Shown here: piece after piece, positions 1 through 64,000 of the stretch
Position numbering within the stretch: position 1 is the first letter of the stretch
Layout of the letters: each line of letters starts with the position of its first letter
From: Ranitomeya imitator
Taxonomy: Eukaryota
Direction: 5' to 3'
Assembly: GCF_032444005.1 (NCBI RefSeq)
Contig: NC_091283.1
Location: 626,944,001-627,008,000 of the forward strand
DNA: 64,000 nucleotides
The notes under the pieces: generated by a model
The model's input: the letters and a program-made list of their open reading frames with translations, nothing else
What the model was told of the DNA's origin: nothing
Databases searched by the model: none
Translations under genes and position numbers: made by a program

Positions 1-469
1 ACCCAGGACATTCAAAAAATAAACTCACTTCTCCGCTGGGAACGCTGCTCGCATGTCTCCACCAATTGTAGGGGTTCCACTCACTCAGCTGCGACGGCTG
101 ACACTCAGGAGGCAGGTTCCTTTAAAGTTCACTGGGTTTATTGCTCCATAAACCATATGACAAAACAACAGAAAGCAAATAGCCTTTGGGTCAGGCAAAG
201 AAAAACAAGGGTCCAGTTCATCCGGCTCAGTCCTGAAGCCGTAACACACTCAGGAGGGTTTCACCTCCACACATATCTCTCTGTGTTAAGCATTAGGCTT
301 TCTTTTATATGTCTAACCACACCCAGAACCCATCACATGACCAGACATGTGGTTGTGACATCACCACAGGTCCTGAAACACATATAGGTAGCTATGGTTA
401 CATCACAGTAGCAAGCCATCTATAAGGGACATATCTCCCATCGATTAGACACCCTTTAGCCACGCTACA
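1..469 (-). mobile_element. LTR-like element, truncated by the window edge
   Basis: Ends ...GCTACA (minus strand starts TGTAGC) directly against a (TA)n tract; minus-strand AATAAA near 135-140. Confidence 0.45.
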
Positions 470-486
470 ATATATATATATATATA

Positions 487-1118
487 GTAGTGCAGCGATA
501 TCCACGCTGTGCAGTGATGAGGCAGTGACCCAGGAAAGTTCCAAAACAAAAGTCTTTTTAATGGTCAACTAACAAAAATACACAGCACCTCATATCCTCC
601 GGATCACAGCCCAGAGGTATATCCTCCAGATTTCAGCCAATAAGCATGCCAGTCCACCTACAAGACCAGTTGCCGTGGGCAACTGCACTATCGTGTATGG
701 TGTGGGTGCCAGGCTTTTCAGCTTCCTTGTTTGTTTGGCTCCCTTCCTGTGTTCCCTCACACAGGTGGAGCTCTGCAGAGACTTCCACTCTGCACCTTGC
801 AAACTCCAAACTGACACTGACACTGACCCTGACACACCCAAACCCTTTACAGCAGGGTTTTAACTAGAAAATGTGGCCGGGGGAGGGAACAGACTGCCCC
901 ACTACAATCCTGTAGTCCATTTAAAAAATATAAGCTCATCAGGTTTTCTTAAATCTTCCCTGGACAAATAGCAAGAACTATACTCTTTTTTATTTTGCAT
1001 TGCAATCACAGCTACGTCTGTGACTGGAATGCACTCCCATGGCCTCAATACGCCTCCGTGCATATCCTGGGGGGAACACACAGCGACCCTCACATGTGAT
1101 GCCGATCTCTGCCTCACA
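487..1118 (-). mobile_element. Solo-LTR-like element in a (TA)n microsatellite
   Basis: Bounded on both sides by TA repeats; right end ...CTCACA (minus strand starts TG); internal (CTGACA)n. Confidence 0.45.

Positions 1119-1180
<62 letters not shown>
1119..1180. repeat. (TA)n microsatellite
   Basis: About 31 TA units with one interruption. Confidence 0.97.
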
Positions 1181-1189
<9 letters not shown>

Positions 1190-1210
1190 CATAGATAGTG
1201 TGTTTATATA

Positions 1211-2450
1211 CAGGTGCTTCTCACAAAATTAGAATATCATCAAAAAGTTTATTTCAGTTCCTCAATACAAAAGTGGAACTCATATATTATATTATAGAGT
1301 CATTAGAGTCATGGGAAGAGGGAATCAATATCACCATTACACACTGAACGGGAAACCACTGGGTAAATCTGACAGGGAGAAGGACTTGGGGATCCTAGTT
1401 AATGATAAACTTACCTGGAGCAGCCAGTGCCAGGCAGCAGCTGCCAAGGCAAACAGGATCATGGGGTGCATTAAAAGAGGTCTGGATACACATGATGAGA
1501 GCATTATACTGCCTCTGTACAAATCCCTAGTTAGACCGCACATGGAGTACTGTGTCCAGTTTTGGGCACCGGTGCTCAGGAAGGATATAATGGAACTAGA
1601 GAGAGTACAAAGGAGGGCAACAAAATTAATAAAGGGGATGGGAGAACTACAATACCCAGATAGATTAGCGAAATTAGGATTATTTAGTCTAGAAAAAAGA
1701 CGACTGAGGGGCGATCTAATAACCATGTATAAGTATATAAGGGGACAATACAAATATCTCGCTGAGGATCTGTTTATACCAAGGAAGGTGACGGGCACAA
1801 GGGGGCATTCTTTGCGTCTGGAGGAGAGAAGGTTTTTCCACCAACATAGAAGAGGATTCTTTACTGTTAGGGCAGTGAGAATCTGGAATTGCTTGCCTGA
1901 GGAGGTGGTGATGGCGAACTCAGTCGAGGGGTTCAAGAGAGGCCTGGATGTCTTCCTGGAGCAGAACAATATTGTATCATACAATTATTAGGTTCTGTAG
2001 AAGGACGTAGATCTGGGTATTTATTTATTATGATGGAATATAGGCTAAACTGGATGGACAAATGTCTTTTTTCGGCCTTACTAACTATGTATTACAAACA
2101 GAGTGCTCTATTTCAATTGTTCCGTATGTGTTTCACCACCCTCCCTGCACTGCATGACTTCATGTGAATAAATCGCTTTTTGCTCAACACCGGTGAGTGC
2201 GCTGTTACTTTTCTTGTTCTGGATACTCTTATACAAATTGTTTTTTTCATGAAGCAGCACCCAGGTGGAGCTTGTATAGCGATTACTTTTTTTCCATTGT
2301 GACTAAAGGCTTATACGGTGTGGCATTCAATACCCCTGAAGCAAAAAGGGTCTAACGTATAACGGCTGTGCGATTGCAATATTTCTGGACTGTGGACTTA
2401 TTTCAAGTGTTTATTTCTGTTAATGTTAATGATTATGGCATACAGTCAAT
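1211..2450. mobile_element. Tc1/mariner terminal fragment interrupted by CR1
   Basis: TA|CAGGTGCTTCTCACAAAATTAGAATATC; colinear with the uninterrupted copy at 47999. Confidence 0.75.
1310..2090 (+). mobile_element. CR1 LINE, 5'-truncated (ORF2 C-terminus plus 3' UTR)
   Basis: ORF 1311-1991 nearly identical to the C-terminal 226 aa of the CR1 at 30231-32020; ends ...TAACTATGT. Confidence 0.93.
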
Positions 2451-3079
2451 GCAGAGCTCGGAGGCATGGCGTGTTTGTAAATAGTATTTTTTTTCCTAAC
2501 TTTATGTGTGCACATTGCGGGTAGCCAATCAGAGTGTAGGAAACATTCACAATGTCCTGACACAACAGCTTTTGTCATTGGCTGCTGAAATCACATTTCC
2601 CTCCCTATATAAAGAGCAGACATCTTGTTTTTGACCATTTGGAAACTGTAACAGCACAGAGAGGCTGCTTCTGACACTGGCAGTGTTAGAAGATATAGTT
2701 TAGATTGTTAGCTAGGCGGTTGTTTCTTACTCAGATAGTTTAGCCAGGTAGTGTCTTGTGTGGCTGTGAAATCGACCTTCCAGCTATTTTTTTGTTGTTG
2801 CCATTACTGAGGTTCACAGACAAAGCCAGCAGAGCACATGTCATACAAGTGTGTTGTACACTGCTTTATTATTATACATTTATTATTATACATTTTTATA
2901 GCGCCATTTATTCCATGGCGCTTTACATGTGAATACGGGGCAAATATAGACAAATAAATTAAACACTGCTTCTATTGTGTTCCATGTACGGGTATAAAAT
3001 CTTATTTTTTCACTAGCTAAATGTGAAACAGCATGCCATATCCCACTTTGACATTTAGTGCTGTGATGGCATTGTGTTA

Positions 3080-3285
3080 GGGTATGTGTCCACGTTCAGG
3101 ATTGCATCAGGATTTGGTCAGGATTTTATGTCAGTATTTGTAAGCCAAAACCAGGAGTGGGTGATAAATGCAGAAGTGGTGCATATGTTTCTATTATACT
3201 TTTCCTCTAATTGTTCCACTCCTGGTTTTGGCTTACAAATACTGACATAAAATCCTGACCAAATCCTGAACGTGGACACATACCC
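3080..3285. mobile_element. PIF/Harbinger-type palindromic MITE
   Basis: TTA|GGGTATGTGTCCACGTTCAGGA ... TCCTGAACGTGGACACATACCC|TTA; 3-bp TTA TSD. Confidence 0.88.
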
Positions 3286-4180
3286 TTAGGCATCGGGATT
3301 TTCCCTCTGCACCGGGTAGATCCAAAGTGTTGTCTGACTTTGCAGTCTCCCATTCTGTTCAGGCCGCAGTAGGGGCTGCTCAGCAAAGAAGTCAGTCTCA
3401 GCGTCTTGCTCAGACTCAGGCTGTTCACTTGGTTACTGCTGGCCTTCCAGCCAAAGTTATGGTAATCAGCAATAAGCAGCGGCAAACAGACGCCCCAGAT
3501 GCTAAGTCCTGAAATCACTCTACTGAGCATGCTCGTGAGGTGGCGACTTCTCGTTGGTGGTCGGTCGTCAGCTGCTCAGGTGAGGTGGCAGTTACGGATT
3601 GGTCTTCGAGCAAGGTCCTGTTTGACTGGACTTAAGCGGAACGTATAAAAGGTTCTCTGGAACGCACGCTGATGTGCTAAAGATTATTTATATCTTATGA
3701 GTGTATGGAACATAATGGTAGTGTTGACTTGTCTGGTTGTGCACAGGGCAGACGTATAGCCTTTAGAATTCCGACACCTCCGGAGAGGAGTTTGAGTGAA
3801 TTCAGGGCAAGCCTGTAGCCTTTGGAATTACGGCACCTCCAGAGAGGAGTTTGTGTGCGTGCACATGCTGTGATTGTGTCCACTACCTGTTCCCTTGCCT
3901 CTGTGAGGGTTGCGTTCTCCTGTGACGTTAACAGGGATCGTCTTTAGCACGATACCTGCTCTGTTAGTGTGTGAGAGTGACACAGCTCTACTGCAGAACA
4001 TCTATTCTGTTGCTGTGTGCGAGTGACACAGCTTCATGTGTTATACACTGAGTGACGTTTAACTCAGTGCAAGCTAGCTATTGCTCGCTGTGTGTTCAGC
4101 CATTGTTCATATTAGCTGCAGTTTTCCATCTCTGCATGGTGGACTTTAGATTGCAATCGCACTTCACCATAATTTATGTT

Positions 4181-6412
4181 CATTAATAATAATAATTTTT
4201 ATTTATATAGCGGCAACATATTCCGCAGCACTTTACAATTAAGCGGGGACATGTACAGGCAATAAATTCAATACAAGTTAAGACAATTTAAACAGTGACA
4301 TTAGGGGTGAGGTTCCTGCTCGCAAGCTTACAATCTACAAGGAAATGGGGGGACACAATAGGTGAAAAGTGCTTGTTATTTCAGGTCTGGCAATTATAAT
4401 AAATAGGGATTTTCATATAAAGCTGCATGATCCGGTCATCAGCCCATGTGTTTAAGTGCAATAGTCAAGTATCAAGTGCAGTTATCATGTGCATGGAGGG
4501 TGTGGAGACAGATGAAGAGTAGGGTGCAGATTCAGAATAATATTTGGAAGGAAAGAACAGGGCAAAGTTAGTTTACTGAGTAGTTGATGTGGTAGGCTTG
4601 TTTGAAGAGATGGGTTTTCAAAGCGCGCTTGAATAGGTCGGGGCTAGGCATCAGCCTGATCGTCTGGGGAAGTGCATTCCAGAGAGCTGGCGCAGCACGA
4701 CAGAAGTCTTGGAGACAGAGGTGCGAGGTTTGGATATTAAGGTACCATTACACTAAACTATTTACCAACGATCACGACCAGCGATACGACCTGGCCGTGA
4801 TCGTTGGTAAGTCGTTGTGTGGTCGCTGGGGAGCTGTCACACAGACAGCTCTCTCCAGCGACCAACGATCAGGGGGAAAACTTCGGCATCGTTGAAGCTG
4901 TCTTCAACGATGCCGAAGTCCCCGGGTAACCAGGGTAAACATCGGGTTACTAAGTGCAGGGCCGCGCTTAGTAACCCGATATTTACCCTGGATACCATTG
5001 TAAAAGTAAAAAAAAACACATACTCACATTCCGATGTCTGTCACGTCCCCCGGCGTCAGCTTCCCTGCACTGTGTAAGCGCCGGCTGTAAAGCAGAGCGG
5101 TGACATCACCGCTGTGCTCTGCTTTACGGATAGCCGGCGCTGACACAGTCAGTGCGGGAAGCTGACGGCGGGGGACGTGACAGACATCGGAATGTGAGTA
5201 TGTAGTGTTTTTTTTTAACTTTTACAATGGTAACCAGGGTAAATATCGAGTTACTAAGCGCGGCCCTGCGCTTAGTAACCTGATATTTACCCTGGTTACC
5301 AGTGAACACATCGCTGGATCGGTGTCACGCACGCCGATTCAGCGATGACAGCGGGTGATCAGCGACCAAAAAAAGGTCCTGATCATTCCCAGCGACCAAC
5401 GATCTCCCAGCAGGCGCCTGATCGTTGGTCGCTGTCACGCATAACGATTTTGTTAACGATATCGTTGCTACGTCACAAAAAGCAACGATATCGTTAACGA
5501 AATCGTTATGTGTGAAGGTACCTTTAGTCTTAGGTCATTTGTAGAACGGAGGGCACGTGTAGGGTGATAGACAGAGATGAGAGAGGAGATATAAGGCGGT
5601 GCAGAACTGTGGAGAGCTTTGTGGGTGAGAGAGATGAGTTTATACTGGACCCTGTAGTGAATGGGTAGCCAGTGTAATGACTGGCACAAGATGCAGGCAT
5701 CGGTGTAGCGGCTGGACAGAAATATGACCCTGGCTGCTGCATTCAAAATGGATTGGAGAGCAGAAAGTTTGGTAAGAGGGAGACCGATCAGAAGAGAGTT
5801 GCTGTAGTCCAGACGAGAATGAATAAGAGAGACAGTAAGAGTCTTAGCAGTTTCAAAGGTGAGAAAAAGTCGGATTCTGGAGATGTTTTTAAGATGCAGG
5901 TGACAAGAGCGAGTGAGTGATCGGATATAGGAAGTAAAGGAAAGTTCGGTGTCGAATATGACCCCAAGACAGCGGGCATGCTGCTTGGAAGTTATGTTTG
6001 AACCCTCCAGGGTAATTTCGATGTTGGGTAGAGTGAGGTTAGTAGAAGGGAGAAACACAATAAGTTCCGTTTTCGAGAGATTTAGTTTCAGATAGAAGGA
6101 GGACATGATGATAGAGACAGCAGACAGACAATCCTTGGTATTTTGAATTAGGGTATGGGTGATGTCCGGGGAAGAAGTGTATAATTGGGTGTCGTCAGTA
6201 TAGAGATGATACCCATATCTGCTGATTGTTTATCCAATAGGGGCAGTGTATAGAGAGAAGAGGAGGGGGCCTAGGACTGAGCCGTGCGGAAACCCTGATA
6301 GTAAGGGGACGAGGAGAGGAAGAGGAGCCGGCAAAACATACAGTGAAGGAGCGGTCAGAGAGGTAGGAGGAGAACCAGGAGAGGGCTGTGTCCTTGAGGC
6401 CTATAAAGCGAT
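4181..6412 (-). mobile_element. L2 LINE 3' portion, degenerate, split by a MITE
   Basis: Minus-strand ORFs 5468-6106 (LKLNLSKTEL...SRLDYSNSLL) and 6195-6428; (AAT)n/tail at about 4181-4210. Confidence 0.88.
4740..5523. mobile_element. Harbinger-type MITE, AGGTACC family
   Basis: TTA|AGGTACC..CAC ... GTGTGAAGGTACCT|TTA; internal inverted repeats; related to 53063 and 60847. Confidence 0.85.
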
Positions 6413-8779
6413 CTGACAACCCTAACACATTGTTCTGTGATTTGAGCTGTTGTGCATGAACAAATATTTTTTGGTGTAGTTGCTACCATGATTCACCATG
6501 CCATATCTCACCTTATTATTTAGTGGCAGTGAAATTCCACAGTGTGTATAGCTCATGTACTTTAAAAAAAAAATTCTGTTGCAAAACGTGATACAGTCCA
6601 TTGTATCCAACATTGTCATTTTGTGGCTGTCTGCAGACCTCATGCACATTAAAAAAAAAATTCTGTTGGTAAACAATTCGACCCGCCGTATTCCATGTTG
6701 TAATGTTATGGCGGTGATATGAAATTGTCTGCAGACCTTAAACATATTAAAAAACATTAATAATTTTTTCTGTTGAAAATAGTGATACATCCCACCATGT
6801 CCCACGTTGTCATTTTGTGGTGGTGATATGAAGAGTGATACAGCCTGCTATATCCAACCATGTCATTTAGTGGCGTTGAAATTGTTCTGTGTGTAGAGCC
6901 GTGCACATTAATTTTTTTTTTTTACAAATTTGATACAGCAGCCACGATCTGAGTTTGAAATTGTTTTGAACCTGTCTTCTAGATTATGCGCATCTTTGGC
7001 ATCCAATTTCTCTCTGACATCTTTTATGCCTAGCTTGAGACGCGCATCTGTTACACCTATCCTCTAACGAGCATCAACTGCTCTCTGGTAATTGGTGTTG
7101 GGTAAACGACTAATCGTTGTAAGCTGGATCCCGGATCTCATACCTCCCATAGCTGCCCTGTTATAGATCCTGTTGTATATTCCCATTTAACGACACGTCA
7201 GCCATATTTCTCTGGCAAACTTGTACCTTACCAGCAGCAACTGTAGGAAAGAGGGCATTCCAACCCAAGGGACAATCTTCTAGATTACACGGGCCTCAGC
7301 CACACTAAAAATATATTTTTTTATGTTACTAATGGGACACAGAAAGGGAGGTCTCAGTTTGAAATTGGAGCATGTAGTCAATGTTATACAGGCCTTGTCG
7401 ACAGGCCCCTCAAAAATTCTTCTGTTACTAATGTAATACAGTAGGGGACATCTAATTAAAAAATAGTTTGAAGCATATCTTCGTCATCCAACCCTCATCC
7501 ACACTTAATTCTTTCTTCTGTATATAGCCTATTCTCTACTTCTCTACTTTTGTAAACAAGCACCTGTTATTTTTGTCACCCCCACCTGTAGGCTCTGAAG
7601 AGCAGGGTCATCATTATTTTTGCTTTAATTGTTTGATTATCTTAAATTTGGTAAATTTTGACTGTTTTATATGAACTTCTGACATGTAAAGCTATGCGGA
7701 ATGTGTTTGCGATATACAGTATAAATAAAGATTATTATTATTAGTAGATTGAAGATGTGAAGTTCAAGCTGTTAGTTTTGCCATGTGTAGGAGGAAAGAA
7801 TCTTTTACATGAGCACAACTGCACAAACAAGGGCTCGCTGCTGTCCTGACACAGGGTGGAGAAGGGTGAACACGACAAGCTTCTGGACTGTGAGAGAGGT
7901 GCAGGAGGAAATGTTACAGTGGATTGAGAAAGATAGGGTGATTTTGGTATGTAAGATCAGTCAGAAACAGCAGGCATGTCCACTTCCGTATCAGCTGACA
8001 GGCTCTCAGTCAAGCCAACTGTAGGGGGTAAACAAGTGAAGATTCTGCGGCCAAAGACTTGTGTGACAACACTTGCCACGGTAAGCGAGGAGGAAGAATC
8101 AGAAGATACGGTTGATAGAGTGCATTACAGCACAGGGACATTCCCAGATTGATGCATGTTGATTGCGCATGTGCCAGTTCATGCATGTAGTACTGAAATT
8201 ATTTCATTTTTTTAACTCTACTATGTAGTTTTTAAAAAATTTGACAGATAACGTGATTTTTAGATCTTTGCAGGTCTGAAAAAAAAAACCAAGCTAGGCA
8301 ACTGCAGAACCGCGAATGCTGTTGTCTACTGCCAGAGTTGGGCTCAGGATGCATTGGTTGTCATGGTTGCATAACTCTGGGTTTACATAACCTCCTTGTC
8401 TTCCTCCTCCTCCTCTGCTGAGCTGCATGCCTCTGGGTTTACACCAAGTGTGATTTACTACCTCATCGTCATCCTCTCTGTGTGAACAATTCTGCAGACT
8501 CAGCCATCTGTGGTTCGAAATAGTCAGTTGGGCAGTTGGAGAGCTGTGATGTGGGTGAAAACAAGGGTAATTGGGGTGCCAGCACTGAGGACTGTACTGT
8601 GTGTGATGCTAAGGTGGAGGAAGAGGAGCAGAGGCCGCTTGATGCAGCGCTTGCCATCTGCTGGACCACATGTTCTTTTTGGCCCTCGTCTACAAAGCGT
8701 ACCGCTGTACAACTGCCAAAGAAAGGGAGCGGAGTAGCCCGTCCAGTAACAGAAGTTGTAAAAATGCTGCGCAATTGCT

Positions 8780-9440
8780 CACTGCAGGAAAACAAACTGA
8801 CTTCTCATCCCTCATATCATACCTGTCTCACAGCCCTAAACAGCTATTCAGTACTTTCAATTTTCTCCTGCGTCCTTCAGCTCCTCCCCCTCTCCTCTCA
8901 TCTCAGCTGAAGACTTTGCCTCACCACCTGTTAACTTGACACAATAATATCCCAACTCATTCCAAGCCTATCCCACTTCTTCAACCTGTAACTAACAACT
9001 GGTGTTTTCACTCCTGACTGAAATATACCTCGATCACACACATCCTCAAAAATCTCACCTTTGACCCATCCTTTGTGTCAAGCTATTGCCCCATATAATT
9101 TCTCCCCTATACCTCCAAAGTACTGGAGCAACATATCCATTTTGAAGTGTCCTACCACCGCTCCTCTTGCTCCCTCTTTGACCACTTACAATCCGGCTTC
9201 AGACCGCATTATGCCACTGAAACTGCCCTGACTATAGTCACCAATGACCTACTAACCATCAAATGAAAGCGACGTGAGTTTGTCCTCTTCCTTCTCCTGG
9301 ACCTGGCATCTGCTTTTGGCACAGTGTATCATTCCTTCTTACTACAGACTTTCTGATCTGTTGACATTACATACTTGGCCCTATATTGGATCTCCTCATA
9401 CCTAGACATTCAGTGTCTCCCACTCACTCCCACTATGTGT
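8780..9440 (+). mobile_element. Old L2 RT fragment
   Basis: Degenerate YNPASDR/ATETAL...NDLL-like sequence resembling the L2 at 33800-35000. Confidence 0.65.
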
Positions 9441-11933
9441 CGGTGTGTCCCTTAAGGTTCAGTCGCACTATGCTTATGCCACCTTCTGTAGGTCAGCCAT
9501 GGAGTAGCACCTGGTGCCACCTCCTTGTCCCTCCTTGGGTCGCAGTCTTCATCTGCTTCCACTTGTCGGAGTTGGGATTTGGTAGGCCACCTAGTAACAC
9601 TCCTCCAGGCTTTCAGATAGATACGGCACAGTGGTTCCACCACCTTGCCTATTACAGTCTCCATCTGCTGGGTTGGCTGCAGTGGAAGAGGTGTCCGTCC
9701 CCGCTATGCTAGTTCCACTCTATTGCAATTGATGCCACTTTGCTAGTGTCTGCCACTAATTTTTGTAAATGTGTAGGCTCCTAGTTGGGTCTCCTTCATG
9801 CGTGTTGCCTGTAGCAGTAGGCCTCCAAGACCGTCAGGAATCTACTTCCTTGTAGTCAACTATCCGTGTTACTATCCTTGTATTTTTCTTATAATAGCAG
9901 TCTACGAAACAGATATTTTTGCCACCTGTGTGTGGCTAAGCATGAAAGCAGGTAGAGCTGTTGCATGTGACATCAGGGCTTCCAGCACAGCAGGCCTACA
10001 CCAATCCCACACCCACCTTGTCTTACTTTGACGTTTAATTGAAAGCTGAAAATGCTGGCACAGATCCCGATACCTTATACAATTTGTACTGTTGGTGAAT
10101 AGCGGTCACTTTCCTGGTGTCTCCTTTTAATTTGATGTGTTTTGGCAGCTTTTGGGACTGTTTGAAAGTGTTGTGCATGCTTTTGTCTTTGCCTCCCATT
10201 GACTTGAATGACGTTCAGTTATGTTCAGCGAATATTCGACAAATGAATCGGCGAATGTTGCAAATTCGGCGATCGTAATCTGAAACGAACATTGAAATAT
10301 TTGCTTATCTCTTAATAGACACCTCTCCATTACTAACACCAATGCTTGATGCCTGGTGTGACTTTCAACAAATCACAGCTGACATCAACCCCAAGCCCCG
10401 TTTACCACAATTGCCACCGCACCAGGGCAATCGGGAAGAGTGAAGGTAAAGCGCCAGATTTGGGGCATCTAATGTGATAGAGTGGCTGTGGGCTGATGTT
10501 TTTAGGCTGGGAGGTGCCCACTAACCGTGAACCTTCAAAGACTGATAATATCAGCTCACAACTGCCTGCTTTACCTTTGCTGGCTCATAAAATAGTGGGG
10601 ACCTCCGTGTCATTTTTTGATTCTGAGTGTTCTGGCAGTGGATTTACTGCACTTGGCTGATGCAATTTCTTGGTTCCTTTTGAGATGTGTGTGTAAAAAT
10701 CCAATGGCATACGCATGGTCCATGTGCTGTCCATTTTTTTTCTCGCAGCCAATAACTTGCATTGGCGAGTGCAATCCAATTCTCTCCTGCCATCACACTC
10801 CCTAAAAGAGATTTGAGCAGTCAAGCTGAGCCTGCATGTGTACGGTGACAGGGGTATAGATTATTTGGGCTAACAGCTATCTGATGTGTGTGAACACTTA
10901 TTACTTACGTCCCTCGCACATTTGCATCCTCAATTCAGGCAAGAAGTTCATGTGTCCTATATGGGGAGAGGGGAGTAAGCCATTGTCCTCTGGAAGTCAC
11001 TTACCTCCCATGAAAGTTTGAAAGGATTTGTCAGGTTTGGCTGCCATTAATCTAGTGTGTATGGCTAGCATTATTCCAGATAGTAGTGTTTAACAGTTTA
11101 TGGTGCAGATTGGTGTGTGGCTGGATGTCCACCCAGCCACGGACGATTTTGAAAGTCATTGTCCTGCTGCAGGTGACCAAAATTGTGGCGACATACCCAG
11201 CTCCACTGTGTGGTCACATTTTTAGTTCTTTTCCCTTTCCCAGTGACATTACTTTTTACTGCCTATTGTCTTATAATAAGTCACCTGTTGGCCTGTTATC
11301 TTCTGAAAACTCCTATGATTTACCGTAAGAGAGATTAAGATAATAATGTCAATTGAGGAATTGCTATTCATGCACTTCTCTAATCTAGCCAAGAAATTTG
11401 GCTCCAATAGTAGAGCTTAGAAAAACTGTACATGCCTGCAAATACTGTACAAACAAGCATTGTGTAATTGAGACATTTTTTCCGAGCAAATAGAATTCTG
11501 TGTTTTGGGCACAATGGTCGGGTGCTATATATAGTGGTGTTCCCTATTTATCTAGTGCTGAAACGTTCTTTTGTAGAAAACATGTTCTATGTCATTGATT
11601 GGTGGCACATGAAGGAAGTGATATTTCATTTATTAATTGCTGAAAAACAATTGTCTTCATTGTAAATCATGATGTCTGATTGTGTAACTGAGGATTATAT
11701 AAGAGAACATTGTGTTACCTGCGGACTACCGCACCATAACCTGGGAATGCAATATCTACTGTATGTTCGCTTTCTATGCGTATTTATTTCATTTAACAAG
11801 AAAATCAGGGATCACTTCAATATGATGATTGGAAAAATAGGTCTTAAATGTGGCCCATCTGCAGTAACAGAGACAGTTTGTATTCCTTGAAAGAATAGCA
11901 TTGGGGGGGGGCAAAAATGGATTGCATCCTAAC

Positions 11934-12244
11934 TAGTGATGAGCGAATATACTCGTTACTCGAGATTTCCCGAGCACGCTCAGGTGTCCTCCGAGTATTT
12001 GTAAGTACTCGGAGATTTAGTTTTCATCACCTCAGCTGAATGATTTTCATCTGTTAGCCAGCTTGATTACATGTGGGGGTTCCCTAGCAACCAGGCAACC
12101 CCCACATGTACTTATGCTGGCTAACAGATGTAAATCATTCAGCTGAGGTGCTGAAAACTAAATCTCCGAGTACTTACAAATACTCGGAGGACACCCGAGT
12201 GTGCTCGGGAAATCTCGAGTAACGAGTATATTCGCTCATCACTA
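11934..12244. mobile_element. hAT-type palindromic MITE, copy 1
   Basis: ATCCTAAC|TAGTGATGAGCGAATATACTCG ... CGAGTATATTCGCTCATCACTA|ATCCTAAC; 8-bp TSD. Confidence 0.9.
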
Positions 12245-12252
12245 ATCCTAAC

Positions 12253-12545
12253 TAGTGATGAGCGAATATACTCGTTGCTTGGGTTTTCCCGAGCACACTC
12301 GGGTGACTTCCGAGTATTTGTTAGTGTTCGGAGATTAAGTTTTCATTGCGGCAACTGAATGATTTACAGCTACTAACGAGCTTGATTACATGTGGGAATT
12401 CCCCCTGGCAACCAGGCAACCCCCACATGTACTCAGCCTGGCTAATAGCTGTAAATCATTCAGCTGAGGTGATGAAAACTAAATCTCCGAACACTAACAA
12501 ATACTCGGAAGTCACCCGAGCAATGAGTATACTCGCTCATCACTA
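12253..12545. mobile_element. hAT-type palindromic MITE, copy 2
   Basis: Same TIR family and same 8-bp TSD ATCCTAAC (12245-12252 and 12546-12553). Confidence 0.9.
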
Positions 12546-14334
12546 ATCCTAACTATTATGAAAAAACCCTCATTAAATAAAAGTATTTTCTTTAACCCTC
12601 CCCCCCCCCCCCCCCGGTTGTATTGGATTATAAATGTTGTATTGTCAGTTGCACATTTTTCCCCAGATTTCAAACCAGTTTTACTACCTAATTAAAATGG
12701 GATGTCTGGAAATCATATGTAACAGCGCCTGTAAAAATTGCACTAATGTCCAAATTAGTTGAAGAAGGTATTTTTGTTTGGGGTTCTTTGGCTAGCACCT
12801 TTGACATGGAAAAAAATCCTTTTTTTTACATACAGTATATGTTAGGGATTACCTTTAATTAATAAAATTGCATTGATTTTCATTCTGAAATCTTCCTTTT
12901 TTCATTCATTTGCAGACCTGATAGGTCAGTTCCTCTTGTGTATGTCCAGTATGTTGCTGTCTTCACTTACTTCTTGTATCAGCCCATTCTTCTCTATAGT
13001 TCATTTTGTCTGCCCTCCCTGAGACTGTAGATGGTTTCCCCCCTCTTCAGTACAGATACCTCCCCATCTCTAAGACCTCATTCAGGCATCAGTGATTTTT
13101 CTTGTTAGAAACAAACAGACCAATTTCCATCAGTGTGCCGTTTCAGATTTTCAGCAGTGTTTGGTCAGTGTGTAATCAGTTTTAGCATTAGAGTTTCATT
13201 AGTTTTTTTTCCGATTGCAATAAAAATGCTCATGGAGGTTTCTCAACCTTCTTCTGTGAAAGTCAGTGAAAAACAGACAGCAATAGGAGGATGAAACTAG
13301 AATGATGTCTAAGTGCTGTCCAAGTTTTTCATTGACCCAAAGAGTTTAAATACTGAGTTTGATCCGTGTCAAGGATAATGGTGGACCACACTTGACTTCG
13401 TAGCGAAGCTGGATGCCCTTTGTCTCAGTGAAAGAATTTGTGCACGATGCATAGTCCCGTCTGTGTACGTGACATCTGTCTTCACATTATGGCCTAATTC
13501 ACATGTCCATTTTTTGCATATGAAGTCAGTGATTTTTATCCAATTTTCATTGTCCATCATATGTCCATTTTTATCATCTGTTCTTCTCACGTGTAGCTCA
13601 TACCCATTAGATAGTAAAATATGGAAGGGGCACAGATCGTGTCTGTCACATTGACTTGAATGGGAAATTTTGATCCCAAACTGGAGCAATATCGGACGTG
13701 TCTCCACATTTTTATTGTCTGACTAATGGTCCGCCACATGAACAAGGACCTGTGAACAGCCACATAGACTATAACAGATAATAATGTTCTATCCATGAAA
13801 AACAGACATCTGAACAAGTCCTAAGGGTTCGCTCACACTGGTGTAGATTCTCTCTTGCGAGTGAATTTGGCCGATTACACTAATGACACTCAGCTCGTAC
13901 TCTCCCAGAGATTTATCCGAGTGTCATCTGAGTGTGATCCTATTCTCTCACGTGAGAGAATCACAGCACAGGTGTGAAGATGGAGAACTTACGGTAATTT
14001 CTCCATCTTCTCCATTGTCTCAGTGAGCGTACATCGCACTGTATGGGTGCACATGGTTCAATTATCGGAGGCATTCACAGCAAACTGTGATTATTTTCTC
14101 ATGCAGAATCGGCATGAGAGAAAAAATTGCCCCATAGTATTTTTAGTAATAGTAATTTTTTTTTTAATGAAGACTATTTAAGAAGGAAATCAGCAATTAA
14201 ATAAATTCAGAAAGTATACATAGGCTTCAGAGCAGTTTCCAAACAGGACAATGCCTTTTCTTCGGTGCTGATTGAGAGTCCAAATGACATAAGAGGGCAT
14301 AAGGTGAAAGTACTGTCCCAGCTGGACATATTAT

Positions 14335-14720
14335 AGGGAATCTGTCAGCAGGGTTTCACCCCCAAAACCATTTATATGCACATGTACGGTAATTCTTTCA
14401 TAAACGAGTCTGGCAATACCCTTACCTGGCCAGTCCGTTCCTCCATTACTGAGAAATCAGCATGGGAATTTATATGCAAAGGAGGTTAAAGCACTATTCG
14501 TAGATCTGAGGCCTCTGTCACTCCAGTTCTGTTCCCCACCCAGGATGATAAATAGAGCTGGAGTGACAGAGGCCTCAGATCTACATCCTTGTTTACAATA
14601 ATTGAATTGCTGATTTCTCAGTAATGGAGGAACGGGTGGATACTGCCGGACTTGTCTTTCAAAGAGCTACATGTGCATATAAATAGTTTGGATAGTAAAA
14701 TGCTTCAGAGATTCAGTTTA
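14335..14720. mobile_element. Degenerate Kolobok/T2-like MITE
   Basis: Starts AGGGAATCTGTCA, ends CAGAGATTCAGTTTAA; similar start at about 57945. Confidence 0.45.
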
Positions 14721-14993
14721 ATATGTAGTTTTGTGGGAAACATTTGGCATAACTTGTATGTTACTGGAAGTTATACCCAATAAATAAAACCTATTCTACT
14801 GGGAGTGAATATGCGTACTAATTCCAGCTGGGTAGCCATATTGATCGGTGAACCTACTAGCATTTCCTTTCATGGGGCTTCGTATTAGAGATGAGGGTAT
14901 GAATGGTGCCAGATGCAAGAAAAGATGTAGCAGAAAGTAGTGAAGAAAAGCTGAGAGTATGTCAAGTATGAACTTTCTGTGTCCTCTTCTTAG

Positions 14994-15077
14994 CCCTGAC
15001 TGTTTTGTGCACTTCTCCCGAAAGCTCCATCAGAAGAGAACAGAAGATCCTCCAGATGAGGTTACCAGCGCCCAGTG
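14994..15077 (+). other. gcgr: Putative 5' UTR part of gcgr exon 2
   Basis: Pyrimidine tract tttctgtgtcctcttcttag ends at 14993, 84 nt upstream of the proposed start ATG. The acceptor is inferred. Confidence 0.45.
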
Positions 15078-15131
15078 ATGCCCCAGACTGCCTTCCTCCG
15101 TGTCTTGCTGGTACTGATAGTGCTTTGCCAG
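15078..15131 (+). CDS. gcgr: gcgr exon 2 coding part, signal peptide [18 protein letters not shown]
   Basis: Hydrophobic 18-aa peptide ending CAG|GTACAG in phase 0, joining AISAQVMD; parallels human [27 protein letters not shown]. Confidence 0.78.
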
Positions 15132-18100
15132 GTACAGAAATAAATGACATATATGATTCTGCTTCTTTCATTATGTGCCCAGTGATGGTTGAGAAGACAC
15201 AGATTGAGCAGTGTTTCCTGGAAGTCCTCCAACTGTGCTCATGAGGGAATGACCAGGAGTGCAGGTCACATCCTCTGTTCTGTGAGAGGCAGACGTGCAC
15301 GCTCAGCGACATGCATCATGCATGGATGTAAATAGGAGTGACAGTTCACAGACAATGTCTTTCTAATGGCTTGCAGGCCTCGCGAAGAAGCCACATTAAA
15401 GTGCATTGCTGTTAACAATTCATATTATCCTTCCAAATTTAAATTGTCACTCCCGTCATAAGTCAAAATGGAGCAGATTTCCTATTTATAAAGGGCAAGG
15501 AGCCTTCTCCTCTGCTCACTGTTACCCCTTATTTCATTTTTAAATAATTTGATTTTCTGGTTGCACTTATTAATGAACCAACTAGCAATATCATAAAGGG
15601 TTTATTCAAAGTTGCGGCAATAAAACCTGCCTAAAGAAGCAAGCATTTTCATCACAATTTGTAATACAGCAATAGGATTTTAATAAGTAAAACATCAAAG
15701 TTTAGCTTAACCTTTGATAGGATCATAAAACAGCATAAAACAGTTCAGAAGAGAGGTAAGGCATCAGGCTCAGTGACAGATTCACTGTTAACTCATTCTC
15801 TGGTACATACATTTTTCAAAAATTTTTATTGACATCCTATTTGAAAAATTATTTGCGTAAAAAATGTATGAATTTACACAAAAATAAAGCAGTCAGTCTT
15901 CTAATCAATAAAGATGCTGTACATGTTAATTACCAGTGATAACGGTTGTGATAGATTGGGCTAAGCGTAAAACATTTGTCTAGTTGCCAAAATAAGACAA
16001 CAGAAAATGTTATTACATTTTTCTTAGATAAACAAAACAACCTTTAATGATCAAAAAGGCGACCAAGATACATGTGTAGGCTATATACAAAGTTGAAATA
16101 AAGGCTGTGGTCATAGGTCATGTAGGTCATGTTTTGTCATGATTTTAATCAGTTTAGCAGTAATTGCTTTGTGGCACTTTTGCTGGTTTTGCCACATTTT
16201 TCACATAGCACAACTATGTATTGAAAAGTACCTCTATATTTACACACACACACATATAAGTATATATATATATATATATATATATACAGTGGGGCAAAAA
16301 AGTATTTAGTCAGTCAGCAATAGTGCAAGTTCCACCACTTAAAAAGATGAGAGACGTCTGTAATTTACATCATAGGTAGACCTCAACTATGGGAGACAAA
16401 CTGAGAAAAAAAAATCCAGAAGATCACATTGTCTGTTTTTTTAACATTTTATTTGCATATTATGGTGGAAAATAAGTATTTGGTCAGAAACAAAATTTCA
16501 TCTCAATACTTTGTAATATATCCTTTGTTGGCAATGACAGAGGTCAAACGTTTTCTGTAAGTCTTCACAAGGTTGCCACACACTGTTGTTGGTATGTTGG
16601 CCCATTCCTCCATGCAGATCTCCTCTAGAGCAGTGATGTTTTTGGCTTTTCGCTTGGCAACACGGACTTTCAACTCCCTCCAAAGGTTTTCTATAGGGTT
16701 GAGATCTGGAGACTTGCTAGGCCACTCCAGGACCTTGAAATGCTTCTTACGAAGCCACTCCTTCGTTGCCCTGGCGGTGTGCTTTGGATCATTGTCATGT
16801 TGAAAGACCCAGCCACGTTTCATCTTCAATGCCCTTGCTGATGGAAGGAGGTTTGCACTCAAAATCTCATGATACATGGCCCCATTCATTCTTTCATGTA
16901 CCCGGATCAGTCGTCCTGGCCCCTTTGCAGAGAAACAGCCCCAAAGCATGATGTTTCCACCACCATGCTTTACAGTAGGTATGGTGTTTGATGGATGCAA
17001 CTCAGTATTCTTTTTCCTCCAAACACGACAAGTTGTGTTTCTACCAAACAGTTCCAGTTTGATTTCATCAGACCATAGGACATTCTCCCAAAACTCCTCT
17101 GGATCATCCAAATGCTCTCTAGCAAACTTCAGACGGGCCCGGACATGTACTGGCTTAAGCAGTGGAACACGTCTGGCACTGCAGGATCAGAGTCCATGGT
17201 GGCGTAGTGTGTTACTTATGGTAGGCCTTGTTACATTGGTCCCAGCTCTCTGCAGTTCATTCACTAGGTCCCCCCACGTGGTTCTGGGATTTTTGCTCAC
17301 CGTTCTTGTGATCATTCTGACCCCACGGGGTGGGATTTTGCGTGGAGCCCCAGATCGAGGGAGATTATCAGTGGTCTTGTATTTCTTCCATTTTCTAATT
17401 ATTGCTCCCACTGTTGATTTCTTCACTCCAAGCTGGTTGGCTATTGCAGATTCAGTCTTCCCAGCCTGGTGCAGGGCTACAATTTTGTTTCTGGTGTCCT
17501 TTGACAGCTCTTTGGTCTTCACCATAGTGGAGTTTGGAGTCAGACTGTTTGAGGGTGTGCACAGGTGTCTTTTTATACTGATAACAAGTTAAAACAGGTG
17601 CCATTACTACAGGTAATGAGTGGAGGAAAGAGGAGACTCTTAAAGAAGAAGTTACAGGTCTGTGAGAGCCAGAAATCTTGATTGTTTGTTTCTGACCAAA
17701 TACTTATTTTCCACCATAATATGCAAAAAAATGATAAAAAACAGACAATGTGACTTTCTGGATTTTTTTTCTCAGTTTGTCTCCCATAGTTGAGGTCTAC
17801 CTACGATGTAAATTACAGACGCCTCATCTTTTTAAGTGGTGGAACTTGCACTATTGCTGACTGACTAAATACTTTTTTGCCCCACTGTATATATATATAT
17901 ACTAGATGTTGGCCCGATTCAAAAGCATCGGGTATTCTAGAATATGTATGTATGTATGTATGTTGCGCTGTCAGTGGTGTTTAAATCCCTCACTAATATC
18001 GCTGATTGTCTGATATCCGAGACAGACATACAATTAGACCCGTAGACAACACAATGGCGGCACTTGACAGCAGTGGAGGACAATGATGATTCCAGAATTT

Positions 18101-18579
18101 GCAGCAGACTGTGCCCGTTGCTGATTGGTCGAGGCCTGGTGGCCTCAACCAATCAGCGACGCGGGATTTCCAGGACAGACAGCCAAACCCTTAGACAGTT
18201 ATATATATACTAGACTGTGGCCCGATTCTAACGCATCGGGTATTCTAGAATATGCATGTCCCTGTAATATATGGACAATGATGATTCCAGAATTCGCGGC
18301 AGACTGTGTCCGTCGCTGATTGATCGAGGCAACCTTTATGACATCATTGTCGCCATGGCAACCATTATGACATCTACGTCGATACTGTGCCCGTTGCTGA
18401 TTGGTCGAGGCCTGGCAGCCTCGACCAATCAGAGATGTGGGATCTCCAGGACAGACAGACAGAAAAACCCTCACGGCCTCGACCAATCAGAGATGCGGGA
18501 TTTCTACGTCGATGCTGTGCCGGTCTCTGATTGGTCGAGGCCTGGCAGCCTCGACCAATCAGAGAGCCGGGATTTCCAG

Positions 18580-18610
<31 letters not shown>

Positions 18611-21600
18611 GGAAAAACCCTTAGGCAATTATATATATAGACTAGATTGTGGCCCGATTCTAACGCATCGGGTATTCTAGAATATGCATGTCCCCGTAGT
18701 ATATGGACAATGATGATTCCAGAATTCGTGGCAGACTGTGCCCGTCGCTGATTGGTCGAGGCAACCTTTATGACATCATCGTCACCATGGCAACCATTAT
18801 GACATCTACGTCGATACTGTGCTCGTTGCTGATTGGTCGAGGCCTGGCAGCCTCGACCAATCAGAGACGCGGGATGTCTACGTCTTTTATGACATCATCG
18901 TCGCTGTGCCCGTCGCTGATTGGTCGAGGCCTGGCGGCCTCGACCAATCAGAGACGCGGGATTTCCAGGACAGACAGACAGACAGACAGACAGACGGAAA
19001 AACCCTTAGACAATTATATATATAGATAGACTAGATTGTGGCCCGATTCTAACGCATCGGGTATTCTAGAATATGCATGTCCCCGTAGTATATGGACAAT
19101 GATGATTCCAGAATTCGCGGCAGATTGTGCCCGTCGCTGATTGGTCGAGGCAACCTTTATGACATCATTGTCGCCATGGCAACCATTATGACATCTACGT
19201 CGATACTGTGCCCGTTGCTGATTGGTCGAGGCCTGGCAGCCTCGACCAATCAGAGATGTGGGATCTCCAGGACAGACAGACAGAAAAACCCTTAGACAAT
19301 TATACATATAGATATATATACTGTATATATACATATATACACAGTGGGTACGGAGAGTATTCATTCCCCTTTAAATTTGTCACTCTTTGTTTCATTGCAG
19401 CCATTTCGTAAATTCAAAAAAGTTATTTTTTTTCATTAATATACACTCAGCACCCCATCTTGACTTAAAAAAGCAGAAATGTAGCAATTTTTCAGACCCT
19501 TTGCTCAGACATTCATATTTAAGTCACATGCTGTCCATTTCCTTGTGATCCTCCTTGAGATGGTTCTACTCCTTCATTGTAGTCCAGCTGTGTAGCGCCA
19601 ACAGCCTCTGGACTCTACGCTGACAGACACAGGAAACCTTCTTGCGACAGCTCGCATTGATGTGACATCCTGGATGAGCTGCACTACCTGAGCCACTTGT
19701 GTGGGTTGTAGAGTCCATCTCATGCTACCACGAGTGTGAAAGCACAATCAACATTCAAAAGTGACCAAAACATCAGCAAGAAAGCATTGGTACTGAGATG
19801 TGGTCTGTGGTCCCCACCTGCCGAACCACTCCTTTATTGAGTGTGTCTTGATAATTGCCAATGATTTCCATCTGTTGTCTATTCCATTTACACAACAGCA
19901 TGTGAAATTGATTGTCAAACAGTGTTTGATTTCACAGAAGTTTGATTTATTTGGAGTGATATTCTGTTGTTTAAGTGTTCCCTTTATTTTTTTGAGCAGT
20001 GCGACACGGTCCCACAGCATACTCCCAATTCAGCACTGCTATAGTTAGTCCTTCCTTAGTCTGTTTTGCCCCAGACCAGAGAATTTCCATGCCAAAGACA
20101 ATTGCCACTTGGCGAGAGACCTGCCCTTCTGTACTGTACTTCGTAGTGACCTAGCGTACTCCTGTTCCAAGCTCACTGCTTCTGAGAGTTCCCTCAGCTA
20201 TTTCGCGCTGGTACTGAGGGCATCTGCCCAAGCTATAAGCTGCCACATTACCTACCTACCTGTGAGCTACCTGTGTCCCCGTCCTATCACTGCTTCTGTC
20301 TGGATTCTCCTTTCCCGCTGCTGTACTGGCCACTGCTACTCAGGCCCGATGCTGTGGATGGCTGGGCTTCTCTCTTAGCAAACGTTGCATGGTCGCTGCT
20401 ATGGCCCTGGGTACTTCAGCCCGTGTGGACTGTCTGGGCACCCGGGCCCTTCTGACTCAAATGAGGAAGTTCTCCCTCACTGAGCTGCAGCTGACCCTCC
20501 TTCCTATTTCCAGTGCTATAACTGAAACTATAATGTACCCCATCTTGTGGCTAAACTTGGATAGTAGACTTTCCCTATGACAAACAATGAACCTCTTCTC
20601 ATACAAAGCAGTAATAAATACGTACATTATGACACATACACAATAGCAGTAGACGAGGGGTACAACATTACATTATACATAAATATACACTACAACATAT
20701 GGTCCCGGGCTGAGCAAGAATTGCAAGGACATATTTCAAGGGGTGGGGGCATTCACAATCTAGGTCACCCCTTAAAGATGCATACGTCCAAATCCCGTTT
20801 TGCGGGAGATGCAGACGTAAATCCCGACAAAGTTACTGTACGGGTGCTGGGACACAATGTGAAAGCACCCTAATGGCATAACAGGATGAAGGATATTTGA
20901 ACAGGTGCTGCCACCAATCTCAAATGGGAATTTATTTTCTGATTACCCATGTCACACACAGTTGTGCTCAAAAGTTTACATACCCAGACAGAAAACACAG
21001 TAGTTTGACAATAAAGGGCTTCACCCAACCACTAACCATGAGTGGAGAAAAAGTTTTGGTGTTATCATTCTTATTTTCTGAAAAAAGGCCAAGAAAGCAC
21101 AAATTCTGCCGGGGTATGTAAAATTTTGAGCACAACTGTATAAGGTGCTCAGATAACATGCTCATATAAGGCGTTATCCCAGCATGCTCGTGTGCTATCA
21201 GAATGGCTTTGAAAAATATGTTCGAGTCCCTGCGTCTGCATGTCTCATGGCAGCCGCAACACATGCCGGGATTGGGCTGTTTGTTAGAAAATCTCTGCAT
21301 GTGTTGCGACTGTGGAACTGGAGCACCTGCTAGGGCCATGGGGATACTTGGTATCAGGCTGGTTCTTAAAGGGGATGTGCCACGGCAGCAGTGACCCGGT
21401 CCGTAGCCCTGGGCATCCAATAGAAGAGTCAATTACATAAAAAATTGTAAATGTTCGTGACGCCACTTGTGGTACAAGGCAATAAAGCTGCTAGTCGACG
21501 CTGCTTCAGAGTCCACTGGGGGGGCTGATGGTGATGCAGCAGAGTTGGTACAGCTCTCCTCAGGCAGAGCTTTAGTCACAGGGCACTTAGGTTGATGAAG

Positions 21601-24600
21601 ATGAAGATGTTGATAGTAGATGTGGTGCAGGGGGGGGGGGTGCAGTAAATAAGTGTGAGGACACAGCAGGGTGCAGTTTCCAATGCTTTACTCACAGTTC
21701 TTAGTTGCCTCAGCCAGGGTGCTGTGTCCTCCGGATTTGTGGTCCAGCCAGCTCTCAAGCAACTTGGGTGCACTTTCCAGAACCCGCTTTCTATGTTCCT
21801 TGCCTTTCTGTTTCTCTGCACTGGCTTCGCCTCTCTTGCTCTGTGCCTGCCACACAGTGTCCCAAGCCAGCAGCCATATATCTTGTCGGGCGGTGAGCTC
21901 TAGACCCCCTGGAACCTATCCGGCTGCCTTTTCAGCGAATGTGTGCAGATGTGGCTGTGCTTCTTGCAAATGCCACAGCCTCTGGTTATCCAGCTGAGTC
22001 CTTAGTTTCTCCACTAGAATGGGGCCGGTCCCCTGACTGCAACCTGGTCCCTCCACCTGACTATGGTCAGCGTGAATACGAACCCCACGGGTGGACTTCT
22101 CACTACCCGTGCCTCTAGGACCCCTTCCTTCTCTTCTTTCTTTAGCATCACTTTCCTTCAGTTCCCTCTCTCTTAGGGAACTCCTTTCTGTCTGTCTTGA
22201 TCTTTATGTGTCCTCTCACTCTCACATCTGCTTTCCTCTCTTTCTCCCTGCAGACTCCCTGACTCCACCCACACCCTCTACCTATATATCCCCTCTAGAC
22301 TGGGATGAGGCTATCCTCCGTAAGGGTACGCCCAGGTGCCCTGACTGAAGTGTCTCATGTTGGATGCTGTTGTGGGGTTCTGTGCAGTGCCCCCTCCTTA
22401 CCTGAGAGTGGAATACCACACCTCTGGCTGAGATGCAGTACTCTGTGGCGATTGGACCCCAGGGGCGCACAGAAGAAGTGTGGGACATGCAGCTGCGGGG
22501 ACTCGAACATATTATTTGAGCACACCAAAGTTACTCGGTTAGCACATGAGCATACACAGACAACACCTTATCCCAGCATGTTCACTCATCAGTAATAACA
22601 ACATAACATTAATTTAGGCACACTAGTGAGATCGTGAGGGAAGCCATGTCTTGGCAATAGCATACTTAGCATAATAGGGAATTGCTATAGGAAAGGTATG
22701 CCATTAATGAGTAATACCAGAGTCTGGAAGAACACTGCCCACATATTGTCAGTATAACTGTCTTGCAAATTTATGGATATCTTGAACACTCAAAGATTGT
22801 TAAAAGGAATGTTGAAAGGAATGACAATCCTCAGTTGCTTCCTCCCCACTCCACCATAGAAGTACAAGTCTGACCAAGCATAGACTGACTGGGTGTTCAG
22901 TAATCTCATGCTCCTTGTTGGTCGAAAGTGAATGAGTCATACAAAACTGAACTACTCTTTCAATCAATTTTAAGATAAACAGTAAAGCTAAGAATTTTTT
23001 GTGATTTTTTTTTCCTATGTCACTATCTACTACAAAAATTTGTAAATCTTGAAATTTTATCTCTAGTCACTGAGTCTCAGAAAAGATTGGTGCTTCCTGA
23101 CTTGTACACATCATTTTTCGGCAATCATCTCATTATTATCAGAGGCAGAATCATAGCAATGGATAACAAAAGAGCAGACATTCATAATTGGTGGTGATTA
23201 TAGATTACTTCTTCATCCTCTCTGCATAATGACCTCTGCGCAGGTCACAGAGCATGCCTAGAAAAAAATCCCATAGACGTTAATGAACATCTGCAGTCTA
23301 CAGGTTCACCAACCTTTTATTAAACTCTTCCAATTGGCTCCTAATGAGCTTAACTGGCCAGTTCAAAACATGGATCGGTGAAGTAAGAGACGCTCTTACT
23401 CCAACAATCAGGTCCTATTCCAGTTTTTAGATTCAATGTAAATCTAAGAGAAAATGTCTCATTTTGTTGCATACACCCCGATTACCTACATTTTGACACT
23501 TTAGAAGTAGCACGGATACAATATACGTACAATATATTATTATTCCATATGACTTTGTGAAGTTGTAACAGAGCGCTTGTCTGAATCATTGGAAGCTATG
23601 TGCGCTATGTGCATGAAGTAGGCCGTGCATCAAGTTACTGCCATTTAGGAAGCACTTCTGAATGCTGCGTTAGCTTCTGCATAACATCACTTTTCTGTAT
23701 GTCTGTGAATTGGCTTCCATGTCTGTTTTCTTCACAGGCCATCTCAGCTCAGGTAATGGATTACCTGTATGACAGCTGGAGGAAGTATGAAACTGAGTGC
23801 CAGCAGAATATGTCCATGGAGCCCCCTCCAACAGGTGAACTCCATGATGTCTTTATCATATATGCTTTCCAAATGTAGGCTCATAACTATGTATTCAATC
23901 AGTAACAGATGACAACATAAACTACACCATGTTCCAAATTATTATGCAAATTACATTTTTCGCAGATTTTCCTAGATGGTCGGTGCAAATGACAGTCAGT
24001 CTAATAAAAGTAATCACCGTTAGAGTATACATCGAATTTTATTGAAGAAACCTCCCAATGATAACAGTATAATCTCCAAAATGAATAAAAACTCAAAATG
24101 CACTGTCCCAAATTATTAGGCACAGTAGAATTTCTAAACATTTGATATGTTTTAAAGAACTAAAAATGCTCATTTGTGGAATTTACAGCATTAGGAGGTC
24201 ACATTCACTAAACAAAAAAGCTATTTAACTCCAAAACATCCTAACAGGCCAAGTTACATGTTAACCTAGGACCCCTTCTTTGATATCACCTTCACAATTC
24301 TTGCATCCATTGAACTTGTGAGTTTTTGGAGAGTTTCTGCTTGTATTTCTTTGCATGAAGTCAGAATAGCCTCCCAGAGCTGCTGTTTTGATGTGAACTG
24401 CCTCCCACCCTCATAGTTCTTTTGCTTGATGATACTCCAAAGGTTCTCTATATAGGTCAGGGGAAGATGGTGGCCACACCATGAGATTATCTCCTTTTAT
24501 GTCCATAGCAGCCAATGACTCAGAGGTATTATTTGCAGCATGAGATGGTGATTTGTCATGCATGAAGATGATTTTGCTCCTGAAGGCACGTTTCTGCTTT

Positions 24601-27600
24601 TTATACCATGGAAGAAAGTTGTCAGTCAGAAACTCTATATACTTTGCAGAGGTCATTTTCACACCTTCGGGGACCTTAAAGCGCCCTATCAGCTGTTTCC
24701 CCACGATTCTGGCCCAAAACATGACTTCTCCACCTCATTGCTGACATCACAGCCTTGTTAGGACATGGTGGCTATCCACCAACCATCCACTACTCCATCC
24801 ATCTGGAACATCCAGGGTTGCTCGACACTCATCAGTAAGCAAGACAATTTGAAAATTAGTCTTCATGTATGTCTGAGTCCACTGCAACCATTTCTGCTTG
24901 TGAACCCTGGTTAGGGGTGGCCAAATAGTAGGTTTATGCACAACAGCAAGCCTTTGAAGGATCTTACATCTCCAGAGGCACCAGCAGCTTCAAATATCTG
25001 TTTGCTGCTTCATAATAGTATTTTGGCAGCTGCTGTCTTAATCCAATTAAGTTGTCTGGCAGATACCTTCTTCATTATGCCTTTATCTGCATGAAGTCTG
25101 TCTGTGCTTTCTTTCAGTCACAAATCTTTTCACAGTATGAAGATCACTCTTAACTTTTCGTGAAATATCTAATGTTTTCATACCTTGTCCAAGGCATTGC
25201 ACTATTTAATGCTTTTCAGCAGCAGAGAGATCCTTTTTATTTCCCATATTGCTTGAAACCTGTGGCCTGCTTAATAATGTGGAACATAATTTTTAAGTAG
25301 TTTTCCTTTAATTAGAATCACCTGGAAAACTAATTATCACATGTTTAATATTGATTTCAGTGATCCACTGAGCCCTGAGACACAATACCATCCACGAGTT
25401 TATTTGAAAAACAAAACGTTTAAATCTTTATGACACTTAAATCCAATTTGCATAATAATTTGGAACACAGTGTAAAAAATTAATCTTCATGTTATTCTTG
25501 ACTAGTCCAAGATATCTAACCAAATTGGCCTTTCTTGGTTGTGTAGCTGTATCTGCAGGTTTTAATGTAAGGCCTTGTTCACAAGACCGTATTTTCAGTC
25601 CGAGTGCTGTCCATGAGTAGAACAGACCAATGTTACTCACTGTGCCATTGTAGATGAGTGATTTTTTCTCAATGTGTAAAAAGATTATATCGTGCACTAG
25701 ATTCTTCCATATGTTGGATAAAAATCATCCATTCAAGTCTATAGCTGCACAAAAAAATGTATACCATACAGAGCCACAGAAAGGAATCTGTGGCAATACT
25801 GTAACATAAGAAACTGTACATGATCTTATGAAATTATTAAATTATTAAATTAAAAAAATGGATTGCACACAAATGACAAGTGAGAAAAAAAAATTGGCCA
25901 TTTTTTTATGGATAAAGCCAAACTTTTTTTTATAGCTCATGTAAACCTACCCTTCCAGGAATAAAATCAGTCCTCCAACTTGACTATCAGCTTCTATAGG
26001 TAGACATTTGGAAACTTGTTCAGAAGAGTCTAGGACTGACGTCACATAAATGCAACAAAGTGGTCAATTGGGATTCTCCTTCCTTGGCTAAGAAAATAAT
26101 AGCCCTGCAAGAATAAGATTATGGTCCAACATCATTATAGCAAATAAAAGGACAATGTGTTGTCTTTACATCAAGGTTCCCCCATCAAGTTCAACTCTAA
26201 GTTGTTTTTTCTTGAAATCTTCACAAAAAATTGATTTATTTTTACTGTAATTCGTTAGGATTGGTCTGCAACAGGACATTTGATAAGTTCTCCTGCTGGC
26301 CAGATACGCAACCTAATACCACTGTCAATGTCTCATGTCCCTGGTTCCTGCCTTGGTACAAGAAAGGTAAGACATCTTCAGTAAGTGTTATTAGCAATAA
26401 ATGAGTCCTGCAGTAACAATATTGTCCCCTCTCAGTGCAGCATGGCTCAGTGTACAAACACTGCGGACCAGATGGGCAATGGGCAGCCACGGTGCATGGC
26501 CATCTTTTACGCGATGCCCGGGAATGTCAACTTGACCAAGCAGATGTGGAGGACCAGGTACAATTATATAGAGTTCCCCACAAACATCGATTGCTGATGT
26601 TTTATAAGTTCCACAGAACCACTATTGTCGATTCGAGTTCCTGTCACTTGTGAGGTGGTGTTATACTATTTGCATCTCTCATTTCTAATAGGAATTGACT
26701 CTATGAGACTCATTGTTCCTCTAGCTGGTAGTTCTTTGAATGTGTGGTGGGCTTTTTTGCCATGACATTCCCCCACCCATTTTCACTCATTGACTTTAGG
26801 TTGGGTCCTGAGCTTGCCAAAAATCTAAGTTGTTTAAGTTGTTGTAACCGACTTTGTTATGTAAGAAAATGTAGACATAAGCTAGCAAATCATTTTGGAA
26901 CCAGAATTGTGGTTCTACTGATGTTTCATTGGCTTGCAGAATGTTTCTTTAAGTAGGTATCAAGATAGTACTGATTAGGGGACCAGCATTCTAACAATCT
27001 CAATATTCAAAACCTCCCACTGTTTCGCTGGCCCCAAGACTTTTCTCATGTTGCACCAATTCAATGGAATGCGCTTCTCAACTTACTACCATCATTCACA
27101 GTGTCTCAAATATACTTTTAGTGCACAATTCTTTTTTTAGGCAGGCTTACCACCCAATCTACATTTCTCAGAACATATACAGATACTGGCTAGGTGAAAG
27201 TCTGATGCATCTTTATATATATTTCCATAAAATAAATTTTAAATAAAGAATTAATTAATATAAACATGCACACTTCTACCATTTGAATTATTAATTAGTT
27301 TGTTGTATAGAAAGTCTAAATCTGGTTGTACATGGAACCATCTGCAAGGTGCTGGTAATTATGTTGGCGATATATTTATTTTATTATTATTACTCACTTT
27401 TATAGCACCATTATTTCCACAGCACTTTACAGACATTATCGGCACTGTCCCCATTGGGTCCCACAATCTAGATTGCCTATCAGTATGTCTTTGGAGTGTG
27501 GGAGGAAACGGGAGAACCTGGAGGAAACCCACGCAATCACGGGGAGAACATACAAACTCCTTGTAGATGTTGTCCTTGGTGGTATTTAACCCCAAGACCT

Positions 27601-30600
27601 CAGTTCTGCAAAGCAACAGTGCTAACCACTGAGCCACCGTGCTGCCCTCTGTCTAACCAAACACAATGGATCAGCTTCACTGATCATCAGAAGCAGATAA
27701 CAGAACATTATGTGCATGGGTTTTTAACCTCAATGAGTGGTCAAATAGACAAATGTCCCTAAATTCCAACTACGGTATAAAGTAATGTATATCACAAAAG
27801 TAATGTATCTTTTATGATTAGTTGGTGATATAACATATGCAGAACTCCAGGTTACTTTTAATGATAGGGGTACGGATAATGTATTGACAGTCCACATATG
27901 AAGATTAAACTTCAAATACAACTGCAATAATACAAGCTAATACGGAGGATGTTCATTTCTGTCGGATTATGTTATTGGGTGATTGATGTCAGTAACTTAG
28001 GTTGTATAATGGGAAATTACTTTAATAGGTAATGTGATCTGAGCTATGTCAGAGTGATTCAGTAAACACTGATGGTTGATGCTGAAGCTCCATGATGATG
28101 GAAAATGTACATGGTGATTTTTTTCCTTCATTTTTGAGGAAAGGGTGCATTTTGTTATCGATAATAGATCTGTTATTCTTAATTTACAGGAAAAATTTGC
28201 CAAGACCTATGAAAGCTTTAAGATCATGTACACTGTAGGGTATTCTATGTCGGTGGGGTCCCTCATACTGGCACTTGCTATTCTTGTGGGATTCAGGTAC
28301 GTTGATGTTAAGATGGAAACTATTGCCCGCTCCTAACCTATTTGTTTGAAAATTATATACAAAACCAATTATATCCCCAATCTCCTGTCATCTGTGGGGT
28401 TTTCCCTAAATATGGCCTTAATACCTGGTTAATTTAGGTGGATTTTTGCCAATTTTGACAGTCGAGTTTACAGACTGACCAATGGTCCTTTAACATCTCT
28501 CAGTGGAAACAAGCATCTGACAGGATATATGTCAGCACTATTGAAATAACATGCATATTGCATTAATCTGAACAGGCATATAGAGAAGTCTGGACTAATA
28601 GCCAGAACTTGTGCATGTGCATGAGCAATTTAAGGGTATGTGCACACGTCCGGATTTTTAGCGTTTTTTTTTGCGGAATTTCGCTATTAAAACGCTATAA
28701 TTCCGCATCAAAAAAGCTAAAAATATGCATCCTATCATTTAGAATGCATTCCGGATTTTTTGTTCATATGGATGCGTTTTTTTCCGCAAAAAAAACGCAT
28801 TCCGCAAAAAAAATAGACATGCTCATTCTTTTTTTTTGCGGATTTATAAGCCAAAATGACTTTCAGGAAAAAAAAAAAAAAGGAAAATTCCGCAAAAAAT
28901 CCGCGCAAAAACCGCGAAAAATCCGTGCGGAAAAAAACGCGATTTTCTGCCAGAATTCTCCGGATTTTGTCAGGAAAATAACCTGACGTGTGCACATACC
29001 CTCAAGGAGGCCAGTGACCATAGACATGAGATATTTATTGGTAAATCCAATCCGTTTGGGTGGGATCTGCAAGCAGTTTATTGTTGTTACGCAACCATAG
29101 ATACTACCTTGTTAGAGCTGCCAACAGGTATCTAATATACAATGGGTAAAAATAAGTATTTGATACACTGACGATTTTGCAAGTTTTGCCACCTACAAAG
29201 AATAGAAAGATCTGTAATTTTTATCGTGGGTACACCTCAACTGTGAAAGGCAGAATCTAAATATAAAAAACAGAAAATCACATTGTATGAATTTTACATA
29301 GTTAATTTGCATTTTATTGCATGAAATAAGTATTTGATACAATAGAAAAACAGAACTTAATATTTGGTACAGAAACCTTTGTTTGCAGTTACAGAGGTCA
29401 GACGTTTCCTGTAGTTCTTGACCAATTTTGCACGCATTGCAGCAGAGATTTTAGCCCAGTCCTCCATACAGATCTTCTCCAGATCTTTCAGGCTTTGTGG
29501 CTGTCGCTGGGCAACAAAAGTTTTCTATTGGGTTCAATACTGGAGACTACAGTAGCTAAGCCACACAATGACCTTGAAATTCTTCTTATGGAGAGACCCT
29601 TAGTTGCTCTGGCTGTGTTTTCCGGGTCATTGTCATGCTGGAAGCCCTAGTCACGATCCATTTTCAGTCCTTTTACTGGGAGAAGGAGGTTGTTGGCCAA
29701 AATCTTGCGACACATGACCCCATCCATACTTCTTTCAATACAGTGCAGTCGTCCTGTCCCCTTTGTAGATAAGCACCCCCAAAGTACCATGTTTCACGGT
29801 TTGGATGGTGTTATTGGGGGTTGCACTCATTCTTCTTCTTCCTGCAAACACAGTGAGTGTTTTATATTGAAGTTATATTGTGGTCTCATGATCTCATCTA
29901 ACCATATGACCTTCTCCCATGCCTCCTCTGGATCGTCCAAATAGTCATTGGTGAACTTCAAATGGACCTGGACATGTGCTGGCGTGAGCAGAGTGACCTT
30001 GCCTTCTCTGCAGGATATTAATCCAGGACAGCCTAGTGTGTTACTAAAGGCAATGTTTGAGACTGTGGTCCAAGCTCTCTTCATCTCAATGACCAGGTCA
30101 TCCCATGTAGTTCTGGGTTGATTTCTGACCTTTATTAGAACTATCCTTACCCTGTGAGGCTAAATCTTGCATGGATCCCAAGGCTGAGAAAAATTGACAG
30201 TCATCTTGTGTTTCTTCCATTTTCTAATAAATGTAGGCCCCTTGAAAAATAGTGAGGAAAGAATGGTTGTAGATGACGAGGAAAAAGCTAACATATTAAA
30301 CACCTTCTTCTCCACGGTATTCACGGTGGAAAATAAAATGCTAGGTGAAATCCCAAGAAACAATGAAAACCCTATATTAAGGGTCACCAATCTAACCCAA
30401 GAAGAGGTGCGAAACCGGCTAAATAAGATTAAAATAGATAAATCTCCGGGTCCGGATGGCATACACCCACGAGTACTAAGAGAACTAAGTAATGTAATAG
30501 ATAAACCATTATTTCTTATTTTTAGGGACTCTATAGCGACAGGGTCTGTTCCGCAGGATTGGCGCATAGCAAATGTGGTGCCAATATTCAAAAAGGGCTC

Positions 30601-33600
30601 TAAAAGTGAACCTGGAAATTATAGGCCAGTAAGTCTAACCTCTATTGTTGGTAAAATATTTGAAGGGTTTCTGAGGGATGTTATTCTGGATTATCTCAAT
30701 GAGAATAGCTGTTTAACTCCATATCAGCATGGGTTTATGAGAAATCGCTCCTGTCAAACCAATCTAATCAGTTTTTATGAAGAGGTAAACTATAGGCTGG
30801 ACCACGGTGAGTCATTGGACGTGGTATATCTCGATTTTTCCAAAGCGTTTGATACCGTGCCGCACAAGAGGTTGGTACACAAAATGAGAATGCTTGGTCT
30901 GGGGGAAAATGTGTGTAAATGGGTTAGTAACTGGCTTAGTGATAGAAAGCAGAGGGTGGTTATAAATGGTATAGTCTCTAACTGGGTCGCTGTGACCAGT
31001 GGGGTACCGCAGGGGTCAGTATTGGGACCTGTTCTCTTCAACATATTCATTAATGATCTGGTAGAAGGTTTACACAGTAAAATATCGATATTTGCAGATG
31101 ATACAAAACTATGTAAAGCAGTTAATACAAGAGAAGATAGTATTCTGCTACAGATGGATCTGGATAAGTTGGAAACTTGGGCTGAAAGGTGGCAGATGAG
31201 GTTTAACAATGATAAATGTAAGGTTATACACATGGGAAGAAGGAATCAATATCACCATTACACACTGAACGGGAAACCACTGGGTAAATCTGACAGGGAG
31301 AAGGACTTGGGGATCCTAGTTAATGATAAACTTACCTGGAGCAGCCAGTGCCAGGCAGCAGCTGCCAAGGCAAACAGGATCATGGGGTGCATTAAAAGAG
31401 GTCTGGATACACATGATGAGAGCATTATACTGCCTCTGTACAAATCCCTAGTTAGACCGCACATGGAGTACTGTGTCCAGTTTTGGGCACCGGTGCTCAG
31501 GAAGGATATAATGGAACTAGAGAGAGTACAAAGGAGGGCAACAAAATTAATAAAGGGGATGGGAGAACTACAATACCCAGATAGATTAGCGAAATTAGGA
31601 TTATTTAGTCTAGAAAAAAGACGACTGAGGGGCGATCTAATAACCATGTATAAGTATATAAGGGGACAATACAAATATCTCGCTGAGGATCTGTTTATAC
31701 CAAGGAAGGTGACGGGCACAAGGGGGCATTCTTTGCGTCTGGAGGAGAGAAGGTTTTTCCACCAACATAGAAGAGGATTCTTTACTGTTAGGGCAGTGAG
31801 AATCTGGAATTGCTTGCCTGAGGAGGTGGTGATGGCGAACTCAGTCGAGGGGTTCAAGAGAGGCCTGGATGTCTTCCTGGAGCAGAACAATATTGTATCA
31901 TACAATTAGGTTCTGTAGAAGGACATAGATCTGGGGATTTATTATGATGGAATATAGGCTGAACTGGATGGACAAATGTCTTTTTTCGGCCTTACTAACT
32001 ATGTTACTATGTTACTATGTTGTCCCAACAGTTGTTGCCTTCTCACCAAGCTGCTTGTCTACTGTCCTGTAGCCCATCCCAGCATTGTGCAGGTCTACAA
32101 TTTTGTACTTGGTGTCCTTAGACAGTTCTTTGGAGTATGATTGATTGAGTGTGGGCTCAGGCATTTTTTTATATACGGTAGTTAACAAGTTCAAACAGGT
32201 GCAATTAATACAGGTAATGAGTGCAGAGTATGAGGGCTTGTTAAAGAAAAACTTACATGTCTGTGAGAGCCAGAATTCTTGCTGGTTGGTGGGTAATCAA
32301 ATACATATTTCATGCAATAAAATGTAATTTAATTATTTAAATATCATACAATGTGATTTTTTTTCACATTCTGTCTCTCACAGTTGAAGTGCTCCTACGA
32401 TAAAAATTACAGACCTCTACATTCTTTCTAGGTGGGAAAACCTGCAAAATCTGCAGTGTATCAAAGTCTTATTTTCCCCACTGTATATACAGTACCTGCC
32501 TAAAACCTGCTAAAATGGCCAAATAGATTTGAAAAAAAGCTATGGCAAAGGAAGAATAAGTGATATGATACAAATGCTCGATAAAAAAGAGATTTACATG
32601 GCTGATACAGCCATACAAAGATATTCATACATAAGCTCATACCTCCCATTACTACCCCCTCTTACCGCTCCCTATCTAATATGAACTACCACAATCCTTC
32701 CAACGTAAGACCCGTGCCCTTGACGCCCACCCCCCTGCTCCCTCTCTCTGGAGCATTCTGGAATGCCCGCTCAATCTTCAATAAGCTTCATGTGATTCAT
32801 GACCTTTTTCTCTCTTGCAATCTTGCCTTCCTCGGCCTCACAGAAACATGGAAACATGGCTGACACCCTTGGACACCGCCTTCCCGCTGCGCTCTGTTAC
32901 GGTGGCCTCCATTTCACCCACACTCCTGGCCCCGGCAACAGACACGATGGAGGAGTGGGTCTTCTTCTTTCTTCTAACTGCACCTTTAACCCAATCCCAC
33001 CTCTACCCACCCTTATTCTCCCCTCTTTTGAAGTCCATTCTGTCCACATACACTCTCCCTCCAACTTCCAAGTGGCCGTCATATACCGACCTCCGGGCCT
33101 GGCCACTGCCTTTATTGATCAATTCTCCACCTGGCTTCTTCACTTTCTTTCCACTGACATTCCCACTATCATCATGGGTGACTTCAACATCCACACTGAT
33201 ACCCTTCAGTCAACAGCCTGCAAACTCCTGTCCCTTACTTCATCCTTTGGACTTACTCAGTGGTCCTCCACAGCCACCCACACAGATGGAAATGCATTAG
33301 ACCTGGTCTTCACCCATCTCTGCTCTCTATCTAACTTCACCACCTCCCCTCTCCATCTATCCAACCACCATCTACTCACTTTTTCATCCTTGTCCACCTC
33401 ACCTGTCACCCATGTCAGCAACATGCACACCCCCGCAGAAACCTTGCATAATTAGACACCCACACGCTCTCTGACTCTACCACTGGCATCCATTTCCTCA
33501 CTCCATGACACAGATGGTGCCACTGCTTTCTACAATGCCACTCTGCCATCAGCTATTGACGCGGTCACCCCTCTCGTTCATGGCAGAGTGCGACGCATCA

Positions 33601-36600
33601 ACAGACAACCCTGGCACAATAGCACCACTAAAAAGCTCCAGCAAGTGTACAGGGTTGTAGAGCAACGTTGGAAGAAAATAAATTTGCAAGACGACTTCAC
33701 TGAATTCAAACAGGCAACATTCGCTTTCAAATTTGCCCTCACCTCTGCTAAACAGGCCTGCTTCACAACCCTTGTATCTTCCCTATCCTATAACCCCAAA
33801 CAGTTATTCCAAACTTTTAACTCCCTCCTCCGCCAACCACTGTCCCCTCCAACCTCCCTCATCTCTGCTGAGGACTTTGCAACACACTTTAAAAATAAGT
33901 TCTTAAAAAATATGTCTTCATTGTTCAACCACTACAACCTCTTTGTATATCAGACTAATGCCCAAACCCCATAACTTCCCTATCCAACATCACTGAAGGG
34001 GAGCTTAATTGTCTCCTCTCCAAATCGCACCTCACCACCTGTGCGCTCGACCCCATCCCTCCTCTTCCCCAACCTCACCACCACTCTTATCCCATCCCTA
34101 ACCCACCTCTTCAACCTATCGCAAACTTCTGGTACCTTCCATTCTGCTTTTAAACATGCCACAATCATGCCTATCCCTAAAAAGCCAACCCTCGACCCAA
34201 CCGCTATATCCAGCTATCGCCCAATATCGCTGCTCCCATTCGCTTCCAAACTCCTGGAGCAGCACGTTTACGCTGAACTTTCCTCCCACCTCTCATCTAA
34301 GGCTACTTTCACACTAGCGTCGGAATCTCCCCGTCGCAGTGCGTCGGGCAGAGATTCCGAAGCTAGCGTTTAAGGCACTGCACAACGGGTGCAGCGGATG
34401 CATTTCTCCGGTGCATCCGCTGCCCCATTGTGAGGTGCGGGGAGGTGGGGGCGGAGTTCCGGCCGCGCATGCGCGGTCGGAAAAAGCGGTCCGTCAGGAG
34501 CAAAAAACGTTACATGTAACGTTTTTTGCTCCCGGCGGTCGGCCACAACACGGCGCAACCGTCGCACGACGGTTGCGACGTGTGGCAAAGCGTCGCAATG
34601 CGTCGCTAATGTTAACCTATGGGGCAAAAACGCATCCTGCAAACAACTTTGCAGGATGCATTTTTTGCCATAAACGACGCATTGCGACGTCTGGCAAAAA
34701 ACGCCAGTGTGAAAGTAGCCTAACTTGCTCAGTGACAATCTACAATCTGGTTTCCGCCCCATCACTCAACTGAGACAGCCCTGACCAAAATTACTAACGA
34801 CCTACTTACAGCCAAAGCTAACTGACAATACTCTATACTCCTCCTCCTAGACCTGTCCTCTGCTTTCAGCACAGTTGACCACTGCCTCCTACTACAGATC
34901 CTCTCCTCCTTTGGCCTCAAAGACCTCGCCCTATCCTGGATCTCCTCGTACCTTTCCAACCACATATTCAGCATCTCCCACTCCCAAACTTCCTCCTCAT
35001 CCCATGCTCTCTCTGTTGGAGTCCCCCAAGGCTCTGTTCTAGGACCCCTACTCTTCTCAATTTATACACTTGGCCTGGGACAACTCATAAAGTCCCATGG
35101 ATTCCAGTACCACCTTTATGCTGATGACACTCAGATCTACCTCCCAGGCCCAGACGTCACCTCTCTGCTGTCCAGAATCCCGGAGTGTCTATCAGCCATA
35201 TCCTCCCTTCTTCTCCTCTCGCTTCCTCAAACTCAGTGTGGACAAATCTGAACTTATCATCTTTGCTCCATCTCACAGATCTGCCTTACCTGAGCTATCT
35301 ATCGCAATTAAAGACATCACGTTTTCCCCATACCGGAAGTCCGCTATCTCGGAGTAACCCTTGATTCTGCCCTGTCCTTCAAACCACACATCCAAGCTCT
35401 TTCCACCTCCTGTCGCCTCCAGCTCAAAAATATCTCCAGAATCCATCCTTTCCTCCACCCTCAATCTACTAAAATGTTTGTGCATGCCCTCATCATCTGC
35501 TGCCTTGACTACTGCAACATCCTTTTCTGTGGCCTCCCTGCTAACACTCTCGCACATCTCCAGTCCATCCTTAACTCTGGTGCCCGACTAAGTCATCTCT
35601 CTCCTCGCTACTCTTCCGCTTCTCCCCTCTGCAAATTACTTCACTGGCTCCCAGTCCCTCAGCGTATCCAGTTCAAATTACTAATACTGACCTACAAGAC
35701 CATCTATAACCTGTCTCCTTCATACGTCTCTGAACTAATCTTCCGATATCTTCCCTCATGTAATCTCCAGTCCTCCCAAGACCTCCTTCTCTCCTCCACA
35801 CTTATTCGCTCCTCACCCAACCGCCTCCAGGACTTCTCTCGAATATCCCCCACCCTCTGGAATTCTTTGCCCCAACACGTTAGACTATTAACCACATTCG
35901 GATCCTTCAGATGGAACCTGAAAACCCACCTCTTCAGGAAAGCATACAGCCTGCACTGACCCCGCTGCCTCCTCACCACTATCGGGGCTACCGCCTCACC
36001 AACACCGGAGCTGCTGAAACCCCCCCAACTACTGTCTCCTTCCCCACCATCCTGTAGAATGTAAGCCCGCAAGGGCAGGGTCCTCTCCCCTCTGTATAAG
36101 TCTGTGATTGTAAGTTTGTTTACTGAAACGGATATCAGTAATTTGTATGTTACCCCTTCTCCTGTACAGCACCATGGAATGAGTGTTGCTATATAAATAA
36201 ATAATAATAGTAATAATAAGTGATATTTTATCAGATGTTATCAATCTTTGTTTGATCTATCAATAATGTTCTTGATGATAAGCAATAAACACATTGGTGG
36301 AATCTTCCCATAAATATTCAACCACTACTATAACAGCTAAGACCAGTGCTGGAGACAGCTATGGATTGATTGTTGACCAGTAATCTTACCATTGAATGAT
36401 TCCACAGTTCTTATGTCTGATATCACATTTCCTTTCTTGCAGTAAACTCCATTGTATGAGGAATTACATTCATATCAACCTGTTCATCTCATTCATTCTG
36501 AAGGGAGTGTCTGTGCTAGTGATTGACGCCATGCTGAAAACTCGCTACAGCGAGAAGATTGAGGAGGAGTACCTACATGTCTGGCTTAGTAGTGAGGTGA

Positions 36601-39600
36601 GAGGTTATATGCTTGCATGAAGTCATTCTGTAAATACATATTGAGAAATAAAAAAGAGCCTCTGTTGTTAACCTCGGTTGATGTTATTGTGTTTTAGAAT
36701 TGGAATCTGTATACCTTTATGATCCATGTAATTTGTCATGTATAATCTTCAATGGTCCATCTCATTAAGTGTTGTTTTTTCAGGTGTGTGTTCTATGCAT
36801 GGTTTTCATAAATAGAACACATACCCATTATCATTTATGGAGAAGTTCACATGTCCGTGTCCTTTTTTTGCCCATAAGTCTACAAAAAAATCATGGAAAC
36901 ATGCCATTTTGACCTGATTCATTGATTAAAATGAGCCATATAAGTCTGTGGGTCCATCCATGTTCTGTCCGTTTTATGCTTTGTAATGGAAAGGAGATGC
37001 TAAGCAAGTCTATCTCAGTTGCATGAGAACAAGAGAACAAAGCTGGATCGAGAACATTCTTTATCACATGTGCAATATTAAAAACATCCTTTTAAAAAAT
37101 ATATTTAGTTAAAGAATCTCATTAAAGACTTGGTCTGACACCTAAAATTTCCTTTCAAAATATCTATTTTTATACTCTTACCACTTTTGTAATTAGTTTT
37201 ATTATAAAATACCCTACACTTCTCCCTACCCTGTTAATCCCTTAATTTTATTTCACTTCATGTGATTTTTTTATTTAAGAGGATTCTCAAACAAGGTGTT
37301 ATCAGATAGCTGGTGCTGCACTCACACACAGTCTATGAAACCGCCTGGAGCAGGATGTCATCAGGGTGAGGCACTGTGGTCACTTGCCACATGTTCTTTC
37401 ATTGGCATGGATTAAGGACATCTTCAGATGGCAGCGATCAAAGAAACTGTAGTAAGTGACCACAACATCACCCTATGATAACATCCGATTTCAGCGGGCA
37501 TGTGATAGATGCTGCAGAGAAGTGAATGCAGCCCCTGCCTCCAGATTATGCCTCATTTGAGAATCCTCTGAAAAGAAACGTCACCAGAAGTGATGTAAAA
37601 AAGCACATTTTGGAATTAGCAGGGTACGGAGAAGTGTTGGGTGTTTTATCATTAGGCAAACTTCAAAGAAATGCTTAGTATTTAAAAATAGACATTTATT
37701 AAGGTCATTCTAGATATCAGAACACCCCTTTGATGAACAGAGGATAAACTTTAAATATTATCTACTTTCTGGTTTAATAAATGACCTCTAATCAGAGATG
37801 GATCAAGTCATGGGAGATGATTGTAGTGATTCCCATCCACGATGGTACCATATCAGACAGGAAGTGTAGATGATGATAAACCTCCCACACATGAGTAATT
37901 CAACAGCTTAGGAAGCTGCCTCCAAAATTAAAAATGCAGTCACCTGCCTTCCACATGAGCAAGCACTTATTACTTTTAGCATCTATATGTACTCTGGTCA
38001 TCCATATAACATTTTTACTTTCTACCCTTTTTACCCACAAATTCCCAGGCTGGTTGTCGAGCTGCTTCTGTTCTCATGCAATATGGAATTATTGCTAACT
38101 ACTGCTGGCTGTTGGTGGAAGGGATATACCTACACAACCTTCTGGTCTTATCTGTGTTTTCAGAGAGAAGCTACTTTGCTCTGTATGTTTGCATCGGATG
38201 GGGTGAGTAAGGAAGCCATGCAGACCTATTGATTTGTCCTACAAGACTACAAAGCTACTAGTATCAAAAATGTAGTGGTGAAGTACCCTTCCTATGTAGT
38301 ATCTAGATGCCATACAGAAGGCAACATTGCCACTCTCTGAGAAGTTGTAGTTGGAGCGCCCCCAGACGCAGGGTCGCGGGTTACTCGGTACCGGTCCTCT
38401 GCTGGCTCAGTTCTGGGGATGTCACGGTGGCTGGACCCGGTCCGTGACCCTGCTAAGGGGCGCCCAATGAAAGGTGATACGAGTCTGTCAAGGGTTTGTG
38501 ACGCCACCTGTGGTGTTCGGTCAGGGTGACCGACGCTGCTTGGGGTCCACTGGGGTGATGTGATGGCAGCTAGATGGTATACCTTCCCACAGGTGAAGTA
38601 GGTCCCCAGGGTTTCCCAGTAAGATGGATGGTGATGGTGTGAGGTGCAGACAATAACGAGGACACAGGGTTGCAGTCTCTTTACCTCTTTACTGAAGACT
38701 TCAGGATCCGCAATCCAGAGCACAGTTAACAGGGCTGTCTGAGACTGGCCGGTCCGAAGGCACATCCAGAGTTCCCTTTGCAGGTGGAAATCGTTGCCTA
38801 CTTCTAGCGCCTGTGTGTTGTAGTGCTTCCCTGCTGAGCATTCGGGATAGTCCTCACAACTTCTATTCTCGTTCATTCTAATTCGTTCCAGTTCTTTCTA
38901 ATTTTCTGTCCCCCAGTATGTTATGGCTAGGACGCACCCGTTTGACGGGTAGGCTCGGAGCTCTTCCGGGACCCTAGAGATGCCCCTCTCCACGCGTTGC
39001 CCCCTATGTCTGCTTAGGTGATGTAAGGTAGACAGCCAACCTATGATTAACGGTCCTGCGGTATTTGAAGTAAGGCATAAAGTCAGTCACTTCCTCGGTG
39101 TTCCGGGCACCGGCTACGCGCCTCAGTAGGATGTTGCCGTTCTCCGGGCACTACTCCTACTGGCTCTCCTTTGTGCTTGATCTCGTTTCTCACTGTCCAC
39201 AATATCCTTCGCTTCATGTCTCTTTCTTAGGATACCACCGTGGGTAGTGCAGGCGCGGTTCTGTAACGTTCTGTTCTTGTCGCTAGGTACCTGCCAGGTT
39301 CCCATGCCTGACAGGGACCCCCCTGAATCTTCTCCCTGCAACACCCCCTGCGACGGGATGTTGCCTGAATCCAACCCAGTCAGCTTCTCACTAACTTCCT
39401 ATCCAACCCCTAGTTTTACCAGTGTGAGGAGTGGCCTAATAAATAAAACCTTTTTCTCCCCCTAGTGGCCGGAGTGTGAAGTGTAATGTGTGCTGGTGAT
39501 ACCTGGTCAGAAGAACTCCTTTAGTGCCATCAGACGTACCATCACTCCCCTTAGTGGCAGAGCAACGTTACTGCAACGACCAGGTCTCTGGGGCGCTGCA

Positions 39601-42600
39601 TAGTCACTACTGGTAATGGTGGGTGGAGAGGTCTACCAGCTTGGCTGGATTATCCAGCTGCCATCACATGGGTGATCACATGGATTGCCATCCCAGATCC
39701 TATCGTGAAAATAACCAAACCTAAATAAGAGTGCAGCAGATATATAGCAAAAAAAAATATATAGACAATCACAATAAAATCTCTGCGAGATTCTTGATGA
39801 GCTTCTTGTTTCTATACTGCGTGGACAGACTTCATGGTTCTGCAGTGTCCTTCACCACCACATTTTGGAGCATGAATATGGGCATCCATTCAGTATGAAT
39901 GAGGTTAAATATTTTGAATAAAACATAGCTTGACCAAGTAGCATAGGTTTTTTATGGCCTTCCCTTTATGCAAAGGTATACTGTCATGACTGGAAATGCT
40001 GCCATAAGGCTATGTTCCTACGATGAGTTTTTGGTCAGTTTTTAATGTTTCAGATTTTCTGCAGCATTTCTGCACTAATGAGGTAAATTAGGTAACGCAT
40101 TTTTTTCATTCGTGTTTTATTACATTTTTTACATGTGCTTTTATTATGTTTTTAATGCTGTGTTTTTTTGTCTCTTTTTGACATGTCAGGTTTTACATAA
40201 AGCTACTTTTTTATACTTCCTGGTATTTTGATTTGATAAAACTTTATTGATAGCGTCATGTGCAGGTTACACATGATTTCTACCTGTGGAATTTTAGCAT
40301 GTCCGCATCTAATGCAATTTTATGGGAAAAACCTGCAACATAAAACTCAGTATGTTGTGTGTTTAAAATACACACCGCAGGTGAGTTTACGCTGCATGAA
40401 AAAAATAACACAGTGGGCACAAGATGTCTATAAATCCCCTCCACTTTACTAGAACTGTAACAAACTGCGTTTTTGGCACAGCAAAAATTCCCAGTACAAA
40501 AACTCAGCAAAATCTAATCGTGGGAACTAAACCTAAGGCTGGTTTCACATTTGCGTTTAAATCCGCAGCGTTTAAAATGCATCCGCAAGTGGTGAAAAAA
40601 ACGCATGTAAACGCGTACAAACGCTGCGTTTTTTAGACTCATGTGTTGTCGCATGCGGTTAAAAAAATGCCGCGTTTGTACGCGTTTACATGTGTTTTTG
40701 CCTGCGTTTGCCTTTTTGGTACGCATGATGGGAAATTTCACAAGCTGGTTTTTGTTCATTCTGCTTCACAAAAATCGGAATAAAAAAAAGCAATCAAAAA
40801 TGTCACGTGCCCGAAAATGTTACCAATAAAAATGTCAACTCGTCCCACAAAAAACAAGACCTCACATGACTCTGTGGACCAAAATATGGAAATACTGTAG
40901 CTCTCAAAATGTGGTAACGCAAAAAATATTTTTTGGACTAAAAAGCTGTTATGGCTGGCAATCAGGCAACACAGCGTGCAGTAATCAGCGCACATACAGA
41001 GATCTGGCAATAACCAAAAACAATAGGACGAGCTCTGAGACGTGGAATCTCTGTAGACTGCAGTACCTGATCTATCCTCACACAACTATAAGCAGCAGTG
41101 GATTGCGCCTATCACTACCTATGCAACTCGGCACTGCCTGAGGAGCTGACTAGCCTGAAGATAGAAATACAAGCCTGACTTACCTCAGAGAAATACCCCA
41201 AAGGAATAGGCAGCCCCCCACATATAATGACTGTTAGCAAGATGAAAAGACAAACGTAGGAATGAAATAGATTCAGCAAAGTGAGGCCCGATATTCTAGA
41301 CAGAGCGAGGATAGCAAAGAGAACTATGCAGTCTACAAAAAACCCTAAAACGAAAACCACGCAAAGGGGCAAAAAGACCCACCGTGCCGAACTAACAGCA
41401 CGGCGGTGCACCCCTTTGCTTCTCAGAGCTTCCAGCAAAAGTTAATAGCAAGCTGGACAGAAAAAACAGAAAACAAACTAGAAGCACTTATCTAGCAGAG
41501 CAGCAGGCCCAAGGAAAGATGCAGTAGCTCAGATCCAACACTGGAACATTGACAAGGAGCAAGGAAGACAGACTCAGGTGGAGCTAAATAGCAAGGCAGC
41601 CAACGAGCTCACCAAAACACCTGAGGGAGGAAGCCCAGAGACTGCAATACCACTTGTGACCACAGAAGTGAACTCAGCCACAGAATTCACAACAGTACCC
41701 CCCCCTTGAGGAGGGGTCACCGAACCCTCACCAGAACCCCCAGGCCGACCAGGATGAGCCACATGACAGGCACGAACAAGATCTGGGGCATGGACATCAG
41801 AGGCAAAAACCCAGGAATTATCTTCCTGAGCATAACCCCTCCATTTGACCAGATACTGGAGTTTCCGTCTAGAGACACGAGAATCCAAAATCTTCTCCAC
41901 AATATACTCCAATTCCCCCTCCACCAAAACAGGGGCAGGAGGCTCCACAGATGGAACCATAGGTGCCACGTATCTCCTCAACAACGACCTATGGAATACA
42001 TTATGTATGGAAAAGGAGTCTGGGAGGGTCAGACGAAAAGACACCGGATTGAGAATCTCAGAAATCCTATACGGACCAATAAAACGAGGTTTAAATTTAG
42101 GAGAGGAAACCTTCATAGGAATATGACGAGAAGATAACCAAACCAGATCCCCAACACGAAGTCGGGGTCCCACACGGCGTCTGCGATTAGCGAAAAGCTG
42201 AGCCTTCTCCTGGGACAAGGTCAAATTGTCCACTACCTGAGTCCAGATCTGCTGCAACCTGTCCACCACAGAATCCACACCAGGACAGTCCGAAGACTCA
42301 ACCTGTCCTGAAGAGAAACGAGGATGGAACCCAGAATTGCAGAAAAATGGAGAGACCAAGGTAGCCGAGCTGGCCCGATTATTAAGGGCGAACTCAGCCA
42401 ACGGCAAAAATGACACCCAATCATCCTGGTCAGCGGAAACAAAACATCTCAGATATGTTTCCAAGGTCTGATTGGTTCGTTCGGTCTGGCCATTAGTCTG
42501 AGGATGGAAGGCCGAGGAGAAAGATAGGTCAATGCCCATCCTACCACAAAAGGCTCGCCAGAACCTCGAGACAAACTGGGAACCTCTGTCAGAAACAATA

Positions 42601-45600
42601 TTCTCAGGAATGCCATGTAAACGAACCACATGCTGGAAGAACAAAGGCACCAAATCAGAGGAGGAAGGCAATTTAACCAAGGGCACCAGATGGACCATTT
42701 TAGAAAAGCGATCACAGACCACCCAAATGACCGACATTTTTTGAGAAACGGGAAGGTCAGAAATGAAATCCATCGAAATATGTGTCCAAGGCCTCTTCGG
42801 GACCGGCAAGGGCAAAAGCAACCCACTGGCACGTGAACAGCAGGGCTTAGCCCTAGCACAAATTCCACAGGACTGCACAAAAGCACGCACATCCCGTGAC
42901 AGAGATGGCCACCAGAAGGATCTAGCAACCAACTCCCTGGTACCAAAGATTCCTGGATGACCGGCCAGCACCGAACAATGAAGTTCAGAGATAACTTTAC
43001 TAGTCCACCTATCAGGGACGAACAGTTTCTCGGCCGGACAACGATCAGGTTTATTAGGCTGAAATTTCTGCAACACTCTCCGCAAATCAGGGGAGATGGC
43101 AGACACAATGACTCCTTCCTTGAGGATACTCGCCGGCTCAGATAACCCCGGAGAGTCGGGCACAAAACTCCTAGACAGAGCATCCGCCTTCACATTTTTA
43201 GAGCCCGGAAGGTATGAAATCACAAAATCAAAACGAGCAAAAAATAACGACCAACGGGCCTGTCTAGGATTCAAGCGCTTGGCAGACTCAAGATAAGTAA
43301 GGTTCTTATGATCAGTCAATACCACCACGCGATGCTTAGCACCCTCAAGCCAATGACGCCACTCCTCGAATGCCCACTTCATGGCCAGCAACTCTCGGTT
43401 GCCCACATCATAATTACGCTCAGCAGCAGAAAATTTCCTGGAAAAGAAAGCACATGGTTTGAACACTGAGCAACCAGAACCTCTCTGTGACAAAACCGCC
43501 CCTGCACCAATCTCAGAAGCATCAACCTCGACCTGGAACGGAAGAGAAACATCAGGTTGACACAACACAGGGGCACAGCAAAAACGATGCTTCAACTCCT
43601 GAAAAGCTTCCACGGCAGCAGAAGACCAATTAACCAAATCAGCACCCTTCTTGGTCAAATCGGTCAATGGTCTGGCAATGCTAGAAAAATTACAGATGAA
43701 GCGACGATAAAAATTAGCAAAGCCCAGGAATTTCTGCAGACTTTTTAGAGATGTCGACTGAGTCCAATCCTGGATGGCCTGAACCTTAACCGGATCCATC
43801 TCGATAGTAGAAGGGGAAAAGATGAACCCCAAAAATGAAACTTTCTGCACACCGAAGAGACACTTTGATCCCTTCACGAACAAGGAATTAGCACGCAGTA
43901 CCTGGAAAACCATTCTGACTTGCTTCACATGAGACTCCCAATCATCTGAGAAGATCAAAATGTCATCCAAGTAAACAATCAAGAATTTATCCAGATACTC
44001 ACGGAAAATGTCATGCATAAAAGACTGAAAAACAGATGGAGCATTGGCAAGTCCGAACGGCATCACCAGATACTCAAAATGACCCTCGGGCGTATTAAAT
44101 GCCGTTTTCCATTCATCTCCCTGCCTGATTCTCACCAGATTATACGCACCACGAAGATCAATCTTAGTAAACCAACTAGCCCCCTTAATCCGAGCAAACA
44201 AGTCAGAAATCAATGGCAAGGGATACTGAAACTTAACAGTGATCTTATTAAGAAGGCGGTAATCAATACACGGTCTTAGCGAACCATCCTTCTTGGCTAC
44301 AAAAAAGAACCCTGCTCCCAATGGTGACGACGATGGGCGAATATGTCCCTTCTCCAGGGACTCCTTCACATAACTGCGCATAGCGGTGTGTTCAGGTACG
44401 GACAAATTAAATAAACGACCCTTAGGGAATTTACTACCAGGAATCAAATCGATAGCACAATCACAATTCCTATGCGGAGGTAGGGCATCAGACTTGGACT
44501 CTTCAAATACATCCTGAAAGTCCGACAAGAACTCTGGGATGTCAGAAGGAATGGATGACGAAATAGACAAAAATGGAACATCACCATGTACTCCCTGACA
44601 ACCCCAGCTGGTTACCGACATAGAGTTCCAATCCAATACTGGATTATGGGTTTGTAGCCATGGCAACCCCAACACGACCACATCATGCAAATTATGCAGT
44701 ACCAGAAAGCGAATAACTTCCTGATGTGCAGGAGCCATGCACATGGTCAGCTGGGCCCAGTACTGAGGCTTATTCTTGGCCAAAGGTGTAGCATCAATTC
44801 CTCTCAACGGAATAGGACACCGCAAAGGCTCCAAGAAAAATCCACAACGTTTAGCATAATCCAAATCCATCAGATTCAGGGCAGCGCCTGAATCCACAAA
44901 CGCCATGACAGAATACGATGACAAAGAGCACATTAAGGTAATGGACAAAAGGAATTTGGACTGTACAGTACCAATAACAGCAGAGCTATCGAACCGCCTA
45001 GTGCGTTTAGGACAATTAGAAATAGCATGAGTAGAATCACCACAATAGAAACACAGTCTGTTCAGACGTCTGTGTTCTTGCCGTTCTACTTTAGTCATAG
45101 TCCTGTCGCACTGCATAGGCTCAGGTTTACTCTCAGACAATACTGCCAGATGGTGCACAGATTTACGCTCGCGCAAGCGACGACCGATCTGAATGGCCAA
45201 GGACATAGACTCATTCAAACCAGCAGGCATAGGAAATCCCACCATTACATCCTTAAGAGCTTCAGAGAGACCCTTTCTGAACAAAGCCGCTAGTGCAGAT
45301 TCATTCCACAGAGTGAGTACTGACCACTTCCTAAATTTCTGACAATATACTTCTACATCATCCTGACCCTGGCATAAAGCCAGCAGATTTTTCTCAGCCT
45401 GATCCACTGAATTAGGCTCATCGTAAAGCAATCCCAGCGCCTGGAAAAATGCATCAACATTACTCAATGCAGAATCTCCTGGTGCAAGAGAAAACGCCCA
45501 GTCCTGTGGGTCGCCGCGCAAAAAAGAAATAATAATCAAAACCTGTTGAATAGGATTACCAGAAGAATGAGGTTTCAAGGCCAAAAATAGCTTACAATTA

Positions 45601-48600
45601 TTTCTGAAGCTCAGGAACTTAGTTCTGTCACCAAAAAACAAATCAGGAATCGGAATTCTTGGTTCTAGCATCGATTTCTGATCAATAGTATCTTGAATCT
45701 TTTGTACATTTACAACGAGATTATCCATTGAGGAGCACAGAGCCTGAATATCCATGTCCACAGCTGTGTCCTGAAGCACTCTAATGTCTAGGGGAAAAAA
45801 AAGACTGAAGACAGAGCTAAGAAAAAAAAATGATGTCAGGATTTCTTTTTTCCCTCTATTGGGAATCATTGGTGTGGCTCCTTGTACTGTTATGGCTGGC
45901 AATCAGGCAACACAGCGTGCAGTAATCAGCGCACATACAGAGATCTGGCAATAACCAAAAACAATAGGACGAGCTCTGAGACGTGGAATCTCTGTAGACT
46001 GCAGTACCTGATCTATCCTCACACAACTATAAGCAGCAGTGGATTGCGCCTATCACTACCTATGCAACTCGGCACTGCCTGAGGAGCTGACTAGCCTGAA
46101 GATAGAAATACAAGCCTGACTTACCTCAGAGAAATACCCCAAAGGAATAGGCAGCCCCCCACATATAATGACTGTTAGCAAGATGAAAAGACAAACGTAG
46201 GAATGAAATAGATTCAGCAAAGTGAGGCCCGATATTCTAGACAGAGCGAGGATAGCAAAGAGAACTATGCAGTCTAAAAAAAACCCTAAAACGAAAACCA
46301 CGCAAAGGGGCAAAAAGACCCACCGTGCCGAACTAACAGCACGGCGGTGCACCCCTTTGCTTCTCAGAGCTTCCAGCAAAAGTTAATAGCAAGCTGGACA
46401 GAAAAAACAGAAAACAAACTAGAAGCACTTATCTAGCAGAGCAGCAGGCCCAAGGAAAGATGCAGTAGCTCAGATCCAACACTGGAACATTGACAAGGAG
46501 CAAGGAAGACAGACTCAGGTGGAGCTAAATAGCAAGGCAGCCAACGAGCTCACCAAAACACCTGAGGGAGGAAGCCCAGAGACTGCAATACCACTTGTGA
46601 CCACAGAAGTGAACTCAGCCACAGAATTCACAACAAAAAGCGTCTTTCAGTGTGTGACAGCTGCCAATCATAAAAATCCACTAGAAAACCGCTTATAAAT
46701 AGAAATCAAACCCCCTTCATCAACTCCTTAGTAAGGGAAAAATTAAAAAAATGTATTTATTTCCATTTTCCCNNNNNNNNNNNNNNNNNNNNNNNNNNNN
46801 NNNNNNNNNNNNNNNNNNNNNNNNNNNNNNNNNNNNNNNNNNNNNNNNNNNNNNNNNNNNNNNNNNNNNNNNNNNNNNNNNNNNNNNNNNNNNNNNNNNN
46901 NNNNNNNNNNNNNNNNNNNNNNNNNNNNNTTTGGATCCCTTTATCACCTTGATGGTGGCTTAGGGTTAGGGCTAGGGTTAGGGCTAGGGTTAGGGTTAGG
47001 GCTAGGGTTAGGGTTTGGATCCCTTTATCACCTTAATGGTGGCTTAGGGTTAGGGCTAGGGTTAGGGTTAAGGTTTGGATCCCTTTATCACCTTGATGGT
47101 GGGGGGTGGCTTATCAGTGTCTAAACTTGTTTTTCTCTATTGAAACGCATACGTTCAAAACGCAACCAAACGCATGTGCTTAAAAACGCATGCGTTTACA
47201 TAGACAGCAATGCTTTTTTTTACGCAAACCGTGCGCAATTGAATGCATGCGTTTCCTGGCGGCAAATAGACGCCTCTAAAAATACTACATGTTGCATTTC
47301 TGCTCCAAGCCGCAAGCGACAAAAAGACGCATGCGTCGTCAAACGCGGCCAAACGCGAACAAAAAGAAACGCATGCATTTTTAATGTTAAATATAGGAAA
47401 ACACGACGCGTTTGTTTATATGCGGTAAAAATGCAGCGGCAAAAAACGCAAATGTGAAACCAGCCTAAGGCAACATGATATTGCATGATGTGCTTTTAAG
47501 ATTTTTTTTTAACTAAAATGCATCTCTATTCTATTGCTAATGTTTCCTATGGAGTCCGCAGTGCTGCGTGCTTGATTTTACGAATTTGCCGGCAATGCAT
47601 AATAATTAAAATGGCTGGACAAACTAATTAGAAAGAGTACACAAATCTTTGGCTTTGAATTCTTCTATTTCAATAATATAATTGTTGTGAACTTTAAGAA
47701 ATTCACCCTGAACTTGACCTATAATCCATCTGTGCCCCAGAAGGGGATCACACAAGCAGCAATGCTCTGATACATATCCACTGTGTGTATCATTATACAG
47801 CCTAAATAACGGCTGCCACAAAGTTAGCTGCATTTTGCTGAGGGCTTCACAGATCAAACATCATTTTTGTTTTATGTCTAACGCTGTAAAAGTATAAAAA
47901 CAGAGACACCATGGGGTTGTCCTAGGACACAGAAATAGCCCTTCTGCCAGATTGGTACTTAGGCTTGTGTATGTGAGTTTGTCTTTATATCATATATACA
48001 GGTGCTTCTCACAAAATTAGAATATCATCAAAAAGTTTATTTGTTTCAGTTCTTCAATACAAAAAGTGAAACTCATATTCTATAGAGTCATTACAGACAG
48101 AGTGATCTATATCAAGCGTTTATTTCTGGTAATGTTGATGATTATGACAACCCAAAAGTAATTTTCTCAGTGAATTAGAATAATTAACAAAAACACCTGC
48201 AAAGGCTTCCTAAGCATTTAAAAAGGTCCCTTAGTCTGTTTTAGTAGGCTCCACAATCATGGGGAAGACTGACGACTTGACAGATGTCCAGAAGGCAATC
48301 ATTGACACACTCCACAAGGAAAGTATATTTTGATTTCATTTGGAAATCAAGGTCCCAGAATCTTGAGGAAGAGAGGAGAGATAGACAATCCAAGCTGCTT
48401 GAGGTCTAGTGTGAAGTTTCCACAATCAGTGGTTTAGGGAGTCATGTCATCACTAGCCCACCCCAGAAACACCATAAAAATAACTTGATTTAACGAAATT
48501 AAAAATAAATCCTTTCTCAGTCCTTTGGATTTATATTACTTATTTAGTCTCATTGTGTTATACAGGTGCTCCTCTCTTATTCATCATTCCTTGGGTGGCT

Positions 48601-51600
48601 GTGAAATATACCTATGAGAATGTAATGTAAGTACATTTATTTTTTTGGTAGAGGACAAAAATATATATATATTTTTTCATCCTGGATGAACTGAATTAAA
48701 AATGTTTAAGGTTTCTATATATTCCTAAAAGTGTCAACGTTTTACTTAAATAGTAAATAAAGTAAACTAAATCTTTATCTAATAAAATGCTAATAAAAAA
48801 ACAACAGTACATGCGTTAAATATGGCCCGCAGCATATCTAAATAGATGCGATCAAAGGTTAAAAATCCAGGAAGGCTGTGTGTCCACAGGTAGCAATTGT
48901 TAAGTTTGCAGCCCCCATAGTTACTCAGATATGTAAGAACATGTACGAGCAGTGACATAACATCAGCGGAGAAGTAGTGACGGGATCACAAGTAATGCTG
49001 TTGCAAGATGATTCACATAAAATGAGGGCTGTTTATTTAAAAGCTGTTGCGGGTGATAAGACTCATTACTGCTTGTCACAGGGACTGGCCAATTTCCCGA
49101 GAAGCTCTGGAGCAGAGCCAAATGTCAGCAAACGTCTTTGAAACTCATGAATCTGTAGTACAGCTATTATCTGGCACTTCTCTCCACTGCAAATCTTCAT
49201 TATGCACTGGATGTATAACAATTCTGCATTTCCCAGAGAGTAGTGATACTGAAATATTTGACTTTTCTCACTGGCCACAAAATAAACTGACTTTCTTCAT
49301 GCAACATTTCAGCTTTGCTGTGTAGACTGGGACAGAATCGGCACATTCACCTCAGAATGAAACAACTGTTAGTCAATATTGACTTATGTCTATGAATAGC
49401 CCCAAGTTTACTTAGACATACAAGATTACTTAGAAAGTATTTTTTACTACATTTGTAGACCTTTATTTTTGCACATATCAAGGCATTACACATACCGAAT
49501 GTTAGGGCTAGCGGAACGCACCAAAAAATAAAGAGATTGATACGAGATGCATTCGCAGCCCGGGGTCCACCGTGCAGAGATGGTACCTGCTGCTATGTAA
49601 TGGCGGATGGACACTTAGCTCACACGTGGGTTAGACTTCACCCAGTGTGAAATGGTAGCGAGCTCTGTTGATTCACAGAGTCACACAATATGCTGCACCC
49701 TGTTAGCAGTCACAAGGTGCAGCTGCAAGACACTAGTGGGATCCCTAAGAATCACCCCCACTAATCTGGTAATTGAACTGGCTCTGACCCTCGGTGGCTT
49801 TTGAGCCTGCGCCTGAGGATGCCCCAAGTCAGATGCACAGACCAAGCGGAAATTCCCACCCTATACTGACGGTTGTCAGGAGAGCGCATTGATGGCACAC
49901 GGTGCCATAGAGACGGGCACTGCAACGTGTGCTTAGTGTGCAGATAGCACTGTCGGGCGCTAGATAGCTTCCACCATTCGCGAGCAGTCAACAACACTAG
50001 GAATGGGAATGATTAAGGAGCTTTCATCCATCAACAGTCATTCATCTACACTCACACATTGCCAAGGTTTACACTAGCGCATGGCCGAGCGGCCATGCGA
50101 ACCTTTTATAGCAGTAGCGCTCCAGGACCTTCCTGATGATCCAATAGGAGCCGCAACAGGACCTGAGCATGGGTCCAATGGGAGGTCACCCCGTGGGCAT
50201 GCTCATTGTGGGAAAAGCAGGACTTAGTCCCTGAAACGCCTGCTCGCCGCTGAACAGTGCTGGCTACAATGGCAGAGCCTGGAAAGCTAGCAGTACCCAA
50301 GCACACAGTATCAGCTTGAGCCAGACCCTGAGATCAATGTCTCTGCTGAGCAGGTTCCACTGTGGCTGGAGGAGAATGGGAGACTGCAGTGAACATGGTT
50401 TGAGATTCCCCGTGTGCAGCGGCGGGAACTCGACACCTAACACCGTATCCTGTTCCTAGCAAATCATATTATTTTTACTATTATTTATTTATATAGCACC
50501 ATTGATTCCATGGTGCTGTACATGAGAAGGGGTTGCATCAAAATACAAATATCTCTTACAGTAAACAAACAGAGGACCCTGCACTTGCGGGCTTACATTC
50601 TACAGTATTATAGGGAAGGAGACAGTAGTTAGGGGGTTGCAGTAGCTCTGATGGTGTTGAGTTGACTGCGCGGTCATTGCAGATTGTAAGCTTTTTTGAA
50701 GAGATGGGTTTTCAGGTTCTGTCTGAAGGATCCAAATGTGGGGGATAACAGGATGTGTTGGGGCACAGAATTCGGGAGAAATCTTGGATGCGATTGGGTG
50801 AGGAGCGAATAAGCATGGAGGAGAGAAGGAGGTCTTGGGAGGACCGGAGATTACGTGATGGAAGATATTGGGAGATTAGTTCGGAAATGTAAGGAGGAGA
50901 AAGGTTATGGATGGTTTTGTAGGTCAGTGTTAGTAGTTTAAACTGGATATGCTGGGAAATTGGGAGCCAGTGAAGGGATTTGCAAAGAGGAGAAGCAGGA
51001 GTATAGTGAGGCGAGAGATTAATTAGTTGGGCAGCAGAGTTAAGGACAGACTGGAGGGGTGCGAGAGCGTTAGAAGGTAGGTCACAGAGGAGGATGCTGC
51101 AGTAGTCGAGGCGGGAGATGATTAGGGCATGCACAAGCATTTTGTTAGAGTGAAGGCTGAGGAAAGGATGGTTTCTGGAAATATTTTTGTGCTGGAGGTG
51201 ACAAGAGGTAGCGAGAGTTTGGATATGCGTTTTGAAGGACAGGGCAGAGTCAACTTTTGCTCCAATGCAATGGATTTCTAGGACAATGGAAAGTGTGATT
51301 TCATTTATTGTGATAGATAGATTGGGTAGGGAAGATATGCGAAGTGGTGGAAAGATAATTAATTCAGATTTGTCCACATTGAGCTTGAGGAAGCGAGAGG
51401 AGAAGAAGGAAGTAACGGCTGACAGACACTGTGGAATTCAGGACAGCATATAGGTGACATCTGGGGCAGAGAGATAGATCGGAGTGTCATCAGCATATAG
51501 ATGGTACTGGAAGCCATAGGACTTTATGAGTTGTCCAAGGTCAAGGGTATAGATTGAGAAGAGAAGGGGTCCTAGGACAGAGCCTTGAGGGACACCAACA

Positions 51601-54600
51601 GAGAGAAAGCGAGATGAAGAGGTAGTATGGGAGTGGGAAACGCTAAATGTGCGGTTGGTAAAGTATGAGGAGATTCAGCATAGGGCAAGGTCTTTGACAA
51701 CAAAGGAAGAGAGGATCTGTAGTAGGAGGCAGTGGTCAACTGTATCAAAGGCAGAGGACAGGTCATGAAGGAAGAGTATAGAGAATTGTCTGTTAGCTTT
51801 GGCTGTAAGTAAGTCGTTCGTAAGTTTGGTCAGGGCAGTCTCAGTAGAATGCTGGGGATGGAAGCCATATAGTAGGTTGTCGAAGAGGGAGTTAGATGCA
51901 AGATATCCCACTTATTAAACCTGACAGGGCACACCTGTGAAGTGAAAACCATTCCCGGTGACTACCTCTTGAAGCTCATTAACAGAATGCCAAGAGTGTG
52001 CAAAGCAGTCATCAAAGCAAAAGGTGGCTACTATGAAGAACCTAGAATATAAGATATATTTTCAGTTGTTTCACACTTTTTTGTTAAGTATATAATTCCA
52101 CATGTGTTAATTCATAGTTTTGATGCCTTCAGTTGGAATGTACAATTTTCAAAGTCATGAAAATACAAAAAAATCTTTAAACGAGAAGGTGTGTCCAAAC
52201 TTTTGATCTGTACTGTATATATATAGACTGTATATATGTTTTCATGAATATTTGAGCGCATAGATCCATTATATGTCCATTTTGCAAGCCGGCGATTTTT
52301 CTTGCCATACGGATGAAAAACGGATGCCATACAGAGGTTTACATGCGCAAAATACGCAGCCACACCTTGCCTACGGATGACATACGGATCACTGTTCAGG
52401 GAACATTTCTGTGTATTTGGTCCATAAAAAAACGGATCGTATTTTTATACATTGTGTGTGACTCCAGCCTCAGGGCGTATGTCAGTATGGTGAGAGTAAG
52501 TGTGGAGGAAGAGAAATAAATTTAGTACATTTAATAAAAGTGGTTAGTTGTACCTTCTGTTCCTTTCTGGTTATTTTTCTGGGATATTTCTGCTGTATAC
52601 TTAAAGAGCCATACTTATGGAGCCAGACCATGGTCAGATGGACCTGGGACTCACAATTTATAGCAACCTAAGTGCACATGAAATAGGCCAGGTGAAATCA
52701 GGAGGGAGGGGCAGCAGGGAGACTGATCGCAGACACAGGAGGGGAGAAATTAGAAGTCAGATGGGCTAATTATGCAAATTGTCTCTTCAGAGAGAAAGAG
52801 AGCTAGAACTCTAGTGCCACCTATTGGAAGGTAGCAATCCTACAAGTTAATGTTGACCCTTTAGCGAGCCTTGTTACATGACTTAGGATAATAGCCAAAC
52901 CAGAATCTCAATTTGCAGACACTGTGTTTTGGGGTACTGCCCCTCATCAGTGCAAAGCGGAGATCTGGTTTGGCTGCTTCAGAGGCGTCAGACATTATCC
53001 AAGAAGTATTGTTTCTCCTTGCGGAGATCGACATGCTAAGCATGCCAAGATGAGGAGACTTAAGGTACCGTCACACTGAGCAACTTTCCAACGATCACGA
53101 CCAGCGATACAACCTGGCTGTGATCATTGGAAAGTCCTTTTGTGGTCACTGGGGAGCTGTCACACAGACAGTTCCCCAGCGACCAACGATGCCGAAGTCC
53201 CCGGGTAACGAGGGTAAACATCGGGTTACTAAGCGCAGGGCCGCGCTTAGTAACCCGATGTTTACCCTGGTTACCTTTGTAAAAGTAAAAAAAAACAAAA
53301 CACTACATACTCACATTCCGGTGTCTGTCACGTCCCTCGCCCTCAGCTTCACGCACTGACTGTGAGCGCCCATGTTTACCCTGGTTACCCGGGGACTCAT
53401 CGCTGGATCGGCGTTACACACGCCAATCCAACGATGACAGCGGGTGACCTGACGACAAAATAAAGTTCTGGACTTTCAGCTCCGACCAGCGATGTCACAG
53501 CAGGATCCTGATCGCTGCTGCGTGTCAAACACAACGATATCGCTATCCAGGACGCTGCAACGTCACGGATCACAATCGTTATCGTTCTAAAGTTGCTCAG
53601 TGTGAAGGTACCTTTAAAGCTGCAATGCTCCTCTGGGTAATATGCTAATTATGCAAATTGTTTTTTCAGAGAGGAAGAGAGCTAGAACTCTAGTGCCACC
53701 TATTGAAAGGTAGCAATCCTACAAGTCAATGTTGACCCTTTAGCGAGCCTTGTCACATGACTTAGGATAATAGTGAAACCAGAATCTCAATTTGCAGACA
53801 CTGTGTTTCGGGGTACTGCCCCTCATCAGTGCAAAGCGGAGATCTGGTTTGGCTGTTTGAGTGGTGTCAGACCGTTATCCTAGAAGTATTGTTTCTCCTT
53901 GCGGAGATCGACATGCTAAGCATGCCGAGATGAGGAGACTTAAAGCCGCAAGAGACAATTTGCATAATTAGCATATTGCCCAGAAGAGCATTGCAGCTTT
54001 AAGTCTCCTCATCTCGGCATGCTTAGCATGTCGATCTCCACAAGGAGAAACGAAACGATACTTCTTGGATAAAAGTCAGAAGGGAAAATGCAAACAGGAG
54101 ATAGTCAGACCCAAATGGACAGATAAAGCCAAATGTGTGTTGGCATCAAGGAATTATGGTGAGAAACATGCAGGAAGAAAACAAAAAAAACTTAAACTTA
54201 CTTGACAGCTCTCTAGTCAGTAAATTTTGCAGGCCCCGCTGATCTTGCCCCAAATCTCCAAGACACAGTGAGCTAGAATATTTCTTTATTCAGGCAGACA
54301 GCAAAAGGAACATATGAGGGAGGTGAGTGCAAGACTTTGGAACAGGGCATGACTACATAAAAAATAGCTGTGTGCTTGGCATGCCGCAAATAATTTTTTA
54401 TCCCAGATGTTTGCCTCGGAAAGTTGGCAAGCATGACACAAAAATATGCCATTGTACCGATAAATTAAAGCTGCATATTTTGGGTGTATAACAGTTTTCA
54501 GCTGCAATTTTACACTACAACAGCCCATCTTCTGGATAAGATTATACAAATTTTGCAATCAAAATAAAAAGGGTTAATGTTGCTTCATTAGTACATTTGA

Positions 54601-57600
54601 TCTTTTATTAGAATTCTCAAAGCTTTTTGGAGCCAAGTGAAATCATTAATAATTGGCCTGTGATCAGTATGGAAGGAATGACCATTGGATGATTAAGAAA
54701 AATCTTGGAGACAGATTCAGTGCTATTAATGACTACTAATGCATTCTGCTTGACTCTTGTAGAGCGGCTCTTAATCATGATTTTCATGTTCCGGTATAGG
54801 TGTTGGACCACAAATCACAACATGGCATTCTGGTGGATTCTACGGTCTCCTGTGTTCCTTGCTATACTGGTAATTCATGGTAGAAATGATACCCCATACG
54901 ATTGCCATATTACAAAAGAATGTGCAGCTTACTTTTTTAGGGGTTAAAAAAAGGAGCGTATATTACTGAAATGGTGCCCTTTCTGGGACTTATAAAGGAA
55001 AGGCTAGTAAAGAGCTATGAATGAATGCCAGACGGTGCAGCAGAAGTAGCTACTTTATCTGAGTCTTTGAGGCATGAGAAATTGTGTCTACTGAGCTTAC
55101 AGGTTTCATTGATGTATCATGCATGCTATATTTGGCTGACCGTGCATGTGTTTTCATTTGGCAGGGGACAGTTGGTAGGCCTCCATACAAATAAGATACA
55201 TGGACACTTTAAAAAGATCCACATTTGGAGACATGGCTGAGTTTTTTCTCACCTGTAGCACAGATTCATCTCACTGTCCTAGTCTTATTTCTTAGCTGCC
55301 GTGCTAGCACCCATCTATGACCAGCATGGTAACCCAGTGACCTATTAACCGTGACCCAGAGATAAAATGCTCAAACACTGGGATGTAAGCTGGCGCAGTT
55401 CCAAGTCATCTAGTAGTCACCACTACTCCTATTATTACCGTAGCAGTAGTCGATTTACGTACAGCGATCTTGTGATTCAGAAAATGTAAGTGATGATGCC
55501 ATTTTTTTCCACATACAGTTAATTTCTAATTATAACTGACAAGTGCAATATTGTTTAGAAACAAAAAAAAACACATTGGAAATTAAATGGTTATTCCTGC
55601 AATATTAATCATCATTCAATGGCTTAAATTCCCAACATAAATACAGTTATCAAATGCAATCAATTTCCAAAAGTGCGCGTTTCTCATCGACTGAAAATCT
55701 GCATTTTCGATGGTTTGCTTCCTGGTTTCCCATAGGTATGTCCTGTTCTATTTTCATGACAAGTCGCACATGCTCAGCATATTCCTGGGTTATCCTCATC
55801 TTACTTTCCAGTGACACCGCTAATTGTACCGTCCTCTAAGCACAGGGTGGCCATGGGCACTATGTGCCGCCTGTTGTCAAAGAAGGAAAAAGATGTCCTT
55901 CTCTACATCTGTGCCATTCCGCTATGTAATAGAAGAAGCAGAGTAGGTGTCAAAACTCAGTTGCCAGGTGTCCCGGGACCAGGGACGCCTTCCCTGTCCC
56001 TAATGCTAGGGGCGCCCTAGCTCACCCTGTTCTCCGGATTACTTCTGATGGTGAAGATGCCGAGGCCACGTACCTTGCCTTAGCTCCTGAATCCGCCCTC
56101 AGTCAGAGGGGAGTAGTAGTGTACCATATTGCACAAACCAGACTTAACAAGGTAATATGAACAGGGGTAATGAAAAATTCCAAACATAGAAATATACTCA
56201 CACATATAACAGACGAATGCACCGGGGAGTGGAGGATGGGGTTAAACTCAAAGTATGAGAAGGGAATTATCACACACCCAAAACCTAGCAACAGTCACAG
56301 ATAAATAACCGAACATTTACTCCTTAAATAACCAACAACAACCTCCAGCCATGCAGCAAAAGCCACTCTGACAATTAGTGCTAGCCAGGGGCCAGACTAT
56401 ATAGGAGATGGGAGTGGCTAATAGTGCACAGCTGAGAGTCTAAAGGCTCCAGGAGCTCTCAACATAGCAGATTAACCCCTGCACTGCCAATACAAAGTTA
56501 CACTGTTTAAAATAAAGGTGAAGTGCTTCTCATCAGTGCAGGAGTAGGAGAAATCAGACGCTGCATTCTTCTGGCTCCCCTCTATCGCAGTAAACCCGTG
56601 ACAGCTGGACTACTAATTACTAAACCAAAGGTTTTTCTCATTAAAAGCATGAACAATTCTGTCCATATTTGTTATAATGGAGACCTCCTACCTATAATTA
56701 CAAAGTACAACTGGGCCTTTATCTACACTGTCAAACAGATAAACTGTCAGCACACAGTTTTAATTTTTTAACACTAGAAATCCCAGAGAGGGGTCTGTTG
56801 TGAATTCTGTTGTCGAACTCCCTCCTGTGGTTGTGAGTGGTACTTCGGCGAGTTCTGTCTATGGGCTCCCTCTGGTGGCTGTGAGTGAAGCTGCTGCTTC
56901 TGAGGTTCCTTACACAGGTGACGTGGGTTGTCCTTCGGTTGGCTTCTCTATTTAACTCCTCTCAGATCGTTACTCCATGCCAGCTGTCAATGTTTTTGCA
57001 TTTGTTCAGTTTGCTCCTGGATCTCTCTGGTGACCTGCCTTCTCCTGCAGAAGCTAAGTTCCTGATAGTCATTATTTGTTCACTATTTTCTTGTCCAGCT
57101 GGTTTTCATGATTTTGTCTTGCTAGCTGGAAGCTCTGGGATGCAGAGTGGCCCCTCCACACCGTGAGTCAGTGCGGAGGTCTTTTTTGCACACTCTGCGT
57201 GGTCTTTTGTAGGTTTTTGTGCTGATCGCAAAGTTACCTTTCATATCCTCTGTCTATTTAGTAAGTCTGGCCTCCCTTTGCTGAAACCTGTTTCATTTCT
57301 GCGTTTGTGACTTTCATCTTTACTCACAGTCAATATATGTGGGGGGCTTCATTTACCTTTGGGGAATTTATCTGAGGCAAGGTAGGCTTTATTTTCTATC
57401 TCTAGGGCTAGATAGTTCTTAGGCTGTGACGAGGCGCCTAGGTCTGGTCAGGAGCGCTCCACGGCTATTTCTAGTGTGTGTGATAGGATTAGGGCTTGCG
57501 GTCAGCAGAGCTCCCACATCCCAGAGCTCGTCCTGTATGAGGTTTAACTATCAGGTCATTCCAGGTGCTCCTAACCACCAGGTCATAACAGGGGTCATTT

Positions 57601-60408
57601 AACATTTCTACCTTTGGAACCTTTGGAGCTCGAAACTTCAGGGTCTTCTAGTGTTAAACAACTCTGCAAAATGAAAGCTGCACTGTGACTAGTTGCTATG
57701 GGCGACAAAGAGCCAGGGGAGGATACATGGGGAGAATATACCTAAAACACATACAGAGCTGAAGAATGGAGTATTAGAAACCTTGTGGTCCCCAGGGACC
57801 ACTAGCAGATCCTATGAGCAGAGGGAGGAGTAGCTAATGTTATATGTGCATGGGCGAGAGCAAGGAGCCAGGAGAAGAAGCAGAGGGTTGTGGGAAATGT
57901 AAGGACCTCATGTTGCCCCAGAGAAGTACCCCTAAAAATGTAAAGGGAATCTGTCAGTAGGATCAACCCTCCTAAATCGTCTACATAAGTAGGCAGGTCC
58001 TAAAAAGTTTATTAAAATGATATCTTGATATTTACAATCTGATGTCTTATTCCTGAGAAATACACTTTTTTTTTGTAAATAATCTCTTAATATCTGTAGG
58101 GAGAACACTGATTTGCATGAGAATCTGCCCCAGAGCTTATTTTAAATGAAAGGGGGAGTTACCAGTGTGAGACATGTAGATCAAGAGAACAGGCTGTCAG
58201 TCATTATATGTCTCACACTGTTAACTCCCCCTTTCATATGTTCAGAATTCCTGTGTTAAAAATAATAGAAACAGGCTGTACTGAACCTCCCTCCATTGCG
58301 CCTCTGCCGCTGATCCGGTAATTGTTCACCGGATGCATCAATGACATCATGCCAACAGCGTGCCTGGGTTGTTGGTCCTGGAAAGAGTGAATATCAGTTG
58401 TATTTATTATTTGTAACATTAACACATTAATAGCATGCAGGATGATGACAGGGAAACCCCCATTAATCATTCAGTTGAAGAAATATTGATTTTTTTGGTA
58501 AATTTCCTGTTGAACTCATCATGTAAGGGAATCTATGACTATTCAAAAAAGAAAAGAGGGAGAGATAGGAGACCTGCCTAATGTTACATTTTAAAAATAT
58601 TTGTCTTGGATAATCATTTATGATAATCTTAACTATTGGAAGTGAATGCAGTAACTTTACTCAGTTAAAAAAAACTGTGCCAAAGCCCTTCTTAACAATG
58701 ACTGCCTATAAAAAAAATTAATTTACTACAATTGAATACCTTTGAGGCATTAAACTCCATAATAGACCTTAAAGTCTTTTAAAATGATCTGACGTTGAAC
58801 AGTTTCTCATAAAACCACAGAACTCTAGCACATACTGTCACATCAGAATTTAGGTGGGAGATCAGGTGAAAAGAAACCAATGTCATTAGATCCGTCCTTA
58901 GGGATCTGGCTATTTCTGGCTTTCCTCAGTTAGGAGGGAGAAGATCTCTTTTGCAATGTATCAGTAATGACCTTCAGTAATATCGCCACTAGAACCTCAC
59001 AATATATATTTGTAAATCTGCTCCTCTAATTTATCATTACCAGATGAAAAGATCCATTGTTTCCATATTTCAGTGTTACTGTTGTCTTGTTGCATATCAG
59101 CAGGATGACGACCTGGTGACGAGATTGCCTGGTCAGCTAGGTCCATTATATTTGTGTGACATTCTTTTCAGGAACCAGTTCCCATTGTTTCTGCCTCAGT
59201 CACTGGGAGGCACTGAGCCTTTGGTGACATGAAGTGACAACCTGTGGCCCTATGTGATTCTCTGGGACTTCTGGTGCAGTCCTGGCTATGAGCTGTCTTT
59301 GGTTTCTCGCTGTTAATCCTGAATGTTGTTGCTGGCTATTAAGCTCCAGAATTCCTGTTCACCATTGTCAGTTATAGTTCTCCTAGAGCTGGTCCACATG
59401 TGTTTGTCTTTGTCCTGCTAATATTTTTCCTTGGCCAATATTCTGACCATCCATGTGCCTCCTAGTTTTGATGTGGCTTTCTGACCACTCTTTGCCTGCC
59501 AGATGCTTGCGCTAGGGTACCACACACACTGCCCTATGACAATTTGCTGGTCTTTTAAACTAAACCAAAGTAGTTTATGTCAATGTAGTTTATGTCCTTC
59601 AGCATTCATCTCCAGGGCCAGACTGACACAGTAATGGGTCCCAAAACCTAAACTGAAGACAACACCATTTGGAGATGATGCTGTAGTCCATCACTTATCA
59701 ATAGGTTCTATTTCTATAAATTGATTCATGACTAGCATATTACACCTTATTAATTAAATATTGTATTTTACAATGATAAAACAAAGATTATTATGCTGTG
59801 CACATGTTCTGCATAGATGGAGAACATCCTCTCACAATCCTTTCGTTCTTGCATGTCCAAGTAACCTTAATGACACCTTTCACATGTCTGACTATGTTTT
59901 CCTATTTCTTTCAGATCAATTTCTTAATATTCATGCGGATTATCCAGATTCTGTTGTCCAAGATGAGAGCTCATCAGATGAGGTACACAGACTATAAACT
60001 CAGGTGAGAGACATGTGAGCTCAGCATCATGATAGCATTGCTAAGACACTAAGGGACGTTATGTTCACAATGGAAGGACTAGGTATTATGGGAAAACACC
60101 TATGTGTGTGATGTACAAATCCATGTTTCATACAGTGTCTCTCACCAGGTTGGCCAGGTCAACACTCACCCTGATCCCTTTGCTCGGAATACACGAGGTG
60201 GTATTTGCATTGATCACAGATGAAACTGCACATGGTACTCTGAGGCTGGTTAAACTCTTTTTCGACTTATTCTTTAGTTCCTTCCAGGTAGGTAGGTTCT
60301 GTAGATCTCTTTCAGTCTCCAGTTCCTAGCAGAACCTCACAACATTGCTCAATGTTTTCTCTGCAGGGTATGCTGGTGGCTGTGCTGTATTGCTTTGTCA
60401 ACAAGGAG
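15078..60408 (+). CDS. gcgr: Glucagon receptor, spliced CDS (12 coding exons, 1197 nt = 399 aa; C-terminal exon not in window)
   Basis: Exon lengths 54,97,108,122,107,154,154,61,70,89,139,42 join in frame with AG/GT ends. Six ECD cysteines and four N-glycosylation sequons (NMS, NRT, NTT, NVS). Motifs [62 protein letters not shown] match the glucagon receptor. Confidence 0.95.
16287..17887 (-). mobile_element. Full-length Tc1/mariner (DD34E) transposon with long TIRs (about 200 bp), ZB/Tc1-8-like
   Basis: TA|CAGTGGGGCAAAAAAGTATTTAGTCAG ... CTGACTAAATACTTTTTTGCCCCACTG|TA; 1601 bp. Confidence 0.95.
16503..17525 (-). pseudogene. Tc1 transposase, 340 codons with one in-frame TGA (17187-17189)
   Basis: MVKTKELS...[12 protein letters not shown]...WSDE...QHDND-34aa-NPIE...GYITKY; the two ORF-track pieces share one frame. 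Confidence 0.93.
17902..19312 (-). mobile_element. Tandem array of four non-autonomous Helitrons (17902-18209, 18210-18641, 18642-19030, 19031-19312)
   Basis: On the minus strand units start TC(TATATATAATTG) and end CTAG, with a CCCGAT-N8-ATCGGG hairpin 7 nt before CTAG; array lies in A|T with no TSD; (GACA)n inside. Confidence 0.85.
19342..20002. mobile_element. Degenerate Tc1 fragments
   Basis: CAGTGGGTACGGAGAGTATTCA start; TTTATTTTTTTGAGCAGTG end; both resemble Tc1 TIRs. Confidence 0.6.
20959..21138. mobile_element. Tc1-derived MITE
   Basis: CAGTTGTGCTCAAAAGTTTACATACCC ... GGGTATGTAAAATTTTGAGCACAACTG|TA. Confidence 0.8.
21319..22471. mobile_element. Solo LTR inserted in a hAT-like MITE (about 21140-22592)
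   Basis: TGGAGCACC ... GGGGCGCACA; flanks GAAC/GAAG; termini resemble the 38352 LTR. Confidence 0.65.
23738..23834 (+). CDS. gcgr: gcgr exon 3 ([32 protein letters not shown])
   Basis: ttcttcacag|GCC ... ACAG|gtgaac; 97 nt. Confidence 0.95.
23925..25472 (-). mobile_element. Full-length degenerate Tc1 transposon, 90 bp downstream of gcgr exon 3
   Basis: TA|CACCATGTTCCAAATTATTATGCAAAT ... ATTTGCATAATAATTTGGAACACAGTG|TA; broken transposase pieces ([15 protein letters not shown]) at 24411-24941. Confidence 0.9.
26259..26366 (+). CDS. gcgr: gcgr exon 4 ([36 protein letters not shown])
   Basis: ttcgttag|GA ... AAAG|gtaag; 108 nt as in human. Confidence 0.97.
26436..26557 (+). CDS. gcgr: gcgr exon 5 ([41 protein letters not shown])
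   Basis: ccctctcag|TG ... CAG|gtac; 122 nt as in human. Confidence 0.95.
27378..27647 (-). mobile_element. tRNA-derived SINE with an L2-like tail
   Basis: Minus strand GGGCAGCACGGTGGCTCAGTGGTTAGCAC (Pol III A box), core TGCGTGGGTTTCCTCC, (AAT)n tail. Confidence 0.85.
28190..28296 (+). CDS. gcgr: gcgr exon 6, TM1 ([36 protein letters not shown])
   Basis: aatttacag|GAA ... TTCAG|gtac; 107 nt. Confidence 0.96.
28634..29001. mobile_element. Harbinger-type MITE
   Basis: TAA|GGGTATGTGCACACGTC ... GACGTGTGCACATACCC|TCA. Confidence 0.85.
29140..32483 (-). mobile_element. Degenerate long-TIR Tc1 element hosting a CR1 insertion
   Basis: TA|CAATGGGTAAAAATAAGTATTTG ... TTATTTTCCCCACTG|TA; decayed transposase ([13 protein letters not shown]) related to the 16287 element. 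Confidence 0.85.
30231..32020 (+). mobile_element. CR1 LINE, 5'-truncated, uninterrupted RT ORF
   Basis: ORF to 31909: [38 protein letters not shown]; 3' tail (TACTATGT)n; endonuclease absent. Confidence 0.95.
32670..36220 (+). mobile_element. L2 LINE, near full ORF2 (APE + RT), frameshifted
   Basis: FWNARS...[31 protein letters not shown]-like, [10 protein letters not shown]; AT-rich (AAT)n tail at about 36190-36220. Confidence 0.9.
34301..34720. mobile_element. Harbinger-type MITE inside the L2 RT
   Basis: TAA|GGCTACTTTCACACT ... AGTGTGAAAGTAGCC|TAA; removing it restores the L2 frame [17 protein letters not shown]. Confidence 0.9.
36443..36596 (+). CDS. gcgr: gcgr exon 7, TM2/ECL1 ([51 protein letters not shown])
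   Basis: ctttcttgcag|T ... GAG|gtgag; 154 nt. Confidence 0.96.
38049..38202 (+). CDS. gcgr: gcgr exon 8, TM3/ICL2 ([51 protein letters not shown])
   Basis: attcccag|GCT ... TGGG|gtgagt; 154 nt; WLLVEG motif. Confidence 0.93.
38352..39600. mobile_element. Solo LTR (gypsy-like), 1249 bp
   Basis: TAGT|TGGAGCGCCCCCAGA ... TCTGGGGCGCTGCA|TAGT; 4-bp TSD. Confidence 0.88.
40008..40533. mobile_element. Older Harbinger-type MITE
   Basis: TAA|GGCTATGTTCCTACGAT ... ATCGTGGGAACTAAACC|TAA. Confidence 0.7.
41574..45902 (-). CDS. Gag-Pol polyprotein: Gag, CCHC knuckle, protease, RT, RNase H, integrase, chromodomain
   Basis: [14 protein letters not shown]; FVDSGA; VYLDD; VDASE/TDHKNL; H..GH..C..C, MDF/SDRG/GQTER; [17 protein letters not shown]. 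One uninterrupted 1442-codon frame; true start uncertain (possibly MDIQ). Confidence 0.95.
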   Translation of the reverse strand: MPAITVQGATPMIPNRGKKEILTSFFFLSSVFSLFFPLDIRVLQDTAVDMDIQALCSSMDNLVVNVQKIQDTIDQKSMLEPRIPIPDLFFGDRTKFLSFRNNCKLFLALKPHSSGNPIQQVLIIISFLRGDPQDWAFSLAPGDSALSNVDAFFQALGLLYDEPNSVDQAEKNLLALCQGQDDVEVYCQKFRKWSVLTLWNESALAALFRKGLSEALKDVMVGFPMPAGLNESMSLAIQIGRRLRERKSVHHLAVLSESKPEPMQCDRTMTKVERQEHRRLNRLCFYCGDSTHAISNCPKRTRRFDSSAVIGTVQSKFLLSITLMCSLSSYSVMAFVDSGAALNLMDLDYAKRCGFFLEPLRCPIPLRGIDATPLAKNKPQYWAQLTMCMAPAHQEVIRFLVLHNLHDVVVLGLPWLQTHNPVLDWNSMSVTSWGCQGVHGDVPFLSISSSIPSDIPEFLSDFQDVFEESKSDALPPHRNCDCAIDLIPGSKFPKGRLFNLSVPEHTAMRSYVKESLEKGHIRPSSSPLGAGFFFVAKKDGSLRPCIDYRLLNKITVKFQYPLPLISDLFARIKGASWFTKIDLRGAYNLVRIRQGDEWKTAFNTPEGHFEYLVMPFGLANAPSVFQSFMHDIFREYLDKFLIVYLDDILIFSDDWESHVKQVRMVFQVLRANSLFVKGSKCLFGVQKVSFLGFIFSPSTIEMDPVKVQAIQDWTQSTSLKSLQKFLGFANFYRRFICNFSSIARPLTDLTKKGADLVNWSSAAVEAFQELKHRFCCAPVLCQPDVSLPFQVEVDASEIGAGAVLSQRGSGCSVFKPCAFFSRKFSAAERNYDVGNRELLAMKWAFEEWRHWLEGAKHRVVVLTDHKNLTYLESAKRLNPRQARWSLFFARFDFVISYLPGSKNVKADALSRSFVPDSPGLSEPASILKEGVIVSAISPDLRRVLQKFQPNKPDRCPAEKLFVPDRWTSKVISELHCSVLAGHPGIFGTRELVARSFWWPSLSRDVRAFVQSCGICARAKPCCSRASGLLLPLPVPKRPWTHISMDFISDLPVSQKMSVIWVVCDRFSKMVHLVPLVKLPSSSDLVPLFFQHVVRLHGIPENIVSDRGSQFVSRFWRAFCGRMGIDLSFSSAFHPQTNGQTERTNQTLETYLRCFVSADQDDWVSFLPLAEFALNNRASSATLVSPFFCNSGFHPRFSSGQVESSDCPGVDSVVDRLQQIWTQVVDNLTLSQEKAQLFANRRRRVGPRLRVGDLVWLSSRHIPMKVSSPKFKPRFIGPYRISEILNPVSFRLTLPDSFSIHNVFHRSLLRRYVAPMVPSVEPPAPVLVEGELEYIVEKILDSRVSRRKLQYLVKWRGYAQEDNSWVFASDVHAPDLVRACHVAHPGRPGGSGEGSVTPPQGGGTVVNSVAEFTSVVTSGIAVSGLPPSGVLVSSLAALLFSST
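45877..45885 (-). promoter_or_regulatory. Non-tRNA primer-binding site (sense ACAAGGAGC)
   Basis: 2 nt from the 5' LTR, lacks TGG; exact complement of LTR sense GCTCCTTGT at 46493-46501. Confidence 0.75.
46526..46531 (-). promoter_or_regulatory. LTR TATA-like box (TATTTA)
   Basis: 30 nt upstream of the predicted transcript start at about 46501; a similar CTATTTAA occurs in the related solo LTR near 56947. Confidence 0.6.
46773..46929. other. Assembly gap (157 N)
   Basis: Run of N. Confidence 0.99.
46930..47110 (+). repeat. Interstitial telomere-like higher-order repeat
   Basis: 30-bp unit TTTGGATCCCTTTATCACCTTRATGGTGG x3, alternating with 9 and 5 hexamers of TTAGGG/CTAGGG. Confidence 0.95.
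47999..48450. mobile_element. Tc1 terminal fragment
   Basis: TA|CAGGTGCTTCTCACAAAATTAG; remnant ATGGGGAAGACT transposase start. Confidence 0.75.
48566..48626 (+). CDS. gcgr: gcgr exon 9, TM4 ([21 protein letters not shown])
   Basis: ttatacag|GT ... GTAAT|gtaagt; 61 nt. Confidence 0.95.
49500..50442. mobile_element. Solo LTR, 943 bp
   Basis: TGTTAGG ... CCTAACA; flanks CCGAA/CCGTA. Confidence 0.78.
50470..51905 (-). mobile_element. L2 LINE 3' portion, degenerate
   Basis: Minus-strand ORFs 51675-51911 ([14 protein letters not shown]), 51572-51766 and 50712-51377 ([17 protein letters not shown]). Confidence 0.88.
51905..52225. mobile_element. Tc1 terminal fragment
   Basis: Ends GTGTCCAAACTTTTGATCTGTACTG|TA. 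Confidence 0.6.
52765..54072. repeat. About 325-bp unit, two direct copies plus one partial inverted copy
   Basis: GCTAATTATGCAAATTG..CTAGTGCCACCTATTG..GATGAGGAGACTTAAAG at 52765 and 53644; reverse-complement copy at about 53950-54072. Confidence 0.85.
53063..53613. mobile_element. Harbinger-type MITE, AGGTACC family
   Basis: TTA|AGGTACCGTCACACTGAG ... CTCAGTGTGAAGGTACCT|TTA; the empty site GAGAC-TTA-AAGC is seen in the neighbouring repeat unit. Confidence 0.92.
54800..54869 (+). CDS. gcgr: gcgr exon 10, ECL2/TM5 ([23 protein letters not shown])
   Basis: gtatag|G ... CTG|gtaatt; 70 nt. Confidence 0.95.
55969..56603. mobile_element. Probable solo LTR
   Basis: TGTCCCGG ... CCCGTGACA; no clear TSD. 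Confidence 0.5.
56772..57653. mobile_element. Tiny TTAA-flanked MITE (about 81 bp of own sequence) split by a solo LTR
   Basis: TTAA|CACTAGAA ... TTCTAGTG|TTAA. Confidence 0.7.
56796..57590 (+). mobile_element. Solo LTR related to the 40947 chromovirus
   Basis: TGTTGTGAATTCTGT ... CATAACA (same termini as the intact element); GGGGTC on both flanks. Confidence 0.9.
59915..60003 (+). CDS. gcgr: gcgr exon 11, TM5/ICL3 ([30 protein letters not shown])
   Basis: ttctttcag|ATC ... CTCAG|gtgag; 89 nt. Confidence 0.96.
60149..60287 (+). CDS. gcgr: gcgr exon 12, TM6/ECL3/TM7 ([46 protein letters not shown])
   Basis: ctcaccag|G ... CAG|gtaggt; 139 nt. Confidence 0.97.
60367..60408 (+). CDS. gcgr: gcgr exon 13, TM7 ([14 protein letters not shown])
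   Basis: ctctgcag|GGT ... GAG|gtaag; the canonical 42-nt class B GPCR exon. Confidence 0.97.
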
Positions 60409-60846
60409 GTAAGAGAGGGTATTTTAGGATGGGTGGTGGGACAATTTAACTGAAATACAGACAGCAAACCTTCCGCAAATAACTCTGTTCAATGTTTTGC
60501 CAACAATTTTGTGCATTGTAATGTGTTTTTCAAAGAGGAATTGTCAATCAATAAGACAAGGCCTAAGTAAATATATGTAATCTCCATGACATAAAATGCA
60601 GCGTATGTCTATTGCCAGCTTAGTGGGCAACATACTGGAATTTAGATTTCTTCACAACTTCTAAGGGTGCATCAAAACAATCTCATGGCTAAAGGAAGCG
60701 ATCCTGTAAATAACATGAGATTAAAGCATAACTCCATTTGGAAAGCTTGTCTTGAAGATTAAAACTGATGGCAGGAGATGCCTTTAGAATGGTAAGCTAG
60801 ACCAAATGCTAAAAGAACCATCAGATACTGAAGGCTCTTCTGCTAA

Positions 60847-61292
60847 AGGTACTGTCACACTCAGCAACTTTGCAAAGCAAACGACAACAATCCGTGACGT
60901 TGCAGCATCCTGGATAGCGATCTTGTTGTGTTTGACACGCAGCAGTGATCTGGATCCCGCTGTGCCATCGCTGGTCGGAGCTAGAAGTCCAGAACTTTAT
61001 TTCGTCACCAGGTTGGCATGTATCGTCATGTTTCACATCAAAAGCAACGACGCCAACAATGAGCATAGGGCCCCTAGATGTGTGTCGGATCGGTACACTC
61101 CGGCTGTTTGACATGGAGCTAACAACCAGTGAGAACGAGATGTGAGTCGCCGTCACTGGATCGCTCCTGCATCATTCTGGAGTTGCTGTGTTTGACGTCT
61201 CTACAGCGACATAAACAGCGACGCTCCAGCGATCTAGTTTAGGTTGGCTCGTTGTCTATATCGCTGCAGCGTCGCTGAGTGTGACGGTACCT
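60847..61292. mobile_element. Harbinger-type MITE, AGGTACC family
   Basis: TAA|AGGTACTGTCACACTCAGC ... GCTGAGTGTGACGGTACCT|TTA. Confidence 0.85.
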
Positions 61293-62494
61293 TTAGGAAA
61301 ACGCTTATCAAAGCAGAGATAAAAGTTGCACCATACCATATAGATTACAGGAGTTGTCCTGGCTTGGGACAAATGCTGCAGTCACAAGGAGTAAGTGAAG
61401 ACTGCCGAATCCCAGAAGGTCCTGCAGACTTTTGTCCCAAGCCCAGACTGCCTCTTTAAAATCAAGTGAAAACCAAAACTTCATACATAAATTTCGTTAG
61501 CCCCTTGTCTTGAGCCAATGAAAATGAGCAGCGAAACAGCACAGTTTAAATGTAAAGGATTTAACTGTGCTCTCAGCATTATGGCCAACTGCCCAATAGG
61601 CACGGAGACCTGCCGATGATGTTAGAGTAGTGTCTGGAGACCCCCATACACATTAGGCGAGTTCTAACACATTTAATGTGTATCTTGACAATGATGTGTT
61701 CACTGGTGATTTTATCATTGTGACAAAGCAGTGAGTCCTTGAGTCCTTATGACATGAGGAAAATATTCTTTAACACAAATCTACATTTTCAACTCTCAGT
61801 AAAGTTTGTCTTTACAGATCTATTAATCTACTACTTGCAAAGCTAAACATTAGAGAGAAAACCCGAACAAAGTAAATAAAAATGTTATAAAATTAGAAAT
61901 CATTCTGGCACCTTGCAATTAATCTTCGTACACTAAGATTAGTACACTAGGCAAATATTTTCATTATCCTGAGAGTTACATATTACTAGGGCTCCTTCCT
62001 GAAGCTGGATGCCCAAGGACTTGGATGCACAGAGGATTCCAATGGGCATGCTCAACTGCATGCCCATACCCTACATATGCATGCCATATATGCATTTTCT
62101 TTAAATTCAGTGATACATTCGCTGTAATAACTGTCTATGGCCTCCACTTGTGGCTTGGACTCCTGCTTCCTGCTCAGGACATCTGCATCTTTATTTATAG
62201 AGAAGATATGTAAATCATTGTCTATCTATAAACACAATCTTGAGCCAAGCTTTAATGGAAGATTTGTACAGATGTGGGACTTGGACCGATCAGCCTCAAT
62301 AATGGAGCAAACATGCATAATAATGAGAGGAGATATGGGGGGAGAGCCCTGGCCTTATCAGTCATGTAAATCTGCACATATGGCCCCCAGGCCCAGTACT
62401 GTATGTGAAAATGGTTCTAAGTGATGGGTAGGTGATGTACGTCTACATAAAGATGCTGAGCTGATGTATTCCTTTATTTCAGAGATAATACCCC

Positions 62495-64000
62495 TTACCT
62501 CCTGTAACTCCCCCCCCCCCAGCCTGTTTTCACCTTCCTGACCAAGCCAATTTTTACAATTCCGACCACTGTCAATTTATCAGGTAATAACTCTTGAACG
62601 CTTCAACAGATCCCACTGATTTTGAGATTGTTTTCTCGTGACATATTGTACTTCATGATAGCGGTAACAGTTCTTCATTATGACTTGCTTTTATTTGTGA
62701 AAATATCGGAAATTTGGCGAAAATTTGGAAAATGTTGCAATTTTTAAACATCTTTTAAACGTTTAATTTTTATACCATTAAATCAGAGAGTCAAGTCACA
62801 CGAAAAAGTTAATAAATGACATTTCCCACACGTCTACTGTACATCAGCACAGTTTTTGAACAACATTTTTTTTTATTAGGAAGTTATAAGTGTTAAAAGT
62901 TGACCAGCGATTTCTCATTTTTACAACAAAATTTACAAACCCATTTTTTTTAGGGACCACCTCACATTTAACGTGACTTTGAGGGGTCTATATAGAAAAT
63001 ATCCAAAAGTGACATCATTCTAAAAATTGCACCACTCAAGGAGCTCAAAACCACATTCAAGAAGTGGAATGGAATGTGGAAGAAAAAAATATTTAACTTC
63101 TTTTCACAAAAATTTTACTTTAGACCCAAATTTTTTATTTTCACAAGAACAAGAGGAGAAAATGGATGCCAAAATTTGTTGTGCATATTCTCCTGAGTAT
63201 GCTGATACCTCCTATGTGGGGGAAACCACTATTTGAGCACACGGCTTGGGCTTGGAAGGGAAGGATCACCGTTTGACTTTTTGAAAGCAAAATTATCTGA
63301 AATTGAGAGCGGACTCCATGTCGTGTTTGGAGATCCCCTGATGTACCTAAACAGTGGAAACCCCCCCACAAGTGACCCCAATTTGGAAGCTTGTGCAATT
63401 TCTCCTGAGTACTCAGATACCCCATATGTGCTCAAAAACTGCTTTTGAGGCACATTGCAAAACTCAGAAGGGAAGTACTGTCATATTGGAGTTCAGATTT
63501 TGCTGGACTGGTTTGAGGGTGCCATGTCACATTGGTAGAGCAACTGAGGTGCCAGAACAGCAGAACCCCCCAAAAAAAGTGACCCCATTTTCCAAACTAC
63601 ACCTCTCAATGAATTCATCTACGGGTTCAGTGATCATATTGACACCACTGGTGTGTCACAGAATTTTATGCCATTGGGAAATGAAGAAAAAATATTTGCA
63701 GTTTAACCACCAAAATGTTGTTTTGGCCCCAGATTTTACATTTTCACACTGATAAATGGGTAAAAATAGCACCAAAATTTGTCCCACAATTTCTGCTGAA
63801 TGTGGAAATACCCCATATGTGGCTGTACAGTACTGCTTAGCCATAAAGCGAGACTCAGGAGGGGCAAAGCGCTATTTTCCTCCAGGAGATCAGATTTTGC
63901 TAGAATAGTTTGCAGACTCCATATACAGAGCCCCAAAGTGCTAGAAATGCAGACAAGTGACCCCATTTTGGAAATTATACCCTTTTGGGAATTTATCTAC
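62495..64000. mobile_element. Large non-autonomous repeat (superfamily uncertain), runs off the window
   Basis: Recurrent internal motifs (GACCCCATTTTGGAAA, ATACCCCATATGTG) and no coding potential. Confidence 0.55.

Follow-up and report, generated by a model that had tools for sequence, protein, structure and literature searches.

Self-priming of reverse transcription in vertebrate Tf1/sushi elements is said to have been proposed by Butler et al. in 2001, and the earlier note on this DNA, which mentioned such a proposal, was referring to an idea that is already in print. In the passages of the literature available to us, self-priming is described as experimentally proven for Tf1 in fission yeast, where the primer is freed by RT/RNase H cleavage, and as a common feature of Tf1/sushi elements (10.1101/2022.12.06.519325; PMC6317226; PMC4600332; PMC7175516; with further passages in PMC3185545, PMC3035444, PMC5341516, PMC6278860, PMC4131045, PMC3601003, PMC3853366 and PMC11042837). 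Tf1 and Tf2 of S. pombe, together with Tj1, Tosmo and Tcry1, are, like the frog element described here, chromoviruses with a PBS complementary to the 5' end of their RNA, an end that is a predicted one in the frog element. As far as these passages describe them, Tf1 and Tf2 have a single gag-pol frame, as does the frog element, whereas Tf1/sushi members outside fission yeast mostly have a -1 gag/pol frameshift in place of the one open frame found here. The frog Gag contains a CCHC knuckle, which the fission-yeast elements are described as lacking, and the primer is 9 nt long in the frog element in contrast to 11 nt in Tf1 (PMC7175516). With regard to amphibians, parts of the published record report that no chromodomain gypsies are more abundant in Xenopus than the Amn-san elements (PMC4131045) and that young Gypsy elements with germline expression make up about 1 Gb in Oophaga pumilio (PMC6278860); the portion of the latter text at hand, which deals with the dendrobatid Gypsy expansion, contains neither the word "sushi" nor the word "priming". 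Self-priming is thus known for Tf1 and proposed for vertebrates, and the family described here has unusually good genomic footprints of it.

The window, that is, the whole stretch of 64,000 nucleotides from Ranitomeya imitator that was analysed, contains on its minus strand a complete Ty3/gypsy chromovirus with TG...CA LTRs, a target site duplication (TSD), a polypurine tract and the domain order PR-RT-RH-IN. Sequence comparison shows that the PBS of this element complements and covaries with a 9-mer of its own LTR, and we consider it very probable that this 9-mer forms the capped 5' end of the transcript and primes reverse transcription. The 5' LTR (45888..46635, TGTTG...AACA) and the 3' LTR (40947..41694) are both 748 bp long and differ only at position 46277, a single difference that the earlier note had counted by eye. 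They are bordered by 6-bp TSD copies, GCTTTT at 46636..46641 and the second copy at 40941..40946. The usual TSD of chromoviruses is 4-5 bp; a 5-bp TSD with an LTR ending in G was dropped on the evidence of the relatives. A single gag-PR-RT-RH-IN-chromodomain frame of 1431 codons, with a second ATG at 45755, runs from 45869 to 41574 and enters the 3' LTR by about 40 codons; it is indeed free of stops, as had been claimed. The polypurine tract (41698..41707) is followed by TAC and the 3' LTR, and its G run (41698-41705) differs between copies, being mostly 7 or 8, so that the frame stops at the LTR start in some copies and about 40 codons inside the LTR in others. Gag, RT, RNase H, integrase, SH3 and chromo domains were found in the frame, the chromodomain lying after the integrase (PF00385, E 7e-12, residues 1322-1365), as were CCHC, protease, YLDD, RNase H, integrase and chromo motifs, and the best relative of solved structure is Ty3 Gag-Pol.

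The RT phylogeny assigns the element to the Tf1/sushi-type chromoviruses. Its RT-RNase H falls in a starred clade (support 100/98) of 13 frog and fish rows at 56-83% identity, and fungal rows come next outside it (94/87, not starred), in a tree of 25 rows from 120 listed matches that includes no named reference element and in which some labels are author-read. The nearest named proteins are from Ranitomeya, many of them at 93-99%. In the host genome of 5.96 Gb, the leader motif downstream of the PBS has 43,528 matches and a loose LTR-PBS pattern has 34,126. The description of the element as intact and very young holds with regard to its one LTR mismatch and its open frame, but not as a special status, given that the window's own LTR-PBS junction has 7,186 near-identical matches genome-wide, all in the same subfamily. 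Among 40 relatives picked for an identical Gag, 34 could be parsed; an exact 6-bp TSD is present in 32 of the 34, LTR substitutions number zero in 17, and a frame of at least 1355 aa is kept in 24, where it is a single frame as in the window copy. The latter has five private residues, within the range of 0-8 seen among 25 long-frame copies. It is a young and complete copy, yet an ordinary one within its family, and it may be active at present. An older LTR of the same family, 73% alike, lies on the plus strand at 57125-57534.

The PBS, ACAAGGAGC (45885-45877), is the exact complement of GCTCCTTGT (46501-46493), which is found in both LTRs, about 615 nt away from the PBS in the 5' copy. A TATA-like box, TATTTA (46526..46531; TACTTA in some subfamilies), which would be the promoter, begins 30 nt before the 9-mer, and the coordinates given for both in the earlier note proved accurate. 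The complement is exactly 9 nt long and the LTR has no longer one. No TGG occurs within the 27 bases that follow the window LTR, again as had been observed, and PBSs that begin with TGG at the LTR end are absent across the family types. Since a 9-nt complement to a site starting 0-4 bases past the LTR arose in 4.9% of 20,000 Markov-shuffled LTRs, the match in a single copy is only suggestive and family data were needed, which remove the doubt.

The family data came from 30 loci collected through the leader motif without use of the PBS, at which the nine bases at TATA+30 were read blind. The TATA anchor was present in 28 of the 30, two of which had no PBS, and at 24 of the 26 testable loci, representing five PBS types, the 9-mer matched its own PBS perfectly; the remaining two showed a match at +28 after a 2-nt deletion and a single mismatch. 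When primer and PBS partners were swapped between loci, only 104 of 650 combinations matched (16%). In an alignment of 21 leaders that were hand-picked to span the PBS types, and whose cells do not count as independent events, pairing within the 9-bp helix reaches 99.5% of cells and both sides change at five of the nine pairs, with a covariation score of 0.393 vs 0.130 for shuffled and at most 0.107 for slid partners. Compensatory change across copies, which the earlier note had named as a check, is therefore present. The TATA-like box is kept in 21/21 of these leaders and stands 30 nt from the 9-mer in nearly all.

Folding of the leader, another check named there, agrees with this pairing. 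In the window leader, RNA bases 1-9 (46493..46501) lie on the PBS in both the best and the centroid structures, with a pairing probability of 0.98. The mean probability of the primer-PBS helix was 0.95-1.00 in 18 of 22 folded leaders and 0.76-0.79 in two, and the helix was given no weight in the other two folds (L041 and L059). The "pretzel" of Tf1 consists of three helices, of which two have support in the frog element, where they are known from sequence alone. The central helix is supported; the 5' flanking helix, between UGUU (46486..46489) and the LTR-terminal AACA (45891-45888), is predicted yet nearly invariant, so that its 4 bp, although paired in 97.6% of cells of the 21 leaders, are weak evidence; and the 3' flanking helix was not predicted in the leader folds, which have a local hairpin after the PBS instead.

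A second footprint, which like the third one below is absent from the earlier note, lies directly behind the PBS. The six bases at 45871..45876 consist of a fixed C (45876) followed by hypervariable bases, and across 69 copies with a mean pairwise distance of 0.7% this scar has 25 haplotypes of 5-7 nt, whereas elsewhere in the same copies the median comparison interval has 1 haplotype, the 95th percentile 4 and the next separate peak 8 (two of 70 fetched copies, with rearranged LTRs, were excluded). The primer and the PBS each differ in only one or two copies of this sample. In 67 of 68 copies a C directly follows the PBS, and it persists next to three bases that are in constant flux. When the scar bases were left out in building a tree of 34 copies, the scar required 15 changes on it, vs a mean of 0.46 and a maximum of 6 in 822 other intervals. 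One clade of 19 copies has an identical scar in 15, which indicates that the scar is not rewritten in every cycle. In the literature searched, we found no description of the post-PBS scar, of the PBS + C junctions presented below or of this frog family; primary Tf1 work, which was outside that search, may describe a cap-derived C.

The third footprint consists of LTR-LTR junctions in which cDNA ends appear to have been trapped. Six same-family junctions read CA-GT-[9-nt PBS]-C-(T)AC-TG (L196, L198, L199, L200, L207 and L216), TAC being the trinucleotide that precedes the 3' LTR. Four of these are bordered by exact 6-bp TSDs and one by a TSD with a mismatch, and in one the far end was not reached. 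The join is ambiguous by one base (C|AC or CA|C) in two of the six, and in the four unambiguous ones C is the last base before the left end. These six were the only ones counted as cDNA-end junctions among 30 LTR-LTR matches searched; 14 others were insertions of one subfamily into another, two were microhomology joins between PBS and polypurine tract, six were unrelated or unclear, and L201 and L209 resemble the PBS + C junctions but are ambiguous and were not counted. Primer-less junctions were also found, reading CA-GT|TAC-TG after an LTR preceded by a polypurine tract (L231) and CA-GT|AC-TG (L029). Junctions with and without a primer copy parallel the cDNA of Tf1, about half of which is reported, in the part of the source available, to keep the PBS copy, with untemplated bases at most of the cDNA ends (PMC11042837). 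A looser junction pattern gave 114 mostly unrelated matches, and a pattern with zero bases between the PBS and the next ATG, which was poorly aimed, gave none.

Several further arrangements were seen around these sites. L196 and L207 are mini-elements in which nothing but PBS + C + (T)AC separates two LTRs, the whole being bordered by a TSD. Other-subfamily insertions lie exactly at the PBS end in L205, L208, L210, L211, L214, L220, L222 and L223 (near base 1500), with 6-bp TSDs at two of the eight, and these may reflect the G...C target preference seen in relatives or a real hotspot. At L202/L203 (G000:C1, about 1152249000), at least three LTRs in tandem are joined via CAAGG, which is common to the PBS and the polypurine tract, and L212 has near base 1500 the LTR-LTR junction GTACCCCCCC, an inverted piece of the end of the polypurine tract. 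L107 and L108 (about 1485-1500) have a clean deletion that removes the PBS from between LTR end and scar. An A replaces the C at the last PBS position in L134, L198, L201, L209 and the second element in L008, with the next C kept; this recurrent A suggests that copying of the first RNA base may be error-prone.

Based on these footprints, we propose a route in which the RNA would start at G46501, 30 nt past the TATA-like box, and its bases 1-9 would fold onto the PBS, aided by the short UGUU/AACA helix. RT/RNase H would then cut after base 9, as in Tf1, and minus-strand DNA would begin at the LTR-adjoining GT (45886..45887), the spacer between LTR end and PBS whose predicted role as first minus-strand bases draws on the sequence and on the LTR-LTR junctions. 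Plus-strand strong-stop DNA would copy the attached primer and add a C opposite the cap as well as 0-3 untemplated bases, and its end would transfer by means of the 9-bp homology, with extension proceeding from a tail that is mismatched. Such a transfer would rewrite the PBS from the primer and scramble the bases directly behind it. On the simplest reading of the scar, plus-strand strong-stop DNA indeed terminates in the PBS, the C and a few free nucleotides, and synthesis resumes from this mismatched tail. If the PBS is rewritten from the primer, the pair would drift together without the need for two separate mutations.

In agreement with this route, excerpts of published work report that reverse transcriptases copy the cap as C (PMC3853366) and that the Tf1 RT adds untemplated bases (PMC3185545; PMC11042837), and we regard it as probable that the fixed C derives from copying of the cap. 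It is also possible, although we find it the more doubtful reading, that self-priming holds and the C is either a selected internal base or the preferred untemplated base of the RT. The C is at the same place in all normal elements and could thus have been inherited at the junctions, and in 6 of 21 leaders the genomic base before the primer is a G, so that the C could be templated there. However, the base before the primer is T in 15/21 leaders and the base after the PBS is C in 21/21, so that the C is mostly not the complement of the pre-primer base. It persists while its three neighbours change, it follows even the A-ending PBS copies of L134, L198, L201 and L209, and it comes last before the left end wherever the junction is unambiguous. 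Taken as a whole, the reading of the locus as a fossil record of vertebrate self-priming, with a cap-derived fixed C, a PBS rewritten from the primer and a hotspot of untemplated bases behind it, is one that we favour slightly over its being wrong in some part.

Copies in which primer and PBS disagree bear on where the primer comes from. In the window's subfamily, PBS position 3 differs at only four junctions vs 7,186 unchanged; in L161 and L164 the LTR of the same copy shows exactly the compensating change, whereas in L162 and L163 both own LTRs are unchanged. Conversely, 165 LTRs have an altered partner base of PBS position 3 in the primer, and 13 of the first 30 are 5' LTRs, which match their PBS in 10 of 13 cases. 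In L187 and L189 both LTRs have changed but PBS position 3 has not, and one wobble and one mismatch are seen in L169; the mismatched copies also include L003, L134, L113 and L059. Half-way copies such as L187 and L189 would be expected on the Tf1 route, because new LTRs would copy the parent 3' R while the new PBS would copy the parent primer/PBS, and later point mutation or recombination of co-packaged RNAs could explain some of them. We consider it very unlikely that the element primes itself with something other than the capped 5' end, namely the 3' R copy of the same RNA or a cut in a longer or second RNA. The 9-mer's presence in both LTRs and a start position that is a prediction would permit this, and L162, L163 and the cross-subfamily mismatches L113 and L059 fit a primer acting in trans from a co-packaged RNA. 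Nevertheless, the complementarity ends at a G 30 nt from a conserved TATA-like box, the junctions go no further than PBS + C and in no case contain the complement of the U3 bases that lie upstream, and L187 and L189, with new LTRs and the old PBS position 3, are the first generation that the Tf1 route predicts.

That a host tRNA or tRNA fragment primes, with the LTR complement merely a structural clamp over the PBS, is highly improbable. In its favour, LTR elements are as a rule primed by tRNAs, a TGG stands four bases past the LTR in one subfamily (ACTGGAGGC), and the direct comparison with host tRNAs, internal fragments included, was a narrow one that covered tRNA-Lys(TTT) only. Against it, the family has at least nine PBS sequences, each matched in cis and single-copy changes included, and these would be reset if the host primer were fixed; five of the PBS positions are free to vary provided that the LTR follows; and a fixed length of 9 nt with a scar directly behind it is a poor fit to an 18-nt tRNA site. 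Tandem tRNA genes with a spacing of 1008 bp are found at G000:C4 (about 660780000-660840000), and the four loci checked are tRNA-Lys(TTT).

Self-priming by the capped RNA 5' end is thus the reading that we retain, and the leader is covered by assembled contigs of four presumed-RNA runs, which do not mark a start position. A donor-like site in U5 (46124, GT) and pyrimidine-rich acceptor-like sites (45817/45788) before the second ATG flank the PBS on the minus strand, and splicing between them would yield an mRNA lacking the PBS. The donor-like site is GC in 17 of 21 leaders, no splice joint around the PBS was found in the contigs of these four runs, and one of these contigs spans the PBS and the acceptor-like sites unspliced. 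Elsewhere in the window, 30263-32004, which has a 548-aa frame, and 1303-2090 are pieces 99% alike of a non-LTR RT (CR1/L2-like by our own reading), and telomere-like TTAGGG/CTAGGG repeats with a 30-bp unit (46930-47078) adjoin an N stretch (46773-46929).

In the passages available to us, self-priming in vertebrates has so far only been inferred, and this family offers natural mutants, half-way intermediates and trapped cDNA ends for its study. It also gives sharp predictions: a start at G46501, a 9-nt primer, and cDNA ends CA-GT-(PBS-C) and TAC-TG. If the proposed origin of the scar is true, the scar would be a general marker, legible from sequence only, of self-primers and start sites in any LTR family, as well as a natural barcode for replication rounds. 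A self-primed element would present no tRNA-binding site for control by tRNA fragments, and with its leader present in at least 43,000 copies in a genome of 6 Gb, this tRNA-independent element seems to have contributed greatly to building the genome of its host.
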